Source of the DNA: Pseudomonadota bacterium
GTDB taxonomy: Bacteria; Bdellovibrionota_B; Oligoflexia; Oligoflexales; CAIYRB01
NCBI GenBank assembly: GCA_031416315.1
Contig: JANOTL010000223.1
Coordinates: 9,877-73,876 of the forward strand
Direction of reading: 5' to 3'
Length of the DNA: 64,000 bases
Shown here: positions 1 to 64,000 of the stretch, piece after piece
Position numbering within the stretch: the stretch's first letter is position 1
Layout of the letters: each line of letters starts with the position of its first letter
Position numbers and translations under genes: made by a program
The notes under the pieces: generated by a model
What the model was told of the DNA's origin: nothing
The model's input: the letters and a program-made list of their open reading frames with translations, nothing else
Database searches by the model: none

Positions 1-1
1 G

Positions 2-1357
2 AACGTCGCCAAAGAGCTCGTCTCGATGGGCGCCGACATCCTCTGCATCAAGGACATGGCCGGACTTCTCCGGCCGAAGGCGGCCTCCGTTTTGATCCGG
101 GCCCTGCGCGAGACGGTCGACGTGCCGATCCATCTCCACATGCACGACACCGCCGGCGCCGGCGTCGCGACCCTCCTCGAAGCGGCGCAAGCGGGTTGCG
201 AGATCGTCGACGGCGCCGTCAGCTCGATGGCCGGGCTCACCTCCCAGCCTTCGATCAACGCGCTCGTGGCCGCGATGGGCGGCGATCCGAAATGTCCCGA
301 GGTGCCTTTGCCCGTCTTGGACGAGCTGGCGCGCTACTGGGAAGCCGTGCGCTCGATGTACCAGGACTTCGACCCGGGGATTCGCGCCACCTCGACCGAC
401 GTCTACGAGCACGAGATCCCGGGCGGCCAGTACTCCAACCTCTTCGAGCAGGCGCGCAAGGTCGGGGTCTCCGCGAAGGAGTTTCACGAGCTCACCAAGC
501 GCTACAAAGAAGTGAACGAGCTCTTCGGCAACATCATCAAGGTGACGCCGTCGTCGAAGGTCGTGGGCGACATGGCGCTTCTCCTGCAGAAGCACGGCCT
601 CACCGGGAAGGAGCTGCGCGCGAAGAAGCCGAAGCTCGACTATCCTGACTCCGTCGTCAGCTTCTTCAAGGGCCACATGGGCGTGCCCTACGGCGGCTTC
701 CCGGCGGACGTGAGAGCGATCGTCCTCGGCGACAACGCGCCGCCGCCGGCGGCTCTGGCCGTCGAGGAGACGGACTCCTTCGACCAGGTGCGCGAGGCTT
801 TGGCGAAGAAGCTGAAGCGCCCGATCACCGACGGTGACGTCCTAAGCTACCGCCTCTATCCGAAGGTCTTTCTCGACTACGTGAAACATCGTCAGGTGAA
901 TGGCGAGGTCTCCGGCCTGACGACACCGATCTTTTTCTACGGCTTGGAGCAGGGCCAGGAGATCGAGACCGACCTCGAGCCGGGGAAGACGCTCGTCATC
1001 TCGCTGCAGGGCATCTCCGAGGCGGACGAGAGCGGCGTGCGCACCGTCTTCTTCGACCTGAACGGTTTTCCGCGCGCGATCGAGATCAAGGACGAGAAGG
1101 TGGGCGGCAAGGCGACGAGCCGGCCCGCCGCCGATCCGATGTCGGATCTTCACGTCGGCGCCGCCATGCCGGGGAAGGTGCTGGCGGTGAACGTCGTCTC
1201 CGGCCAGAAGGTGAAAGCCGGCGACCCGCTCCTCGTCACCGAGTCGATGAAGATGGAGTACGTGATCACGGCGAAGGCCGAAGGCACCGTGAAGCGTGTG
1301 ACCGTGACTCCGGGCGAGATGGTCGAGGGTGGCGACCTGCTCGTGGAGCTCGGCTAA
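2..1357 (+). CDS. pyc: Pyruvate carboxylase, C-terminal part (5' end outside window)
   Basis: IKDMAGLL, HLHMHDT, HEIPGGQYSNL and KVTPSSKVVGD carboxyltransferase motifs, plus a C-terminal biotinyl domain (ESMKME). The frame is open from the window edge. Confidence 0.95.
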   Translation, partial: NVAKELVSMGADILCIKDMAGLLRPKAASVLIRALRETVDVPIHLHMHDTAGAGVATLLEAAQAGCEIVDGAVSSMAGLTSQPSINALVAAMGGDPKCPEVPLPVLDELARYWEAVRSMYQDFDPGIRATSTDVYEHEIPGGQYSNLFEQARKVGVSAKEFHELTKRYKEVNELFGNIIKVTPSSKVVGDMALLLQKHGLTGKELRAKKPKLDYPDSVVSFFKGHMGVPYGGFPADVRAIVLGDNAPPPAALAVEETDSFDQVREALAKKLKRPITDGDVLSYRLYPKVFLDYVKHRQVNGEVSGLTTPIFFYGLEQGQEIETDLEPGKTLVISLQGISEADESGVRTVFFDLNGFPRAIEIKDEKVGGKATSRPAADPMSDLHVGAAMPGKVLAVNVVSGQKVKAGDPLLVTESMKMEYVITAKAEGTVKRVTVTPGEMVEGGDLLVELG

Positions 1358-1449
1358 GTTTCTGCGGATTTGGCCGTCAAGACGTGCCCTTGCGTCGTGA
1401 CGGCCGGCGCCCCGCGTCAATTTTCCAAGGAAAAGTCCGATGTTGGGGC

Positions 1450-2802
1450 ATGACCGAAGACGAACTGGAAAACCAACGCACCCTCGAGCGCGCCATCCGC
1501 GTGCAGCACGAGAACGCCGAGATCATCGTCTCGTGGGTCTTGATCGGTTTCATCGCCTTTTTCGCCGGCGTCTATTTCCTTTGGCCCAAGGCCGCAACGA
1601 CGACGAACGGCGCCTTCAACGCCTTCCCGTTCATCCTCGCGCTGTATACCCCTTTCCTGCTCCTTCGCCTCTTTCTCTCGTACAAGCGCAAGCTCGGGCG
1701 CGTGACGCTGACGCTGTCGATTTTCACCGACGTGTTCATGGTCGCCGCGATCATCTGGAGCTCGCACCTGCAGTATGGCGAAGCGCCGCCTTTCGCGCTG
1801 AAGTCGCCGACGTTCACCGCCTTCTACATGATGATTGCGCTGCGCGCGCTCGCCTTCAGCGTCCGCTATCTCGTGTTGACCGGCGTCTCGTCGATGCTTG
1901 CCTATGCTTTGGTGGTCGCGTACTCGTTCTACGCAGCGCCGACGCTCGTGACGCTCGACTATCCGGAGTCGGCGAACGGCAACAAGCTCCTCTTCGGCAC
2001 CGAGGTCGAAAAGCTCCTCTCCCTCCTCACCGTCACGATGATCCTCGTCCTCGCCGTCTCACGCACGCGCAAGCTTCTCCTGAAGTCGATCTCCGAGACG
2101 CAGGCCAACCGCGCCATGTCGCGTTTCTTTAGCCCCGAGATCGCGGCGAAGATCAAATCTTCGGGCGTTGGCATCGAGCCGGGGAAGGGCGAGCATCGGA
2201 ACGCCGCCATCCTGATGATGGACCTGCGTGGCTTCACCAAGCTGTCGACGGAGATGCCGGCCAACGCCGTGATGAAGCTTCTGGCCGACTACCAGTCGCG
2301 CATGGTCAGCCCGATCTTCCGCAACGGCGGCACGATCGACAAGTTCATGGGCGACGGCATCATGGCCCACTTCGGCGCGGCGTCGCCGTCCACGACCTAT
2401 GCCGGTGACTGCCTGCGCGCCGTCCTGGAGCTCGAGAGCGCCTGCCATCTATGGAACGCGGAGCGCCGCATCGCGAACCTGCCGGAGCTGCAGTTCGGCA
2501 TCGCCTGCGCCGTCGGCGACGTGATCTTCGGCGCCGTCGGCGACAAGGACCGTCTCGAGCTGACGACGATCGGCGAGGCGGTGAACCTCGCGGCAAAGCT
2601 CGAGAAACATACGAAAGCCGCCGCCGTCATGGCGGTCACGACCGAAACCATGTACTACCGGTCGCTCGATCAGGGCTTTAAGCCCGCCGTCGAATTCCGC
2701 CGCATCCCGCAAAGCCCCGTTGCGGGGGTTCCCCATGTCCTCAATCTCGTGGTCCTGGCCGAGCGTCCCGCGCAGCTCGAGGGCGTCAAGCCCGCCGCTT
2801 GA
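1450..2802 (+). CDS. Membrane-bound class III adenylate/guanylate cyclase
   Basis: About 6 TM helices, then MDLRGFT, IDKFMGDGIMA and IGEAVNLAAKLE motifs. Start taken at ATG 1450. Confidence 0.88.
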   Translation: MTEDELENQRTLERAIRVQHENAEIIVSWVLIGFIAFFAGVYFLWPKAATTTNGAFNAFPFILALYTPFLLLRLFLSYKRKLGRVTLTLSIFTDVFMVAAIIWSSHLQYGEAPPFALKSPTFTAFYMMIALRALAFSVRYLVLTGVSSMLAYALVVAYSFYAAPTLVTLDYPESANGNKLLFGTEVEKLLSLLTVTMILVLAVSRTRKLLLKSISETQANRAMSRFFSPEIAAKIKSSGVGIEPGKGEHRNAAILMMDLRGFTKLSTEMPANAVMKLLADYQSRMVSPIFRNGGTIDKFMGDGIMAHFGAASPSTTYAGDCLRAVLELESACHLWNAERRIANLPELQFGIACAVGDVIFGAVGDKDRLELTTIGEAVNLAAKLEKHTKAAAVMAVTTETMYYRSLDQGFKPAVEFRRIPQSPVAGVPHVLNLVVLAERPAQLEGVKPAA

Positions 2803-2845
2803 GCCCATTTCCGCCCTAGGCTATCCTCGGGCGAAGAGGTCCAAC

Positions 2846-3322
2846 ATGCGCGCACTCCTCGTTCTCCTCGCCCTCGTCTCGGCCGTGGGCTGTAAGCAAC
2901 GTAATCCCGACGCGGCCGGGCTCCTCGACGCCCCCGACGCCGGCAGCGAAGAGGGCGACGTGGATGCGAGTGGACCTGTTCCTGGCGACTTCAGCATCAC
3001 GTGCCGGCCGAGCGAGGGCGCCGCGGCGCGGGACGAATACAAGCTCGACGTCCGCGGCGCCGTGCGCGCCGAGGACGAGGCCCAGGCGATCAGCGTCACC
3101 GTCGACCGCAAGCGCGCCACGGCCTCGCGGCAAGTCGACCGGCTCGCGACAGCGCAGGGCGGACGCGGCTCGGTGCGCCTTCAAGGCACGATCTCGCTCG
3201 GCTTCGGCTCGGGCGCGCTCACGGCGGAGTATGTCGGCGGCACGCACGAGGGAATCCTGACCTTGGCGGAAGATGCCGAGGCCAAGGCTCTGGCCGTGAA
3301 ATGCGGCGTCACGGCCCGGTGA
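2846..3322 (+). CDS. Hypothetical lipoprotein
   Basis: MRALLVLLALVSAVG-C lipobox; GAGG upstream of ATG 2846. Confidence 0.65.
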   Translation: MRALLVLLALVSAVGCKQRNPDAAGLLDAPDAGSEEGDVDASGPVPGDFSITCRPSEGAAARDEYKLDVRGAVRAEDEAQAISVTVDRKRATASRQVDRLATAQGGRGSVRLQGTISLGFGSGALTAEYVGGTHEGILTLAEDAEAKALAVKCGVTAR

Positions 3323-3331
3323 CGGTCGCGG

Positions 3332-3886
3332 TCAGGATTCCTCGTTCGTCCGCTTTTTCGCGCCGGACGCCCCGAGCTCCTCGAGGATGAAGTAGCAGGG
3401 GACCTTCTCCGGCGCGCCGCCTTCGCTGGCCTGCGCTTGCGTCACCGGCCGGAAGCCGAAACGGAGGAAGAGCTTTTGCGCCTTCTCCATCTCCGGGGTC
3501 GTCTCGAGGTAGAGGCGCTTGTAGCCGAGCGCTCGCGCTTCTTCGACGCAGCGCTTGAGCAGGCGGCCGCCCAAGCCCTGGCCGCGCCAATCCTTGTCGA
3601 GCACGAGGTCACGGACCTCGCCGAGCCCCTCGAGGGGCGACAGGCCGTGGAGGGGCCCGATGCCGGCGCCGCCGACGATCTTGCCGTCCTGCCGCAAGTC
3701 GCGAAGGACGAAATACCGCGCGCCTTCGGCTTGGTAGACCGCGCTCACGCTCCTCAGACGACGGAAGGTGGAGGCCAGGACGGAGCCCGCCTCGGCATAG
3801 CCCGAAAGGTTGCGCTGGATCAGCCCGCGGACCTCGTCTTCGTCCGTCCCCGCGAGCGTCGCGATCAGTACGTCATCGTGAACCAT
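3332..3886 (-). CDS. GNAT family N-acetyltransferase
   Basis: WRGQGLGGRLL acetyl-CoA motif; GYKRLYLET...AQKLFLRFGF. Start uncertain (3886 or 3943). Confidence 0.88.
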   Translation of the reverse strand: MVHDDVLIATLAGTDEDEVRGLIQRNLSGYAEAGSVLASTFRRLRSVSAVYQAEGARYFVLRDLRQDGKIVGGAGIGPLHGLSPLEGLGEVRDLVLDKDWRGQGLGGRLLKRCVEEARALGYKRLYLETTPEMEKAQKLFLRFGFRPVTQAQASEGGAPEKVPCYFILEELGASGAKKRTNEES

Positions 3887-4086
3887 GCGGCCGGCCTTTG
3901 TTCCCGAAGGGATGAGCGGCAATCCCGCACCGACGTTGACCATACCCGACTCCAGGCAAAAAGGTTCCTGCCCGCGAGGGGGGACGACATCGAACGTTAA
4001 CCTCGGGGCTCAGGAAAATGAAAGCGGGAAATCCCCCGGTAGGAGATCGCGCTCGGTTCGCCGTCACCTCGCGCGCCCGGGAGCGC

Positions 4087-4467
4087 TCACTTTTTCTTGA
4101 TGTCCGACACCGGCCGCGCTTCGCGCGTGGCGCCCATCTCTTGCATGTCGCGCGTGTTGATGTTGCTCGTCGCCATGCCGCTCGTGGCGTCGGTGTCGTC
4201 GAGGCGCATCGCGTCGTGCAGGTCTTTTTCCGTCTTTTTCTTGCGCACCATGTACACCACGGTGCCGATGAGAAGGACGACCGCGATGATGATGCCGGGC
4301 ACGGCGCCGAAGAGGAAGATCGTCTCTTTCGGGTCCATCTTGGCGAAGTTGTCGACCTCGCCCTTGGTCTCGGTCGTCGGCGTTGTCGTCGGCTGCGCCT
4401 CGGTCGCGCTACTGCGACTCGCGTCGCCGGCTGGCGGCGTCGTTTGATTGTCTTCTTCCATGGACAA
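4087..4467 (-). CDS. Small single-TM hypothetical protein
   Basis: S/T/P-rich N-terminus, one hydrophobic helix followed by RKKK; GGAGA RBS. Start is TTG 4467 or ATG 4461. Confidence 0.6.
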   Translation of the reverse strand: MSMEEDNQTTPPAGDASRSSATEAQPTTTPTTETKGEVDNFAKMDPKETIFLFGAVPGIIIAVVLLIGTVVYMVRKKKTEKDLHDAMRLDDTDATSGMATSNINTRDMQEMGATREARPVSDIKKK

Positions 4468-4639
4468 ATCTCCCCGGCGTTCGATGGCGGCGCGAGAGCG
4501 CGGCAGAATCTCTTGAACTTTGAAGACATTTTACGGGATTCGCCCTCGATCTTTCCAGTGGGGTCGATCGCGTGTAGACTCTTGACAGAACACACATCTT
4601 TCGATCTCACGATGAGAGCGAGCAGGGGGGGCCCGCACG

Positions 4640-5863
4640 ATGCGCTTTGTCGTTTTTGCGTCCACGATGTTATCGATTTCACTTTTAGCCGCTTGCGGGG
4701 CGCCAATGCCTGCGCCGGCCGCGCTCGAGAACCCGCTGTTCTCGGCGAAGCGGCAGGATCCTAAGGCCTACCGCGTGCCCCGGGAGGCTCTCGCGGCGCC
4801 GAAGTCCCTTTGCGGCGCCAACGACATGGTCCCAGTGAACGACTACTTCGGAACCCTCGGCAAGCCGCAGGCCTTCGTCCGTCAGCACCAGTTCGCGGTC
4901 GGAGCGATCGAGGAGGCGGCGCTCGACTCGGCCTCGAAGTACTGCTCCGGCACCCTGATCGGGCCGGACCTCTTCATCACGGCGAGCCATTGCGTCGACG
5001 GGGCGACGACGACGCATTCCGTCGCGATGAGCTACGAATGGCAGGCCGGCAGCCGGAGCACGGTCTTGCCACAGCAGCATTTCCGCATCACCGAGGTGGT
5101 CGAGAACGGCTCCTCGATCGACTATGCGGTCCTCCGGCTCGCCGGCGACCCGGGCACCATTTTCGGCTGGGCGAGCCTCCGCACGCGCGAGGTCAGCATC
5201 GGCGAGCAGGTCACCGTCATCCAGCACCCAGAGGGCCAGCCGAAGCAGGTCGAGATCGGCCCCGTCGCCTCGTTCGCGGGCAACTACATGGAGTACTCGG
5301 ATCTGGACACGAACCCGGGGAGCTCGGGCTCGGGCGTCCTGGACGCGTCGGGTGCGCTGGTCGGCATCCACACGAACGGGGGCTGCTTCACCGGGGGCGG
5401 TACCAACTCGGGGGTCAGGCTGAACGCCGCTCGAGCGTCTTCGGTTCTTTCGAGTCTCGCCAATCGGACTTTGCCCTTCTCGGGAGCCGACCGGGTCACC
5501 CTGGGCCGGGGCCGGGACGTCCTCGCCCTGGTGAGTGGCCAGGTCAAATTGGCGCGCTTGGGCGCGTCCTCGTGGACGGTCGAGGACTTAGGCGACGGTG
5601 CCTACGGTCTCACCATGACGGTCGGCGGACGCTCCTACGCTCTGGCGGCCACGGCTTCGGGCGTTCAGGCGGTCGACGCGACGCGCCCTGCCCCTGCCTC
5701 GGACTTCGGCCGCCGCTGGCGCGCCGTGATCGACATGAGCGGTCAGGTCTCTTTCCGAACCGTCGGCGGCGGGGACGCCGGCCGCTGGCTCGGGACCGAC
5801 GCCCAGGGTCTGGCCAAGCTCGGCGCCAGAGCCTCGGCATGGACGATCCAAATTTCCGGTTGA
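4640..5863 (+). CDS. Trypsin-like (S1) serine protease lipoprotein with C-terminal accessory beta-domain
   Basis: Lipobox LLAAC; catalytic triad contexts TASHC, DYAVL and GSSGS. Confidence 0.85.
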   Translation: MRFVVFASTMLSISLLAACGAPMPAPAALENPLFSAKRQDPKAYRVPREALAAPKSLCGANDMVPVNDYFGTLGKPQAFVRQHQFAVGAIEEAALDSASKYCSGTLIGPDLFITASHCVDGATTTHSVAMSYEWQAGSRSTVLPQQHFRITEVVENGSSIDYAVLRLAGDPGTIFGWASLRTREVSIGEQVTVIQHPEGQPKQVEIGPVASFAGNYMEYSDLDTNPGSSGSGVLDASGALVGIHTNGGCFTGGGTNSGVRLNAARASSVLSSLANRTLPFSGADRVTLGRGRDVLALVSGQVKLARLGASSWTVEDLGDGAYGLTMTVGGRSYALAATASGVQAVDATRPAPASDFGRRWRAVIDMSGQVSFRTVGGGDAGRWLGTDAQGLAKLGARASAWTIQISG

Positions 5864-5888
5864 TTTTTCGGCACTAAGGAATAAAAAA

Positions 5889-5915
5889 GGGGCTTCCGTC
5901 TGGAGGCCCCATTTT
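5889..5915 (+). terminator. Intrinsic terminator-like hairpin overlapping the downstream RBS
   Basis: GGGGCTTCC-GTCT-GGAGGCCCC followed by ATTTT and preceded by an A-tract. Confidence 0.6.
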
Positions 5916-6560
5916 ATGTCGAAGCGCTCTCTCATCGGTCTATCGATCCTCGGACTCGTCCTGTTGGCGGCTCCGGCTCGGGCCATGGAGCTCAGCTTCC
6001 TTTCCGGCCTCTACAAGTCGGAGAGCGACAAAGTGAACGGCGACGATGCCGGCGGCAAGGCGACGATCGAGCTCGGCGGCCGTCTGGGCGGCGAGATCGA
6101 CCAGCGCTTTCACTGGTTCGGCGAGTCGAACCTCACCCTGCGCACCTACGACGAGGGCGACAGCGGCGACGCGCCGGACAACAGCACGAGCCTCGCGCTC
6201 GGCGGCGGCGTGCGCTACTATTTCTCCCGCTTCTCGGAGTTCTCGGTGCCGTTCACGGCGGCCTTCGCCCGCTTCAAGACCGACAAGAACGCCGAGCAGG
6301 ACTTGACCGGCATCACCGAGACGGAGTCCACAGGGCTCTACTACGGCGGCCGCGTCGGCATCCGCTTCGGCCTCGACCAAGATTTCTTTCTCGACCTCGA
6401 GACGCCCTTGTTCGAAAGCGCGCTCTTCGCGCAAGAGAAGACGGAGCTCACGACTCCGGCCGGCGTGAAGACGAAATTCTCGAAATCCCGCACCGACATT
6501 TATCTGAACACGACGGGAGCTCTGAGCTCGATGGTCGTCGCCCTCGGACTCAAGCTCTAA
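5916..6560 (+). CDS. Outer-membrane beta-barrel-like protein
   Basis: Signal peptide (APARA) and alternating aromatic/Gly beta-strands (GGGVRYYF, GGRVGIRFGL, ALGLKL). Confidence 0.7.
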   Translation: MSKRSLIGLSILGLVLLAAPARAMELSFLSGLYKSESDKVNGDDAGGKATIELGGRLGGEIDQRFHWFGESNLTLRTYDEGDSGDAPDNSTSLALGGGVRYYFSRFSEFSVPFTAAFARFKTDKNAEQDLTGITETESTGLYYGGRVGIRFGLDQDFFLDLETPLFESALFAQEKTELTTPAGVKTKFSKSRTDIYLNTTGALSSMVVALGLKL

Positions 6561-6579
6561 CGCAACGGAGATCCTGGTC

Positions 6580-6699
6580 ATGAAAAAAGGCACCCGCCCC
6601 GCTCGCAAACGCAACAAGTCCGCGCGCTACCGCGCCAAGAAAAAGCTGCGCGTGCTCCGCAAGAAGCGCAAGAGCCCTTCGGGCCGCAAAAAAGTCTGA
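6580..6699 (+). CDS. Unannotated 39-aa highly basic peptide MKKGTRPARKRNKSARYRAKKKLRVLRKKRKSPSGRKKV
   Basis: Translated by hand; GGAG at 6567-6570 before ATG 6580; fills the gap between co-oriented genes; mostly GC3-biased codons. Confidence 0.6.
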   Translation: MKKGTRPARKRNKSARYRAKKKLRVLRKKRKSPSGRKKV

Positions 6700-6706
6700 G
6701 GCCGAC

Positions 6707-7177
6707 ATTCTCTTCACGCAGGCGAATGGTTTTTACCATGCGCCAGAGCGCATCGACGAGACGACCGAACTGCCGGTCGTGGCGGCATTGCCTCCGGACA
6801 TGGTGATCAAGATCGACTTCACGGCCGTGCGGACCATCAACAGCTATGGCACGCGCCGGCTGATGGGCTTCATGCGCGAAGTGAAGCCGCGACCGATCGA
6901 GTTCCACAATTGCCCTTCGATCTTTGTCGACACCTTGAACATCGTCCGGGATGTCCTCGGCAATCCGCGTGACCCTTCGATCGTCAAGTCGTTCGCGATC
7001 CCGCTGTGCTGTCTCGACTGCCAACACTTCTTCGACGCGATGATTCAGACGAAGGACGTGAAGGCCGACCAGGACGACATGGGGCTCGCGCCGCAGGTCT
7101 GTCCGAAGTGCGGCGGGACCGAGACGGAGCGTGACGTCGATGCGGACGAGCACCTCGGCTTTCTGGCCACGGACTAG
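6707..7177 (+). CDS. STAS-like domain protein with C-terminal CxxC...CxxC zinc ribbon
   Basis: RIDE...IDFTAVRTINSYG...FHNCP...CLDC...CPKC. The frame is open upstream of GTG 6779 to an ATT at 6707; start uncertain. Confidence 0.65.
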   Translation: MLFTQANGFYHAPERIDETTELPVVAALPPDMVIKIDFTAVRTINSYGTRRLMGFMREVKPRPIEFHNCPSIFVDTLNIVRDVLGNPRDPSIVKSFAIPLCCLDCQHFFDAMIQTKDVKADQDDMGLAPQVCPKCGGTETERDVDADEHLGFLATD

Positions 7178-7225
7178 GACCGCAAAGCTCGAGCTTGCCC
7201 TGCTGGCTCTAGAACGGCGCTAAGA

Positions 7226-7310
7226 AAACCAAAATCCAGAGGCCAAAAACGCCTTTGGATTTTGGTTTACTCGGCCGGTGCGACCGTGAGCGACTCATTG
7301 CATCGCTCAC
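7226..7310. repeat. Two inverted repeats between convergent genes (bidirectional terminator or REP-like element)
   Basis: AAACCAAAATCCAGAGGC (7226-7243) pairs with GCCTTTGGATTTTGGTTT (7251-7268), 17/18 matches. GTGAGCGA pairs with TCGCTCAC (7286-7310). Confidence 0.7.
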
Positions 7311-7340
7311 ACGCGCTGTAACACTAGCAGGAGAAACGGG

Positions 7341-8426
7341 CTAAATCGAAGCCGCATACCTCGAATCGCGCCCCACCCAGATCCCCGACGCCTCCGCCGC
7401 ATGCACGACATCTCCGTCCATGTCGACCAGGCGCCGCGCGTCCGCGATCTTCGCGTACGGGATCTCGATCAGCTCGTCCCTTCGCACGCCGACGACGCGG
7501 CCGAACTTCTTCTTCGCGATGAGCTCCACCGCATGCACGCCGAGCCGCGTCGCGAGGAGGCGATCGAAGGCGTTCGGGGTGCCGCCACGCTGCACGTGCC
7601 CCAGGGCCGTCGAGCGGGCATCGACGCGGGTGCGCTTCATAACTTCCTGCGCGACCAGTTGGCCGATGCCGCCGAGCGTCGCCTCCTCCTTGTACAAGCG
7701 CTTGGCGCCCGTCGGATGGGCGCCCTCGGCGCAGACGATCAGGAACGACTCTCTGCCGAGCGCCTTTCGCGCCTCGATCTTGGCCGCTAGGCGCGCGAAG
7801 TCGAAGGGCTGCTCCGGCAGTAGCACGGCATTCGCGCCTGCCGCGATGCCGGTCTCCAGGGCGATGTGCCCCGCGTCGCGCCCCATGACCTCGAGCACCA
7901 TGCAGCGATTGTGGGCGGCCGCCGACGTGCGCAGCCGTTCCGCTGCGTCAACGGCGGTGTCGACCGCCGTCCGAAAGCCGATGGTCAGATCGGAGCCGAT
8001 GAGGTCGTTGTCGATCGTCTTCGGGATGCCGACGATGCCGAAGCCCGCCTCCGACAAGTGGCGCGCCATGAAATGGGTGCCGTCACCGCCGATCACCAGC
8101 AAGGCGTCCAAGCGTTGCGCCGCGAAGGAGGCGGAGAAGATTTTCAGGATCCGTGCCGCCTCGGCCTTCTTGCGGAAGGGGCTGCCTTTGTTCGAGGTCC
8201 CGAGGATGGTGCCGCCGAGCGCGTGCACGTCCTGAACGTCGAGGAGCCCGAGCGGCCAGACCTGATTCGGATCGGTCGTGAGACCGGTGAGGCCGTCGGC
8301 GATCCCCGTCACCTCCATGCCGTAAGAGCCGATCGCCGTCTTCACGATCGCGCGGATCGCCGCGTTGAGGCCGGGGCAATCGCCGCCGCCGGTGCACAGT
8401 CCAAGACGAACGGGTTTCCCTTTAAT
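7341..8426 (-). CDS. pfkA: 6-phosphofructokinase (PfkA family, mixed-substrate group)
   Basis: TGGGDCPGLNA, GGTILGT, IGGDGT, PKTIDND, EVMGRDAG and LGHVQRGG motifs. The conserved N-terminus lies upstream of GTG 8345; proposed ATT start at 8426. Confidence 0.93.
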   Translation of the reverse strand: MKGKPVRLGLCTGGGDCPGLNAAIRAIVKTAIGSYGMEVTGIADGLTGLTTDPNQVWPLGLLDVQDVHALGGTILGTSNKGSPFRKKAEAARILKIFSASFAAQRLDALLVIGGDGTHFMARHLSEAGFGIVGIPKTIDNDLIGSDLTIGFRTAVDTAVDAAERLRTSAAAHNRCMVLEVMGRDAGHIALETGIAAGANAVLLPEQPFDFARLAAKIEARKALGRESFLIVCAEGAHPTGAKRLYKEEATLGGIGQLVAQEVMKRTRVDARSTALGHVQRGGTPNAFDRLLATRLGVHAVELIAKKKFGRVVGVRRDELIEIPYAKIADARRLVDMDGDVVHAAEASGIWVGRDSRYAASI

Positions 8427-8555
8427 TCTATGTTCCTCGGTGGTTACGTCCTGGGCCCGAGGCTCACCGCCTCAGGTTCTGCCGCCCGGGGCCGATAGGC
8501 CAAGTGGGTTACGCCTAGCCATTCTACACGACCCTGCGCAGGACCGGTTTACGGG

Positions 8556-9758
8556 ATGAGCCAACAACAGAACTTGCCCGCCAAGATTCTGATCGTCGAT
8601 GACGACCCCTCCGTGGGCCAGTCGCTCGACGAGCCGCTCGTGCGTTACGGCGTGAAGATCGACAAAGCGCCGGCGCTCGAGACCGCGCTCTACATGTTCA
8701 ACACGAACCGCTACGACGTCGTCCTGGTCGAGATCGAGTTCGCGCCGCTCGCCGGCCTCGCGTTGATCCAGAAGTGGCGGAGCCACGACACCCTCGAAAA
8801 GCGCTCGACCGCCTTCATCATGCTGAGCGGCAACAAGACCCTAGGCACCAACGAAGGCCTGATCCGCGAGCTCGGTGACCTCGAGGTGCTGGTGAAGCCC
8901 TTCGGCGCCATCCAGCTCCTCCCGTATCTAAGCCGCGCGCTCGCGACCAAGAAAAGAACGCAGGCGTACTTCGACCTCAAGACGAAGATCCTCGACTATT
9001 ACGAGAAATCGAAGGACTTCGACAAGGCCGCCGAGCAGGTCCAGAAGCGGCTCGGAGACCTTGGTCCGAAGGGCTTTCACATGCTCTACGACCTCTACGA
9101 GAAGGCAGGCCGGTTCAACGACGCGCTCGCGGTGATTAACCCTTTGCTCGACCGCGACCCGAACAACATCGCCCTCCTGAACGCCAAGGCGCGCGTGCTC
9201 ATGCGCCTCGGCAAGCTCCAGGACGCGCGGACCTGCCTCGAGAAGGCCGACGAGCTCGCGCCGCAGAACATCGACCGTCTGAACAGCATGGCCGACGCTT
9301 ACCTGAAGCTGAAAGATGCTTCCGGCACGGTGAAGACCTTCAAGAAGCTGCTGGACCTCTCGCCCGAGCAGCCGGATCTGAAGTTCGACATGTACTCGCG
9401 CCTCTACGAGAACGGCTTCGACAACGAGGCGGCGGCGTTCGGCAAAGAGACGGCGAAGCCGATGGAGATCGTTCGCCACTACAACAACAAGGGCGTCATG
9501 CTGTCGAAAGACGGCAAAATCGACGAGGCCCTCACCGAGTACCAGCGCGCCTTGCGCTTCTTCCCGAAGTTCAAAGAGAACTACCGCATCCACTTCAACA
9601 TCGCGCTCGCCAACTTGGCGCTGAAGACGCGTGAAGGCCTGGATGCCGCGCACAAGAACCTCAAGACTTGCCTCGAGCTCGCGCCCGAGTTCGACAAAGC
9701 GCTCCGGACCTTGGAAACCATTGAGAAATCGCTGACGACCAAGAAAAAGGTGTCGTGA
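8556..9758 (+). CDS. Atypical receiver domain + TPR repeat protein
   Basis: ILIVDDD...FIMLSG...KPF receiver fold with Glu at the phospho-Asp position; multiple TPR-like repeats. Confidence 0.85.
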   Translation: MSQQQNLPAKILIVDDDPSVGQSLDEPLVRYGVKIDKAPALETALYMFNTNRYDVVLVEIEFAPLAGLALIQKWRSHDTLEKRSTAFIMLSGNKTLGTNEGLIRELGDLEVLVKPFGAIQLLPYLSRALATKKRTQAYFDLKTKILDYYEKSKDFDKAAEQVQKRLGDLGPKGFHMLYDLYEKAGRFNDALAVINPLLDRDPNNIALLNAKARVLMRLGKLQDARTCLEKADELAPQNIDRLNSMADAYLKLKDASGTVKTFKKLLDLSPEQPDLKFDMYSRLYENGFDNEAAAFGKETAKPMEIVRHYNNKGVMLSKDGKIDEALTEYQRALRFFPKFKENYRIHFNIALANLALKTREGLDAAHKNLKTCLELAPEFDKALRTLETIEKSLTTKKKVS

Positions 9759-10456
9759 CCGCCATGCGCATGGACGACTCCTTCGCTGCGGTCGACTTCG
9801 CCTCCGATCCGGAAGGCGAGGACTTCGGCGAGGAGGCCGGCGGCGGCGGCGCGAGGGTCGGCCGCGGGCCGCTCGTGGCCGGCGCCCTCGCCGTCCTGGC
9901 GCTCGGCCTCTTCCTCGCGCGCGACGCCTTCCGGCCGATGGCCGCGCGCATGGCGATCGCCGCGCCGCATGAATACCTCGAGGACGAGCAGCGCTTGAGC
10001 TTCGCGCCGTGCAAGGCGACGGACCAGGATCTGGCGAAGATCGCGGCCTACTACCCGCACGCGAAAGAGGTGGTGCTCACCGGCTGCGCGGCGATCGGCC
10101 CTTCGGGCCTCAGGGGCTTGGCCCGGCTGAAGAAGCTCGAGACGCTCCGGTTCGACGGCACCAAAGGATTGGCCCCGAAGGGCTTGGCTTTCCTCGCCAA
10201 GAGCCCCGCGTTGAAGGACCTGTCGTTGCGGGGCGTGAAAATCGGAGACTCTGGCGCCCGCGCGCTCAAGGGCGCGCGCAAGCTCGAGCGCTTGGACATC
10301 TCCGGCACGAACATCACGGAGGCCGGAATGCTGAGCTTGGCCGGCCTCCCGAAGCTCAAGACCCTGGTCGTCGATCCCGCCTTCGCGAAGGCGAACGTTT
10401 TGGTCGAGATCAAAAAACAGCGCCCCGCCCTGGCGCTTTCGCTCCCCGGCCGCTGA
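9755..10456 (+). CDS. Membrane-anchored leucine-rich-repeat protein
   Basis: One TM helix then LxxLxxLxLxGxxI repeats (LERLDISGTNITEAG); GTGA overlap with the upstream stop. Confidence 0.75.
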   Translation: MTAMRMDDSFAAVDFASDPEGEDFGEEAGGGGARVGRGPLVAGALAVLALGLFLARDAFRPMAARMAIAAPHEYLEDEQRLSFAPCKATDQDLAKIAAYYPHAKEVVLTGCAAIGPSGLRGLARLKKLETLRFDGTKGLAPKGLAFLAKSPALKDLSLRGVKIGDSGARALKGARKLERLDISGTNITEAGMLSLAGLPKLKTLVVDPAFAKANVLVEIKKQRPALALSLPGR

Positions 10457-10460
10457 GGTC

Positions 10461-10488
10461 TTGACAGGCTCGCTCCCGAATATACTCT
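10461..10488 (+). promoter_or_regulatory. Putative sigma70 promoter of the ABC operon
   Basis: TTGACA at 10461 with TATACT/TACTCT at 10481-10488 (spacer 14-16 nt); GGGAGG RBS before GTG 10523. Confidence 0.45.
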
Positions 10489-10522
10489 GAGCTTAAACAC
10501 TCGAGTTTATGGGAGGCGGGCC

Positions 10523-11443
10523 GTGATCCACGTCCAGTCCCTGACCAAGGAATTTTCTGGTTTCCGCGCAGTCGATCAGCTGAGCTTCGAGGTCCCGCAA
10601 GGCCAGATTCTGGGCTTTCTCGGGCCGAACGGCGCCGGGAAGTCGACGACGATGAAGATGCTCACCGGCTTCGTCGAGCCGAGCTCCGGCACGGCGCTCG
10701 TCGGCGGCAAGGACATCCGCACCGCCTCGCTCGAGGTGCGGCGCCTCATCGGCTACCTGCCCGAGAGCGCGCCCTCGTACGGCGAGATGACCGTCGTCGA
10801 GTTCCTGCGCTTCATCGCCGAGATGCGCGGCAAGCGCGGCGCCGCGCGCGAGTCCGCCGCCGCGGCGATGCGCGAGACCTGCGCTCTGGAAAGCGTCTGG
10901 ACGCAGCCGATCGAGACCTTGTCGAAAGGCTATCGCCAGCGCGTCGGCTTCGCTCAGGCCTTGATCCACGACCCGGCCATCCTGATCCTCGACGAGCCCA
11001 CCGACGGCTTGGACCCGAATCAAAAGCATCAGGTGCGCGAGCTCATCCGCCGGATGGGCGCGGCGAAGACCATCATCTTGTCGACGCACATCCTCGAAGA
11101 GGTCGAGGCGGTGTGCCAGCGCGCCATCATCATCGCCAAAGGCAGGATCGTCGCCGACGCGACGCCGGCCGATTTGATGCGCCAGTCGTCGAGCTACAAC
11201 GCCGTCACCATGCGGGTCGCCACGCGCGACGTCGAAAGGGCGCGCGAGCTGCTCGGCCGCCTGAGCGCCGTCGAGCGCGTCGAGGAGCTCACGATTCCCG
11301 GGGCGATCCGCGTCTTCCCGCGCTCGGGGCAATCCATCGCCGCCAGCGTCTCGGAGCTGACCCGGGCGCAGAATCTTCCGGTGGAGCAGATCCAAGTCGA
11401 GCCCGGAAGGCTGGACGAAGTCTTCAGAAAGGTGACCCACTGA
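10523..11443 (+). CDS. ABC transporter ATP-binding protein (GldA-like)
   Basis: GPNGAGKST, LSKGYRQR, ILDEPT and STH motifs. Confidence 0.92.
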   Translation: MIHVQSLTKEFSGFRAVDQLSFEVPQGQILGFLGPNGAGKSTTMKMLTGFVEPSSGTALVGGKDIRTASLEVRRLIGYLPESAPSYGEMTVVEFLRFIAEMRGKRGAARESAAAAMRETCALESVWTQPIETLSKGYRQRVGFAQALIHDPAILILDEPTDGLDPNQKHQVRELIRRMGAAKTIILSTHILEEVEAVCQRAIIIAKGRIVADATPADLMRQSSSYNAVTMRVATRDVERARELLGRLSAVERVEELTIPGAIRVFPRSGQSIAASVSELTRAQNLPVEQIQVEPGRLDEVFRKVTH

Positions 11444-12186
11444 TGGCTGCCATGTCGCAATTCACCCCCTTGTTCAAGCGCGAGTTCCTGGCATATTTCC
11501 GCTCGCCCGTGGCCTACGTCTTCATCGTCATCTTCCTGCTCGCCGCGGTGGGCTCGACCTTTTTCCTCGGCCGACTCTACGAAGGCAACCAGGCGGACCT
11601 CGACTCCTTCTTCATGTATCTGCCGTGGCTCTACCTGATCTTCGTCCCGGCTGTCGGCATGCGGCTCTGGGCCGAGGAGCGGCGCTCGGGGACGATCGAG
11701 CTCCTCTTCACCCTGCCGGTGACGATGGCCGAGGCGGTCCTCGCGAAGTTCGCGGCCGGCTGGGCCTTCCTCGTGACGGCCCTGGCCCTGACGTTTCCGC
11801 TCGCGATCACGGTCAACTATCTCGGCAGCCCCGACAACGGCGTGATCCTCGCCGGCTACCTCGGCAGCGCCTTGATGGCCGGCGCCTACCTCGCGATCTC
11901 GTGCTTCACCTCGGCCTTGACCAAGAATCAGGTCGTCGGCTTCATCCTCGGCGTCGTCATCTGCTTCGTCCTCGTCCTCGTCGGCTGGGGCGTCTTCACC
12001 AACGTCCTGGCGCAGTTCCTGCCGGCGGCGGCGATCGACGCGATCGCCTCGGTCGGCTTCATGAGCCACTGGAGCGGCATCAGCCGCGGCCTGATCGACA
12101 CCCGGGATCTCATCTACTTCGCCTCGGCGATCTTCGTCGGCCTGGCCTTGAACACCTTGGTCCTCACCTTGAAGAAAGCGAGCTGA
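11443..12186 (+). CDS. ABC-2 permease (GldF-like)
   Basis: FKREFLAYFRSPVAY and MRLWAEERRSGTIELL motifs; TGATG overlap with the upstream gene. Confidence 0.9.
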   Translation: MAAMSQFTPLFKREFLAYFRSPVAYVFIVIFLLAAVGSTFFLGRLYEGNQADLDSFFMYLPWLYLIFVPAVGMRLWAEERRSGTIELLFTLPVTMAEAVLAKFAAGWAFLVTALALTFPLAITVNYLGSPDNGVILAGYLGSALMAGAYLAISCFTSALTKNQVVGFILGVVICFVLVLVGWGVFTNVLAQFLPAAAIDAIASVGFMSHWSGISRGLIDTRDLIYFASAIFVGLALNTLVLTLKKAS

Positions 12187-12189
12187 GGC

Positions 12190-14079
12190 ATGCTGAAAAA
12201 GCTCACCACCACCGGCTCCGGCCTGGCAATGCTGGCGCTCGTCGTCCTCGCCGTCAACATCATCGCCTCGCGGCTCTCGACGCGCGTCGACGTGACGAGC
12301 GAGAAAGTCTTCAGCCTGTCGGAAGGCACCGAGAAGATCCTGGAGAAGCTCGACTCGGAGGTCACCGCCAAGCTCTATTTTTCGCGCTCCCTGAAGGAGC
12401 TCCCAGTCGTCGTGAAGACGTACGCGACGCGCGTCGAGGAAGTGCTGACCGAGTATGCGGCCAGGAGCGGCGGCAAGCTCAAGCTCGAAACTCTCGATCC
12501 GAAGCCCGACACCGACGACGAGGAATGGGCGCAGCGCTACGGCATCAACGCGGCGCGCCTGCCTTCGGGTGAGTCGATGTTCTTCGGCATCGTCTTTCAG
12601 CAAGGCGCGAAAGAGGTCGTGATCCCTTACCTCGACCCTAGGCGCGAGGAGCTCCTCGAGTACGATCTGTCGGAGGCTCTGGTCTCCGTCTTCCGGAAGG
12701 AGACGGCGAAGATCGCGATCGCGAGCTCGCTCCCCGTCATGGGCGGCGGCGGCGCGCAAGCCATGGGCGGCGGCGAGGGGCCGTGGGTCTTCGTCACCGA
12801 CCTCAAGCGCAACTTCGACGTGCAGGAGCTTCTGCCCAGCACCCGGGAGATCGCCCCCGAGATTCAGGTCGTCGTGCTGATCCACCCCAAAAATCTGGAT
12901 GAAACGACGCTCTATGCCGTCGATCAGTTCGTCCTGCGCGGCGGCCGCCTGATCGCGATCGTCGATCCCTTGTCGCGCGTCGACCTGATGATGGCGAGTG
13001 CCATGCAGCGCGGGCAGATGCCGGACGCCAGCTCAGACTTAGCGAAGCTCTTCGGCGCCTGGGGCCTCGAGTACGACAAGGCGAAGCTCGTCGGCGACGC
13101 CACGATGGCGACGCGCATCAACGCCGGCGGCGCCGAGCTCAGCTATCCGTTCTTCATGAGCGTCGGCGAGACGGCGTTCAACGCCCAGTCGGTGATCGCC
13201 GGCAAGCTCCGCCAAATGCTACTCGGTGAGCCGGGGTCGATCGCCCTCAAGGCCGGGACGACGGGCGTTACGCTCGAGCCCTTGATCACGACGACGAAAG
13301 AGAGCGGCACGGCGCAGGCCATGCTCGCCGGCATCATGGGCCCGCAAGACGTGATGCGGGAGATGAAGCTCGACGGTCAAGAGCGTGTGCTCGCCGGACT
13401 GCTGAAGGGCAAGTTGAAGGGCGCCTTCGCCGCAGCGCCTGCCGACGCGCCCCCGCCGGAAGGCGGAAGCGGCGCCCCGCCGCCGCGACAGCTGCCGCAT
13501 CTCGCCGAATCCGCTGGTGAATCGACCGTCCTGGTCATCGCCGACACCGATTTTCTCTTCGACGGCAACGCGGTCGAGAAGTTTCCGTTCGGGAACCAGA
13601 TGATGGTGCGCATGCGGAACGACAACTTGAGCTTCTTGTCGAACGCGGTCGACTTCCTCGGCGGCAGCCAAGACTTGATCTCGATCCGCTCGCGCGGCCG
13701 GATCGCCCGCCCCTTCACCCGGGTGGCGGCGCTGCAAGCGTCGGCGCAGAAGCGCTGGCAGGCGGAGGAAGAGCGCCTGACCAAGGAGCTCACCGATCTG
13801 CAAGGAAAGCTCAACGACCTGCAGAAGCAGCGTACCGACGGCAACCGCTTCGTCCTCACCGCGGAGCAGCAGAAGAAGATCGACGATTTCCGCGAGCAGG
13901 AGCGCGCGGTGAAGAAGGCGCGTCGCGACGTGCGCCGCAATTTGCGCGAGGACATCGAGCGCCTCGGCAATCGCCTCGTCGCCTTGAACATGCTGGTCGT
14001 CCCGTTCGCCTGCACCGTCTTCGGCGCCGTCGTCTTCGCGCGCCGCGGGCGGCGCCGGAAGGAGGTGTCCCGTGGCTAA
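12190..14079 (+). CDS. GldG-family ABC auxiliary component
   Basis: RVDVTSEKVFSLSEGT, LEYDLS, DQFVLRGG and DNLSFLSNAVDFL motifs; C-terminal coiled coil and TM helix. Confidence 0.85.
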   Translation: MLKKLTTTGSGLAMLALVVLAVNIIASRLSTRVDVTSEKVFSLSEGTEKILEKLDSEVTAKLYFSRSLKELPVVVKTYATRVEEVLTEYAARSGGKLKLETLDPKPDTDDEEWAQRYGINAARLPSGESMFFGIVFQQGAKEVVIPYLDPRREELLEYDLSEALVSVFRKETAKIAIASSLPVMGGGGAQAMGGGEGPWVFVTDLKRNFDVQELLPSTREIAPEIQVVVLIHPKNLDETTLYAVDQFVLRGGRLIAIVDPLSRVDLMMASAMQRGQMPDASSDLAKLFGAWGLEYDKAKLVGDATMATRINAGGAELSYPFFMSVGETAFNAQSVIAGKLRQMLLGEPGSIALKAGTTGVTLEPLITTTKESGTAQAMLAGIMGPQDVMREMKLDGQERVLAGLLKGKLKGAFAAAPADAPPPEGGSGAPPPRQLPHLAESAGESTVLVIADTDFLFDGNAVEKFPFGNQMMVRMRNDNLSFLSNAVDFLGGSQDLISIRSRGRIARPFTRVAALQASAQKRWQAEEERLTKELTDLQGKLNDLQKQRTDGNRFVLTAEQQKKIDDFREQERAVKKARRDVRRNLREDIERLGNRLVALNMLVVPFACTVFGAVVFARRGRRRKEVSRG

Positions 14080-15034
14080 GCAGAAGCTCTGGCTCATCAC
14101 CGCGGTCCTGGTCCTGGCCGCCGGCGCAACCCTCTTGTGGGACCGCAAGAATGCCGGCTCCGGGGGCGAGGCGCGCGTCGGCCGCTATCTGGTCGAGCCG
14201 GGCACCGATCTGGAGCGCATCGACTTGAAGAAGGGCGACAAGACCTTAGCCCTCGTGCGCGACGCGCAAAAGACGTGGCGGCTGGGCGACGCGAACGGTT
14301 TCCCTGCGGACGCGACGCGGGTGGCGCAGCTCGTCGACGCGCTCATGCGGACGAAGATCGACACGGCCGTCGACGCCAAGCCCGAGGCGATGGCCGAGCT
14401 CGGCTTCGGCGACGGCGCCACCACCGTGACCGCGACCGCCGCCGGCAAAGCGCTGCCGCTCGTCACGCTCGCGGGCCCGCGCAAAAACGGCGGCCAGTAC
14501 GTCGGACTCGGCGCGACGGACCGCGCTTTCCTCGTTGCGCTGGCGGTCTCTGCCGAGCCGGATGCGGGGCCGTGGGAGCTCAAGACCCTGCTCGACCTCG
14601 CGAAGGACGAGGTGAAGTCGGTGAGCTTCGGTGGCACGACGCCCGTCACCCTGTCGCGGGAAAAGAAGGAGGACGCGCTCGCCGTCCAGGGACTCGCAGC
14701 GAACGAGAAGGAGAAGCCCGCGGCAAAGGCCGTGGAGACGACGCCGACGGGCTTGGCGTTCACCAAGCGCTACGACAAGTCGAACGAGGAGGCGAAGTCG
14801 GCGCTGGCGACGCCGACCACCGTGACGGTCACGACGTTCGCGGGGAAGACCTATGTCTTCAAAGTCGGCAGCGTCGGCGATGCGACGAAGAAGTGGTTCC
14901 TAAGCATCGAGGGCGACGGCGTCGCGCCGGAGCTGAAGGGCTTGATGGACTCGTGGTGGTTCGAAATCCCCGAGTCGACCGCGCAGCGGTTCACCAAAGG
15001 GCGTCCCGACTTCATCGAGGCATCGGCGGGGTAG
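14072..15034 (+). CDS. DUF4340-like membrane-anchored periplasmic protein
   Basis: N-terminal TM helix; typical fourth gene of GldA/F/G operons (W..FPAD..V..L motif). Confidence 0.7.
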   Translation: MAKQKLWLITAVLVLAAGATLLWDRKNAGSGGEARVGRYLVEPGTDLERIDLKKGDKTLALVRDAQKTWRLGDANGFPADATRVAQLVDALMRTKIDTAVDAKPEAMAELGFGDGATTVTATAAGKALPLVTLAGPRKNGGQYVGLGATDRAFLVALAVSAEPDAGPWELKTLLDLAKDEVKSVSFGGTTPVTLSREKKEDALAVQGLAANEKEKPAAKAVETTPTGLAFTKRYDKSNEEAKSALATPTTVTVTTFAGKTYVFKVGSVGDATKKWFLSIEGDGVAPELKGLMDSWWFEIPESTAQRFTKGRPDFIEASAG

Positions 15035-15215
15035 GGCCCCTTCACGGGCGCGAGGCGCGAGCGCGAAGTGCGTGCGGTGTCGCAGGCCCGCGGTTCTTTG
15101 CTGCCGTAGACCTCGTCGTGTGCATTGGCTTATCGCTTGTGCGTGCGCTTGCGCCCCACCCTATGGGTAGCCCGTTTCCCTTCACGTATTCTTCGAGGTC
15201 CGCCTATGCGACAGC

Positions 15216-15677
15216 TCAGCCACGAGAAGGCGCCATCTCGCAGTCAACCACTTCCGCATCCCCTTCGCCTTCGCCCGCCATCGCCTTCGCCGTGAAGACG
15301 CCAGGACGGAGCTTCCCGTCCGTGGCTTGCGACGAGATCGAGAGGGTGTGCGAGCCAAAGTCCCAGGCTTTGCCGCCGTGGTCGGCCTTCACTTGCTCTC
15401 CGCGCAGGTACACCGTCGGCATGTCGTCGCCGTCGCCGTCCGGTCCCTTGTAGCGCTCGAACTCGAGCTCGGCGCCAGGACCGCCGCTCGGGGCGTTGCG
15501 CGCGACGAGACGGATGGCGCCGTAGTAGCCGCCGGCCGTGCAGTTGGCCGCGACGATGAAGCCTGCGGTCGGCCCTTGGGCGCCGCCGGCGTCAGTGTTT
15601 TGCACGCGCGAGACCGGCGAGGTCGTCCGGCATGCGGTCGCGAGGAGGACAAAGGTCACGAAGGCTACATGGCGCAT
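15216..15677 (-). CDS. Hypothetical lipoprotein
   Basis: MRHVAFVTFVLLATA-C lipobox. Confidence 0.65.
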   Translation of the reverse strand: MRHVAFVTFVLLATACRTTSPVSRVQNTDAGGAQGPTAGFIVAANCTAGGYYGAIRLVARNAPSGGPGAELEFERYKGPDGDGDDMPTVYLRGEQVKADHGGKAWDFGSHTLSISSQATDGKLRPGVFTAKAMAGEGEGDAEVVDCEMAPSRG

Positions 15678-15697
15678 GCTAAGGTCCTTCACTGGGA

Positions 15698-16987
15698 TCA
15701 TGAAGCGATTCTATCCGCGACGCGGGGTCCGTGCAGCCAGAAAGTCCGAAGCCCGCCCCGGCCCTTGATCTCGATGATGCCCCGATCCTCCAGGACGAAG
15801 TCGTGGGGCGCCAAGTCCTCGAGCGCGAGAGCCGTCGCCTCCGCCACCTGCACAAGGCCGGCCTCGCCGTGCGATTCCATGCGGCTCGCGAGGTTCACCG
15901 TGTCGCCCCAGAGGTCGTAGATGAACTTGCGCTGGCCGATGACGCCGGCGACCACCGGGCCGGTATTGACGCCGATGCGCAGGTCGAGCGTCGTCCCGTT
16001 CGAGGCGTTGAACGTGAGGACCACGTCCTGCATCGCGAGCGCCATGCGCGCGATCCGCAGCGCGTGGTCGGTCGTCCGATCCGGCAGGCCGGCGCAGGCC
16101 ATATAGGCGTCACCGATCGTCTTGATCTTCTCGACCCCGAAATGCTCGGCCAGGGCGTCGAAGCGCGAGAAGATGCCGTTCAGGAGCTCGACGATTTGTT
16201 GCGGCCCCGTCGACAGGGCGAGCGGCGTGAAGTTCACCAGGTCGGCGAACATCACGGTGACGTTCTCGTAGTGGTCGGCGATCGTGCCCGGCGTCGCGCG
16301 CAACCGGTCCGCCACTTGGCGCGGCAGGATGTTGAGGAGAAGTTCTTCCGACTTCGCATGCGCCGCCGCCAGCTCGATCCCCCGTTGGAAGTCGATGCGG
16401 AACACGGCTTCGAGCCGGAAAGACACGATGCCGCCGACGATGTGGGAGATGATGAAGAAGTTCACCAAGGTCACGAGCGCGTGCGTGCCGATGAAGCCGG
16501 TGGCTGCAGACACCGTGACGACGATCGCGGTGTAAGCCAAGGCGGCGCCGGCCGCGTAGACGTAGCGCAGGCGCAGGCACGTGTAGAAGACGATCGTGAA
16601 CAGGACGGTGGCCTGGCGTTGGAACACCGCGGCGACGCCCGGCGCATAGAGAACGAGGAGCACGTCGGTGATGCCGAAGTTCATCACCGTGAGGATCGCC
16701 GTCGACCACTGGTAGCGCTTCTCTGCGCGCGGAAAGTAGGTCTGGACGAAGGTAAAGGCGAGCATCGGGATCGTGAAGAAGAAGATGATCCGGCTGCGGA
16801 TGGCGTCCATTTCGCCGAACGCGATGAGGTCGGTGATCAGCAACAAGAGGTAGCCGCAGATGCCGATGACCGCGATCGCGCGCAGGAGTCCTAGGGAGCG
16901 GCGGTTGTGGCGCTCGCGGAAGCGGGCCTCGAGCTCCGGCGGGAAGGGCTCGATGAATTTCCAGGTGGTCTTGAGTCGCGAGAACAT
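15698..16987 (-). CDS. Membrane-bound class III adenylate/guanylate cyclase
   Basis: About 6 TM helices; SEELLLNILP, FADLVNFT, EKIKTIGDAYM and YDLWGDTVNLASRMES motifs. Start uncertain (16987-17101). Confidence 0.92.
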   Translation of the reverse strand: MFSRLKTTWKFIEPFPPELEARFRERHNRRSLGLLRAIAVIGICGYLLLLITDLIAFGEMDAIRSRIIFFFTIPMLAFTFVQTYFPRAEKRYQWSTAILTVMNFGITDVLLVLYAPGVAAVFQRQATVLFTIVFYTCLRLRYVYAAGAALAYTAIVVTVSAATGFIGTHALVTLVNFFIISHIVGGIVSFRLEAVFRIDFQRGIELAAAHAKSEELLLNILPRQVADRLRATPGTIADHYENVTVMFADLVNFTPLALSTGPQQIVELLNGIFSRFDALAEHFGVEKIKTIGDAYMACAGLPDRTTDHALRIARMALAMQDVVLTFNASNGTTLDLRIGVNTGPVVAGVIGQRKFIYDLWGDTVNLASRMESHGEAGLVQVAEATALALEDLAPHDFVLEDRGIIEIKGRGGLRTFWLHGPRVADRIAS

Positions 16988-17072
16988 GCGGGCGGGAAGG
17001 CCTCCGCTCTGTTCATCGGTCCGCGCTCTGCGCTCTTGAGATGCGGGCGGCGATCCCGGCCGCACCATTGCG

Positions 17073-17633
17073 CTAGTTGGCGGGCTTTGCCGGTTTGCCA
17101 AGCGCCAGGAAGGCGCCGATCAAGTCTTCGTGCGCCGGTGATTTCACTTTCCCGGGGTTGGCGTAGTGGAAGCGGCGGTCGATTCCCTTGCCCTTGGTCG
17201 CGCGGACGAAGTCGAAGACGAGCTGGTCGAAAGCCAGCACGTTGATCGACGCGAGCTCAGCCCCCGCCAGGGCGAGCGGCCGGATCGTCTCCCATTCGCT
17301 CGCGGTGAGCGGCCGCTCGGGCTCGGCCTTCACCCGGCCGGCGGGAACGTGGACGAGGCGGGCGCCGCCGGCGTCGACGAAGATCATGAACTGTCCGGCG
17401 TCGGCCCAGCCGCCCTCGCTGAAAAGGCCGTAGCCGACCTCGGCTTTCGGGTCGGCGGCGAAGAGCTTCTCGAAGTCCTTCTGCCAGGCGGTCGCGACCT
17501 GTGCGGCGGGCACAGCTTCGGCGCTCCCGCCTTGGGCCGTGTCCTTCGCCGAGTCCTTCGTTTCAGGGCCTAAGCCCGTGATGCAGCCGCAGGCGGCGCA
17601 AAGCGCCATGAGGGCGAATAAAGCGCATCTCAT
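17073..17633 (-). CDS. Hypothetical lipoprotein
   Basis: MRCALFALMALCAACG-C signal; starts immediately after the upstream stop. Confidence 0.6.
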   Translation of the reverse strand: MRCALFALMALCAACGCITGLGPETKDSAKDTAQGGSAEAVPAAQVATAWQKDFEKLFAADPKAEVGYGLFSEGGWADAGQFMIFVDAGGARLVHVPAGRVKAEPERPLTASEWETIRPLALAGAELASINVLAFDQLVFDFVRATKGKGIDRRFHYANPGKVKSPAHEDLIGAFLALGKPAKPAN

Positions 17634-17634
17634 T

Positions 17635-17958
17635 TCAGTTCCCGTCGCAGAATTTGATCGACTTGATCGTGCGCGGGAGGCCCGGGCTCTCGATCGCGAG
17701 GTCGGCGTAGCGGAATTTCTTGCCGTAGGCACCCTTCGCGTACTCCAAGGAGGTCTGCAGCCGGCAGTCCTCCTTCATCGTCTGGCGGTTGCGCGCGCAG
17801 ACGGGGATCATCCCAGGGTCGACCTTCTCCATCATCCCGGGCTCGGCCTCGAGCACCCAGACGCAGTTCTTTCGGCCTTCCGGGTCGCAGCCCCCCATGA
17901 GGAGGCCGGCGCCGGCAAGGAGCGCTACCGAGGCGAGGTGCTGCAGAAACCTTGGCAA
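17635..17958 (-). CDS. Small Cys-containing lipoprotein
   Basis: Lipobox LMGG-C; four further Cys residues. Confidence 0.6.
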   Translation of the reverse strand: MPRFLQHLASVALLAGAGLLMGGCDPEGRKNCVWVLEAEPGMMEKVDPGMIPVCARNRQTMKEDCRLQTSLEYAKGAYGKKFRYADLAIESPGLPRTIKSIKFCDGN

Positions 17959-18041
17959 GCTTGGACCCGTCCTGGTACGAATTGAGTTTCTTGCGGCTAT
18001 TCTATTCTGGCGGCCCGCATCCGGTAAAGGACGGCTCTTCC

Positions 18042-19046
18042 ATGCGTTACGAGATCGGACGTGAGCTCTCGCGCTTCAAAGCCCTCGCCGAGCGCCTCGG
18101 CGGCGAGCCCCTGGCACCTGGCGCTTACGCTCTGCGGCCTAAGCGCATCGCCATGAGCCTGCCCGCAGGCAAGGACCTCGGACTGACCTTGATGGGGATC
18201 GTCCACGGCAACGAATGGGCCGGCTTAGCGACTCTGAACAATACGCTGTCGCTGATCGAGGCGGGCGTCGTCGAGCTCAAGATGCCCGTGGCCTTCGTGA
18301 TCGGCAACCCCGACGCGGCTCGTGAGAACAAGCGCTTCCTGGGCAAAGACTTGAACCGCTCTTTCGCGGCCAAGCCGAACGGCGGCAATATCCCGGAGGA
18401 GGCGCGCGCGCGCGAGCTCGGAAGGATCCTCGAGCGCACGGCGTACCTGGTCGACTTCCACCAGACCTCACGCTCCGGCGACCGACCCTTCTTCATCTTT
18501 CCGTACAACCGACGCAGCTTCCTGTTCGCCCGCGGGATCGCGCCGCGGAAGACGATCGTGACGCATTGGGGACGACCCTTCTCCGCCGAAGGCATGTGCT
18601 CCGACGAGTTCACCAACTCCCACGGCGGCTGCGGCGTCTCGCTGGAGCTTGGGCAAAACGGCTTCGATCCGTATCAGATCGCGGTCGGGGTCGACTGCGC
18701 CTTGTGGGCGATCGCGACGACGCAGCGCTTCCTCGAACGCGGTGAGGCGCTCTCCGCTCACGGCGATCCGGAGAGCGAGGGCGAGCTCTACACCTGGGCC
18801 GAGATCATGGACTGGCCGGCCGAAGGCAGTCACGTCGAGCTGGTCGAGGGGCTCACCAACTTCCGCGAGATCGCGGCGGGGGAGCGGCTCGGAGCCGTCG
18901 ACGGTCGACCGATTGTAGCCCGGGTCGCCGGGCGGATGCTCTTTCCGAAGTATCTGACGCGAGAGCAGCAAAACGCCTTGGAAACGCGGCCGACCGAGTT
19001 GTGCCGCTTGGTGCGGCGCATATCCGAATCGGACTTGCCGGGCTGA
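18042..19046 (+). CDS. Succinylglutamate desuccinylase/aspartoacylase (M14-like) family hydrolase
   Basis: HGNE, GNP.A...NKRF..DLNRSF, DFH and SLELGQ motifs. Confidence 0.85.
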   Translation: MRYEIGRELSRFKALAERLGGEPLAPGAYALRPKRIAMSLPAGKDLGLTLMGIVHGNEWAGLATLNNTLSLIEAGVVELKMPVAFVIGNPDAARENKRFLGKDLNRSFAAKPNGGNIPEEARARELGRILERTAYLVDFHQTSRSGDRPFFIFPYNRRSFLFARGIAPRKTIVTHWGRPFSAEGMCSDEFTNSHGGCGVSLELGQNGFDPYQIAVGVDCALWAIATTQRFLERGEALSAHGDPESEGELYTWAEIMDWPAEGSHVELVEGLTNFREIAAGERLGAVDGRPIVARVAGRMLFPKYLTREQQNALETRPTELCRLVRRISESDLPG

Positions 19047-19061
19047 CGCGTGAGCGTCAGC
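19042..19061. terminator. Hairpin between convergent genes
   Basis: GCTGACGC-GTGA-GCGTCAGC, a perfect 8-bp stem. Confidence 0.55.
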
Positions 19062-19069
19062 TCGTCACT

Positions 19070-19204
19070 TCAGTCGCCGCCCGGGCGACCGTCGTCTTCT
19101 TTGCGGCCGCAGGTCTCGACCTGGCCAGCCTTCTTACCGCCGCCGTGGCGCGTGTGCGCAGGCTTGTTCACGACTTTGACTTTTTTAGACGTGCTCGGTT
19201 TCAT
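19070..19204 (-). CDS. Candidate RiPP precursor peptide, 44 aa: MKPSTSKKVKVVNKPAHTRHGGGKKAGQVETCGRKEDDGRPGGD
   Basis: GAGGT RBS shortly before ATG 19204; own promoter; downstream of and co-oriented with the rSAM-SPASM operon; SCIFF-like leader pattern K-V-K-V-V-N-K-P...GG; single Cys in C-x3-E-D-D. Confidence 0.7.
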   Translation of the reverse strand: MKPSTSKKVKVVNKPAHTRHGGGKKAGQVETCGRKEDDGRPGGD

Positions 19205-19236
19205 AAGTATACCTCGACCACCAGTTTGGTAACAAA

Positions 19237-19265
19237 ATGATACCAAAAAATGAGAACCGCGTCCA
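19237..19265 (-). promoter_or_regulatory. Putative sigma70 promoter for the 44-aa peptide
   Basis: On the minus strand, TGGACG-N17-TATCAT lies in an AT-rich patch with repeated TCATTTT. Confidence 0.5.
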
Positions 19266-19353
19266 GAGACATCGGCTCGACTCGCTGTCATTTCAGTAAG
19301 TTGCAGTTTCCGCGGGAGCGCGGCGCAGCCTCTGCCCCGTTGAAAAGCAAGTC

Positions 19354-21291
19354 TCATGCCGGCCTCGGCGTGAAGCTGACGCGGATCATTCCGGACTCGA
19401 TCGACATCTCGCCGCCGTAGACCTCGCGCGTCAAACGCCCGAGCCCGGCGAGGAGGTCACGATAGAAATGGTCGCCACCGAGCGTGCGGATGGGCGGCGG
19501 CGTCGGCCGCGACAACAGCTCCAGGACGGCGGGGTCGGGGAGGGCCCCGGTCTCGGAGACGAAGGCGAGCTCGAGGCGCTCGGGGAAGTCGTCGCCGCCT
19601 CGGACGCGGTAGCGCAGGCTGATCTGTTGCTCCTCGATCGCGCCCTCGTCGTCGGCAGCGAAGAGCGCCGCATAGGCGGCGATCGCCGCGATCAAGGCCT
19701 TCACGTCGAAGGCAAGAGGCATCATGACGAGGTCTTCTTCGCCCGGTTCGGGGCTCGCGACCATCGCAACACGGACGCCCATGCGGCGCAGGGCGGCGCC
19801 GTGCGTGCGGAGGAACTCGTCCATCAGCGCTCGGGCGCTGCGCGCCGTGGGAGCGAGCGAGCCCTCCTCCAGGGCCGAGGCGATGAGAATGCTACGGATC
19901 GCGAACTCCAGGCGCGCGGCGTGGCGCTCGGCCTCGCGGACGGCGCCGGCGCCACCCGCGGTCGTGCCGAGGATCGCGAGCATGCCTTGCAGCTTGGCCA
20001 CCGGCGTATTCAGATTGTGGCTCAGGAGCGAGATGAAGTTGCCCTTCAGATCGGCCGTGCGGGCGTGGACGCGCCCTTGCGCCGCGAGCCGCCACCTTTG
20101 GAAGGCGGTCAAGGAAAGGCGCGCGAAGCCGACGACGATGAAGGTCGAAAGGCCGAAGTAAGCGCAGTCGAAAAGCGGCATGTAAAGGCCGAGCTTTCTG
20201 ATGGCCAAGGCGTTGACGAAGGGACCGGCCAGCATGGCGACCAAGAACATCCCGGTCGCCGCGGTGCCGCCGAAGAGCGCCATCGCGCCGGTGATCACCA
20301 GGCAAAAAACAGCGACCGCGAGGACGACGTAGGACTGGGTCGGCAGGCGCACGGTAGCGCCGTCGAGGAACATCGAGGCGATCTGCGCCCAGAAGACGTG
20401 GAGCGGCGTGCCGGAGATCTCGGGATCGGCCTCGGCTCGGTCGTAGACGGTGCGCGTAAAACGCTTCACGTACTGGCCGCCGGCGGCGAGGGCGCCGGCC
20501 AGGTCGCTGCCGACGAAGGCGTAGCGCGCGGACGGCAGCGCGGGCAGCGCCAGGGCCTCGCGGAAGCTCAGGCGGCGGATCGTCTGCGGATCGGGGAGGT
20601 TCAGGACGTAGGCCGGCTGGATGCTCGGAAGGAGCTCGGTGAGCCAGGGTGCATCCTCTTTCTGCGGCGCGCCGCCCATCGTCTCGTTGGCGATGACGGG
20701 GAGCACCCAGTCGTCCCACTTGGCCGAGTAGGGACAGCTCGACTGCACTTTTTCGGGCAGGTCGTCGCACGGCGCGTCGTCGAGCGGCGTCGCGAGCTTG
20801 GTCAGCTCCTCCGGCAAGCGGTCGAGGTGCGCCGAGGGCGCCGCGATGTAGACCTTGGTCCTGCCGTTCTGCGCGAGCCGAGCGAGCGTCTCGACGAGCG
20901 GCAAGAGGTACACCTCGTCGAGAGGATGGGCCTCGGGATCGAGGCCTAGGAAGATCACCGGCACGTTGGCCGCCTCGAGCTTCTCGAGGATCCGCGCGTA
21001 GGAGGCGAGGGCCGCGTCGGGGACGACGCCACCCGGCGCGCGGCCCAAGACGCGCGCGTCGACGGCGTCGGCGGAGACGGCGAGGAGGGCGTCGCCGCTT
21101 TGGTCCGGGCGGCCTTTGGCGAGCTTGACGCTGAACTCGAGGAGCTTTTGCTCGGCGAGCAAGGACAAGCGCGACGAGCGCTGTCCGGAATAGACGACGT
21201 AGGTCAGCGAGGCGAAGAGGATCATCGCGACCGTGATCGGGTAAACGACGTCGAACCACCACAGCCGGTCGCGCCAGGAGCTGCGAAACAT
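19354..21291 (-). CDS. CHASE2-like membrane sensor with intact H-box but degenerate HATPase domain (phosphoacceptor pseudo-kinase)
   Basis: N-terminal TM, extracytoplasmic domain, 3 TM helices, then FISLLSHNLNTP. No recognisable N, G1 or G2 boxes downstream. Confidence 0.75.
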   Translation of the reverse strand: MFRSSWRDRLWWFDVVYPITVAMILFASLTYVVYSGQRSSRLSLLAEQKLLEFSVKLAKGRPDQSGDALLAVSADAVDARVLGRAPGGVVPDAALASYARILEKLEAANVPVIFLGLDPEAHPLDEVYLLPLVETLARLAQNGRTKVYIAAPSAHLDRLPEELTKLATPLDDAPCDDLPEKVQSSCPYSAKWDDWVLPVIANETMGGAPQKEDAPWLTELLPSIQPAYVLNLPDPQTIRRLSFREALALPALPSARYAFVGSDLAGALAAGGQYVKRFTRTVYDRAEADPEISGTPLHVFWAQIASMFLDGATVRLPTQSYVVLAVAVFCLVITGAMALFGGTAATGMFLVAMLAGPFVNALAIRKLGLYMPLFDCAYFGLSTFIVVGFARLSLTAFQRWRLAAQGRVHARTADLKGNFISLLSHNLNTPVAKLQGMLAILGTTAGGAGAVREAERHAARLEFAIRSILIASALEEGSLAPTARSARALMDEFLRTHGAALRRMGVRVAMVASPEPGEEDLVMMPLAFDVKALIAAIAAYAALFAADDEGAIEEQQISLRYRVRGGDDFPERLELAFVSETGALPDPAVLELLSRPTPPPIRTLGGDHFYRDLLAGLGRLTREVYGGEMSIESGMIRVSFTPRPA

Positions 21292-23219
21292 CAGGCCCCC
21301 TTCGCTTTCTGGAGGGCGAGCGTGAACTCGGCGCCTTTGCCGGGGGTCGAGCTGAGGTCGATCGCGGCGCCGATCTGGTCGGCGAAATACTTGCTCAGGT
21401 AAAGGCCCAGGCCGTGGCCTTTCAGCTTGTAAACCGAGTCGTCCTTCACGCGGTAGAACTTCTCGAAGATCCGCTCGTGGAACTCCGGCGAGATGCCGGG
21501 GCCCTGGTCCGCGACGCGGATGAGGAGACGACCGGGCGCGGGCTCGACGCGGATGGCGACGCGGCCGCCGACGGGCGAGTACTTCACCGCGTTGGAGACG
21601 AGGTTGTAGAGGATCTGCGAGAGAAGCGTGGGATCGGCGAGGGCGCTCGCGGTGTTAGCGACACCGTCGGCGACGTCGACCTCGATCGCGACCTTGCCCT
21701 CCGAGGCGCGCGACTCGAACTGGCGCACGACTTTCTGCACGACGGCCAAAGAGTCGATCCTGGCGAGGGGCAGGCGCTTCTTCTCCTGATAGGTGCCCCC
21801 AGCGGCGAATTTGGCGAACTGCTGGATGCCGTTCAGGTAGTCGTCGAGCTCCTCGCAGCTTCCCAAGGCGCGCACGAGCGCGTCTTTCGGCGTGCCTTCG
21901 AGGTCTTTCAAGGCCGAAGACGTCTCGAGCGCGGCGCGCGCGCGACGGTTGATCGCGGCGAGCTCCTCGGCGAAACGGTCGAGAAAGCGCTCTTGGATGG
22001 CGGCCAGCTCACCCTCCGATTTGGCGATGGCTTCGTGCTCGGCGCGCATGCGGGCCTCGAGACCGAGCCGCCGCAGGGCGCCGTAGGTCATCGCGAGGGA
22101 CGAGAAGAGCGCCGCGTCGGCGAGCGGGAGGTAGCGGTTGAGCCAGGCGAAGGCGGCGGCGTGGAGGAGGAGGAGGAGGGACCACCCGCCGATGAAGAGG
22201 AAGGAGGCGAAGCCGACGCTGGATTTCCAGATGAGCAAGGTCGCGACGGTGATGATGAAGGTCTGAAAGAGGTCGAAGGGGCGGGGAACGTCGCGTAGGA
22301 ATTTGTTTTGCGTGAGGTTCGCCAGGGCGACGCCTTGGACGTGGACGACCGGGATGCCGTCGGCCAGGTCCTCGCCGTCCATCTGCCAAGGCGAGTTGAC
22401 GAACGTGGCCTCGCGGTCGTGCGAGGTCCAGTTGCGCCAGGAGGTGTAACCGATGAGCAGCGTCTTGCCCTTAAGCTCGGCCAAGGTCGCGGGCTGTGCG
22501 ACCGCGAGCGACTCCGCTTTCCACGTGGCGAGCTGGCTCGGATGGAAGTAGTTGAGCTTCACCGCCGTACGGTCCTCGGGGAGGCGCCTCGCCTCGCCAC
22601 GCTCGGGAGCGAGAAAGCTCAGGTCCACGCCTTTGCGCGCCGCCAGGAGATAGGGAAGGAAGGGGAGCTCGCCCTCTTCCTTGACGACGAAGTCGCGGAC
22701 GATCTCGCGGCGGTAGTAGCGCGTGACGTCCGCCTTCGCGAGCTGGTCGGGAATCTTCTTGAAAGCCGCGGGGAGAAGCTCCGGCGATTGATTCTTCACC
22801 GAGAGGTCGAAGACCCCGATGACGAGGCGGCGGTCGCGGACCGCTAAGGCGGCGAGCTCTTCGGCCTGCGGGTCGCCGTACGGAAAGATCTGGTTCGGGA
22901 CGAGGACGGCGATGTGCGCGGCGTCGGTTAAAAGAGCGGCGCGGACGACGCGCAGAAGCGAGCGCCACGACAGATTGCGGGGCTTCGTGCGGTTCTTCTC
23001 GAGGTCGGGGCCGTCGAGCTCGGTGGTGGTCCAGTCGTCGATGGCGATGACGCCTAAGTCCGAGGTGTCGATCGAGGTCGGGGCCAAGCGCGTACGGATG
23101 TCGAAGAGCTTGCTCTCGACGCGGTCGCGTAGGGGCGAGCTGTTGTAAACGTAAAGGAAGAGGGCGCCGACGACGGCGGCGAAGGCGAGAAGGAGCGCGT
23201 TGGCGATCTTGTCACGCAT
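21291..23219 (-). CDS. CHASE2 membrane histidine kinase with intact HATPase domain but no phospho-His
   Basis: CHASE2 hallmarks (ESKLFDIR, VIAIDD, ELKGKTLLIG, PVVHVQG); NLVSNAVKYS, DQGPGI, IFEKFYRV and GHGLGL boxes. The H-box position reads FAEELAAI. Confidence 0.85.
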   Translation of the reverse strand: MRDKIANALLLAFAAVVGALFLYVYNSSPLRDRVESKLFDIRTRLAPTSIDTSDLGVIAIDDWTTTELDGPDLEKNRTKPRNLSWRSLLRVVRAALLTDAAHIAVLVPNQIFPYGDPQAEELAALAVRDRRLVIGVFDLSVKNQSPELLPAAFKKIPDQLAKADVTRYYRREIVRDFVVKEEGELPFLPYLLAARKGVDLSFLAPERGEARRLPEDRTAVKLNYFHPSQLATWKAESLAVAQPATLAELKGKTLLIGYTSWRNWTSHDREATFVNSPWQMDGEDLADGIPVVHVQGVALANLTQNKFLRDVPRPFDLFQTFIITVATLLIWKSSVGFASFLFIGGWSLLLLLHAAAFAWLNRYLPLADAALFSSLAMTYGALRRLGLEARMRAEHEAIAKSEGELAAIQERFLDRFAEELAAINRRARAALETSSALKDLEGTPKDALVRALGSCEELDDYLNGIQQFAKFAAGGTYQEKKRLPLARIDSLAVVQKVVRQFESRASEGKVAIEVDVADGVANTASALADPTLLSQILYNLVSNAVKYSPVGGRVAIRVEPAPGRLLIRVADQGPGISPEFHERIFEKFYRVKDDSVYKLKGHGLGLYLSKYFADQIGAAIDLSSTPGKGAEFTLALQKAKGA

Positions 23220-24586
23220 CAGGCGGAGAGGAGCTCAGGGGCGCGCTCGAGGAGGATCGCGTAGACCCGCATCGCTTGCTCGATCTCGACCGCTTGCAGG
23301 CGGCAGAACATCGGGTCGACCGCGAACGTGTCGCCGGTGGCGGCCTTGTTCTCGTGCAGGCAGCCGCCGGCGCACCATTCGCGCATCCAGCAGGTGTCGC
23401 ACGGGGCCTTTTTTGCCTCGCGAAAGGCGGAAACCGCGTCGAGCTTCTTCTGATCGAGGCCGTGCAAGACGTCGCCGAAGCGCTCGGACTCGTCCTCGTT
23501 GAAGCGGTGGCAGAGGTGGAAGGCGCCCTCGGCCGAGACGGTGAGGTAGTTGACGCCGGCGCCGCAGGCTTTGCCGCCGGTCTTGCCGTCGCGGATGTTC
23601 AGAAGGTGCTTCTTGACGTTGTCCAAGCGCAGGAGCGCCTTGAAGTCCCCCGCCTCGACCAGGCGGTCGATGACCTTGACGTAGACGGCGGCGAGCTTCG
23701 CCGCGTCGGCCTCGGTGAAATGGAAGACCTTGAGCGGCGAGGCCTGATGATAGACCGCGAGGCGGTAGTTGTGCGTCGTCAGCGTCTTCAGGATCGCCTC
23801 CTCGAGGAGGTTCACGTTGTCGCGCATGACGGTGGAGCGCAGGATGAAGCTGCGGAGGCTCGCGAGCTGCTCTTGGAAGGCGCGCAGCTTTTTCTCGACG
23901 ACGGGCTCGGACGACTGCTGGCCCACCATCGGGCGCTGCTTCGCCTGCAGGCCGTGGCCGTCGTAAGAGAGGGTGACCGAGACCTTCTTTGCCTTGAGCC
24001 ACGCGAGCTTCTCGTCGTTCAAAAGAGTGCCGTTCGTGGTGACGGCATAGCTGAAGCGCGTGCCGGTGGCGGCTTCGCGCGCCTCGCACCAAGTGACGAC
24101 GTCTTTCATGACGGGGTAGTTGAGGAAGGGCTCGCCGCCGAAAAAGATGACGTGAAAGTAGGCTTTGTCCTTGGTCAGGAGCTCGAGCGCGGCGACGGCC
24201 GTGTCCAGCTTCATCAAGCCCTTGTTGCCGTAGTCGCCTTCGCCGGCGAAACAGTAGAGACAGCGCAGATTGCAGCCTTGCGCCAGGTTGAGCGAGCAGG
24301 CGACGACGTCGGTCTTCACGTCCCGGGGCGGAGGCATCGGCAGGCCGCGCGCGATCTCGTCGAGCTCGGCGTCGGCCCCTTCCACGGACTCGCGGCCTTG
24401 GACGTGGCGGATGAGCTCATCGGGCGCTTCGAGGACGTGCGCCGAGGGAACGTGGAGGAGGAAGCCGGCGTCGAAGGCCTTCCAGACGCCCCGGAAAGCT
24501 CGCACTTCCGACGCGACGCGGGCTTCCAGCTCGAGGTCACGAGCGTCGGCGGCGAGCGAGGCGGTTGCGGGTGCGATCGGTGTCAT
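23219..24586 (-). CDS. Radical SAM/SPASM peptide maturase (CteB/SCIFF thioether-forming type)
   Basis: CNLRCLYC, FFGGEP and TTNGTLL motifs; SPASM C-x17-C...CxxC-x5-C-x3-C-x18-C; RRE-like N-terminus. Confidence 0.9.
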   Translation of the reverse strand: MTPIAPATASLAADARDLELEARVASEVRAFRGVWKAFDAGFLLHVPSAHVLEAPDELIRHVQGRESVEGADAELDEIARGLPMPPPRDVKTDVVACSLNLAQGCNLRCLYCFAGEGDYGNKGLMKLDTAVAALELLTKDKAYFHVIFFGGEPFLNYPVMKDVVTWCEAREAATGTRFSYAVTTNGTLLNDEKLAWLKAKKVSVTLSYDGHGLQAKQRPMVGQQSSEPVVEKKLRAFQEQLASLRSFILRSTVMRDNVNLLEEAILKTLTTHNYRLAVYHQASPLKVFHFTEADAAKLAAVYVKVIDRLVEAGDFKALLRLDNVKKHLLNIRDGKTGGKACGAGVNYLTVSAEGAFHLCHRFNEDESERFGDVLHGLDQKKLDAVSAFREAKKAPCDTCWMREWCAGGCLHENKAATGDTFAVDPMFCRLQAVEIEQAMRVYAILLERAPELLSA

Positions 24587-24628
24587 ATTGCTACCTTTTC
24601 GACAGGTGTCGAGGTGACGCGGCGATCT

Positions 24629-24645
24629 AACTAGTTGTTATAACA
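24629..24645. promoter_or_regulatory. Overlapping AT-rich palindromes in the divergent promoter region of the rSAM operon
   Basis: AACTAGTT and TGTTATAACA are perfect palindromes in a GC-rich genome. Confidence 0.35.
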
Positions 24646-24731
24646 CGTAGATGCCAAACTCGGGGCGCGTCCCAGCAGCCATTGAGCAAGAACGATACCA
24701 TATAAGGAAGCCTGTCCTGGGAGGAGCCTCG

Positions 24732-25931
24732 GTGCATCGTCTCGGCCTCATTTTTGGTCTCTTTTTGGCCGCGTCGCTGGCGCTGGCGCAGGGCGGCGCC
24801 TTGCCCAAGGGCGACCTCGGTACGGTCGACCAGGGGAAGGTGAAGGCGCCTTCGGCGCCGAAAGGCGAGGCGCGCCGCAACTGCCTTCTCGACTCGCTGC
24901 GCCCGACCGGAGGCAGCGGCGTGTGGAGCGCCACGGGCGACGCCTTCTATTTGCTCGCGAGCCGAGGGCCGACCGCGAAGATGCAGAAGAAGGGCGCCGA
25001 GTCGCTGAAAACGAAGTACACGCTCTACAAGCTCACGATGAAGGGGCGGAAGGTCGAGGCGCTGCTGTCGCTCGACCACAAGGGCGACGCGACGCTCGTC
25101 GCCTTCGGTAGCGGCGAGGAGCTCACCGGCATCTCCGCGGTCTCGTTCATCGGCAAGAGCATGGGCTGCAACGAAGGCCCCGCCGGCATGGTGAGCATCT
25201 CGATGCAGGGCGGCAAAGCCGTGCAGGGGACGGGACAGTTCGCGCTCGCAGCGGGGCCGATGGGGCGCACGCTGATCGACGCAAAAAAGCTGAACGTGCT
25301 CGAGATGGACACGTCGAACTTCCAGACGCGCTCGGTGCGGGCGCTCAAGGACTTCGAGCGGCCCCTTTGGTTCGATGGCGGCGCGCGTCGGCTCGTCACG
25401 TTCCGCGACGACGGCAAGGTCCGCGGGCTCGTCGATTACAAGTCGGAAGACGACAAGAAGGCGCGGAAGCTCGCATTCAAGCCGGAGGAGCGCGCTCTGC
25501 AGCAGAAAGACCTCTTCGGCATGGCGCGGCTCGACGCGGCGAAGAACGCGATCGAGATCCAGGAGCTCCCCGAGTGGTCGGGACAGAAGGAGCCGCAGAG
25601 CTTCCGCGTCGTGCTGCCGGGGGCGTTCGCGGTGGCGACCGCGGGCGTCGACATCCACTTCGAGAAGCGCCTGGCGCTCGTTTCCGGCGGAACTTTCGTC
25701 GCGCGGCAGCAGTGGCAGAAGCTTTTCGTTTTCGCGTACCAGCGCCAGGATCCGCTCTTCGTGATCAGCGCGCCCGGCAAGCAATACGTGAGCTTTGCCG
25801 CGTTCGATCCGACGGGTGCTTACGCGGCGGTCGAGGCGCGCGACATCGAGTCGCGGGCGACGACGAGCTTCAAGATCTTCGACGTGGCGAAGAAGAAGAT
25901 CGAGGAGATCAAGCTGCCGGCGCCGAAGTGA
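24732..25931 (+). CDS. Secreted hypothetical protein (possible beta-propeller)
   Basis: GAGGAG RBS, GTG start, signal peptide LALA-Q; WSATG and FDPTG repeat-like motifs. Confidence 0.65.
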   Translation: MHRLGLIFGLFLAASLALAQGGALPKGDLGTVDQGKVKAPSAPKGEARRNCLLDSLRPTGGSGVWSATGDAFYLLASRGPTAKMQKKGAESLKTKYTLYKLTMKGRKVEALLSLDHKGDATLVAFGSGEELTGISAVSFIGKSMGCNEGPAGMVSISMQGGKAVQGTGQFALAAGPMGRTLIDAKKLNVLEMDTSNFQTRSVRALKDFERPLWFDGGARRLVTFRDDGKVRGLVDYKSEDDKKARKLAFKPEERALQQKDLFGMARLDAAKNAIEIQELPEWSGQKEPQSFRVVLPGAFAVATAGVDIHFEKRLALVSGGTFVARQQWQKLFVFAYQRQDPLFVISAPGKQYVSFAAFDPTGAYAAVEARDIESRATTSFKIFDVAKKKIEEIKLPAPK

Positions 25932-25984
25932 GCTTTGAAGATGGCGAAGATAGCGAGGTTCAAAGCGTGGGCACAAAAAGCGGG

Positions 25985-26854
25985 ATGAGCGTGCGGGTCG
26001 GGATCGCGACCTCCGTGGACCATCCGCAGCTGATCGACGACGACCGGCTGTTCCTGCCTTACCTCGCGGCGCGCGGCATCGCCACGGAGCCGGCGATCTG
26101 GAACGATCCCGCCGTCGACTGGCGGCGCTTCGATGCGGTGGTGATCCGCTCGACCTGGGACTACTACGAGAGGATCGCCGAGTTCCGCCTCTGGCTCGAC
26201 GGCCTGATCGCGGCCGGAGTGACGGTCTGGAACCCAGTGCCGACGGTCCTGCGCAACGCCGATAAGACGTATCTGCGCGAGCTCGAGAAAATGGGCGTGC
26301 TGACCCTGCCCACGGTCTGGATCGCGCCCGGCGAGGCGGAGACCATCGCCTCCGTGCTGAAGGCGGTGCCGTGGCAGGATTTGGTGGCGAAGCCGTCGAT
26401 CTCCGCGGGCGCCTATCGCACGGTGCGCTGTTCGAAGCGAGAGCTCGAGGCGAATCCAGGCTTGATCGCGACGATCATCGCCGACTCGCACGCGATGATC
26501 CAGCCGTTCATGCAGGAGATCGTCGACGAGGGCGAGTGGTCCTTCCTCTTCTTCGGCGAGGAGCTTTCGCACGCGGTGGTGAAGAAGCCGAAGCCCGGAG
26601 ACTTCCGGGTCCAGTACACGCACGGCGGCAAGCACGTGAAGGCCGAGCCGCCGGAGGCCTTGGCGGCGGCGGTCGCGAAAGTCTTCGCCCTGATCCCGGA
26701 GCCGCCGCGGCTCTTCACGCGGGTCGACGGCATCTGGACCAAAGGCCGGTTTCTCTGCATCGAGATCGAGATGATCGAGCCGGTGCTCTTCCTCGCGGAA
26801 GACAAGGAATCGCCGGTGCGCTTCGCGAAGGCCCTCGCGGACCTACTTCGATAG
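25985..26854 (+). CDS. RimK/glutathione-synthetase-like ATP-grasp enzyme
   Basis: RSTWDY, NADKTYL, VAKPSISAGA, GDFRVQ..HGG, RVDG and EIEMIEP motifs. Confidence 0.85.
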   Translation: MSVRVGIATSVDHPQLIDDDRLFLPYLAARGIATEPAIWNDPAVDWRRFDAVVIRSTWDYYERIAEFRLWLDGLIAAGVTVWNPVPTVLRNADKTYLRELEKMGVLTLPTVWIAPGEAETIASVLKAVPWQDLVAKPSISAGAYRTVRCSKRELEANPGLIATIIADSHAMIQPFMQEIVDEGEWSFLFFGEELSHAVVKKPKPGDFRVQYTHGGKHVKAEPPEALAAAVAKVFALIPEPPRLFTRVDGIWTKGRFLCIEIEMIEPVLFLAEDKESPVRFAKALADLLR

Positions 26855-27946
26855 CTTCTCTTTTTCTTGCTTGTTGGCCTTCGCATCCATCTCTTTCTTG
26901 TGCTTGGCCTTCTCCTGCTTCTTGACCTCGGCCGTCTGATCCTCGAGAAACCAGGTCTTTTGCAGGGCCTTGAGCGTGATGGTCAGCTCCTGCATCGTCT
27001 CGAGTGTCGTCTTGGCGAACACCGGATTCTTCTTCATCTCCGCCGAGACGGACTCGAGCGCGTCGAGAATGGAGATGACGAGCTTCTGGCGCTCTGCCAC
27101 GGGGGCTAAGACGACGTTCGCATATTGCATGGTCTTGTCCATGTTGCCGAAGGCCTTGGCCATCAGCTTCGTCTCCAGGAGGTCCTGGTCGATCTTCTCG
27201 AAGGTGTCGGTGCCGGCGACGACGAAGTTCTTCATCAAGCCGTTGGCGAAGAGATCTTTGTCGAGGCGGCCGAAGACCCTGGCGCCGGAGTCGACGAACT
27301 TCGGGATCTCCATGTTCTTTTTCTTGAGCTCCTGCGTCATGACGATGAGGTCGTCGGTGAGCTTGAGCACGTTGTTCAGGACCGGCGGGACCTTGGCGAT
27401 CACTTCGTTCATCTCGCCGGACTTGTAGCGGGAGAAGATCTCGTTGGTGTCCTTTAGCGCGGTGGTGATCCCGGCCAGGAGGGTGTCGACCGAGTTCATC
27501 ATCTCGGAGAGCTTACGGCCGGAGAGGAACTCCGACAGGTCGGTCGCTTCTTTGCCGCTGATCGTGCCGCGATGCGGGATCTCGGGGCCGTCGAGCGCGC
27601 CGGGGATGATGTCGATCTTCTTCTCGCCGATGATGAAGGCGCGGAAGACGTTGGCGACCGAGCCTTCGCGGATGCGCTCGGCGACGGTCTTCTGAACCTC
27701 GAGCGTCACGGTGATCCGGTTGTCGGGCTCGACCTCCAAGCCCGCGACCTCGCCGACGCGCAGACCCGAGATGGTGACAGCCGAGCCGATGCGCAGGCCG
27801 TCGGCGTCCGTCACCTTGGTGAAGTAGGTGTTCTTCGCCTCGAACCAGAAGTTGCGCTTGCCGATCTGCCAGATGGCAAAGCCGACGAACATGCTCACGC
27901 CGAGCATGCCGGCGAGCGCCTTCTTTTCTTGCGTTGAAAGGCTCAT
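26843..27946 (-). CDS. MlaD/MCE family protein
   Basis: TM helix then ADGLRIGSAVTISGLRVGEV MCE motif and a long helical C-terminus; ATGA overlap with the upstream gene. Confidence 0.88.
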   Translation of the reverse strand: MSLSTQEKKALAGMLGVSMFVGFAIWQIGKRNFWFEAKNTYFTKVTDADGLRIGSAVTISGLRVGEVAGLEVEPDNRITVTLEVQKTVAERIREGSVANVFRAFIIGEKKIDIIPGALDGPEIPHRGTISGKEATDLSEFLSGRKLSEMMNSVDTLLAGITTALKDTNEIFSRYKSGEMNEVIAKVPPVLNNVLKLTDDLIVMTQELKKKNMEIPKFVDSGARVFGRLDKDLFANGLMKNFVVAGTDTFEKIDQDLLETKLMAKAFGNMDKTMQYANVVLAPVAERQKLVISILDALESVSAEMKKNPVFAKTTLETMQELTITLKALQKTWFLEDQTAEVKKQEKAKHKKEMDAKANKQEKEKLSK

Positions 27947-28728
27947 GCGCTTTTCCTTACGGCGCGAACGCCGAGAGCGCGCAGGATGTCCGCGCTCTTG
28001 ATCCATTCGTCCGCGATGAAGTCTCGGTAGTCGGTGGTGATGCGGTTGGTCTCGGGATGGAGGACCCAGTCGGCCGCCGCGAGGCCGAAGGGATAATCGT
28101 TGGTGCCGATGAGGATGCCTCGACCCTTCGCCTTCTGCTCGAAGAGCCAGTTGAGCATCGCCGGCATGGTCGGCGAGGCGATCAAGGCAGAGGGGTCGTC
28201 CAAGATCAAGACGCGCGGGTCGAGGACGATCGAGCGCGCGAGGAGGACGCGCTTCCTGATCTCCCAGTTGATGCGGTCCGGGCGCACGTGCCAAAGATTC
28301 TCGGGAATCCCGGCCTGGCGCAGGGCGCTGATCGCGATCTCGTTCTTCGTCATCCCCTCATGGTAGCGGTCGTGGTACTTCGCCGGCAGGTCGACGTTGT
28401 CCATGAGCGTCAAGTTCGAGAGGAGCCCCTTCTCGCGGAAGCCGAAGCCGATCCGCTGGCGCCAGGCGCTCAGCCCCTTGTCGTTCGATTTCGCGTCGCG
28501 GACGTGCGTGCCCTCCAAGACGAGCTCGCCCTGGTCGATCTTGCCGGTGCCCATGATGAGCCGGAAGAGGGACGAGGTCTCCTTGCCGCCGAAGACGACG
28601 CCGACCTGGCCGCCGAGGAGCGCGAAGTCGAGCGGATGCACGTTCCCCAACGGGCCGAGCGGCGACGAGCCGACGACTTGGCGTAGCTCCAATTGTGGCT
28701 TTCCGACACCGGTGGAGAGCTCGGTCAC
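27943..28728 (-). CDS. MlaF-like ABC ATPase-fold protein with degenerate catalytic motifs
   Basis: ABC fold (GLLSNLTLMDNVDLP, RKRVLLARSIVLDPRVLILDDP) but Walker A, signature and H-loop are altered; GTGA overlap with mlaE. Confidence 0.8.
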   Translation of the reverse strand: MTELSTGVGKPQLELRQVVGSSPLGPLGNVHPLDFALLGGQVGVVFGGKETSSLFRLIMGTGKIDQGELVLEGTHVRDAKSNDKGLSAWRQRIGFGFREKGLLSNLTLMDNVDLPAKYHDRYHEGMTKNEIAISALRQAGIPENLWHVRPDRINWEIRKRVLLARSIVLDPRVLILDDPSALIASPTMPAMLNWLFEQKAKGRGILIGTNDYPFGLAAADWVLHPETNRITTDYRDFIADEWIKSADILRALGVRAVRKSA

Positions 28729-29468
28729 AAGTCGATCCCATACAGGACGTAGTAGATGACGCTTAGGGTGAAGTGGATGCCCATCGCGAAGGTGAGCGAG
28801 TCGACGACGGCACGGTTGGTGACGATCGGCACCTCGAAGGGCGCCGCCTTCAAGGACAGCCCGCGTTGCAGGCAGGTGTTGGCAATGACGCCGCCGATGA
28901 TCACCGTCTTCAGGGTGAAAAAGAGGAAATCCGCGGGGCGGATCGCCTGCGCCACGCTCGTCAGATACTGCGAAAGCGGGAAATACGAGCTGATGTTGGC
29001 GCCGATCCAGCCGCCGAGAAGGGCGAAGCCGAGGAAGGTGATCGACATGCAGGTGAGCGACACCATCAAAGCCACGATGCGCGGCGCGAGGATGTAGTGG
29101 TAGACGTTGATGCCCATGATGTTGAGCGCCTCGATCTCCTGCTGGAACTTGATCGTCGCCATTTCGGCAGCGATCGCGGTGCCGGAGCGCGCGATGATCA
29201 GCATGGCGGAGACGAGCGGCGTCACCTCGCGGAAGACGATGAACACCAGCACTTTGCCGAGCTGATTGTTGTTGCCGAGCAGGGCGAGGCCGAAGTTTGC
29301 TTGCAGCGCGATGGCGACGCCGGAGCCGATGCCAAGCACGGCGATCATCATGGTCGACTGCACGAAGGTGAAATAGATCTGCATCAGAGTGTTCCGGAAG
29401 AACTCTCTGCGGTGTCCCCGTTCCCAGGGAAAGTAATTGGCTAAGCCGAGCCGGGCGATGAGGGCCAT
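28725..29468 (-). CDS. MlaE family ABC permease
   Basis: REVTPL..IARSGTAIAAEMATIK..EIEAL..MGI..Y..PR and VP.VTNRAVV motifs. Confidence 0.9.
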   Translation of the reverse strand: MALIARLGLANYFPWERGHRREFFRNTLMQIYFTFVQSTMMIAVLGIGSGVAIALQANFGLALLGNNNQLGKVLVFIVFREVTPLVSAMLIIARSGTAIAAEMATIKFQQEIEALNIMGINVYHYILAPRIVALMVSLTCMSITFLGFALLGGWIGANISSYFPLSQYLTSVAQAIRPADFLFFTLKTVIIGGVIANTCLQRGLSLKAAPFEVPIVTNRAVVDSLTFAMGIHFTLSVIYYVLYGIDL

Positions 29469-29563
29469 GGTGCGTGCGGTCTTTGGCGGGGGATGGATTC
29501 AACGGTGGGATTTCTTTATAATAATTGATTAGGGTCAGGGTCACAAGACTCGAGGGAGTTCGC

Positions 29564-30163
29564 ATGCGCCGCAAGATTTACGCCTCCTTGTTCACGCTGG
29601 GAATTTTCTGCGCGGTCGCGGTGCAAGCGCAGGAGCCGCCTTCGCCGGAGGCTGCGGCGCCCGAGGCCGCGGACGCAGAGGGCGAAGCCGCCGATGAGGG
29701 CGCCGAAGCCCCGGGCGAAGGCGGCGCCGAGGACGACGGCCACTACACCGCGATCGAGGCCTTTCTCAACGGCACGACCCCCACGAATCTCGTAGAGAAA
29801 GTCGGCGCGTTTTACGCCAAGGACGCGCGCTACGAGGATCCCTTCGGCGAGGTCACCGGCCGGATCGAGATCGAACGGCGCTTCGAACGCTGGTTCGCGG
29901 ACTTGGACAGCGTATCGTTTCAGATCAAGGAAGTTTTTGCCTCAGGCGACGAGACGGTCGCGCTGTGGACGATGGAGCTGAAGCACAAGAAAGTCGGCGG
30001 CGGCGACCCCGTCTCGGTCGACGGCGCCTCGCAGTTCCGCTTCGCGGGCGAGCAGGTCGTCTATCACCGCAGCTACTACGACGCGGGGGCGCTCGTGTAT
30101 GAGCACGTGACGTTCGTCGGATGGCTGGTGAAGTGGGTGAAGAAGAAGGTCGCGGGGACTTAG
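29564..30163 (+). CDS. Secreted SnoaL/NTF2-like protein
   Basis: Signal peptide, acidic linker, then FYAKDARYEDPFG...W..M...HRSYYD. Confidence 0.8.
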   Translation: MRRKIYASLFTLGIFCAVAVQAQEPPSPEAAAPEAADAEGEAADEGAEAPGEGGAEDDGHYTAIEAFLNGTTPTNLVEKVGAFYAKDARYEDPFGEVTGRIEIERRFERWFADLDSVSFQIKEVFASGDETVALWTMELKHKKVGGGDPVSVDGASQFRFAGEQVVYHRSYYDAGALVYEHVTFVGWLVKWVKKKVAGT

Positions 30164-30164
30164 T

Positions 30165-30347
30165 TCACCGGTTGTGGAGCTTGCCGCTTTTCGCCTGGAA
30201 GCAACTGGACGCGCGCGGCAGCATCGGATCGCACGAGGGCGTGTCCCCAATCTCCGAGAGCGCGTTCCGCTTGCCGCCCGACTTAGTCGTCGAGATGCAG
30301 GCGGTGGTGCTCAGAGCGACCAGGAAGAGTGCGAGAAAAAAGCGCAT
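30165..30347 (-). CDS. Small lipoprotein
   Basis: MRFFLALFLVALSTTA-C lipobox; GGAGG upstream. Confidence 0.55.
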   Translation of the reverse strand: MRFFLALFLVALSTTACISTTKSGGKRNALSEIGDTPSCDPMLPRASSCFQAKSGKLHNR

Positions 30348-30424
30348 GCGAGGCCTCCGACGGGGGGATAGCCTCATTATCCGGCGCGCGTCCCCGGCTG
30401 GATAGCCGGCAGAAACTGCCGCCC

Positions 30425-30889
30425 TCAGCGGCGCGACCGCATCGCGCGCTGGATCTCCTTGTTGGAGTCCCGCTCTTTCGAGGCCTCGCGCTTGTCGTGG
30501 AGCTTCTTGCCCTTGGCGACGCCGATCTCAACCTTGACGAAGGAGCCGACGAAGTAGAGCTTCAAGGGCACGACCGTCAGGCCTTTTTCCGAGATCTTCT
30601 CTTCGAGCTTCGCGATCTCGTGCTTGTGCAGGAGGAGCTTTCGCGGACGCTTCTCGAAGTGGTTGGCGTAGGTGCCGTGGCTGTAGTGGCCGATGTGGAC
30701 GTCGAGGAGCATCGCCTCCCCCTGGGCGGTGATGCTGACCCAGCCGTCCGTCAGGTTCACCTTCGCCTCGCGGACCGATTTCACCTCGGTGCCGGTCAAA
30801 GCGATCCCCGCCTCCAGCTTTTCCCCGATCGTATACTCGTGAAAGGCTTTGCGATTATCGGCGACGACCTTGACGGCCTTGTGGTCCAG
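30425..30889 (-). CDS. smpB: SsrA-binding protein SmpB
   Basis: NRKAFHEY..EAGIALTGTEVKS, RKLLLHKHEI and GKKLHDKR motifs. The N-terminus extends upstream of the listed ORF; CTG start at 30889 proposed. Confidence 0.95.
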   Translation of the reverse strand: MDHKAVKVVADNRKAFHEYTIGEKLEAGIALTGTEVKSVREAKVNLTDGWVSITAQGEAMLLDVHIGHYSHGTYANHFEKRPRKLLLHKHEIAKLEEKISEKGLTVVPLKLYFVGSFVKVEIGVAKGKKLHDKREASKERDSNKEIQRAMRSRR

Positions 30890-30950
30890 GGGGAATTCCT
30901 CGTACGAAGGGGGGGCGAAGCGCCACGACCGGGGAGCCTAACATAGAGCC

Positions 30951-31922
30951 ATGACCGAGGCGACGGCCATCGACGGGGAGTATCGCAGCCTGGGAGGTCC
31001 GGTGACGGCCGGCTTCGCCGGCGTACGGGTCGACGCCTTCCTAGCGCGCGAGTTCCCGTTCCTGTCGCGAGCCGGCTGGCAAAGGCGCATTGAGGAGGGC
31101 GGTCTTCACGTCAACGGCGGGCCCGTGCGCGCGGTTTCTGCGCGCCTTCGGACCGGCGACCGGCTCTCGCTCTTCTACCCGCAGCTCGTGGAGCCTGAGG
31201 TCGACCGCGGCGTGCGCGTCCTCTGGGAGGATCGCGGCGTCATGGCCGCGTTCAAGCCGGGGAACCTCCCGATGCACGAGAACGGGCCGTACAAGAAGAA
31301 CACCTTCGCCGAGATCCTAGGCGAGTTGTGCGGGCGTGAGTGGTCGGCCGTGCATCGGCTGGACCGTGAGACGAGCGGCATCGTCATCTGCGGGGCGACG
31401 GCGGCGTTGCGCGCGCAGTTGAGCCGGGATCTGAATGGCCGGCGCATGCGCAAGGAGTACCTGGCGCTCGTGCGCGGCGCGCCGTCACGCGCCGCGTGGA
31501 CGGAGGACGGGCCGATCGGCGACCTGGCCTCGAGCGAGATCCGCATCAAGAAGTGGGTGGTCGAGGGCGGGCTCTCGGCCCTCACGCATTTCAACGTCCT
31601 GGAGACGCGCGGCGAGATGTCTCTCTTGAGGGCGCGGCCGGTGACCGGACGGACGAATCAGATCCGCATCCACGCCGCGTACGCGGGCCACGTCTTGTTC
31701 GGGGACAAGCTCTATCATCCGGACGAAGCCGTCTTCCTCGAGTACTTCGAGGAAGGGCAGACCGAGAACGTCACCGAGCGTACCGGTTTCCCGCGGCTCT
31801 GCCTGCACGCGACGTCGATGGAGCTGACGTCGCCGGTGACGCGGGGGTTGGTGCGGATCGAGTGTCCCTTGCCCGACGACATGGCCGCGTTCTGGGACTC
31901 AGCGGGACGGCGGGATTCCTAG
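30951..31922 (+). CDS. RluA-family pseudouridine synthase with S4-like N-terminus
   Basis: HRLDRETSG, TGRTNQIRIH, GDKLY and RLCLHA motifs. Confidence 0.93.
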   Translation: MTEATAIDGEYRSLGGPVTAGFAGVRVDAFLAREFPFLSRAGWQRRIEEGGLHVNGGPVRAVSARLRTGDRLSLFYPQLVEPEVDRGVRVLWEDRGVMAAFKPGNLPMHENGPYKKNTFAEILGELCGREWSAVHRLDRETSGIVICGATAALRAQLSRDLNGRRMRKEYLALVRGAPSRAAWTEDGPIGDLASSEIRIKKWVVEGGLSALTHFNVLETRGEMSLLRARPVTGRTNQIRIHAAYAGHVLFGDKLYHPDEAVFLEYFEEGQTENVTERTGFPRLCLHATSMELTSPVTRGLVRIECPLPDDMAAFWDSAGRRDS

Positions 31923-33338
31923 GACGGTGCGATTCGCCCACAGATAGGCGGCCTTCTTCTGCAGCTCGTCGAAGGTCGTGCCGAGCGGCTTCAGGATGCC
32001 GTCCGAAGAAGGCTCGCTGGTGGTCGAGATCGACTGGGCCAAGGTGCGGAGCGCGTCCTCGCCGTAAAGGCGCTCGATCGCGAAGATCAGGTAGAGGCTT
32101 TGACGGTAGGCCCGGCCGGCGCGCGCCGCGTCGAGGGAAATGTACGGCGCGAAGAAGGAGGGCGAGCCGAGAAAGCTCCCCGGCGTCGCGGGAAAAACGA
32201 AAGGACCGCAGCCGGGCGACGCGCAGGCGAGGCGCTGCGCCATGCCTTCGTCGAACCAGGGAGGCAATTGGCGGGCGTCGCTCGCGAGCGAAAAGAGCGC
32301 GTGCACGAGCTCGTGGCGCAAGACCTCGCGCAGGAGCTTCGCGTCTGGATTTTGCAGCGTCGTCTCGCGAATCGGGATGCGCAAACGGCCGTCGAAGATG
32401 CCCTCGGCCCAGTCGGGGCCGCCGACGACGATGCCCTTGAACTGCGCCGCGGGATAGAGGATCACCTCGATCGGCGCGGGCGGCGGCTTCAAGCCGTAGG
32501 TCTCGACGTATTCGTCGAGGGCGATCTCGAGGTTCTCGAGCACGTTGTTGACGAGATCTTCGTGATCGCCCGAGCGGTAGAGGAGTCGAAAGTTGCGGGA
32601 CGTCTCGTACTGCTGGAGCGGCGCCTCCTTGGCGCGAGCGCGCATGCTCTGTAGGCGCTGGCTCACGCCCTCGAGCTTCGCGTCTTGCGCTGCGGCCTGC
32701 TCGAGCATCTTCACGGCGTCGTCGTAGCGGCCTTCCGACTCGAGGACGTCGGCGTAGAGCACCTGCATCTCGAGGTCTCCGGACTCGCGCTCCAGGTACC
32801 AGCCGAATTGCTCCTGGGCGCCGATGAAATTCTTTTGCTTGTAGTAGCAGACGGCCAGCCCCTTCGCCGTCTCCTTCGAGCGCTTCAAGGACTCGGCCCG
32901 GCGGAAGAGCGGCGTCGCGTCCTCGCAGTCGCCGAGACGCAGCTTGGACCAGCCGGCGGAGGCGAGGAGCACCGGGAGCTGCTGCATGAGCCATTCGTGG
33001 AACGCGGGGGAGAGGTCCTCGCGCGCCGCGTTCTGATCCGCCAAGGTCAGAGCGGATACGAAGTCGCCGGTGGCGAACTTCGCGTGGATCTTGCGCACGA
33101 GCTCGGTTTCGGCGGCGTTCATTTCCGGCGCGGCGGGGAGCGCCAGCTTCGGCGCGACTGGGACGGGGACGGTCGTCGCGGCGGCGGCGACGGTCGGCGA
33201 CGCGGCGCGCGCCGCCGGTGCCGTCTCGGCGAGGACGACTTTCGGCGCCTCGAAGGACCAGCTGCGAAAGGCATGGCCCACGAGGGCTAAGGCCGCCACG
33301 GCCCCGATGAGGCCGAGCGTCGTGGTTTTCTTAGCCAT
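31899..33338 (-). CDS. TPR protein with peptidase MA-like (HExxH) domain
   Basis: N-terminal TM/signal, TPR repeats, LRHELVH and PPWFDEGMAQ. Confidence 0.8.
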   Translation of the reverse strand: MAKKTTTLGLIGAVAALALVGHAFRSWSFEAPKVVLAETAPAARAASPTVAAAATTVPVPVAPKLALPAAPEMNAAETELVRKIHAKFATGDFVSALTLADQNAAREDLSPAFHEWLMQQLPVLLASAGWSKLRLGDCEDATPLFRRAESLKRSKETAKGLAVCYYKQKNFIGAQEQFGWYLERESGDLEMQVLYADVLESEGRYDDAVKMLEQAAAQDAKLEGVSQRLQSMRARAKEAPLQQYETSRNFRLLYRSGDHEDLVNNVLENLEIALDEYVETYGLKPPPAPIEVILYPAAQFKGIVVGGPDWAEGIFDGRLRIPIRETTLQNPDAKLLREVLRHELVHALFSLASDARQLPPWFDEGMAQRLACASPGCGPFVFPATPGSFLGSPSFFAPYISLDAARAGRAYRQSLYLIFAIERLYGEDALRTLAQSISTTSEPSSDGILKPLGTTFDELQKKAAYLWANRTVLGIPPSR

Positions 33339-33349
33339 GCCGCTCGATT

Positions 33350-33622
33350 CTAAGCACGCAGCTTCTCGTCCAGCTGACCATTACGGTCCAGGGTGGCCAG
33401 CTCGGTGTAGCCGCCGATGAACTCCTTGCCGATGAAGATCATCGGCACGGTGCGGTAGCCGGCGTTCTCCGCCGAAAGGCGCTGGCGCAGGGCGTGGTCG
33501 CGCGAGAGGTCGACCTCCTTGAACAGGATGCCCTTTTCCTGCAGAAAACGCTTGGCAGCGGCGCAGTAGCCGCATACCTGCGTGGTGTAGATGACGACGT
33601 CCGAGGTCTGCATGGGATTCAT
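33350..33622 (-). CDS. grxC: Glutaredoxin 3
   Basis: CGYC active site; RTVPMIFI and IGGYTEL. Confidence 0.9.
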   Translation of the reverse strand: MNPMQTSDVVIYTTQVCGYCAAAKRFLQEKGILFKEVDLSRDHALRQRLSAENAGYRTVPMIFIGKEFIGGYTELATLDRNGQLDEKLRA

Positions 33623-33649
33623 CCTTGCAATATATACCGGGAGAGTGCT

Positions 33650-34768
33650 GTGAGCGAGCGCGACAACCCGCGAGAACTGTTGAATTCCTTATTGAGGAAA
33701 GCCGCCTCCGCCCTGAGGCTCGCCCGGACCCGGCCGGTGCTGGCGGACACGATTCTCGCCGACGAAGATGAAACGGAGCTGAGAGCCCGCATTCTCGACG
33801 CCTCGGGCGAGCTCGACGCCCCCCACCTCACCATCGCCTCCGACGGCCTCGACCTCGGCGCGAAGCTCGAGCTCGAGCGCGCCTTGAAGGCCGAGCTGGA
33901 GCTGCCGGACCTCACGATCAACTTCAGGCGCCAAAAACCTCTCACCGGGCCTCAGACGCCCTTGCCAGCGCGGGGCGCGCAGGCGCCTTTCGGCCTGACC
34001 TTCGACCGCAAGGCCATCCCGGGCGTGCGGGAGGTGATCGTCGTGGCCTCGGGCAAAGGCGGCGTCGGTAAATCGACCGTTGCGGTGAACCTGGCGGCGG
34101 CCCTGGCGAAGCGCGGCAGCAAGGTCGGTCTCCTCGACGCGGACATCTACGGGCCCTCGGCGCCGATGATGCTCGGCGCGCGCGGGACGATGCCGGTTTT
34201 CGAAGGCAAGGTCGTGCCGATCCAAGCGCACGGCGTCGGCGTCGTCTCGTTCGGCTTCCTGACCGACACGACGCAGCCGGTGATCTGGCGCGGGCCGCTC
34301 GTCGCGAAGGCTTTGCGTCAGCTCTGCTTCGACGTCGTGTGGGGCGAGCTCGACTATCTCGTCGTCGACCTGCCGCCGGGGACGGGCGACGTGCAAATGA
34401 CCTTGATCGAGAGCCTGCCGATCCACGGCGCGGTGATCGTGACGACGCCACAGGACGTGGCGCTGCTCGACGCGCACAAGGCGCTCACGATGTTCGAGAA
34501 GCTCGAGGTGCCCGTGATCGGCCTCGTCGAAAACATGGCCCATTTCCACTGCCCGAGCTGCGGCCACGAGGAGGCGATCTTCGGCGAGGGCGGCGGCGAC
34601 CGGATGGCGCTCGAGCGGAAGCTGAAAGTGATCGCGCGGCTCCCCTTGGGGCGGATCGTACGCGAGCGGGGTGACTCCGGGCAGCCTCTAGCGCTGGACG
34701 CGGACGGCCCGTTTGTCTTGGCGTTTCGGGAGCTTGCGGAGAAGGTGGCAAAGGCCGGGTGGCAGTGA
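33650..34768 (+). CDS. mrp: Mrp/NBP35 (ApbC) Fe-S carrier ATPase
   Basis: SGKGGVGKST, DADIYGPS, WRGP, DLPPGTGD and ENM..F.CPSC motifs. Confidence 0.93.
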   Translation: MSERDNPRELLNSLLRKAASALRLARTRPVLADTILADEDETELRARILDASGELDAPHLTIASDGLDLGAKLELERALKAELELPDLTINFRRQKPLTGPQTPLPARGAQAPFGLTFDRKAIPGVREVIVVASGKGGVGKSTVAVNLAAALAKRGSKVGLLDADIYGPSAPMMLGARGTMPVFEGKVVPIQAHGVGVVSFGFLTDTTQPVIWRGPLVAKALRQLCFDVVWGELDYLVVDLPPGTGDVQMTLIESLPIHGAVIVTTPQDVALLDAHKALTMFEKLEVPVIGLVENMAHFHCPSCGHEEAIFGEGGGDRMALERKLKVIARLPLGRIVRERGDSGQPLALDADGPFVLAFRELAEKVAKAGWQ

Positions 34769-34848
34769 GCGTCAAATTTTTCGACAGTCGACCAGCCTCC
34801 GTCGCAGGCGTGACGGGGCGTGCGCCGCGTTTTGAATGATGAAATGCG

Positions 34849-34864
34849 TGGCACGACGAGTGCA
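34849..34864 (+). promoter_or_regulatory. sigma54 (-24/-12) promoter
   Basis: TGGCACG-ACGA-GTGCA with exact GG-N10-GC spacing; candidate enhancer CGTCAAATTTTTCGACA at 34770-34786. Confidence 0.65.
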
Positions 34865-34871
34865 ATGAGAA

Positions 34872-35060
34872 CGGGGCGATCGGGCTCCCCGACTCGCAGG
34901 CCCCCTCGGTAAGATTGGTCGTTCCACTTTGGTCTACGCCCCGTAGGCCGTCCCCACTGCTGTTCTTGTTGCTTACCCGTTGCCCGCTCCCACACCCCCG
35001 CCGCCCACGACCAACTTACCACTCCATCCAAATGGCGCTCCTCCCCGGAGCGCCATTTCA
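34872..35060 (+). ncRNA. Candidate sigma54-dependent small RNA, copy A
   Basis: 5' hairpin; stem GGTAAGATTGGTCGT (34908-34922) with ACGACCAACTTACC (35007-35020) around a C-rich loop; terminal hairpin; shares motifs with copy B. Confidence 0.55.
35030..35058. terminator. Perfect 12-bp hairpin
   Basis: AAATGGCGCTCC-TCCCC-GGAGCGCCATTT. Confidence 0.7.
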
Positions 35061-35090
35061 CGTTGTGCGCATCTGCGGCTCGCTCATTTT

Positions 35091-37199
35091 TTAAGCGGAC
35101 GACTTTTCCTCGTGCCGCGGCCGAAGCCAGTCCTCAGTCGTCGCGATCCAGACCAGGCTGACGTCGTCGTCTTGCACTGCGGCGGGAGCGCGGCGCTCCG
35201 CGTTCTCCGAGCCCCAATCCATCCGGCAAAGCATCGGCGCCGCCGTCTCCGGCCTGAGCAGCGTCAGCTCGCGCAGACGCTTCTCGATGCGGCGCGAGTT
35301 GCGCGGAAACTTGACGCCGTCGGTGAAGAGCAGCAAGTGATCACGCACGCCGAGGACGGTCTCGCCGAGGGCGACGTCTATGGAAGGCGAGATGCCCAGG
35401 ATGTTGTGACTCGACATCAGAAGCTCGAGGGCGCCCTTGCGCTCGGGCGTGTTGGCGCGCAGGACGATCGGCGGCGGATGGCCGGCGCAAAGGAAGGTGC
35501 ACTTGCCGGAGTCTCGGTCGATGGTCAGGCCGGCGAGAGTCGTGGTGTGGCCGCCGCGGCCATGCTTGTAGAGCGTGGCGTTCAAGAGCTCGACGTAGTA
35601 GCGGATGAAGGTCTCGCTCTCGAAGTCGGCAGCGCGGTCCCGCTGGAGGATGCTCAGGACCGTCTTGCAGGTCGACACGACGATCGCGGCCTGCACGCCG
35701 TGGCCGGAGATGTCGCACATGATCACGTGGAGGTAGCGCCCCGACGTCGAGGTCTCGAAGGCGTACCAGTCCCCGCTCGCGCCGTCCAAAGACTGATGGA
35801 AGGCGCCGATGTCGATCCCCTCGAGCTCAGGCGGGCGGTGCGGGCGAAACGCGCTGGCGATCTGTCCGGCTTGCTCGAGCTCCGTCGCAAGGCGCTCGTT
35901 CTCGGTCTTCAAGAGGCGCATGAATAGGACGAGCTTCTCGCGCATGCCGCTTCTTTGCGCCGAGGCGAAGCCGCCGGCCGTCAGGAAGGCGAGCGTCGGC
36001 GTCGTGAGGTCGGTCAGCACGTCGAAATAGGCGAAGAGCGCGATGCTGGTCGTAACCCAAAGGACGGGGACGAGGGTGAGCGGCGCCCATGCCGGCCAAC
36101 GCACGAAGCCGACCAGGAAAAGCCCGAGGAAGACGGCGGCGACGAGGATGCCGCGCGCGGCCGGTAAGGGCGCCACCCACTGGCGGCGCAGGATGCTGTT
36201 GGCGAGCGCCGCGACGACGAAAGGTCCCGGCATCGGGCCGAGCGGCGTGACGGTGAAGTCGGTGTTGCCCGTGTACATCGCGGGGAGGATGAGGACCCAG
36301 TCGCCGGGTTCGACCTGAGTCATGGGCGCGCCCGTGGCTGCGGCCTCGATCAGCGGCAGGAGGCGCTTGGCGCCCTTGTAGAGCGTCAAGGGATGCGGAA
36401 AGTCGACGATCATGCGCCCGCGCTCGTCGAGCGGCACGATTTGCTCGGAGTCGACGGCGAGCTGGCGCGCGTGCACCTTCAGCTCGCGCGCGCCCATCAG
36501 CGCCATGTGCGGGAGAACGACGCCCGGTGCGAGGTCGAGGAGCGCCTGCGCTTTGCCGAAGCCGGCGTTCAGGGAGTGGCCGGGCGTGCGGAAGGCTCGA
36601 GCCAAGCGCTTGTCGGGTCCGTAGGGCTTTTGCATCCGGTAGTTGGCCGCGGGGACGAAACCGTCTTTCATCATCGGCTCGACGCCAGGCGCCACGAAAT
36701 AGGTCGACAGGTGGTACGAGGCGCCGCTCGTGTCGAGCGGCTCCCTAAACTTGATCTCGCTCGGCGAGACGAAGGCAGTGGTGACGATCTTTTGGTCGAG
36801 CGCGGCGAGCTTCGCAATCGCGGCCTCTTCCTCAGGCGTCGCCTTCGGCGCGAGCGAGAAGAGCTTATCGATGAGGATGACTTGTGGCTTGCGGAGAGAG
36901 AGCCCGTCCAGGAGCCCAGCCCAGGTGGCGAGCGGCAGATCTGGCGAGCCGATTTTCGAGACGGTGGTGTCGTCGTAGGAAAAGAGCTTGAGCTTCGGGC
37001 TTAACGGCGGCGAGCGCCCCAGGGCTTCGCGCGCTTTGAAGTAGACGGTGAGCGAGAACTTCGTCTCCACCTCGTCGTGCGCATCGGTCGCGTGGTAGCC
37101 GATGAAGAGCGTCGTGATCAGCAGAAACGCCACGGCCATCGCGAGGTAAGAGACCCTCGCGTGCGGTGTTGCGATGCCGATCGATTTCATCACGCCCAT
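35091..37199 (-). CDS. CHASE2-like sensor + SpoIIE/PP2C phosphatase
   Basis: Extracytoplasmic domain, TM helices, then SGDWY, DISGHGVQAA, AGHPPP, FTDG and DDVS motifs. Confidence 0.88.
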   Translation of the reverse strand: MGVMKSIGIATPHARVSYLAMAVAFLLITTLFIGYHATDAHDEVETKFSLTVYFKAREALGRSPPLSPKLKLFSYDDTTVSKIGSPDLPLATWAGLLDGLSLRKPQVILIDKLFSLAPKATPEEEAAIAKLAALDQKIVTTAFVSPSEIKFREPLDTSGASYHLSTYFVAPGVEPMMKDGFVPAANYRMQKPYGPDKRLARAFRTPGHSLNAGFGKAQALLDLAPGVVLPHMALMGARELKVHARQLAVDSEQIVPLDERGRMIVDFPHPLTLYKGAKRLLPLIEAAATGAPMTQVEPGDWVLILPAMYTGNTDFTVTPLGPMPGPFVVAALANSILRRQWVAPLPAARGILVAAVFLGLFLVGFVRWPAWAPLTLVPVLWVTTSIALFAYFDVLTDLTTPTLAFLTAGGFASAQRSGMREKLVLFMRLLKTENERLATELEQAGQIASAFRPHRPPELEGIDIGAFHQSLDGASGDWYAFETSTSGRYLHVIMCDISGHGVQAAIVVSTCKTVLSILQRDRAADFESETFIRYYVELLNATLYKHGRGGHTTTLAGLTIDRDSGKCTFLCAGHPPPIVLRANTPERKGALELLMSSHNILGISPSIDVALGETVLGVRDHLLLFTDGVKFPRNSRRIEKRLRELTLLRPETAAPMLCRMDWGSENAERRAPAAVQDDDVSLVWIATTEDWLRPRHEEKSSA

Positions 37200-37215
37200 A
37201 TAGGACGTGATCGGC

Positions 37216-38070
37216 TCAGGCGACGATAGGCTGGAACGAGACCTTGCTCTCGTCGTCGACGAGGAAGAAATGGTTCGCCGGGATCTTCTTCCAGTCCTCG
37301 CGCAATCCGGTCAGTTTTTCCGAAACGACCAAGACGGCATGCTCTTTGGCATCGGCCGGCACCATCCGGCAAATGCCGTCCTCGCACTCGTAACGGCTGC
37401 CTTCGCTCACGTAGAGGGAGAGGGGCTCTTCCTCGGTCGTGACGAAGCGGGTGCCGATCATGTACTTGCCGTCGGTGACGACCATGTTGAGGTAGGTGCC
37501 GTCTTTGACGCCTTGCGCCTTCTTCAGGGCCTCGACCTCGGTGATCGTCTGCTGCATCGCGGAGACCATCGCCTGGATGCCGTAGAGACCGTTGTGCTTC
37601 AGCATCTTGTCGATGAAGAGCGCGAAGAAGTGCTCGGAGTCGGTGCCGCCGCGAAGCCACGCGTAGACCTCGTCGGAGAGGCCGCGGCGCATCTCGCGCT
37701 TGATCTGGTCGAAGCCCTCGATCGAGCCGTTGTGCATCATCAGAAAGCGGTCGTAGAAGAACGGGTGGCAGTTGGCCTCGGACGTCTCGCCGAAGCTGGC
37801 CGCGCGCACGTGCGCGAAGATCACCGGCGCCTCGATCTTCGGCGCCATGGTGCGGAGGTTCCGGTTCGACCAAGCCGGGTGGACCGAGACGAAGACCGCC
37901 GGCGTGGTCGAGAGCTGCGGCTGGTACCAGCCGATGCCGAAGCCGTCGCCGTTCAGGGGCTCCTCCAGCTCCTTGGCGTCGTAGCTCTGGTGGATCAGCG
38001 AATTCTTGGGCTGATAAAGGAGCTTGTCCAGGATGATCGGCGCGCCCTTGTAGGCTAAGAGCCGGCACAT
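37216..38070 (-). CDS. Class II glutamine amidotransferase (EgtC/Dug3/YafJ-like Ntn hydrolase)
   Basis: N-terminal MCRL; NGDGFGIGWY, AHVRAAS, NCHPF, MHNG and TDSEH motifs. Confidence 0.9.
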   Translation of the reverse strand: MCRLLAYKGAPIILDKLLYQPKNSLIHQSYDAKELEEPLNGDGFGIGWYQPQLSTTPAVFVSVHPAWSNRNLRTMAPKIEAPVIFAHVRAASFGETSEANCHPFFYDRFLMMHNGSIEGFDQIKREMRRGLSDEVYAWLRGGTDSEHFFALFIDKMLKHNGLYGIQAMVSAMQQTITEVEALKKAQGVKDGTYLNMVVTDGKYMIGTRFVTTEEEPLSLYVSEGSRYECEDGICRMVPADAKEHAVLVVSEKLTGLREDWKKIPANHFFLVDDESKVSFQPIVA

Positions 38071-38126
38071 GGTGTTGTCTCCTTACGACATATACGCCGA
38101 TTCTATCATGGAATAGAATCGCTTCC

Positions 38127-38828
38127 ATGCCGAGCCGCGACAAATACTCCATCCACCGGCAGCCCGACGACGTGACTTGCGGGCCGACGTGCCTGCACTC
38201 GCTCTACGCGTATTACGCCGACGGGATCACGCTGGACGAGGTCATCGGGCAGGTGCCGATGCTGGAGGGTGGCGGCACGCTCGCCTGCGTCTTGGGGAGC
38301 CACGCCCTCCGACGCGGCTACAAGGTGTGGATCTATACGTTCAATCTCACCGTCTTCGACCCGACCTGGTTCTCGCTCCCGCGCGAGGCGCTGGCCGAGA
38401 AGCTCCGCCTCCAGATGAAAGAGAAGAAAAAGCCGAGGCTCCACGTCGCCTCGCAAGCCTACATCGACTTTCTGAACCTGGGCGGAGAGATCAAGTGCCA
38501 CGACCTCTCGGAGGGCCTCCTCAGCGAGTATCTCCTGCAAGGCATTCCGATCCTCACCGGCCTGAGCGCCACTTATCTTTACAAGTCGATGCGCGAGTAC
38601 GGCGACTATCCTATCTCCGACGACCTCAAGGGCGAGCCGCAAGGCCATTTCGTCGTCATCACCAGCTACGATCCCGAAGAGCACGCCGTCACCATCGCCG
38701 ATCCCTATCATCCCGAGTCGATGGTCAAAGGCCGCACGTACAAGGTGTCGATGGAGCATCTCGTCTGCTCCATCCTCCTCGGCGTCATGACCTACGACGG
38801 CAACCTGCTCATCGTGACCAAATCGTGA
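38127..38828 (+). CDS. Peptidase C39-like (papain-fold) protein
   Basis: QPDDVTCGPTCL (catalytic Q/C), GHFVV (H) and IADP (D). Confidence 0.85.
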   Translation: MPSRDKYSIHRQPDDVTCGPTCLHSLYAYYADGITLDEVIGQVPMLEGGGTLACVLGSHALRRGYKVWIYTFNLTVFDPTWFSLPREALAEKLRLQMKEKKKPRLHVASQAYIDFLNLGGEIKCHDLSEGLLSEYLLQGIPILTGLSATYLYKSMREYGDYPISDDLKGEPQGHFVVITSYDPEEHAVTIADPYHPESMVKGRTYKVSMEHLVCSILLGVMTYDGNLLIVTKS

Positions 38829-38850
38829 GCCCAAAGACAAAGGCATCCTG

Positions 38851-40319
<1,469 letters not shown>

Positions 40320-40323
<4 letters not shown>

Positions 40324-41582
40324 GTCGTACCGAGCACCTTCATCTCTGGGCAGGGTACGGCATCGAGATGGAGTACATGATCGTCGACCGAAAGACCCTG
40401 GCGGTGCGCCCGATCTCCGACGAGCTTTTGACCGCGGCCGCCGGCAAGCTCGAGAACGAGGTCGAGTTCGGCGACATGGCCTGGTCCAACGAGCTCGTGA
40501 TGCACGTCATCGAGGTGAAGACCAACGGCCCCTCCGACGAGGTGACGCGCTACGGCGAGAAGTTCATGGTCGAGGTGCGAAGGATCAACGCCTTGCTCGA
40601 GAAAAAGGGCGCGATGCTGATGCCGACGGCGATGCACCCTTTCTTCGAGCCGGACGAGGAAACGAAGCTCTGGCCGCACGACAGCCGAGACATCTACGAC
40701 CGCTACAACGAGATCTTCGATTGCCGCGGGCACGGCTGGTCGAACCTGCAGTCGGTGCATATCAACTTCCCGTTCTTCGATCACGGCGCGGGGGGCGAGT
40801 TCGGGAGGCTGCACGCCGCGATCCGCATGGTTTTGCCGCTCCTGCCGGCCTTGGCCGCCTCGTCCCCGATCTACGGCGGACGCGCCAACGGCCTGAAGGA
40901 CAACCGGCTCGAGTTTTACCGTATGAACCAGCAGCGCCTGCCGGCGTTGACGGGCGGCGTCATCCCAGAGCGGGCGTTCACACGCGAAGAGTATGCGGCA
41001 GAAGTCTTCAAGAAGGTGATGGCCGAGGTCCTTCCTTACAACGAGGACGGTTTACTGGAGGAGGAGTGGCTCAACTCGCGCGGCGCGATCGCGCGCTTCG
41101 ACCGCAACGCGATCGAGATCCGCGTGCTCGACATCCAAGAGACGCCGAAAGCCGATCAAGCCGTGATCACCGCCGTGATCGGCTTCGTCCAGGCTTTGGC
41201 GGCCGGTGAGTTTCTGGCGCCCGATAGGCAGCGCGAGTGGGAGCAAGAGCCGTTGCGCCGCATTTTCGAGGCCTGTGTGAAGGGCGGAAGCGAGACGGAG
41301 ATCGAGGATCGCGCCTATCTGGATGCCCTGCATTATCCAGGAAAGTCTCCGGCACGGGCGCGAGACGTCTGGAAGCACGTGATCGAGCGCAGCGCGCGGC
41401 GGGACGTGGTGGCGCCGTGGTTCAAGGCGGTGGAGGCGGAGCTCGGCGTCTATCTCAGCCAGGGAACACTCGCGGAGCGCATCGTTTCCGCGGCCGGCTC
41501 GACGACGAAGCGGGAAGACGTCGTGGACATCTACCGCGAGCTTTGTCTCTGCCTCGCCGAAGGCCGGATGTTTCGGGCGTGA
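40320..41582 (+). CDS. Glutamate-cysteine ligase family 2 (GCS2) carboxylate-amine ligase
   Basis: GIEMEY, SNELVMHVIE, PTAMHP, SVHIN and IEIRVLD motifs; ATGA overlap with the upstream gene. Confidence 0.88.
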
Positions 41583-42298
41583 AGCCGGGAGCGCTCGTCG
41601 TAAGTTGTGAGCATGGCGGAAACCAAGTGCCGCGCGAGTATGCGCGGTTTTTTCGGGGCGCGGCGGCGCGGCAGGCTTTGGCGAGTCATCGGGGCTGGGA
41701 TCCGGGGGCGCTGGCGGCGGCGCGGGCTTTGGCGCGGGCGTTGGGGCGGGAGATCGAGGTGAGCGCGTTGGTGACGGCGGAGGTCACGCGCTTGCTCTGC
41801 GACTTGAATCGCTCCGAGGGGCGCAGGGAGGCGTTCTCCGAGTTCTCACGGGTGATCGTGGGGGCTGAGCGCGAGGAGTTGCTGGCGCGCTTTCATCGGC
41901 CGTATCGAGACGAGCTGCGGGCGGCCCTGCGCGCGGCGATCGCGAAGAAGGGGAGGGTGCTTCACCTTTCGTCCCATTCTTTCACGCCGAAGCTCGACGG
42001 CGTGGCGCGCGAGGCGGAGATCGGGGTTTTGTACGATCCGCGGCGGAAGTGGGAAGCCGAGGTCGCGGCCGAGCTCGCGGCAGGCATTCGAGCGGCGGTC
42101 CGCGCGCGGGGCTTGGCGTGGCGGGTGCGGCGGAATTATCCGTACAAAGGGTGGACGGATGGCTTGACGACGCAGATGCGCAAGGAGTTCGCGGGGGGGA
42201 GGTACGCCGGGGTGGAGGTGGAAGTGAGGCAAGGAATGGAAGTTGGCGAGGTCGTCGGGGTCGTGGGGGATGGGATTCGGAGGGTTTTTGGGGGTTAG
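41579..42298 (+). CDS. N-formylglutamate amidohydrolase family protein
   Basis: SCEHGGNQVP, HRGWDPGA, DLNRS, HSFTP, NYPY.G..DG and EVEV motifs; GTGA overlap with the upstream gene. Confidence 0.88.
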   Translation: MKPGALVVSCEHGGNQVPREYARFFRGAAARQALASHRGWDPGALAAARALARALGREIEVSALVTAEVTRLLCDLNRSEGRREAFSEFSRVIVGAEREELLARFHRPYRDELRAALRAAIAKKGRVLHLSSHSFTPKLDGVAREAEIGVLYDPRRKWEAEVAAELAAGIRAAVRARGLAWRVRRNYPYKGWTDGLTTQMRKEFAGGRYAGVEVEVRQGMEVGEVVGVVGDGIRRVFGG

Positions 42299-42789
42299 AA
42301 CCGCCAGCCTAAGCTCATCCGCAACGCGATCGGCAAAAACCCGTACCCGAGCCAGGTTGCGCTCAACCAGTCGACGCCAAGCGTAAAGCCGCTTCGCCAG
42401 GCCCACTCGTTTCCGAGGCCGAAAGTCGCCCCGAAGTTGAGCGTCTCTCCGATGTTGCCGCCGCCAGCGTGCACGTTGAAACTGTTGCCGAAGAACTGGC
42501 GGACGCGCGCGAATTTGTATTGATAGCCGAAGATGACCAACAACTCGAAGCCAGCCGCCAGCTCGACCCGCGTGTCGGGCAGTAAGGCGTAACCGACGCC
42601 GACGCCGGCACCGAGCGGGACGACGTGCAGGAACGCGCTGACGTCGTTTCCGTCGCGGCGGATGGCGGCGCTCGTATCCGCGCTCTCGGCCTTCTTGGCG
42701 GCCGTCTTCCGGGGTTTTTCTTTTGCCGTCGCCGTGCCGGCGGCGCCCGTTAACGCTAGAAGAATGAGCAGCCGAAACATCAGGAGCAT
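42295..42789 (-). CDS. Secreted/outer-membrane hypothetical protein
   Basis: Signal peptide; amphipathic beta-strands; ends in LGWRF. Confidence 0.6.
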   Translation of the reverse strand: MLLMFRLLILLALTGAAGTATAKEKPRKTAAKKAESADTSAAIRRDGNDVSAFLHVVPLGAGVGVGYALLPDTRVELAAGFELLVIFGYQYKFARVRQFFGNSFNVHAGGGNIGETLNFGATFGLGNEWAWRSGFTLGVDWLSATWLGYGFLPIALRMSLGWRF

Positions 42790-42831
42790 GGAACCGTCCG
42801 TGGAGATTTGGCGTGCGGGCCTTCGCAATCC

Positions 42832-43395
42832 TTAGCGGTTCACGCTCCGCCGCCCGATCCTCGCCTCGATCGCATCATCCAGCCGCGCCCGCAACATCCG
42901 ATACTCCGCTTCCAAATTCTGAAAGTTCGGCGCCACGATTGAAGCGAACGACGGCCCCTGATAATCGGCATGCAAATACTTGAAGCCCGTCTTCGACGTC
43001 CCCGTATTCGCGAACACCATCCACTTCACGCCCTTGTGCCGGAAAATGTCCGGAGTGCACGAGTCCTCGCCCGGGCGCATCACGCGCAGGAGCACCGTCG
43101 GCTCCATCTGCCCCTTGAGCCGCGACAAGACTTTCAGCCCCGCGCAGTACCCCAAGCTGCAAGGCTTGGTCGGCACCACCACCTCGCCGAAAAACACGAC
43201 GTCGTGATCTTTAAGGCTTTCAAGCGGTGAGCGCGGGAGCGCGGGATAAGGCTCTTGCAGCGTCTCGGGCTCGTCGGGCGCCTGCTTGCACGCGAAGGAC
43301 AAGGCGCCGTCCGATCCGAGCGGGATGGCGCAGACGACGACGAGGCCCAGGAGCCAGACCGGTCGGGGGATGCGGTGATAGAGGTGACGAAGCAT
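42832..43395 (-). CDS. Exported hypothetical protein, TIMP/NTR-like pattern
   Basis: Signal/TM segment then AC...DVVFFGEVV...KVL..LKG...SC....F..G.KWMVFA. Confidence 0.5.
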   Translation of the reverse strand: MLRHLYHRIPRPVWLLGLVVVCAIPLGSDGALSFACKQAPDEPETLQEPYPALPRSPLESLKDHDVVFFGEVVVPTKPCSLGYCAGLKVLSRLKGQMEPTVLLRVMRPGEDSCTPDIFRHKGVKWMVFANTGTSKTGFKYLHADYQGPSFASIVAPNFQNLEAEYRMLRARLDDAIEARIGRRSVNR

Positions 43396-43445
43396 GCTCT
43401 GATTTTAGCATCGCCTCGCCCGGTCGCGCCTCCGGCAGAACTTGC

Positions 43446-44174
43446 CTACCAGGGCAGCTCTTTGCCCTGGAAATCGAGAAAACGGCCGGAATCCGCGCGC
43501 GTAAGCCCTAGGATCACGTTCGCCAGGCCGAGGACCGAGTCGTCGACCGAGGTCGGCGCGCTCTTGCCGCCCATCTCGGTCTGCACCCAGCCAGGATGCA
43601 GGACGACGCAGGTGAGCTTTTTGCGGTCGAGAGAGAGCGTCTTGTTGAACATGTTAACGGCGGCCTTCGAGATGCGGTAGGCGTAGCTCCCGCCCGTGGT
43701 GTTGTCCTCGATCGAGCCCATCTTGCTCGAAAGCGTCGCGACCACCGGCTCAGGCGCGAGCTCGAGGTTGTCGAGAAAGGCCTGCGTCACGCGGATCGGG
43801 CCTAGCGCGTTGACGGTGAAGGCCTTCAAGATGCCGCCTTCGGTGAGGTCGCCCAAGGTCTCTTCGCGCTCCGGAAAAACTCCGGCGTTATTCACGAGAA
43901 GGTCGACCTTCTCGCCGGAAAGCGCCAGACGCGCGTCGCGGAGGTCGTCTTCGCGCGTCACGTCGAGGTTCAGGATGCGGACCCTGCCGGGATAGCCGTG
44001 CTCGTGCTCCCACAGGTCGCGGCAACCTTCGGCGTTCCGCGCCGTGGCGATGACGTTGTAGCGCTTGCGGATGAGCTCTTGCACGAGTGCCAGGCCGATG
44101 CCGCGGCTCGCGCCGGTGATCAGCGCCGTCGGATAGTCGGGGAACTGCGGGAACGAGGTCTTTTGCGGGCTCAT
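43446..44174 (-). CDS. Short-chain dehydrogenase, CsgA/C-factor-like subgroup
   Basis: TGASRGIG, NNAG, SSKMGS, YRISK and HPGWVQTEMGG motifs. Confidence 0.9.
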   Translation of the reverse strand: MSPQKTSFPQFPDYPTALITGASRGIGLALVQELIRKRYNVIATARNAEGCRDLWEHEHGYPGRVRILNLDVTREDDLRDARLALSGEKVDLLVNNAGVFPEREETLGDLTEGGILKAFTVNALGPIRVTQAFLDNLELAPEPVVATLSSKMGSIEDNTTGGSYAYRISKAAVNMFNKTLSLDRKKLTCVVLHPGWVQTEMGGKSAPTSVDDSVLGLANVILGLTRADSGRFLDFQGKELPW

Positions 44175-44401
44175 GCTGCTCACTCCGTGAGTTGCGTGGC
44201 GAAGGTGGCGGCGTCCTTCGCCGGCAGCTTGCAGGTGGCTCATGCTGTGGTTCTAGAACGGGCGCGCGGCGGAGGGAAGAGGCGTCGGAGCTGTTCAGAG
44301 ATTAGACTACTGCGCGGCTTTTTCGGGCCGCCCGGGCGCCGCCGACCGCATTTTGCATCGTTTTGAACCGCTTCATCGAGACACGTCGCGTACATACGAC
44401 C

Positions 44402-44417
44402 TGGCACGCGAGCTGCA
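44402..44417 (+). promoter_or_regulatory. sigma54 (-24/-12) promoter
   Basis: TGGCACG-CGAG-CTGCA with GG-N10-GC spacing; no plus-strand CDS downstream. Confidence 0.65.
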
Positions 44418-44427
44418 CAAGGGCAAG

Positions 44428-44605
44428 CGTCCCGACGATCAAGCATCGGACGGACAAGGCTACATCAGATCTGTCGGTTGGACCCGTTGCCTGCTGTGCT
44501 CCCTGCTGATTCCCGCTCCCACTCCCCCGTCCCACTCCCGACAAAGCCCCTACCGGCCGACAGGTCAAAAACGAAGAAGAGAAGGCCCCAAGCGGGCCTT
44601 CTCGA
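44428..44605 (+). ncRNA. Candidate sigma54-dependent small RNA, copy B
   Basis: 5' hairpin; stem GATCTGTCGGTTGG (44468-44481) with CCGGCCGACAGGTC (44553-44566) around a C-rich loop; terminal hairpin. Confidence 0.55.
44579..44603. terminator. Perfect 10-bp hairpin
   Basis: GAGAAGGCCC-CAAGC-GGGCCTTCTC. Confidence 0.7.
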
Positions 44606-44630
44606 CGTTCGTGAGGTTCTGCCAGAGGGT

Positions 44631-47348
44631 TCAGGCGTGAGCGGCGACGCGCCTCAGGACGGCGATCGCCGCGTCGAGGGTCGCGGCATCGGTGGCCTCG
44701 GGCCAGGCGCCGAAAACGATGAGACGTTTGGCGTTTTTCCCGTCGAAAGCGCCGGCCATCAACCGGGCGCCCGGGCTTTGCCAAGCGGCCAACGGTTTGA
44801 AGTCGACGGCGCGAGCGGCGTCGTAGGCGGCTTGCCATCCGTCGGCGTAGCGCGAAAGGCCCGCGACTAGGCCTTGCGTGACGTAGCCGTACAGATTCTG
44901 CTCTTCGAGCAGCGGCGGCGTAGCGCCGTCGGCTTTCCAGACGCAGATGGGCTTTGCCTGCTTGCCGTCCTGGACGAGGATCAAAGCCTTCGTCAGGCCG
45001 GCGGCGGCGAGCGCCGGGGCGGCACGGCGGAGGGCGCTCGAGAGGTCTTTGGCCATCGTCAGGCCGACGAGCGCGCGATTCAAAGCGGCGACGCGCGCCG
45101 CGGCGGCGGTGGTGAAGTCTTCGGCTTCGGACTGCAGCTCGTCGGGCTCCGGCTCCAGAGCAACGCCGGCGGCTCTGCGCGGCGCGGGCTGCGGCGTCGC
45201 GAGGAGGTCGGCCTCCTCGTCAGGAGATAGATCGTCAAAACCCGGAAACTCGCCGTCGAGTTCGAGCGCGTCTTCGTTTTCGTCCGTGGCCGGAGCCGGG
45301 AGCGAGTTGCCGCCGTCTTCGAGCGCGAGCTCGCCTTCGAGGTCGAACGCGCCCAGCGGGTCTTTTTCGGCCGCGGGAGGCGGCAGGTCGAGCGGGGCGT
45401 CGGCCTCCATCGACAGCTCGCCGAGGGGTTCGTCGAGAAAGCCGTCAGGCGCCGGGGGGAGGCCGTCGTCGTCCATCGCCAGGTCGGCCGCCGGCGCGCG
45501 CGGACCGTCCTCCGTCATTTCGAGCTCGTCGAGAAGGTCGGGCTCCGCCGGCGCGGCGTCCTCCGCCAGATCGAGCTCAGCGAGCAGGTCGGCATCATCG
45601 AGCGCTGACGGGGTGCGGGCGGCCGGCTTCGCCGCATTCTCGGCCTCGTCGAGCGCTTCGAAGAGGTCGGGCTCCGGCGGTGCGGCACTTTCGGCGACGT
45701 CGAGCTCGCCGAGCAGGTCGTCCTCATCGAGGAAGGCACCGGCCGAGTCTGGATCTTTCGTGGGTGCCTCGCTTATGTCGAGCTCGTCGCCGATCGAGTC
45801 GTCGTCGAGCAAGTCGTCACCGTCTTTTTCGTCGCTCTCGGCCGTCTTCGCGGTCGCCACTGGCGCAGCGTCGTCGTCCAGCCCAAGGCCGGCGAGGGGA
45901 TCGGCGTCCGCGTCGCTCATGCCGAGATCGGCGAGGGGATCGCCGCCGCCTTCGAGGTCGAGATCGGCGAGAGGATCGCTTGCGGACGCATCCTCGGGGC
46001 CGAAGTCGAGCTGGTCGTCGAGCCCCAGGTCGGCGAGCGGATCCGGAGCTCTGGCGGCGACCGGCGCCGGCTTCGCCGCGGCTTTCGCCGGCGGCGGTGG
46101 CTCAGTCTCAAAGCCGAGCTCGTCGCCCGTATCCTCGACGCCGTCGCTGAAGTCGATCGTGGCGAGGTCGTCGTCCCCGTCGGCCTCGGCCGCGGGCGAG
46201 ATGGCGCCGAAACCTTCGCTGAGGTCGAGGTCGTCGCCCGAGGCGAGATCGCCTTCGGCGTCGGGCGAGGCGCCAAGATCCTCGAACGGCGCCGTCGTCT
46301 TCTTCTTCGCCTGCGCCTTCGGTGCCGCGAACGGATCGTCGAGGTCGCCTAAGCCGTCGGGGCCTTCCAGCTCGTCGAGCCCCTCAAGACCGAGGAGCTC
46401 GTCGTCCGCGCCGCCCGCCGTGACGCCTGCGGCGCCTTCGATGTCGTCCATGTCGCTCATGCCCGCTGGATCGGGCTGCGTGACGGCGCCCGAGAGGCCG
46501 GTGAGGCCGGAGTCCTCGGCGGCGTCCAGCGTGTCGACCGTGGGACCGGCGTCTTCGCCATCGGTTTGCGTCAGCTCGCCGAACAAGTCGTCGGCGTCGA
46601 GGTCTTCGCTGATCGCGAGCGGATCGCCGTCCCCGTCGGGCGCGCTGAAACCTAGCTTTTGGCTTTCCTCGGCCGCCTCGACCGAGTCCGGGTACTAGAG
46701 CGCGGCGTCCGCGTCGACGTCCTCGACCTCTTCGATCGGCCCGGCGAAGTCCTCTTCCTCGCGCAAGGCGGTCGCCGCGCCCGCGTCGAATGCGGGCGCA
46801 CGCGAGACGGCGCGGGGCGCCGTGGAGCCGCCGGCGCGGTCCAGCAGGCGCAGCCGGCGGTTCGCCGAGCTCGCGTGGTTGATGATCAGCTCCTCGAGGT
46901 GCGAGGTCTGCGGCCGGTAGTTTTTGATCAGCTTCTCGAGGCCCAGGCGCACTTGGGTGAACGTGGCGATGTGCGGCGTGACGCGGTAGCCGGTGAAGAA
47001 CTCGACCTGCTTGATCGTGTCGTGATCGAGGGGATCGACCATCGCGACGTGCAGAACCTGGCCCTCGACGCGCAGCGGCATGACCTCGAGGCGCTCGACG
47101 AGCGGAGGGTCTAGCGTGCCCCAAGCCTCGCGGCTCGATTCGCGCGCGAGGTCCTTGGCGCACATCTTCCAGCGCGTGCGCTCCGCGAGGAAGGCGGCGA
47201 GCTCGTCCTCGTCCAAGAGTCCCAAGGCGAGGACGGCCCGCGCGAAGGCGGAGCCGTGCGTGCCGCACGTGCGCCGGATGGTGCGGCGGTCCGCCTCGGT
47301 GAGGAGGCCTTCCTCGACCAATAGGGTTCCCAGACCGGAAGTTCCCAT
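44631..47348 (-). CDS. GspE-N/MshEN-type domain + very long Asp/Glu-rich linker + C-terminal domain, interrupted by one in-frame TAG at 46695-46697
   Basis: LGTLLVEEGLLT and LHVAMVDPLD motifs. ORFs 46695-47348 and 44631-46586 are in the same frame, with coding-like sequence across the TAG. Confidence 0.7.
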
Positions 47349-47480
47349 AAAGGCTTCTCAATCGCTCGGGTTAGTGCGGCGGGGGGAAGAGGGGCGGGGC
47401 TGTGAGAATGATCTTTCAATTATGTTATCACGGGTTTATTCTGGCTGCCTCAACGTCAGGCCCAGAGCGAAGGAGTGTCC

Positions 47481-48323
47481 GTGTCGAGCGAACGCAAGGA
47501 GCAATTGAAATCCCTCAAACAACCCGATCAATTGCAAGTGAAGCTCGTGTCTTTGATGGACTGGCTCCTCAAGAACACCCGCATCATCGTCGGGATCGTC
47601 GCGGTCGCAGCCATCGGCGTCGGCATCGTCTACACGGTCCGATACGCCCAGAACAAGGCGCGTGACGGCCGTCTCGAGGAGCTGGGCAAGATCCAGATCA
47701 CCTACGAGAACGAGCAGCGGAAGTCGCAGGACGAGCGCGAGAAGGTGCAGAAGCAGATCGACGAGATCGAGAAGAAGGCGCCCCCCGCGGCGACCGGCTC
47801 CAGCGCCGACCTCACCGCGACCGTCGCGGCGACGCCCTCCCCCGAGGTCGAGCCCCTGCGCAAGAAGATGGATGCGATCCGCCCGGATCATTCCGGCTCG
47901 GCGACGCAGTTCCAAGAGTTCTTCGCCAAGTACGAGAACGACCCCGAAGGCTGGATGGCCGGTCTTCAGGCCTCGCGCCTCTTCGTCGACCAACAGAAGG
48001 TCGCGGAGGCCTCGGCCCTGCTCGACAAGGTGCTCGAGAAGTCGAAGAACGCGAACTTCTATCAAGTTCAGGCGCGCTTCGCGCTCATCAGCGTCCTCGA
48101 GGACCAGGGCAATCTGGATCGGGCGTTGACCGAGGTCGACCAGCTCGACAAGCTCGTCGAGAACAAAGAGATGAAGCCGCGCGTTCTCCTCGCCAAGGGC
48201 CGCCTCCAGCTCCAGAAGAATCAGAAGGACGAGGCCAAGGCTACCTTCAACAACTTGATCGAGAACCACGGCACCTCGCCGGAGGCGCAGAAGGCGCGCT
48301 CGATCCAGTCGCTCTTCAACTGA
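47481..48323 (+). CDS. YfgM-like membrane-anchored TPR protein
   Basis: AGGAG RBS, single TM helix, TPR repeats; upstream of a BamB-like gene (known yfgM-bamB synteny). Confidence 0.75.
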   Translation: MSSERKEQLKSLKQPDQLQVKLVSLMDWLLKNTRIIVGIVAVAAIGVGIVYTVRYAQNKARDGRLEELGKIQITYENEQRKSQDEREKVQKQIDEIEKKAPPAATGSSADLTATVAATPSPEVEPLRKKMDAIRPDHSGSATQFQEFFAKYENDPEGWMAGLQASRLFVDQQKVAEASALLDKVLEKSKNANFYQVQARFALISVLEDQGNLDRALTEVDQLDKLVENKEMKPRVLLAKGRLQLQKNQKDEAKATFNNLIENHGTSPEAQKARSIQSLFN

Positions 48324-48339
48324 TCCAGCGCGAGGTCTC

Positions 48340-49515
48340 ATGCGCAGAATCCTTCTAGCCGCCGCTCTCGGCCTCGCCTCGCCGGCAGGGGCGGAGGAGG
48401 CGGTGGCCCCCGCGGCCTCGGCCGCCCAGGCGAAATCGGCGCTCCCCGAGGACGCGGCCTCGCTCACGGGCGACCTCGGCGATCGCGGGCGTCCTTACCG
48501 GCTTGGCTTCATGTCCTTGAATTCCGGCTTGGACCAGGTGAAGCCCTTGGCGCTCTTCGATCCCGCCGGCTTCGTCGTCAACTCCGGCATCCTCGTCGGC
48601 GGCTTCGACCAGCGCTGGATCGGCGGCCTGTCGATGCAGACGACGAAAGTGCTGTGGTGGTTCGACGGGACGACGGACCTGACGGCGCCACCGGGATCTT
48701 TCGGGAGCAACGTCGTCCTCGGCTTCCGCGACGGCAAGGTCGTGAAGCTGGACGCTTTGACCGGCAAGAAGATCTGGACGGCGTCGCTCGACTCCTTCGT
48801 CGAGAGGCCCCTCCTCCTCAGCGGTACGACGCTCTACGTCCTGACCGCGGCGCAAGTTCTCTACGCCCTCGATTTCCAGACTGGCAAGACGCAATGGCTC
48901 TACGACGGCGGCTTTCCCGAGGGACTCACGATCCGCGGCGGAGCGCGGCCCATCATCCATGACGGCAAGGTGCTCTTCGGCATCGCCTCGGGCGAGATCC
49001 TGGCGGTGAACGCCGACACGGGCAAGCTCGTGTGGCGCTACAATCCGGCTTACAACGACGCGCGCTTCCACGGCGTCGTCGGCGAGATGCTGATCCGGGG
49101 CAACAAGCTGATCATCACGCGCTACGACGGCCTCGTCGCCGCGATCGACATCGCCGGCAGCGTCCGCAGCGTCGCCTGGCAGGAGCAGCTCCCCGGCCTG
49201 ACGACCTCGGCATTCCGCGGCAACCGCATCTACGTCGGCGCCCTGAACGGCGACGTCTACGCCTTGGACGCGGACGGCGGGCGCAAGGTGTTCCACGCGC
49301 AAACCGGCGCGTCGGTCACCTCGATCACGGCCGGCGAGACTTCGATCTTCGTCACCGGCACGCGCGGCCGCATCACGGCGATCGACGCTGGCGTCGGCAA
49401 CGTTCTTTGGCACGACAGCATTGGCGGGTCGATTGCTAGCGCGCCGGTGCTTTACGAGAATGCGATCTTGTTCAATACCGGGTCGAAGAGCATCTACGCG
49501 TATAAGCTGCGGTAG
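48340..49515 (+). CDS. PQQ-type beta-propeller, BamB-like
   Basis: Repeated ALD..TGK..W motifs; SPI-type signal with no lipobox Cys. Confidence 0.8.
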   Translation: MRRILLAAALGLASPAGAEEAVAPAASAAQAKSALPEDAASLTGDLGDRGRPYRLGFMSLNSGLDQVKPLALFDPAGFVVNSGILVGGFDQRWIGGLSMQTTKVLWWFDGTTDLTAPPGSFGSNVVLGFRDGKVVKLDALTGKKIWTASLDSFVERPLLLSGTTLYVLTAAQVLYALDFQTGKTQWLYDGGFPEGLTIRGGARPIIHDGKVLFGIASGEILAVNADTGKLVWRYNPAYNDARFHGVVGEMLIRGNKLIITRYDGLVAAIDIAGSVRSVAWQEQLPGLTTSAFRGNRIYVGALNGDVYALDADGGRKVFHAQTGASVTSITAGETSIFVTGTRGRITAIDAGVGNVLWHDSIGGSIASAPVLYENAILFNTGSKSIYAYKLR

Positions 49516-49522
49516 AATTTTT

Positions 49523-49590
49523 ACCGCAAAGGGCGCAAAGAACGCAAAGACGGTTAGAAAAACCTTTGCGCCCTTTGCGCCCTTTGCGGT
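49523..49590. repeat. REP-like palindrome built from 9-nt CGCAAAG units
   Basis: ACCGCAAAGGGCGCAAAGAACGCAAAG pairs with CTTTGCGCCCTTTGCGCCCTTTGCGGT, 25/27 matches. Confidence 0.8.
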
Positions 49591-49600
49591 TCAAAATGTC

Positions 49601-50701
49601 TTAGACGAGATCTGTTCGCCCCTGCGCCTTCAAAGCCTCGACGATCGCTTTCACGTCCTGCGCGCGCGACTTCGGGCACACCAGCACAGCGCCGCCCGAA
49701 ACCACCACCACCAGATCCTCGACGCCGAGCAGGGCGACGAAGGGGCCGTCGGTGTCGACGGTCGTGCGCTTCGTGTCGAGGAGCATCGCAGGGCCGCTGA
49801 CGAGGTTGCCTTGTGCGTCGGTAGGGAAGCAGCGCTCGAGCGCGTCCCAGCTGCCGACGTCCTGCCAGCCGATCGCGGCCGGGACGACGGCGACGTTTTT
49901 GCTCGTCTCGAGGACGGCGTGGTCGATCGAGATCTTGGGCAGGCCGCCATAAACCTCGCGCATCCGCTCGCGATCGACGCTCAGAAAACCGTCGGCGGGC
50001 TGCATCAGGTCGCGCAGCGAGCGCACGGTCTCCGGCAGCTTTGCCTCGAGCTCGCTGAGGAGGGTGTCGGTGCGCCAGACGAAGATGCCGGCGTTCCAGA
50101 GGAACGTGCCGCGCGCGAGGAACTCCTCGGCCAAGGCCTTCGGCGGCTTCTCGCGGAAGCTCGCGACCGCGAACGCGCCCTCGGCGCCCGAGAGCGGCGC
50201 GCCGCGCTCGATGTAGCCGTAGCCGGTCTCGGGATACTCCGGCTCGATGCCGACCAGGGCCAGCCGTCCGGCGCGCGCCGCTTGCGCGGCGGTCGTCAGC
50301 GAGCGTAGGAAGGCGGGCAGATCCTTGATCAGCGCGTCCGCGTGCAGGGAGATCATCACAGGCTTGCCGCGACCGCCGCGCGCGGCGTGCATCGCCTCGA
50401 TCTGCAAGGCCGCGAGCGCGAGCGCGTTCGCCGTGTTGCGCGCGTCCGGCTCTTCGAGGATGACGAGGCTCTCGCCGACGAGCGCGCGCGTGCCGGCCGC
50501 TTGGTCTTGATGCGTGACGATCAAGCGCCGCTCCGGCGGGACGAAGCCGTCCAAGCGCGCCAAGGTGAGCTCGATCATGGTGAGCGGCTCTCCGCCCAAG
50601 CGCGTCAGCTGCTTTGGGCGGAGGTGGCGGCTCTTCGGCCAGAAGCGGGTGCCGCTGCCGCCCGCGAGGACGGCGACGTAGCAGTCGTCGAGGGAGCTCA
50701 A
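49601..50701 (-). CDS. manC: Mannose-1-phosphate guanylyltransferase
   Basis: LAGGSGTRFWPKSR..PKQ, EP..RNTA, PETGYGYI, FREKP, WNAGIF, SIDHAV and WQDVGSW motifs; TTG start overlapping the upstream TGA. Confidence 0.92.
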   Translation of the reverse strand: MSSLDDCYVAVLAGGSGTRFWPKSRHLRPKQLTRLGGEPLTMIELTLARLDGFVPPERRLIVTHQDQAAGTRALVGESLVILEEPDARNTANALALAALQIEAMHAARGGRGKPVMISLHADALIKDLPAFLRSLTTAAQAARAGRLALVGIEPEYPETGYGYIERGAPLSGAEGAFAVASFREKPPKALAEEFLARGTFLWNAGIFVWRTDTLLSELEAKLPETVRSLRDLMQPADGFLSVDRERMREVYGGLPKISIDHAVLETSKNVAVVPAAIGWQDVGSWDALERCFPTDAQGNLVSGPAMLLDTKRTTVDTDGPFVALLGVEDLVVVVSGGAVLVCPKSRAQDVKAIVEALKAQGRTDLV

Positions 50702-52215
50702 GGTTTTGGGTCCTTTTTCGGCGTGGGCTCTGGCGCCTCGGGCGCCGGCGGGCCGGGCGGCGACACTTCGGCCGATTTCTCCGGCGGCGCGACCTCGAGC
50801 CGCGCCATCGTGTACGGCAGCGCGAGGCCGTCCATCAGCTGCTCGTGATTGAAGAGGCCCATGCTCTTGAGATAAGTGGGCGCCAGCTCGTTGTTGATCA
50901 GCGCGCGTGCGATTTCGATGCCGAAGGTGCGCAGGACGTCCGCGTCCTTCGTGCCGACCTTCGCCAGAAGCTCGAAGCCCTCGCCGTAAAGGGACGAGAG
51001 GAGCCAGAGCGCGTACGGAAAGATCGGCGAGGCCGTGTGCTTCTCCGCGAAGTCGTGCCAGACGAGGAGCACCTTCTCCAGCTCGCCGGCGAACGAGAGG
51101 CGCAGCCAATCGTTTTGCGCGACGGAGCCATTGCGGGCTTCAAGGCCAGTGCCAAGCTCGAGCGGCCGGCGGTGCGGCGGATCCATGTTCTCCAAAAGCT
51201 TCGCCGCGGCGTTCGTGCCGTTCGGCAAGAGCTTCGCCTTCGTGCCGTCCGTCAGCTGAAAGGCGACGAGGCTCGAGGGATGGTAGAAGAGGCCAGGATC
51301 CAGCGTGCCGTCGTGCCGGAGCGCAGCGTAAGCATAGACTGTGGGCCCGCTGCTCGAGATGCCGGCCAAGGAGAGCCAGAGCTTGCCTTCGCCGCGCGAG
51401 CTGGGCGAGATCGGCAGGGAGCCGCGCGCCAGGTCGGTCAGATTCTCGACTTTGTCGGTGTCCAGATCCCAGAGATAGAGGCCGTCGCGGTGGCGGGAGC
51501 TCCCCGTCGCCGTGTAGACGATCTTGGTCGACGACGGCAGCCAGAGAAACTCCTCGATCCGGTCGTGCGGCGCGACCATGAAGAGCTCGCCGCGCTCTTT
51601 CAGGCGCGCGACGAGCGACCGCGTCTGCGCGACCGGATTCACGAAGAGGCGCGCGTGCGAGATGCCGTCCGGCGAGTCGGCGCCTTCGAGCAAAGGCGAC
51701 GGATAGAGGCCCAGTCCGGGGCGCGCGGACAGGCGGTATCTGATCGGGCCGCGCGGGATCTGGCCCCACGAGACGAGGCCGAAGTCGGGCACGCCGCCGA
51801 GCGTGTTCTGCGCTTGGTCGCCGCCGAAGGAGCGTAAGAGGTAATGACGCTCGTCGAGGCGGAGGTAATCGAAGCGCTCGCCGTAGCCGTCGTGGGCCTG
51901 GAAGGCGAGCGCCTCGCCGTGGGCGAAGGCGCGCAGGACGTTCAAAGTCGACGGCGCCTTTTTGTGTTTCTCCAAAAAGCGGCGCAAAGTCTTCGAGAGC
52001 TGGGCGAGTCGCGTTTTCGTGAGCGCGGCGGGCTGGCCACCGGGGGCGCGCGGCAAAGTGAGCGCGACCCAGGTCGTCGGGGGGGCCCAGCTGATCACGA
52101 GGAGCGCGACGAGGACGGACCACCGGCGCCTAACACGCGGAGGCGACGGGTGAACCTGGGGGCTCTTGGCCTCCACGGCTTCCGCGACATTGAGAGTCGG
52201 CTTCAAGGGCTCCAC
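50698..52215 (-). CDS. Membrane-anchored protein with GspG/pseudopilin-like N-terminal region and beta-rich/helical C-terminus
   Basis: TM helix, then L...L..F...P..L...DGYGERFDY...LLRSFGGD resembling the T2SS-G C-terminal motif. Start uncertain. Confidence 0.55.
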   Translation of the reverse strand: MEPLKPTLNVAEAVEAKSPQVHPSPPRVRRRWSVLVALLVISWAPPTTWVALTLPRAPGGQPAALTKTRLAQLSKTLRRFLEKHKKAPSTLNVLRAFAHGEALAFQAHDGYGERFDYLRLDERHYLLRSFGGDQAQNTLGGVPDFGLVSWGQIPRGPIRYRLSARPGLGLYPSPLLEGADSPDGISHARLFVNPVAQTRSLVARLKERGELFMVAPHDRIEEFLWLPSSTKIVYTATGSSRHRDGLYLWDLDTDKVENLTDLARGSLPISPSSRGEGKLWLSLAGISSSGPTVYAYAALRHDGTLDPGLFYHPSSLVAFQLTDGTKAKLLPNGTNAAAKLLENMDPPHRRPLELGTGLEARNGSVAQNDWLRLSFAGELEKVLLVWHDFAEKHTASPIFPYALWLLSSLYGEGFELLAKVGTKDADVLRTFGIEIARALINNELAPTYLKSMGLFNHEQLMDGLALPYTMARLEVAPPEKSAEVSPPGPPAPEAPEPTPKKDPKP

Positions 52216-52288
52216 GATTCGCTTCCGATCTGCGCTATAATGGGGCAAGAGCCCTTCACACCGCCCCGACCTACCCGACAGGTAATCG

Positions 52289-52969
52289 ATGCTCGCACGT
52301 GCATTGGCGATCTTCCTTCCGATTTTAGCGGCGCTGCCCACAGTCCAGCAAGCCAGGGCCGAAGACGGCCCGTCGGCCTACGGCGACGCCCCTCCCGAGC
52401 ACGCCGCCAAATGGCACGCGCCGCAACCGGCCGAGGCCAAGATCCTCAACAAGCAGGCGGCCGAGCCGGCACGGGTCCGCATCGGCCTGCGCTTGACGCC
52501 GTTCAAGAAGGTGACGACGCGGGGGCGTGACGGCAGCATCGAGTCCCGCTGGGTGCCGATGGAGCCCTTGCGGCACACGTTGCGAGCACGCCTCAACAAG
52601 AACAACCACTTCTTCGTCGGCGACTATCACCTCGAGACGAAGCCGACGAAGTGGGTGCGCAAGTCGCGGCGCTACGAGGTCGCGATCGACGTGTACCGGC
52701 GTTACGGCGCTTTCGGCCAGCTGGAAGAGTTCCTTGGCACGACGACCTTGATCGGCGTGCTCGAAGAGCAGGAGAACAACCTCTTCGTCGTGTACGGCGT
52801 GGCCCGAAAGCGCTTGCGCGACAAGATGCAGAGCCCGGTGCTCGACATCGTCGCGGGCTTCCAGCCGGGGACGGCGCAAGGTCCGAACGTTTCGCAGAAA
52901 GAGAAGCCTGCCCGGACGCCGGCTGCGATGCCGGCGGGGCAGGGTGCATTGATCCGCGGCAGGTTCTAG
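52289..52969 (+). CDS. Secreted hypothetical protein
   Basis: Signal peptide (QARA); coding-like codon usage. Confidence 0.6.
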   Translation: MLARALAIFLPILAALPTVQQARAEDGPSAYGDAPPEHAAKWHAPQPAEAKILNKQAAEPARVRIGLRLTPFKKVTTRGRDGSIESRWVPMEPLRHTLRARLNKNNHFFVGDYHLETKPTKWVRKSRRYEVAIDVYRRYGAFGQLEEFLGTTTLIGVLEEQENNLFVVYGVARKRLRDKMQSPVLDIVAGFQPGTAQGPNVSQKEKPARTPAAMPAGQGALIRGRF

Positions 52970-53077
52970 TGCCGTTAGTCATGGGTCTTGACGGGTGTCG
53001 CGTACCGGAGCGGCGCGTCCGACGCGACGCGCAGGGTAGCGGCATCCGTCATGACCCATGCGAATATCACTGGTCCC

Positions 53078-53968
53078 TCACATGCAGCTCTGCGTCATGT
53101 CGATCGACGGCGACTTCTCGCAGGAGAGCGTAATCTTCGCGTCGTCGCCCGGGTCGACGCAGGTGCCGAAGAGGCAGCCGTCGATGTCGAACTCAACGCT
53201 TGGGCTCGAGACGATGAAGTTCTTCTGGTCGCTCCAGGTGTCGCCTGTGAAGTTGTCCTCGGTATTGACGAAACGAAGCTTGATACAGGTCGTCGCGGTC
53301 GTGCGGCAGCCGCCTGGGATGACCACGGACTCGCCCGGTTTCGGGCAGGGGACGGTGGTATCGGTGGGGACGCCGTCTTTGTAGCTGGAGACGGTGATCA
53401 TCACCTGACCGTCGCCTTTGCACTCGTTGTTCTTGTCGTAGTCGGTGCGCAGGGTGAGGGCGGAGGTGAGGACCTTCTCAGTGCCGCCTTCATCGCTCAG
53501 CTCGCCCGGATCTTCCGAGCCGGAGCCGTCGGTCGAGGTATCGCCGGTGTCGTCGACGTCGGTGCCTGCTTTGCCGGGAGTCCCGCCTTTGGTGCCGGCG
53601 CCCGTCGTGGCGTTGTCGGTATTCACGCCTGGGCCGGCGGTCGATTTGTCGGTGCTGGTGCCGGCGCCGGTGGTGGCGTTGTCGGTGCCCTTGCCGGGGT
53701 TGCCGCTTCCGGTCCCTTTGCTGGGCGTGCCGCCGCTCGTGCCGTTGTCGGTCGCTTTGCTCGGCGTGCCGCCGCTGGTGCCCTTGCCAGGGTTCTTGTT
53801 CTCTTCGTCGCCAGGCGAGTCGTCGTTGTCGGCTTTGCCGGCACTTTCCTTCTTCTTGGTGGACGCCTTGGTGCTGCCAGCGAAGTCCGTGCCCGCGCAA
53901 GCCCAGATCATTCCGGACAAGGCGAACGCCCAGCCGATGCTGAAAAGAGTCGAGCCTTTGCGCTTCAT
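53078..53968 (-). CDS. Lipoprotein with G/T/S/K-rich repetitive stalk and 8-Cys C-terminal domain (paralog 2)
   Basis: Lipobox IWA-C; GTSGGTPSK and TDNATTGAGT repeats; C-terminal domain closely similar to the upstream paralog. Confidence 0.75.
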   Translation of the reverse strand: MKRKGSTLFSIGWAFALSGMIWACAGTDFAGSTKASTKKKESAGKADNDDSPGDEENKNPGKGTSGGTPSKATDNGTSGGTPSKGTGSGNPGKGTDNATTGAGTSTDKSTAGPGVNTDNATTGAGTKGGTPGKAGTDVDDTGDTSTDGSGSEDPGELSDEGGTEKVLTSALTLRTDYDKNNECKGDGQVMITVSSYKDGVPTDTTVPCPKPGESVVIPGGCRTTATTCIKLRFVNTEDNFTGDTWSDQKNFIVSSPSVEFDIDGCLFGTCVDPGDDAKITLSCEKSPSIDMTQSCM

Positions 53969-54056
53969 CGTGGCACCTTTCGCGGAGGGGAGGTCTCTTC
54001 GTCCTCTCTTCGGATCGGGCTGGCGGAAGCTTTAGGCTCGGCGGAAAAGTCAGTGA

Positions 54057-54899
54057 TTACTGGCAGGCTTGGGTCAGCTCAAGGCTCGGCGTGCTGGCGC
54101 AACTGAGCGTGATCTTGGCGTCGTCTTCCTTTTCCACGCAGGTGCCGAAGGCGCAGCCGTCGATGTCGAAGTAGACGCTCGCTCCCTCGACGAGGAAGTT
54201 GGTCGTGTCGCTCCAAATGTCGCTGGAAAAGGGTTTGCCGGCGGAGTCTTTGTCCTCGGAGTTGGTGAAGACGAGCTTGATGCAGGTCTTCGCCTTCGTG
54301 CGGCACATCCCTGGCACGACGACGGATTGGTTCGGCGCCGGGCAGTTGACGACCGGGCTTCCGGGCATCGGCACGCCGTCGACGTAGGAGTCGACGCGGA
54401 TCGTCACTTGGCCGTCGCCCTTGCACTCGTTGTTCTCGTCGTAATCGGTGCGGATCGTCAGATCAGACTTCAAGGTGGCCTCGCCGCCCGCATCACTGCC
54501 GAGCTCGCCCGGCTCGCTGCCGCTGCCGATCTGCGAGCTGCCGCCTTCGATTTCGCCTTCCGAAGTGCCGCTGCCGCCGTTCGCGGTGCTGCCGCTGGTG
54601 TCCCCGCCCGTGGCGTTCGCGGTCGAGCCTGCAGTCGAGCCTGACGTGCCCCCGGCCGTCGAGCCGGAGGTGGAGCCGGCGGTGCCATTGCCGCCGGTCG
54701 TCTTCTTCTCGTCGTCGTCGCCATCCGCCGCGTCGGCGGAGCCGGCGGTGGTCTTCGATTTTTCCTTCGCCGCGTCCTTCGACTTCTTCGAGCTCGCGCC
54801 GCTAAAGCCCGTACCGCCGCACGCTTGCGCGACGAAGAGGAGCCCGGCGAGGCTCGCGCCCCAGAGAAGGGCCGAGGTCGTTTTTCCGATGGATCGCAT
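54057..54899 (-). CDS. Lipoprotein with G/S/T-rich stalk and 8-Cys C-terminal domain (paralog 1)
   Basis: Lipobox AQA-C; GGAGG RBS; shares RTDYD.NNECKGDGQV, FDIDGC.FGTCV and DDAKITLSC with paralog 2. Confidence 0.75.
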   Translation of the reverse strand: MRSIGKTTSALLWGASLAGLLFVAQACGGTGFSGASSKKSKDAAKEKSKTTAGSADAADGDDDEKKTTGGNGTAGSTSGSTAGGTSGSTAGSTANATGGDTSGSTANGGSGTSEGEIEGGSSQIGSGSEPGELGSDAGGEATLKSDLTIRTDYDENNECKGDGQVTIRVDSYVDGVPMPGSPVVNCPAPNQSVVVPGMCRTKAKTCIKLVFTNSEDKDSAGKPFSSDIWSDTTNFLVEGASVYFDIDGCAFGTCVEKEDDAKITLSCASTPSLELTQACQ

Positions 54900-55070
54900 G
54901 GCCGCCCTCCCGCTGCCGAATCCAGGTCTTCACCGGACTCTTCGGATTTCCTGGGAAATTTCTTAAACCCCGGCGGCTGTCGAGGTTTTCGACAGGCGGG
55001 GCCGCCAAGGCTTCGCGGCAAGTAAGCGGAAGCGCCGGCTGAATCGTCTGAAAGCCTTGGGGCAGAAGCC

Positions 55071-55086
55071 TGGCACGGAACCTGCT
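55071..55086 (+). promoter_or_regulatory. sigma54 promoter of the downstream OMP gene
   Basis: TGGCACG-GAAC-CTGCT; candidate enhancer TGTCGAGGTTTTCGACA at 54978-54994. Confidence 0.65.
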
Positions 55087-55134
55087 CTAAGGGGGTAGCG
55101 GCAAAGTTTTGTGGACTGTGGAGCGGAGTGAACG

Positions 55135-55788
55135 ATGAACGGCATGCTGAACAAGTTGTTTATGATCGCAGCGGCGACCGTGACGCTCTGCGCAAGCGGC
55201 GCGGCGATGGCGCAAGGTCACGCTTACCTCAACTACATGCGCTCCGGGACGGAGTCGCACATCTTCGTCCAACAGACGATCGAGGGCGAGTACGGTCAGT
55301 ACAAGACTGAAGGCTCGGCGAAAGACGCCGCCGGAAACGACGTCGGCGTGTCCGGCAAGCAGTTCTGGAAAGGCTACGGCTTCGGCACGACCATCGGCCT
55401 CGAGCTGATGAAGTTCGTCGAGTTCACGGCCGGCCACACCTTCGTCAACATGCGCTACAAAGAGGACGCGCTCGAGAGCCTCGCCGGCTCGCGACTCCAC
55501 GCCGGCGTGCGTTTCGCATTTCTGTCGCCGGTCGGCAACCTCGAGGTCGGCGGCGGCTTCCAGGGCTCGCGTCTCGACTATCAAAAGCAGCTCGACAACG
55601 CGTCTTTCTACGGCAGCGGCTACTACTACGGCATCGGCGTCAACTACTTCCTCAGCCAGCGTGTCTCCGTCGTCTTCGACGCGAAGATGACGCGTGAGCA
55701 CTTGGACCGCTCTGGCGGCTCGTCTGTGGTGCGCTCGATCGACACCGATGCAACGTTGATGGGCGCAGGTTTCCGCATCTGGCTCTGA
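55135..55788 (+). CDS. Outer-membrane beta-barrel protein
   Basis: GGAG RBS, signal peptide (AAMA), amphipathic strands; ends in GAGFRIWL. Confidence 0.75.
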   Translation: MNGMLNKLFMIAAATVTLCASGAAMAQGHAYLNYMRSGTESHIFVQQTIEGEYGQYKTEGSAKDAAGNDVGVSGKQFWKGYGFGTTIGLELMKFVEFTAGHTFVNMRYKEDALESLAGSRLHAGVRFAFLSPVGNLEVGGGFQGSRLDYQKQLDNASFYGSGYYYGIGVNYFLSQRVSVVFDAKMTREHLDRSGGSSVVRSIDTDATLMGAGFRIWL

Positions 55789-55832
55789 GCGCCGCGCGAA
55801 ACCTCGGGTACAATGCAGTCATAAAGCTACAA

Positions 55833-55857
55833 GAGCGGCACCGACACGGTGCCGCTC
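55833..55857. terminator. Perfect 11-bp hairpin
   Basis: GAGCGGCACCG-ACA-CGGTGCCGCTC followed by GTTGCGTTT. Confidence 0.5.
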
Positions 55858-55974
55858 GTTGCGTTTCGCGGCGTTGCCGAAAGGACGTTGACCGCGAGCT
55901 TCCCCCCGCGCTTAAGTGATAGGGTTTTCCAAACAACCCGCCTGCACGCGCGACGGAAAAAGGGGAGGTGCCCA

Positions 55975-56751
55975 ATGGTGCTCCGGAACGGTCTCAGAGT
56001 GATGAGTGGTGTGGCGGCGCTGGCATTGGCCGCCGCGGTCACGGGTTGCTACGTCGACTCGATGGATCAGCGTGCGCCGACGGTCGGGACGGACAGCACG
56101 AACACGCGTCGTTCCGAAGCGGAGCAGGACCCGGGCGCCTGCCGCACGAACTTCGCCAAAGGCTGCTTCGACGGCTACGTCCTCTCGAAGAAGGACTTCT
56201 TCGTCGACGGCCGCCAGTATTTCAACGCCGACGATCTCGCCGGCCGCTTCGCCGAGCTCGTGAAGGTGGAGAACGAAGGCGTGGCGCTCGTCGCCGGCGT
56301 CGACTACCAGCTCGCGTTGACCACCCCTCTGGACAATCAGAGCTTCATCCAGGGCTTCGAGTACAACTTGACCGGCGACTATCCGCGCTCGGGCAAGGTG
56401 CGCACCAACGGCAACTTCGCCGTCAACGAGCTGCCGGAAGGCACTTATGACCTGCGCGTGCAGCGTCCGGTCAAGTTCACCGTCACCCGCCAGGTCGCGG
56501 TGGAGGCGCAAGAATCCGATGCGGTCGAGCCGCAGGATCCCGTGCGCGACGGCGACGCGCCGGCACCGGAGGAGACCGCCGCGCCGGAGATGAAGGCCGT
56601 CGTGAAATCGTATTGCGCGACGATCTACACCGACACCGTCGTGGAAGTGCGCAAGGGCAAGCGCGCCTTCGACAACTTCGGCGAGTTCCGCACGCACGTG
56701 ACGGACCACGACTGTGCGGCGACTACGACGTCGGGTGGCATCTCGCTGTAA
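55975..56751 (+). CDS. Hypothetical lipoprotein (carboxypeptidase-regulatory-like beta-sandwich motif)
   Basis: GGAGG RBS; lipobox VTG-C; NGNFAVNELPEGTYDLRV motif. Confidence 0.65.
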   Translation: MVLRNGLRVMSGVAALALAAAVTGCYVDSMDQRAPTVGTDSTNTRRSEAEQDPGACRTNFAKGCFDGYVLSKKDFFVDGRQYFNADDLAGRFAELVKVENEGVALVAGVDYQLALTTPLDNQSFIQGFEYNLTGDYPRSGKVRTNGNFAVNELPEGTYDLRVQRPVKFTVTRQVAVEAQESDAVEPQDPVRDGDAPAPEETAAPEMKAVVKSYCATIYTDTVVEVRKGKRAFDNFGEFRTHVTDHDCAATTTSGGISL

Positions 56752-56763
56752 AACCCTCGGGCT

Positions 56764-56843
56764 CTTCGTGCCTTCGCGTTCTTCGCTTTATGACTCCCTC
56801 TTGAAGGGGGAGTAAAAACGCGAAGGGCGCGAAGGACGCGGAG
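56764..56843. repeat. REP-like palindrome of 9-nt CGCGAAG units between convergent genes
   Basis: CTTCGTGCCTTCGCGTTCTTCGC...GCGAAGGGCGCGAAGGACGCGGAG enclosing an inner ACTCCCTC/GGGGGAGT stem. Confidence 0.65.
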
Positions 56844-56853
56844 AAGGCAGCCG

Positions 56854-57648
56854 TCACCTCTCGAACAACGCGCGATAGTTCTGCATCACCTGCTCGCGCG
56901 CCTGTTCGACCGGCCAGCCCCGGAGCTCGGCCAGAATCGCGACGGTGCCGACGACGTTTGCCGGCTCGTTGCGCTCGCCCTTGCGCGGTGGCAGGTAGGG
57001 CGCGTCGGTCTCGGTCAGGATGCGGTCCGCCGGCAAGGTCTTCAGCATCTTGCGGAAGGCCTCGTTGACCGTGGCGTTCGCGGGGATCGAGAACCACCAG
57101 CGGTCCTTCTCGGCGGCCTCCTGCGCCAGTCGGGTCCGGCCGCCGAAGCAGTGGAAGTTCACCTTTCGGATGCCGCGGCCGCGCAGGATCGCCACCGAGC
57201 GCTCCTCCAGCTTTCGCGTGTGGATGATGAGCGGCAGATCGTGGTCGATCGCGATCCCGATGAGCGCGTGAAAGACGCGCTCCTGCTCTGGGAACGTCTC
57301 CGGCGCCAACCAATGGCCGTCGAGACCGCATTCGCCGACGGCGGCAAGTCGGCCGGCGGCAGCTGCCGCGCGGATGTAAGCGATCTCGGCGTCGACGTCG
57401 AACTTGGCGACCGCGAACGGAAAATCTGCGGGCAAAAGGCCGTTCACCGCGTCCACTGGATAGATGCCTAGCGCGGGCTTCACCACCGGATGCGCGGCCG
57501 CCATCGCCAGAATCTCGCGGTTCGAGCGCGGTTCGAGCCCGTTGACGACGATGGCGGAGAGGCCGGCCGCCGTCGCGCGCGCGATCACCGCCTCGCGGTC
57601 GGAAGCGAACTTCTCGTGGGTCAGATGGGTGTGGACGTCGACGTACAT
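56854..57648 (-). CDS. tatD: TatD family deoxyribonuclease
   Basis: DVHTH, VGECGLD, IIHTR, HCF and LTETDAPYL motifs. Confidence 0.92.
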   Translation of the reverse strand: MYVDVHTHLTHEKFASDREAVIARATAAGLSAIVVNGLEPRSNREILAMAAAHPVVKPALGIYPVDAVNGLLPADFPFAVAKFDVDAEIAYIRAAAAAGRLAAVGECGLDGHWLAPETFPEQERVFHALIGIAIDHDLPLIIHTRKLEERSVAILRGRGIRKVNFHCFGGRTRLAQEAAEKDRWWFSIPANATVNEAFRKMLKTLPADRILTETDAPYLPPRKGERNEPANVVGTVAILAELRGWPVEQAREQVMQNYRALFER

Positions 57649-57669
57649 GGAGCTTCCGCGCGGTCCGCG

Positions 57670-57885
57670 TTGAACGCCGTCGTGAGCGCGGCCGACAACC
57701 CGCTGGTCAAGCGCTTCCAGAACATCGACCATAACACCTATCTCGAGGGCGCGCTGCCCGCGAAGGTGAAAGAGCTCATGAGGCTCTCAGTTTCCGCCGT
57801 GCTGCGCTGCGACGACTGCGTGAAGTATCATGCCATCCAAGCCTCGCGCCTTGGCGTCCCCCCGCGGTGCCGCAGCACGCCTTAG
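57670..57885 (+). pseudogene. Truncated carboxymuconolactone decarboxylase/AhpD-like gene
   Basis: KRFQNID.NTY.EGAL..K.KEL...S.VLRCDDCVKYH. The C-terminal helices and the N-terminus are missing, and there is no room for an RBS. Confidence 0.6.
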
Positions 57886-58721
57886 CGGAACGCGCCAGGA
57901 ACGCCGACGCTCCCGAGGAGGGCCAGCGCCCACACGAGGCGCGCGGTCCAGGCGGCGGCCGGATGCGTGAGGAGCTCCTGGAGGTGACGCCCGATGGCGC
58001 CACTGGGAGTTTCGCGCGCGACGTCGGCGACCAGCGGCGCGAGCGACGCCGGCGAGACGAGCGCGAATCCGGCGCTCGCGATGATTCCGCTCTCGTAGCG
58101 CCACGTGAGGCGGGCCCGCAGCGTCAACGGCGCCGCATCGACGGTGGTCTCGATGTCGGTGTCGCCGCGCGCGTCGCCACAGCTCAGGTCGGCGAAAGCG
58201 GCGCTCGGGCCGGAGAGCGCGAGGCCGGAGAGGGAGACGTCCGTGATGACGACGGGATGCCGCGTGCCGCCCGGCCCGAGCCGCTCGGCCTTACGGCTCG
58301 TGGGTAGGCGCGGATGCTTGCGGAATGCGGTGCGGCTGCGGGTGAGGAAGGGGAAGAGCAGGTCGCGGCGCACTAGGATCGGGGTTAAGAGCGCCATGAT
58401 CGCGAGAAGCGCGAGGCGCAGGAAGCGCGTCTCGGCGGCGCCGCCATCGAGGACGGCCGTCATGGCGAGGAGGAGCGCCTGCAAGACGAACGCCGGCAGG
58501 GTCGCCAGGCTACGTGCCGCGATGAGGACCGCCAGCGTGAGCGGCAGGATCCAGAAGGCCGCGAGCGCGACGAAGTCCGGGCGGCTCTCTAGCGCGCGAC
58601 CGGTCGGAAGACCGTGCACGACGAGGCTCCAGACCGGCAGCGCGAGGCAGACGGCGAAAAGCGTCGCGAGCGTCGGCGGCAAATCGCGCCAGAGTTTCGG
58701 GGGCCGGGTTCGCCGCGGCAC
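57882..58721 (-). CDS. Membrane protein with PilZ domain
   Basis: About 4 TM helices then RKHPR (RxxxR) and DVSLSG (DxSxxG) c-di-GMP motifs. Confidence 0.75.
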   Translation of the reverse strand: MPRRTRPPKLWRDLPPTLATLFAVCLALPVWSLVVHGLPTGRALESRPDFVALAAFWILPLTLAVLIAARSLATLPAFVLQALLLAMTAVLDGGAAETRFLRLALLAIMALLTPILVRRDLLFPFLTRSRTAFRKHPRLPTSRKAERLGPGGTRHPVVITDVSLSGLALSGPSAAFADLSCGDARGDTDIETTVDAAPLTLRARLTWRYESGIIASAGFALVSPASLAPLVADVARETPSGAIGRHLQELLTHPAAAWTARLVWALALLGSVGVPGAFR

Positions 58722-58722
58722 G

Positions 58723-59760
58723 TCAGTGCGCCACGGCTTGCGGCACGCCCGGCAGGTCGTCGAGGCGCAAGCCCTCGACCTTTACCCCGACGCGCGCGGC
58801 TTCTTCGTAGACGGTATCGACGATGCGCGACAGCTTCAGCATGTTCTGACGCGCCGTCTCGACGTATACGAGGAGCGGGAAGACGAGCTTGCCGTTGGCG
58901 GCGTCGCCGCCGGGTTTCAAGCGGTCGAGATATTCCAGGAAGACCTTCTCGGCGTCGTCGCGCGTGACGTAGTCGAGGGAGGCGAGCGCCTGCGGCATCT
59001 CGGTGAGGCCGGGCGCGGCCTCGACGGCAAATGGCTGCGAGTGCGGCGTCAGGCCGTCCCAAAGGCCTTTCACCCACTGATAGAGGGGAAAGCGGCCCGC
59101 GCGGCGCATAATCATTTCGGGCGCGACGGCGGAGAAATCGTAGCGGACGCCGGTCTCGGCGGCGGCGCGCAGGAGCTCGGGCGCCGCGACCCAGCCGGTG
59201 GCGGCCATCGCCACGGGCCTGCCGAAGCCGTTTTTCTCGAAGGTTTCGCGCGCGGCGCCGAGAAGCTTCGCCAGATCGGCCGTCGGGTATACGGAGAGAG
59301 GGACGTCGACGCCGCAGTCGGTCGCGGCGCAGTCGACCGGGCGGAGGGTGTTCCCCCAGAAGGTCGGGCCGTCCCGGAAGATGACGCCTGCCTCGGTCGC
59401 GAGCGATCTCCAGCCGCCGAGGAGCATGCCGACCTTGTCCTCGGGACCCAAGGCGCTGCGGAGCTTCGCCGCGAAACGGTCGGCCTCGGGGCCGCCGCGG
59501 AGGAAGTAGGCAGGGCTGACGAGATGGACGACGGCGAGCTCGCGGCCGGCGGCGCGCCACTGCGCGCGCAAGGCGCGGACGGCGTCGACATTGAAGTCCT
59601 TGGCGTGGCGGCCTTCCCAGGCGAGGACGAGGGAAAGGCGGACGACACCGGCCTGGGTCGCGCCCGGCGCCGAGGCCGAGAGGAGAAAGAGCGCGGCGCA
59701 GGCGGCGAGCGGGCGCGCGACGAGGTCGAAGACGTGACGGAAGGGGGCGAGAAGGTGCAT
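58723..59760 (-). CDS. Secreted hypothetical protein, possible polysaccharide-deacetylase-like fold
   Basis: Signal peptide; F..P..M.A.GW...G.RYD.S pattern; TGATG coupling to the upstream gene. Confidence 0.55.
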   Translation of the reverse strand: MHLLAPFRHVFDLVARPLAACAALFLLSASAPGATQAGVVRLSLVLAWEGRHAKDFNVDAVRALRAQWRAAGRELAVVHLVSPAYFLRGGPEADRFAAKLRSALGPEDKVGMLLGGWRSLATEAGVIFRDGPTFWGNTLRPVDCAATDCGVDVPLSVYPTADLAKLLGAARETFEKNGFGRPVAMAATGWVAAPELLRAAAETGVRYDFSAVAPEMIMRRAGRFPLYQWVKGLWDGLTPHSQPFAVEAAPGLTEMPQALASLDYVTRDDAEKVFLEYLDRLKPGGDAANGKLVFPLLVYVETARQNMLKLSRIVDTVYEEAARVGVKVEGLRLDDLPGVPQAVAH

Positions 59761-61634
59761 CACGATGCTTTCGACTCCGCTTTCTTCGACGGCTTTTTCT
59801 GCGGCTTCTTCGCCCGGGCCTTCGCCGGCTGCGGCGCGGCGGCGACGAGGAGGGGGAGGAGGAGGCTCAGGATCAAGGCGATCGCGGTGGCCGTGCCGCC
59901 GCCGCCGCCGAAGGCGACGCCGCATTTGAACGGGTTCTCGTCGCCCTTCGTCTCTTTCTTCTCCGGCTCGGTCGCGGTCGGGAGCCCGTTGGGGCCGACG
60001 TTGGCGGCCGAGGTCTCGGCGCCGCGCCCTTCGAGCGGCGGCAAGGTGAGGCCAGGCGCGATCCCGGTCATGAACTCGGTGAGGTTCCGGCCGTCGGCGC
60101 GCGCCTTGATGACGGCGAAGTAGCGGCCCTGGAAGAGCTCGGCGTCCGCCATGAAGAGCGCGAGGAGCCAGTCCCTGAAGCCGGAGTCGAACTTGAAAAA
60201 GGAGACGGCTTTGATCGTCAGCTGCGTCAGCTCGTCTGCGGCGATGTCGCCGTTGACGCGCAGGTCCCACAAGAGGCCGGAGACGAGCTGGCCGTGCAGG
60301 TGGCCGAGCGACAACCGCCCGCCGCGGACGCGCTTCCAGCCTTCCCAGTTCGCGTCGCCGTATTTGACGTTGGTGGCGGCGGTTCGCAGGCACTGGCCGG
60401 GCACGATGCAGGCGCCGCTCCCCGCCGGGCAGATCGTCTCGCCGAGGCATGGATCGCCGGTGCGCGCGAAAGCGAGAAAGTCCGCCAAGCCTTCGTGCAA
60501 AGCGAGAGACTGTCCGCTCGTCGTACGCAGCGTGCGGTAGATGACGTGATGGCCGAGCTCGTGGCTGACGACGTCGCCGTCGAGGCCCAGGGACTGCAAA
60601 TCCTTGCCGTCGCCGTCGTCGATCTGGATCTCGGGCAAAGCGTTCGCCGAGGCGTCGCCGGGGATGAACAAGGCGTTGTTGCGCGTGCCCCCAGGGGCGA
60701 CGTGGTTTTTGATCAGGATCGGCGCGGGTCCGTACCACTCGAAGCCGTATTTGGTGACGAAGTCGAGGTGGACTTGAGCATGAGCGTATGAAGACAGCTC
60801 GACGAAGCGCGGATCCTCGTCTGCAAAGTCGAAGACGTGGGTCGGCTCGACGATGCGCGTGAAGATCGCCGGGATCACCGAGCGCAAGAGCGGAGAGGTG
60901 AGCGTGCCGTCGCCGAGGAGGTCTGGCAGCGCGACGTCGGCTTTCACGAGGTCATTCGCGTTGCTCGGATAGACCTTCGCGGTGCCGGCGACGGCGTCGA
61001 AGTAGGCGTTCTCGACCCGACGCGCTTCGTAGGCGTCGGCGATCGCGTTATATGGCAGACCGGCGTGCGTCACCTGCAAGTCCCAGACTGGGAGCGGCTC
61101 GCCGTTGACGATCTCGAGGCAGGGGCGCGCCTTTTTCAGCGTGGCCTCGCCGTCCAGCGCGTCGGCTGCCCTTTGCACCGCTAGCTCCTGGTCCGGCCAA
61201 GCGTCGGGCGTGCGCGGCGCGCTGCGCACCGCGGGGTCGAGCGCGGGAATCGTGCCGAGGATGAGGAGCCGGCCGTCGCGGAGCGCATGCGCGCGCATGC
61301 CGGTGCCGCACACGGCGACGCCGCCGATGTGGAACGAGATCTCGCGCGCCAGCGGCGTCGCGGCCGTCTCGAAGCGCAGCCCGATCAGTGGATGCAGCTC
61401 CGGGCGCACCGCGTTGGCGATCGCGTCCTCGAGCGACTCGGCGCGAGCTTGGTAAAGCGAGAGCCCCGCCGGCTCCCCGAACGGGTGCGCGGTAAACGTC
61501 TTCAACGAGCGTGGCAGGAGCTCCAACGGGCCGGAGGCGCCGAAGCCGCCGAGGGCCGAGGCTTGGGGACTCTGCGCCAAGGCCGCCAGGGCGAGGGCGA
61601 AGAGCTGGGCGGCGGTCGGGAGGCTTCTTTTCAC
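59760..61634 (-). CDS. Secreted M36/M4-like zinc metallopeptidase with C-terminal Cys-Gly-TM sorting signal
   Basis: Propeptide, NNALF, DGDVVSHELGH and ALHEGLAD motifs; tail FKCGVAFGGGGG + TM helix + Lys-rich end. Confidence 0.8.
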   Translation of the reverse strand: MKRSLPTAAQLFALALAALAQSPQASALGGFGASGPLELLPRSLKTFTAHPFGEPAGLSLYQARAESLEDAIANAVRPELHPLIGLRFETAATPLAREISFHIGGVAVCGTGMRAHALRDGRLLILGTIPALDPAVRSAPRTPDAWPDQELAVQRAADALDGEATLKKARPCLEIVNGEPLPVWDLQVTHAGLPYNAIADAYEARRVENAYFDAVAGTAKVYPSNANDLVKADVALPDLLGDGTLTSPLLRSVIPAIFTRIVEPTHVFDFADEDPRFVELSSYAHAQVHLDFVTKYGFEWYGPAPILIKNHVAPGGTRNNALFIPGDASANALPEIQIDDGDGKDLQSLGLDGDVVSHELGHHVIYRTLRTTSGQSLALHEGLADFLAFARTGDPCLGETICPAGSGACIVPGQCLRTAATNVKYGDANWEGWKRVRGGRLSLGHLHGQLVSGLLWDLRVNGDIAADELTQLTIKAVSFFKFDSGFRDWLLALFMADAELFQGRYFAVIKARADGRNLTEFMTGIAPGLTLPPLEGRGAETSAANVGPNGLPTATEPEKKETKGDENPFKCGVAFGGGGGTATAIALILSLLLPLLVAAAPQPAKARAKKPQKKPSKKAESKAS

Positions 61635-61797
61635 GGAATCAGAACCCCTGTTTGCACCCTCCGTCATCGGTGCCCCAGGCGCCGCACCTTAATCGCGGAC
61701 CCCGTCGGCCGGTGAGTTCGCGGGCTTGGCCTCCGGGCTTGCCGTTCGGCCATCGGTTTGCGAAAGTCGCAAGGCAAAGTCTCGCAAAGGGGAAAAC

Positions 61798-62145
61798 GTG
61801 GCAGTTTTGGGTGGCGGCGCGCGGGTCGAGGAAGTCCAGCCCAAGGACGTCGAGGCCGCGCGGGCCGCGGCCGGCGGCAAGATCCATCTGGTCGATGTGC
61901 GCGAGGCCGACGAGTTTCGCGCCGTCCGCGCCGAATACGCGACCCTCCTGCCGCTGAGCGAGATCGCCGAGGGCGCCTTGCCGACCTTGCCCAAGAACGA
62001 GACGATTTACGTCATTTGCAAATCTGGGGGCCGCTCGCTGAGGGCCGCGCAGGTCTTCATGGCGGCTGGCTTCGTGCGCGCGGTCAACGTTACCGGCGGC
62101 ACGATGGCCTGGGAGCGCGAAGGTCTCCCGGTCGCGCGCGGGTGA
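61798..62145 (+). CDS. Rhodanese-like sulfurtransferase
   Basis: VDVREADEF, ICKSGGRS and GGTMAW motifs. Confidence 0.9.
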   Translation: MAVLGGGARVEEVQPKDVEAARAAAGGKIHLVDVREADEFRAVRAEYATLLPLSEIAEGALPTLPKNETIYVICKSGGRSLRAAQVFMAAGFVRAVNVTGGTMAWEREGLPVARG

Positions 62146-63104
62146 GCTCCGAGACGCCAGCCGGGCTTACTTTCGAGCTCTCCCTGCGCTTCGGCGCGGA
62201 CCGCCGCCTAAAAGACGCGCTCCTCGCGTGGCTCGAGGCGCGGGGCGTCACGGACTATGCGGAGGGCGTCATCGACGGCGTCGACCTCGCGGCCGACGCG
62301 GAGGCGCTGGCCGCTCTCATCCGCGATGGTAGCGACACGGCTCCAGTGAGCGTCTACGGGTTCGACCGCGCCGCCCTGGTGCAGCTCGAGGCCGAGGCTC
62401 TGCACGCGTTCCGGCAATACGGACTGAAGACCGTCGTCGCGGAAATCAAGACCGAGTCGTGGAACGCAGCTTGGGAGAGCGGCTTCGAAGCGCTAGTGAC
62501 GCGACGCTTTCGCGTGCAACCGCTTGGCGGCGGCCTCCTTGCGAACCCGGCGGCAGAAGGCGAAGGCGGGCGGATCCTGATCGAGCTCAAGCCAGGCTCA
62601 GCCTTCGGGGCGGGTGATCATGCGACCACCGCTGCGGCGCTGATGGCGCTCGAGGACGTTTGGGACGAGCTCGGCTCGCGCCGCGATCTGCGTCTGCTCG
62701 ACGTCGGCACGGGGACCGGCATCCTCGCGATCGCGGCGGCCAAGCTCGGCTTCGCCTCGGTGCAAGGCACCGACATCGACCCCGAAGCTTTGAAGGCGGC
62801 GGCGGAGAACTGCGCTTTGAACGGCGTGGCGATGGGGCTCGTGCTGGCGGCAGCGCCGCCTCCGGAGATGGGACGTTTCGCGGTGATCGCGGCCAATATC
62901 CTCGTGCCCGTCCTGCACGAGCTCTTGCCGCGCCTCGCCGCCCTCCTGACGCCGGGTGGCCGCCTCGTCCTCGCGGGCTTCATCGGTAAAGAGCGCGATG
63001 CGCTCGCGGCCGCTGGCGCTCTCGTGGGCCTGACGGTCGCCTCGGAGCGTGAAGTACGCGGTTGGCTCGGGGTGGTGCTGGCGAAGCCCGCGATTCCTCG
63101 GTAA
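62142..63104 (+). CDS. prmA: Ribosomal protein L11 methyltransferase
   Basis: PGSAFGAGDHATT, LDVGTGTGILAI, DIDP and ANIL motifs. Confidence 0.88.
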   Translation: MSSETPAGLTFELSLRFGADRRLKDALLAWLEARGVTDYAEGVIDGVDLAADAEALAALIRDGSDTAPVSVYGFDRAALVQLEAEALHAFRQYGLKTVVAEIKTESWNAAWESGFEALVTRRFRVQPLGGGLLANPAAEGEGGRILIELKPGSAFGAGDHATTAAALMALEDVWDELGSRRDLRLLDVGTGTGILAIAAAKLGFASVQGTDIDPEALKAAAENCALNGVAMGLVLAAAPPPEMGRFAVIAANILVPVLHELLPRLAALLTPGGRLVLAGFIGKERDALAAAGALVGLTVASEREVRGWLGVVLAKPAIPR

Positions 63105-63154
63105 AATGAGGACGACACAATCCGTCTCAGTCTGGTTCGTCCCCGGGAGGGTGC

Positions 63155-63874
63155 ATGAAGTATCGGGAATTTCCGCTGCTACGCGGCAATTACCAATACC
63201 CGGTGTGGAACCGGGCGATGGAGGTGGCGTCCATCGGCGTCTACTTCGCCATCGCCATGCTCTTCATCTGGGAGCTCGGCAAGGGCCTGACGGCGCTGGC
63301 GCTCGGGCGTGTCGCCGGGGGAGAGCTTGCGTTCTGCCTCATCGCCATCGGTCTGCCGCTTCTCGCCTACGTGGCCGCGGATCTCGTCTCCGGGCTCGTG
63401 CACTGCGCCGCCGACAACTTCGGCCGGGAGACGACGCCCATCTTCGGCACCGCCTTCATCAAGCCGTTTCGCGACCATCACCGCGATCCGACCGCGATCA
63501 CGCGGCACGACTTCATCGAGGCGAACGGCAACAGCTGTCTCGTTAACCTCCTCGTCGTCGTGCCGACCTACCTGTTCGTGCCGCTGACGACGAATGCCTG
63601 GGGAATGGCTTGGGGCAGCTTCATCCTCGCGTTCACGATTTGCATCGTCCTGACGAACCAGATCCACAAGTGGGCGCACATGCCGAAGCCGCCGCTCGGC
63701 ATCCTGACCCTCCAGAAGCTGGGTTTCGTGCTGACGCCGACGACGCATCAGGTGCATCACACGACGCCTTTCGACCGTTACTACTGCATCACGAACGGCT
63801 GGCTCAATCCCTGGATGGACAAACTCGGGGTCTTCGAGTGGATGGTGCGGGTCGGGAAGCGTTACGGCGGCTGA
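63155..63874 (+). CDS. carF: CarF/TMEM189-family lipid desaturase (plasmanylethanolamine desaturase-like)
   Basis: SGLVH..AD, FRDHH, HDFIEAN, NQIHKWAH, HQVHH and YCITNGWLN motifs. Confidence 0.88.
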   Translation: MKYREFPLLRGNYQYPVWNRAMEVASIGVYFAIAMLFIWELGKGLTALALGRVAGGELAFCLIAIGLPLLAYVAADLVSGLVHCAADNFGRETTPIFGTAFIKPFRDHHRDPTAITRHDFIEANGNSCLVNLLVVVPTYLFVPLTTNAWGMAWGSFILAFTICIVLTNQIHKWAHMPKPPLGILTLQKLGFVLTPTTHQVHHTTPFDRYYCITNGWLNPWMDKLGVFEWMVRVGKRYGG

Positions 63875-63999
63875 TAGCCGGTTTGCAGGGCCTGCCAGCG
63901 TAGAAGCGCGGCGCGGATCTCCTGCGTCGCGCCGTACCAGCTGCGGAGCGAGCGGGCTTTTTGGCCGTCCGCCTCGGTGACCTGGGCGAGCTCGACGGC
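63862..63999 (-). CDS. 3' end of an unknown CDS entering from the right edge
   Basis: Open frame AVELAQVTEADG...TGYQPP-stop with high GC3. Confidence 0.4.
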   Translation of the reverse strand, partial: AVELAQVTEADGQKARSLRSWYGATQEIRAALLRWQALQTGYQPP

Positions 64000-64000
64000 G

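Follow-up and report, generated by a model that had tools for sequence, protein, structure and literature searches.

A likely new one-ring ranthipeptide family beside a pair of CHASE2-type sensors with complementary kinase lesions in Oligoflexia

The locus described here encodes a radical SAM maturase and a 44-aa precursor peptide, which likely form a new one-ring ranthipeptide family, together with two sensors, HK1 and HK2, that likely make up a heterodimeric split kinase or phosphatase like FasBC of Group A Streptococcus (GAS). That the peptide acquires its ring and that HK1 and HK2 dimerise would, taken jointly, be a somewhat favoured proposition. The heterodimer may be switched by the peptide.

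The features are collected in Table 1; the window is the whole stretch of DNA that was analysed (64,000 nt). The coordinates bear out the TGATG overlaps described in the earlier note at the rSAM/HK1/HK2 junctions. The peptide ORF was found with the sequence given there and starts 149 nt past the HK2 stop on the same strand. Its ribosome-binding site is in place, and the promoter site proposed upstream was recovered by a promoter scan as a consensus match only (2 promoter-like sites vs 0.1 in shuffles). The hairpin described past the peptide stop exists, with an 8-bp stem (z -2.98 for 66 nt folded), but has no U-tract, and a terminator scan found no terminator after the peptide gene. The peptide gene and an AstE-like gene converge.

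Table 1. Positions of genes, motifs and candidate control sequences in the window
Feature	Position	Strand	Remark
Hairpin, GC-rich, no U-tract	19042..19061	-	between converging peptide and AstE-like genes
Precursor gene, 44 aa	19070..19204	-	leader motif VKVVNKP, single Cys32, likely acceptors Glu36/Asp37
Ribosome-binding site GAGGT	19211..19215	-	
Palindrome, 19 bp, TGGTAWCA-N3-TGWTACCA	19227..19245	.	overlaps -10; candidate operator of peptide gene
Promoter, sigma70-like, TGGACG-N17-TATCAT	19237..19265	-	TG before -10; consensus match only
HK2 gene, 645 aa	19354..21291	-	CHASE2-type sensor with Cys175/Cys186, DHp His425, C-terminal ATPase fold without N/G1/G2 boxes
HK2 H-box HNLNTP	20002..20019	-	His425; H+1 Asn; H+4 Thr
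HK1 gene, 642 aa	21291..23219	-	CHASE2-type sensor with membrane helices; E418 in place of the DHp phospho-His; ATPase domain intact
HK1 ATP-lid Asp594	21438..21440	-	candidate substitute general base (inference); D/E in 41/44 HK1
HK1 codon 418 (Glu)	21966..21968	-	site of missing phospho-His; no His in 43/44 orthologues
HK1 sensor Trp278	22386..22388	-	tracks peptide presence (lead only)
Maturase gene, RRE-radical SAM-SPASM, 455 aa	23219..24586	-	CteB-like, 7 SPASM Cys
Maturase RRE-like domain, residues 32-81	24344..24493	-	three strands and two helices in model

Among 23 upstream regions, 10 have the palindrome at -41 to -45 relative to the ATG; its consensus was drawn from these same regions. 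The copy near the peptide gene is the only site with two or fewer mismatches in this genome. At that threshold 111 of 131 genomes contain the palindrome, with a mild enrichment over control (229/112 for genomes with HK2, 214/153 for the rest). A palindrome regulon is not claimed because the enrichment is only mild.

The maturase and its putative substrate

The maturase is present in one copy in the genome. Its radical SAM core CxxxCxxC (C105, C109, C112; PF04055 match) is invariant in 20/20 orthologues, as are the seven SPASM cysteines reported earlier (C341, 359, 396, 399, 405, 409, 428), which are spaced as in CteB. The best fold match of the predicted model is PDB 5wgg, which we take to be CteB (Z 39.2, rmsd 2.8, 401 aligned, residues 32-446 vs 5wgg 1-450), in agreement with the CteB-type architecture proposed in the earlier note. 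With 401 residues aligned over these ranges, at least 47 aligned pairs must lie before the core, and the proposed RRE-like N-terminus is therefore supported by the model, where it has two helices, not three. A PqqD look-alike of this region (0.86) is a lead only. The enzyme scored below the cut-off of every named family: the PapB family NF047865 gave the best NCBIfam score (222.5 bits for the window copy vs a cut-off of 340; E 8e-76 for the best of 20 orthologues), and the values for QhpD (TIGR03906), the SCIFF maturase (TIGR03974) and anSME (TIGR03942) were 220 vs 453, 173.9 vs 425 and 52 vs 349 bits, respectively. A metagenome scan with the maturase profile gave at least two family members among the 80 loci listed.

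The 44-aa ORF is, judged from its sequence, a real gene. Precursor homologues were found in 21 of 28 related genomes with the maturase, which agrees with the conservation of the ORF near homologous rSAM genes that the earlier note had proposed as a check. The ORF is more than a chance reading frame, since four non-seed homologues (L127, G021, G047, G068) were recovered by profile search and the peptide is under purifying selection (pooled pN/pS 0.38, 4 close pairs, Fisher P 4e-9). The 103 genomes without the maturase gave no strong match to the peptide profile; the absence of a match is weak, as this profile was built from maturase genomes and could miss divergent copies elsewhere, and the first profile missed known copies.

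Of the 21 full-length copies, 19 carry Asp or Glu four or five residues past their last Cys (17/19, then 2/2 later finds), and two precursors have no acid there; only 1/19 has an acid at +1 to +3. This conservation points to Glu36 or Asp37 (Cys+4/+5) as the probable acceptor. Of the acceptors suggested earlier (Glu, Asp or Thr), the acids are thus supported by conservation, but Thr was discarded as acceptor, since the window peptide has none after its Cys and what is conserved downstream is an acid. Similarly, the description as a single-Cys precursor holds for the window copy, which does not have the six Cys of a SCIFF precursor, but extra Cys are present in 5/21 precursors. A linked short precursor with a Cys donor and a downstream acceptor, as in ranthipeptides, is thus found, and a one-ring Cys-to-acid thioether is the likely product of the maturase and the precursor. 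In our proposal, which we hold with considerable confidence, the RRE would bind the V-x-V-V-N-K-P strand of the leader and the maturase would link Cys32 to the beta/gamma carbon of Asp37 or Glu36. PapB joins Cys to Asp across a 0-6 residue spacing, according to the available text of PMC9413430.

It is very improbable that the maturase acts on a protein, for example the sensors, in a QhpD-/anSME-like manner rather than on the product of the short ORF. The QhpD and PapB models score alike (220 vs 222 bits), and no peptide was found in 7/28 maturase genomes, including all three of family f2, in which HK2 abuts the next gene; these three genomes speak for a protein substrate. However, the enzyme carries an RRE and is best matched by CteB, while anSME aligns with the model only from residue 93 (Z 30), a result that also bears on the anSME-type alternative raised in the earlier note. 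In addition, the peptide has the Cys-x-acid pattern, the HK2 Cys pair persists where a lineage lacks the maturase, as a disulfide would, and the conserved neighbours include no quinohemoprotein genes and, among the 21 scanned, no QhpD-/anSME-type protein substrate gene.

Two sensors with complementary losses

HK1 and HK2 are whole-length paralogues (prob 99.3). Pfam found no CHASE2 in the window's own HK1 and HK2; the earlier assignment of CHASE2 sensors stands through their orthologues, in which PF05226 was detected at E<=1 in 11/18 HK1 and 5/18 HK2 (best 1e-22 and 9e-6, respectively). For the CHASE2 part no solved structure was found by sequence or among the fold matches listed.

The earlier description overlooked the complementary kinase lesions of the two proteins. 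The phospho-His position of HK1 holds His in one orthologue of 44 (G014), and the ATPase motifs (N539, N543, Y547, D571, G573, R590, G601/603/605) are kept in 44/44. In HK2 the phospho-His is kept in 110/110 sequences; the N, G1 and G2 boxes occur together in 0/110 and N + G2 only in 3. Neither chain therefore combines the phospho-His with the N/G1/F/G2 boxes as a canonical HisKA sensor kinase does; the ATPase is on one sensor and the acceptor His on its tandem paralogue, as in FasBC. Because each sensor lacks the kinase half that the other retains, the pair is likely active only together. Three clades were resolved, namely HK1, HK2 and intact relatives, of which 12 read HDLKTP (H+1 = Asp), 11 of them with all three boxes, and intermediates between intact and lesioned kinases exist.

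We consider it probable that HK1 and HK2 dimerise via their DHp helices; a complex prediction for HK1 27-478 and HK2 36-488 gave 0.19 vs a mark of 0.32 and was weighed neither for nor against the dimer. The two proteins could instead form separate homodimers with other partners, HK1 being a pseudokinase presumably comparable to DivL and HK2 a phosphotransfer protein presumably comparable to ChpT or RedE. The genome encodes about 88 kinase-like proteins as possible partners and the HK2 cytoplasmic model resembles RetS and DivL regions, but this arrangement is unlikely: the genes are adjacent wherever the contig allowed, including 24/26 loci without the maturase, the HK1 and HK2 trees are congruent (19 shared splits of 26 and 25, 1 conflict), and the lesions are exactly complementary.

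Given the heterodimer, the slightly favoured reaction is that the HK1 ATPase would phosphorylate HK2 His425 in trans, with the phosphate passing to an unlinked response regulator. HK1 Asp594 in the lid would perhaps replace the lost H+1 acid; a D/E at this position is not fixed in the 11 intact relatives. The H+1 residue of HK2 is Asn in 106/110, in place of the acid of an active kinase, and Asp in 4. The HK2 Asn and the His of the G014 HK1 were counted against the kinase reading. In the available text of PMC3510030 and PMC8292422, CrdS, HK853 and Agp1 require the H+1 acid to be active as kinases, and in CrdS even Gln fails at H+1 (PMC3510030). Since HK2 H+1 is Asn, the pair is possibly a phosphatase. 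The heterodimer would then be signal-gated, the HK2 His/H+4 Thr dephosphorylating a regulator that another kinase has charged and the HK1 ATP site acting as a required nucleotide switch. We give this the smaller chance. It would fit the H+4 Thr found in 110/110 HK2 (Thr or Asn is expected of a phosphatase), the H+1 Asn in place of the Asp of intact relatives, the absence of a regulator gene seen beside the loci, and DrBphP, which has a non-acid H+1 and is described in the accessible part of PMC8292422 as an ATP-dependent phosphatase. Against it, HK1 retains the two asparagines of the N-box and the Arg of the lid, plus a lid acid and Tyr that are specific to its clade; the H+1 Asn does not vary freely but is fixed, suggesting that it has a function; and the acid is absent in some HisKA-like families, as stated in the available text of 10.64898/2026.02.27.708494.

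The peptide as a possible input of the sensor pair

The survey covered 131 genomes at class level (a phylum-level search gave the same 131), with other Bdellovibrionota lineages outside it. HK2 is present in 53/131 and the maturase in 28/131, 27 of the latter with HK2. The pair persists in 26 HK2 genomes without a maturase match, and the peptide can thus not be its only input; the "dedicated sensor pair" of the earlier note has to be given up. It is the sensor pair that forms the core, with a peptide module that can be lost. G022 branches among genomes that carry the maturase; it has no maturase match and no peptide past HK2. None of the 21 conserved neighbours scanned is an exporter, protease or response regulator, the conserved neighbour clusters of 55 loci contain no response regulator such as FasBC have in their operon, and a genome scan for a peptide exporter or protease yielded no more than two weak matches, both to C39 peptidases. 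Of an Agr/Com-type cassette, the precursor and sensors are present and the exporter and regulator were not seen nearby.

HK1 Trp278 is found in 18/19 peptide-bearing rows vs 1/20 rows without the maturase; as with the co-loss of maturase and peptide, this amounts to 2-3 independent contrasts, too few to reach significance. Tyr114, Tyr224 and Pro290, tried alongside Trp278, did not hold up. In G061 and G062 the peptide still adjoins HK2 although the maturase sits elsewhere; this and Trp278 were counted for the peptide as a signal.

It is an even question whether the ranthipeptide is the ligand of the pair at all. It could be a regulated output, via the palindrome, or act inside the cell, with the sensors reading an unrelated periplasmic cue. 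Consistent with this are the 26 genomes that keep the pair without a maturase match, the lack of an exporter or protease among the neighbours, the peptide gene on a separate contig from the sensors in G047 and G068, cores that differ widely in length and charge, and a Cys-less ORF kept with its palindrome in G028. On the other hand, HK2 accompanies the maturase in 27 of 28 genomes, the maturase is translationally coupled to HK1, and HK1 shows the Trp278 pattern. The step in which the modified peptide would reach the CHASE2 domains by some export route and act as a signal that varies between species, the palindrome serving as feedback operator, is on balance doubtful. A pheromone role is possible but likewise somewhat improbable, given that the pair is not exclusive to the peptide and that no exporter, protease or regulator was seen nearby. 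A link between SCIFF ranthipeptides and quorum sensing is stated in the available text of PMC8102284, citing Chen 2020. The full scheme, that is, a kinase that is an obligate heterodimer and arose through duplication followed by complementary decay, HK1 giving ATP and, with its lid Asp594, the catalytic base, CHASE2 sensing of the ranthipeptide and palindrome feedback, is unlikely as a whole; if true, it would be a species-specific peptide quorum system in Oligoflexia with a ranthipeptide receptor and a CHASE2 ligand. We know of no CHASE2 ligand and no ranthipeptide receptor, and none appears in the titles and abstract openings seen; a peptide that binds the sensors would provide both.

The pair offers a natural, class-wide case of a sensor kinase likely split over a couple of full-length paralogues; it can be compared with relatives that are intact and with intermediates in half-decayed form, and trans-phosphorylation and the H+1 base become testable questions with two soluble fragments. 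The likely new, minimal ranthipeptide family, so far unannotated, would offer 21 natural substrates for a PapB-like cyclase.

Comparison with known systems

Like CteA/CteB, the SCIFF pair, the module has an RRE-rSAM-SPASM fold (Z 39.2), seven SPASM Cys in the same spacing, a leader that forms a beta-strand and ends in Asn, a suspected role in signalling and no exporter linked to it. Unlike CteA/CteB, it falls below the SCIFF maturase cut-off (174 vs 425 bits), has one conserved Cys (SCIFF six) with a likely acid acceptor, and is translationally coupled to sensor genes in a Gram-negative host. It resembles PapA/PapB (freyrasin; NF047865) in its best NCBIfam score, a Cys followed by Asp/Glu and a conserved leader Asn, and differs in score (222 vs 340 bits), in usually having one motif and in mixed C-x3/C-x4 spacing.

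Rv0600c/Rv0601c and Hik36/Hik43 also place the ATPase and the phospho-acceptor on separate polypeptides. In Rv0600c/Rv0601c the kinase is reportedly split by domain between two polypeptides. Both pairs are partial proteins, whereas HK1 and HK2 are full-length paralogues, each with a sensor domain and both folds. Hik36/Hik43 have been called split (PMC7656254), and Rv0600c/Rv0601c are listed as two sensors with one regulator (PMC3544749). The light-gated phosphatase DrBphP, as described in the available text of PMC8292422, likewise keeps its His, has a non-acidic H+1 and an H+4 that suits a phosphatase, but it is a homodimer with its own ATP site, whereas HK2 contributes the His and HK1 the ATP site in the pair described here. 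FasB/FasC of GAS are two tandem membrane sensor kinases for which the accessible text of PMC12675982 gives one ATPase, one His and a heterodimer model, the FasB kinase domain working with FasC His246. According to the same text, FasB retains DHp histidines, the FasC kinase domain is dispensable by deletion, and both sensors have six TM segments, their regulator FasA being encoded in the operon; in HK1/HK2, by contrast, the losses are fixed in the sequence, the proteins are of the CHASE2-HisKA type without a linked regulator, and the H+1 residue is Asn.

Locus and maturase

All three large genes and the 44-aa ORF lie where the earlier note had placed them, and the TGATG overlaps, GAGGT site and promoter-like site that it described are all present in the sequence. 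The hairpin 3' of the peptide stop is real and lacks a U-tract. A relative from another study's run is ~90% identical across the locus, with its listed indels outside the short ORF; a relative of 47% identity was also found.

Features of the locus and its surroundings (window positions unless a contig is named)
Feature	Position	Strand	Description
Putative lipoprotein	17635-17958	-	107 aa, with Cys; no Pfam match; present in 81/131 genomes
AstE/AspA-family hydrolase	17952-19046	+	converges on peptide gene in 15/55 loci
Short ORF (peptide gene)	19070-19204	-	44 aa, single Cys32
HK2	19354-21291	-	CHASE2-type sensor
HK1	21291-23219	-	CHASE2-type sensor
Maturase	23219-24586	-	
426-aa protein	24651-25931	+	no Pfam match; divergent from maturase; signal or membrane anchor likely
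MlaE, probable ABC ATPase and MlaD genes	26843-29468	-	near locus
Short ORF after HK2 in genome G028	L094:2145-2246		palindrome and ribosome site; no Cys, no NKP

The 426-aa protein is kept upstream in 16/55 loci, one of these without maturase. The hydrolase, found also without maturase, could act as a peptide trimmer. The Mla-type genes were not adopted as an exporter because they are kept nearby in only 4/55 loci.

The maturase is present in 28 of the 131 genomes searched in the class, with one copy in its own genome. Its top family scores were to PapB, QhpD, Nif11 and SCIFF maturases, under the cut-off for each, and the same six families were matched by all 20 orthologues. The closest solved structure is 5wgg, which we take to be CteB (E 4e-38 with the single sequence, 1e-60 as profile). 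The seven SPASM cysteines pointed out earlier are invariant in 20/20 orthologues and share CteB spacing. At residues 35-81 the predicted model (mean pLDDT 84) folds into three strands and two helices, and its alignment with 5wgg begins at 5wgg residue 1 (Z 39.2, rmsd 2.8, 401 residues aligned), in agreement with the proposed RRE-like N-terminus; the anSME alignment to the model starts only at residue 93. In one genome, 75% complete, the maturase is broken into two frames (G063:C142) and HK2 was not found.

Peptide family and predicted ring

Short ORFs with a strand of (V/I)(V/I)N(K/T/S)P type and a late Cys were found after HK2 in most maturase loci, the conservation that the earlier note had proposed to look for beside homologous rSAMs. 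The first seeds were picked by position, ribosome site and Cys, and the inclusion of G067, G061 and G062, which have no NKP motif, rests on these three features. Profile search added four copies: one on a metagenome contig, one in G021 (4.6 kb downstream), and those of G047 and G068, each away from the sensor contig and next to the gene for the small putative lipoprotein, which in the window is also one of the neighbours. Altogether, a copy is known in 21/28 maturase genomes (one cut by a contig end) and was not found in G002, G011, G063, G069, G012, G027 and G037; in the last three (L057-L059) the maturase and both sensors are present and HK2 abuts an AstE-like gene. The final profile, built from the same maturase genomes it matched, hit 18 genomes at E<=1.3e-4, every one with maturase; the 103 genomes without maturase gave no match better than 0.028. 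Over four close pairs pS was 0.42 and pN 0.16 (P 4e-9). The peptides of G062 and G061 (L109, L110) begin MKHF-x-LLN, which we take to resemble a SCIFF leader.

A single Cys is present in 16/21 peptides. Asp or Glu lies at +4 or +5 from the last Cys in 17/19 peptides and at +1 to +3 in one of the 19; counted by lineage, the +4/+5 acid occurs in 10 of 12 author-set groups (binomial P 2e-5), and the two later copies (G047, G068) have a C-terminal CLRED. PapB is reported to tolerate Cys-to-Asp separations from 0 to 6 and to require a leader that carries a conserved Asn (PMC9413430). The product is likely a single thioether, from Cys32 to Glu36 or Asp37.

A 19-bp palindrome overlaps the -10 box of the peptide gene and lies 41-45 nt 5' of the ATG in 10/23 upstream regions. 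With <=3 mismatches it occurs in 11/23 upstream regions vs 18/4600 shuffles, and with <=2 mismatches it is the sole such site in this genome. It looks like a candidate operator to which a dimeric regulator would bind, perhaps the response regulator that was not seen near the sensors.

Complementary lesions in the sensor pair

HK1 and HK2 are paralogous across their whole length; their CHASE2 type was assigned via their orthologues. The acceptor-position His is absent in 43/44 aligned HK1 copies (the exception is in G014), and the residues of the N-box, G1 and G2 and the F-box Arg do not vary across the 44. In HK2, H425, N426 and T429 are found in 44/44, and the C-terminal domain keeps the ATPase fold, not the ATPase motifs. 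From the best 150 matches of a library-wide search we kept 122 proteins with at least 540 residues, 110 of them HK2-type: His and the Thr four residues after it (H+4) occur in 110/110, Asn at H+1 in 106/110, N, G1 and G2 boxes together in 0/110, and N plus G2 only in 3/110. The remaining twelve (P0170-P0184) are intact kinases of CHASE2 type that read HDLKTP, and 11 of them have the full set of ATPase boxes; they form the nearest outgroup of the pair among these best 150 matches. The outgroup HK2 proteins of L109 and L110 retain N-box and G2, not the G1 Asp; a same-genus genome carries a second HK1-HK2 pair on a 2.8-kb contig (L111, G001:C136).

In an unrooted tree built from 35 of these proteins, HK1 (support 99), HK2 (95) and the intact kinases (98) form separate clades, and the HK1 and HK2 trees agree. 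At the sequence level, clades, lesions and tree agreement fit an intact CHASE2 kinase that was duplicated and whose copies then lost complementary parts. They also fit a heterodimer, with the ATP site of HK1 serving the His of HK2.

The pair might instead act as a phosphatase and not a kinase. In several HisKA proteins kinase activity depends on an acidic residue at H+1, and phosphatase activity on Thr/Asn at H+4 (PMC3510030; PMC8292422); by these requirements HNLNT of HK2 looks phosphatase-ready and kinase-impaired. Against such a role, HK1 has kept every catalytic residue, with the lid acid D/E594 in 41/44 and the lid aromatic Y/F597 in 40/44. The lid is variable in the intact relatives (n=11, counted by eye), with an acid in 0/11 at the same offset from Arg, or 4/11 if counted from the Gly side. 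We modestly favour trans-phosphorylation, which would use a substitute base.

Peptide, sensors and known systems

HK2 occurs in 53/131 genomes, including 27/28 maturase genomes. The pair cannot be called dedicated, as had been suggested, since no maturase was matched in 26 of the HK2 genomes. HK1 adjoins HK2 in 24 of these 26, the contigs of the other two ending first; a few of the copies are short or split. In the 26, HK2 is followed by no such peptide, bar the Cys-less ORF of G028, a genome 81% complete with no maturase match. All four genes are present in the most distant family, and G022, nested in a maturase clade, yielded neither maturase nor peptide; the maturase-peptide module therefore looks ancestral and losable, on a tree with weak deep branches and a root placed by taxonomy.

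That the modified peptide is the ligand of the sensors is a tentative reading, which we consider less likely than not. Against it, no exporter, protease or regulator appears in conserved neighbours (21/45 listed clusters scanned), and in G047 and G068 the peptide gene lies apart from both sensors; for it, in G061 and G062 the peptide remains by HK2 though the maturase sits elsewhere. HK1 Trp278, in a column chosen post hoc and with 2-3 independent contrasts, also speaks for the ligand reading: it is present in 18/19 peptide-bearing rows vs 1/20 rows without maturase. The residue is Arg in G022 and Phe in G027, G012 and G037.

In mostly open literature we found no paper on ranthipeptides in Oligoflexia, or under heterodimeric histidine kinase. 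The available part of a Bdellovibrionota ranthipeptide genome-mining study gives no description of the present system; automatic cluster tables in supplements could list the locus. What is likely new is a ranthipeptide family joined to a CHASE2 kinase whose proposed split is fixed in sequence, and precedents exist for both halves. Among those consulted, the closest to the proposed HK1/HK2 heterodimer is FasBC: the FasB kinase domain and FasC His246 are both required, and FasB and FasC bind one another while neither binds itself (PMC12675982).

Follow-up and report, generated by a model that had tools for sequence, protein, structure and literature searches.

Two histidine kinase-like genes, HK1 and HK2, lie next to a radical SAM/SPASM gene in the 64,000-nucleotide stretch of Oligoflexia DNA analysed here (the window; Table 1). 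The junctions between the radical SAM gene and HK1 and between HK1 and HK2 are both TGATG, with stop and start overlapping by one base, and the coordinates and translational coupling first read from the sequence for the two kinases hold. Among 131 genomes of the phylum, 25 gave a match to the radical SAM/SPASM gene; every one of these bears the pair, with the gene beside HK1. The gene was rejected as a required partner, having no match in 29 of the 54 kinase-bearing genomes. In a sigma-70 scan, two sites fell downstream of HK2, and no site was informative about the pair.

Table 1. Features of the HK1/HK2 locus (window positions)
Feature	Position	Strand	Description
HK1	21291..23219	-	642 aa; membrane sensor (CHASE2 via orthologues), DHp without His, intact ATP-binding domain
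HK2	19354..21291	-	645 aa; membrane sensor (divergent CHASE2), H-box, degenerate ATPase-like domain
Radical SAM/SPASM gene	23219..24586	-	Coupled to HK1; optional companion
HK1 Glu418 codon	21966..21968	-	Phospho-His position, from HK853 alignment and HK1/HK2 profile alignment
HK1 DHp helix 2 motif ELDDYLNGI, residues 457-465	21825..21851	-	
HK1 HATPase_c domain	21306..21635	-	N, G1, F and G2 boxes; Pfam domain match
HK2 H-box SHNLNTP	20002..20022	-	His425, Asn at H+1 (Asn426), Thr at H+4 (Thr429)
HK2 pseudo-ATPase domain	19357..19857	-	Kinase ATPase fold predicted, catalytic motifs missing

The Pfam domain search matched HATPase_c in HK1 (3e-27) and did not match HisKA. Residues N539, N543, D571, G573, G601, G603 and G605 are kept in all 51 orthologues. 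In an alignment with HK853 the phospho-His column is occupied by Glu418, which a profile alignment of the two proteins (probability 99.75, 597 columns) sets against His425 of HK2; only 1 of 51 HK1 orthologues has a histidine there. Domain search and HK853 alignment bear out the sequence-only reading that HK1 has complete N, G1, F and G2 boxes and no histidine at its H-box. Nor do the 51 orthologues offer the alternative aligned histidine that would count against it, as no column of the cytoplasmic part is a conserved histidine and the best (18/51) falls within the ATPase domain. HWE-type kinases place a substitute glutamate in the N-box; HK1 has none, position 539 being asparagine.

HisKA was the only kinase-domain match of HK2 in Pfam (8e-5, below the curated cut-off), and HATPase_c was not matched. 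The histidine and the H+4 threonine are present in 51/51 orthologues and the H+1 asparagine in 50/51. The expectation that HK2 keeps an H-box but lacks the N-box Asn, DxGxG and GxGLG also proved correct, and extends to its orthologues (HisKA in 43/46, HATPase_c in 0/46). The model of the pseudo-ATPase domain nonetheless superposes on the ThkA catalytic domain (Z 11.6, rmsd 3.5, 143 aligned). Neither protein therefore combines a phospho-His with ATP-binding motifs in one chain: HK1 lacks the histidine and HK2 lacks the N, G1 and G2 boxes.

CHASE2 was not detected by Pfam in either protein of the window, but was found in 32/40 HK1 and 8/46 HK2 orthologues. A layout of one N-terminal and three later membrane helices agrees with hydropathy and with the structure models of both proteins, the last helix of HK1 scoring below the hydropathy threshold applied. 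The TM-CHASE2-3TM layout proposed for both thus stands for the helices, while the CHASE2 label comes only through orthologues; orthologues and models together would place HK1 and HK2 among receptors with CHASE2 between one N-terminal and three later helices. Fold searches with the whole models matched the kinase part alone, with no solved structure over the sensor domain.

The two losses travel together. HK1 orthologues have HATPase_c in 40/40 and HisKA in 0/40, the reciprocal of HK2. Among the 131 genomes both genes occur in 51, neither in 77 and a single match in 3, where the gene sits at a contig edge. HK1 lies directly upstream of, and adjacent to, HK2 in 50/52 loci. Reciprocal losses thus co-occur in homologous pairs, orthologues are not commonly single, and the comparison confirms the reciprocal loss as a conserved trait rather than decay. 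The ATPase lies on one protein and the phospho-acceptor on another that occurs with it, the sequence mark of a split (bipartite) histidine kinase, and as each protein carries one half of the kinase chemistry, the two likely work only together. Each gene alone seems defective, as decaying remnants or an assembly artefact would, but the frames are open at full length, the remaining motifs are invariant over two orders and the dead HK2 domain still folds in the model. The conservation data already refute decay or artefact, which we consider extremely improbable.

The likely origin of the pair is suggested by an intact single-gene CHASE2-HisKA-HATPase relative, which carries SHDLKTP in 125/127 proteins and is assigned to Bdellovibrionales wherever the source gives a name. 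The metagenome scan covered 1 of 64 parts and gave two full-length intact loci among 80. No paper characterising this kinase, and none on the HK1/HK2 pair, was found in the literature searched, with most subscription journals outside coverage and, for the pair, supplements unread. In pairs from a sister order, HK1 is already without its histidine, while HK2 has N and G2 boxes but not the G1 Asp. HK1 and HK2 retain 0.20 and 0.59, respectively, of the ancestral conserved residues of helix 1, and 0.56 and 0.10 of those of the ATPase. The ancestral Glu and Tyr of the helix 2 motif are retained in HK1 and gone from HK2, and the helix 2 acid is present in 98% of HK1s and variable in HK2. By these comparisons the ancestral residues are divided, HK2 having kept the His helix and HK1 the second helix together with the ATPase, and the pair is likely to derive from duplication of the intact kinase, the tree being unrooted. 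Conservation of helix 1 only in HK2 and of helix 2 mainly in HK1 suggests one composite face.

The earlier statement that the operon has no cognate response regulator was right. The 74-kb contig carries a single receiver, about 10 kb distant and with Glu at the phospho-Asp site, and this receiver-TPR gene, near the pair in only 3/41 loci, was rejected as a partner. A neighbourhood comparison of pair loci found no hybrid kinase or receiver conserved beside the pair. In both intact loci with context (L131 and L132) the next gene encodes an NtrC-like sigma-54 regulator, whose orthologue here is an orphan on another contig (G000:C203:26361-27815; 521 vs 319 bits). Orthologues of this regulator turned up in 48 of the 54 kinase-bearing genomes; six pair-bearing genomes had no match, and in two genomes (84-85% complete) the regulator is intact and the pair undetected. 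Its receiver keeps the Mg-binding Asp in 29/29 examined from pair-bearing genomes and has lost it in 16/16 from the single clade that has lost the pair, a decay that counts as one evolutionary event. From the two outgroup loci, the orphan activator can be predicted as the candidate cognate regulator.

We favour the view, at a probability of roughly 0.6, that HK1 and HK2 are two subunits of a single obligate heterodimeric sensor kinase, acting by trans-phosphorylation with the orphan NtrC-like activator as its output. The two DHp hairpins would combine into a four-helix bundle that has only one active face, where the HK1 ATPase would phosphorylate His425 of HK2 in trans. The phosphate would then pass to the activator, and the invariant H+4 Thr of HK2 would provide phosphatase activity for the off state. 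Transfer from HK1 onto HK2 appears the likeliest chemistry, but is complicated by the Asn at H+1.

In HK2-type H-boxes H+1 is Asn in 163/168 and Asp in 5/168, whereas the aligned canonical kinases of the same genome have Glu or Asp in 71/72. Other HisKA proteins lose their kinase activity when this acid is missing, according to the available portions of PMC3904827 and PMC8292422. Asn426 is not the acid of a canonical HisKA kinase; together with Thr429 it gives the non-acidic H+1 and polar H+4 of DrBphP-like, phosphatase-only HisKA proteins. Given the substitution, a phosphatase-biased role is conceivable, a point the sequence-only reading missed. The heterodimer might then be a phosphatase under signal control whose autokinase activity is weak or absent; HK2 would provide the His/Thr phosphatase motif and regulator docking, and the nucleotide-bound ATPase of HK1 would stimulate dephosphorylation. 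The conservation of both residues in HK2 fits this, as do DrBphP, an ATP-dependent phosphatase with a non-acidic H+1 (available text of PMC8292422), and the nucleotide-stimulated phosphatase of HK853 (available text of PMC7005713). We think it unlikely, as receiver decay where the pair was lost is easier to understand with the pair as phospho-donor and no other kinase ORF is evident in the neighbourhood of the regulator. In addition, the five H+1-Asp proteins are nested among Asn forms, and the two residues therefore appear interchangeable.

A more speculative addition to the heterodimer is that helix 2 of HK1, through Asp460 or Glu457, supplies the general-base acid lacking at H+1 of HK2. Two reciprocally dead, full-length paralogues would then have moved the catalytic base as well, HK2 giving the histidine and HK1 the ATP and the helix 2 acid. 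An ancestral helix 2 Arg (90%) is replaced by an acid in 46/51 HK1s, including Asp460 here, and in the sole pair with Asp at H+1 of HK2, HK1 has no helix 2 acid at the Arg-derived position. That single H-D pair is the support for relocation; 3/49 H-N pairs lack an acid at both 459 and 460, and position 460 is Thr in the sister-order HK1s. Glu457 is weakened as a new base by being ancestral. We offer the relocation tentatively, as possible rather than probable.

The hydrophobic DHp cores, kept in both proteins, would also suit two separate homodimers: HK2 would be a membrane-anchored ChpT-like phosphotransferase, and HK1 either a pseudokinase like DivL or, on the CheA3/CheA4 model, an ATPase working transiently in trans. 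ChpT-like phosphotransferases are soluble homodimers supplied by a receiver domain. By model and sequence HK2 shares their His-bearing DHp and degenerate ATPase fold, and its model matches the bacterial phosphotransferases 4qpj (Z 9.4) and 4fpp (Z 8.9); the HK1 model in turn matches DivL. These matches do not exceed those to ordinary kinases (Z up to 13), however, and no donor receiver or hybrid kinase is conserved nearby. The composite face suggested by the division of helices also argues against separate homodimers, which seem improbable.

The comparison strongly supports the split complementary pair that was first proposed; for the accompanying AND gate or ligand-induced dimer we found no evidence. 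The split could have been selected for two signals, each CHASE2 domain with its own ligand, and this would be compatible with the heterodimer. Both sensors are full-length and strongly diverged, HK1 and HK2 giving no match in direct BLAST and showing homology only by profiles (14% identity in the profile alignment), and the HK2 sensor has its own invariant Cys pair, Cys175 and Cys186. It has also shed several ancestral CHASE2 residues that HK1 retains, in line with the Pfam counts. A constitutive heterodimer that arose after duplication would also account for the pattern, and there is no known ligand. The stepwise losses in the sister order are the expected leavings of a neutral homomer-to-heteromer ratchet, as outlined in the accessible parts of PMC11066126 and PMC10888846. 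We regard selection for two signals as rather unlikely.

If the heterodimer is correct, one homodimeric receptor has naturally become a two-subunit receptor, a lineage-wide trans-complementation experiment with one active face per dimer. It would bear on whether autophosphorylation truly cannot do without the H+1 acid, and warns annotators that two 'broken' kinases may form a single working unit. Extant genomes would still preserve the ancestral, the intermediate and the lost state. As the intact gene, half-degenerate pair and pair-less clade are all available, the transition from homomer to heteromer, by selected logic or neutral ratchet, is testable in a signalling protein.

The pair resembles the intact Bdellovibrionales kinase (L131, L132) in domain order, in the nearly identical H-box of HK2 and in the ATPase of HK1, but that kinase is a single gene with all motifs, Asp at H+1 and an adjacent regulator. 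In Mycobacterium tuberculosis Rv0600c/Rv0601c, ATPase and histidine are on different proteins, two short pieces of one kinase; HK1 and HK2 are complete paralogues, each with sensor and DHp. The Rv0600c-Rv0601c-TcrA system likewise has one regulator served by two kinase proteins (PMC3544749, available part). DrBphP of Deinococcus shares the non-acidic H+1 with an ATP-binding domain, but is one protein, a homodimeric phosphatase whose H+1 and H+4 residues are His and Glu rather than Asn and Thr (PMC8292422). Reported sensor-kinase heterodimers are few and the homodimer is the accepted form, as far as the accessible text of PMC9491836 goes. RetS/GacS, ChrS/HrrS and the pseudokinase DivL are likewise heterodimerising or catalysis-lacking, partner-regulating histidine kinases; each of those systems includes at least one complete kinase that functions as a homodimer, whereas neither HK1 nor HK2 is complete (accessible text of PMC12189002 and PMC9491836). 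CheA3 and CheA4 of Rhodobacter sphaeroides also place ATP binding and phospho-acceptor on two proteins, neither autophosphorylating by itself. They are soluble CheA-class proteins with whole domains absent and an HPt acceptor (PMC3591291, in the part available), while HK1 and HK2 are full-length HisKA-class membrane receptors of common layout whose reciprocal loss is at the level of residues.

HK1 and HK2 are joined by a one-base overlap (TGATG), and the upstream radical SAM gene overlaps HK1 in the same way. The sequence-only reading had described the two as half-dead kinases, HK1 without a His at its H-box and HK2 without the N-box Asn, DxGxG and GxGLG of the catalytic domain, and profile searches agree. 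In HK1, HATPase_c was matched (E 3e-27) but HisKA was not, and Glu418 aligns with the phospho-His of HK853; HK2 matches HisKA weakly (8e-5) and HATPase_c not at all. Direct BLAST of HK1 against HK2 found no similarity; profile-profile alignment paired them over 597 columns with 99.75% probability, placing Glu418 opposite His425. The structure models of both are confident (mean pLDDT 90), and the C-terminal part of the HK2 model retains an ATPase fold of the kinase type, matching the catalytic domain of ThkA over 143 residues (Z 11.6, rmsd 3.5). The CHASE2 assignment held in relatives (32 of 40 HK1s and 8 of 46 HK2s) but was not recovered directly in the two window proteins.

Features of the window in and around the HK1/HK2 locus
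Feature	Position	Strand	Remarks
HK1	21291-23219	-	ORF confirmed
HK2	19354-21291	-	ORF confirmed
Radical SAM/SPASM gene	23219-24586	-	best NCBIfam match PapB, 222 bits, below the cut-off of 340
Two small lipoprotein-like genes and AstE/AspA-family gene	17073-19046		downstream of HK2; recur in about 1/3 of loci
Secreted-looking protein	24651-25931	+	divergently transcribed; adjoins the radical SAM gene in 14/41 loci
Receiver-TPR protein	8499-9755	+	VLVEIEF, Glu replaces phospho-Asp; paralogue on contig C117

The reciprocal loss recurs in homologues. Among aligned relatives, HATPase_c was found in 40/40 HK1s and 0/46 HK2s, and HisKA in 43/46 HK2s and 0/40 HK1s. The N-, G1- and G2-box residues N539, N543, D571, G573, G601, G603 and G605 never vary in the 51 HK1s taken from fetched loci, nor do His425 and Thr429 in the 51 HK2s spanning the region (one additional HK2 ended before the H-box and lies outside this count). 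The H column of HK1 varies, one of 51 orthologues having His there, and the 51 HK1s share no other conserved His column. The sole orthologue with His at this column (L066, 9065-10858, minus strand; LTHSLKN) lacks the rest of the H-box and has a normal HK2 partner.

Nor do the orthologues commonly occur singly. Across 131 genomes of the phylum, both genes were found in 51, neither in 77 and a single gene in three, which in each case reaches a contig end or has a partner truncated by one. HK1 lies immediately upstream of HK2 in 50 of 52 HK2 loci, the remaining two lying at contig ends. A scan for the pattern in 185,579 genomes returned 45 loci, many titled Oligoflexales and the rest with loose or conflicting labels. 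One congeneric genome has a second, divergent pair on a short contig (L049, G001:C136; about 35% identity), the result of duplication, transfer or a binning error. In three assemblies a stop or frameshift interrupts HK1 (L040 3360-5347, L056 7382-9199 and L061 3533-6510, the last with HK2 broken too), reflecting sequencing error or early decay. As the genomes are related, the counts are not independent trials. The pair is real and conserved, with stronger support than the sequence-only reading could offer.

Among 1.84 billion proteins, profile searching revealed a third group, with the H-box SHDLKTP and a complete ATPase in one protein. It yielded 555 proteins, from Bdellovibrionales wherever the source names the organism, and the H-box was exact in 125 of 127 examined. 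Two genomes of the sister order carry a tandem pair in a half-way state: Lys or Gln replaces the His of HK1, and HK2 keeps its N, F and G2 boxes with the G1 Asp gone. A quick, unrooted tree built on 64 rows of the alignment gave three groups, HK1 with sister-order HK1 (support 92), HK2 with sister-order HK2 (93) and the intact proteins (97). With no root in the tree, the simplest account of the pair's origin, though not a proven order of events, is that an intact gene was duplicated.

The conserved ancestral residues are divided between the two proteins. Retention of residues conserved in 20 intact proteins, computed on 42 HK1s and 42 HK2s after excluding 10 partial or frameshifted loci, was 0.20 in HK1 and 0.59 in HK2 for helix 1, and 0.56 and 0.10 for the ATPase. 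Helix 2 was retained alike overall (0.41 and 0.35), with an acid at 457 and Tyr at 461 in 98% and 94% of HK1s and variable in HK2. Because retention is divided and 457/461 are kept in HK1, the conserved face would combine helix 1 from HK2 with helix 2 from HK1, the latter leading into the HK1 ATPase. Such a composite face matches the expectation for trans-phosphorylation in a heterodimer, the HK1 ATPase acting on the HK2 His. Set beside this division, separate homodimers of HK1 and of HK2 seem quite improbable. A two-receptor AND gate, as first suggested, is in keeping with the retention of both sensor domains, but we consider it doubtful: there is no indication of two ligands, HK1 keeps more of the ancestral CHASE2 residues than HK2, and stepwise complementary loss after duplication can give a fixed heteromer without new logic (PMC11066126, PMC10888846).

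The residue following the HK2 His complicates the assignment of kinase activity. H+1 is Asn in 163 and Asp in five of 172 HK2-type proteins (four are fragments without the H-box); it is Glu or Asp in 71 of 72 aligned canonical kinases of this genome (86 ATPase matches, less 11 without a pattern match, HK1 included, and three false matches). The H+1 acid is described as the general base in autophosphorylation and H+4 Thr as the determinant of phosphatase activity; DrBphP, whose H+1 is not acidic, is described as an ATP-dependent phosphatase (PMC3904827, PMC7005713, PMC8292422). The Asn and this precedent make a phosphatase-biased heterodimer a real rival, which is nonetheless unlikely, as the receiver decays where the pair is lost and HK2-type proteins with Asp at H+1 branch from within those with Asn. 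For a heterodimeric kinase, the acid could have moved from H+1 to HK1 helix 2, facing H+1 of HK2. The position opposite H+1, in the register we infer, is Arg in 90% of the intact group and acidic in 46/51 HK1s, and the only pair with Asp at H+1 has an HK1 without the helix-2 acid. Against such relocation, neither 459 nor 460 is acidic in 3 of 49 Asn pairs, and in sister-order HK1s the acid sits at 459 instead.

The sequence-only reading saw no cognate response regulator in the operon. The contig as a whole encodes a single receiver, with Glu at its phospho-site. In both full-length intact loci with context, the single kinase gene is followed directly by a REC-sigma54-HTH regulator. This genome has one clear orthologue of that regulator (G000:C203:26361-27815, 521 bits; next 319), with its phospho-Asp intact and no evident kinase ORF as a neighbour. 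Of the 54 kinase-bearing genomes, 48 gave an orthologue, as did 18 others. Sixteen of these 18 pair-less regulators form one clade in which the Mg-binding Asp of the receiver is lost (16/16), a decay that counts as one event rather than sixteen; the residue is kept in 29/29 pair-bearing genomes examined. The clade's regulators (L242-L257) keep the phospho-Asp and Lys, have a diverged first helix and are possibly phosphorylation-independent. In the other two pair-less genomes (84-85% complete) the receiver is intact and the pair was not detected. We put the probability that HK1 and HK2 form an obligate heterodimeric kinase feeding this orphan sigma-54 activator at about 0.6.

The radical SAM/SPASM gene was found in 25 of 131 genomes, each time immediately upstream of HK1; in a sister-order locus (L073) a PapB-like gene lies 5.8 kb upstream of HK1. 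The secreted-looking protein had no match in Pfam or NCBIfam.

Rv0600c and Rv0601c divide their labour, with the ATPase on one and the His on the other. With TcrA, the one regulator that both serve (PMC3544749), they are a known split kinase, as is CheA3/CheA4, whose paper also describes many HisKA proteins without an ATPase (PMC3591291). Heterodimerisation of complete kinases and pseudokinases has precedents as well (PMC9491836, PMC12189002). By its sequence the HK1/HK2 pair belongs with the split kinases and would resemble them in its working, with binding and activity predicted. A literature search, with most subscription journals outside its coverage, returned no paper on reciprocal loss in a pair of paralogous receptors that are both full-length. 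Split kinases are known already; by that search, what is new in HK1 and HK2 is reciprocal loss in two such receptors.
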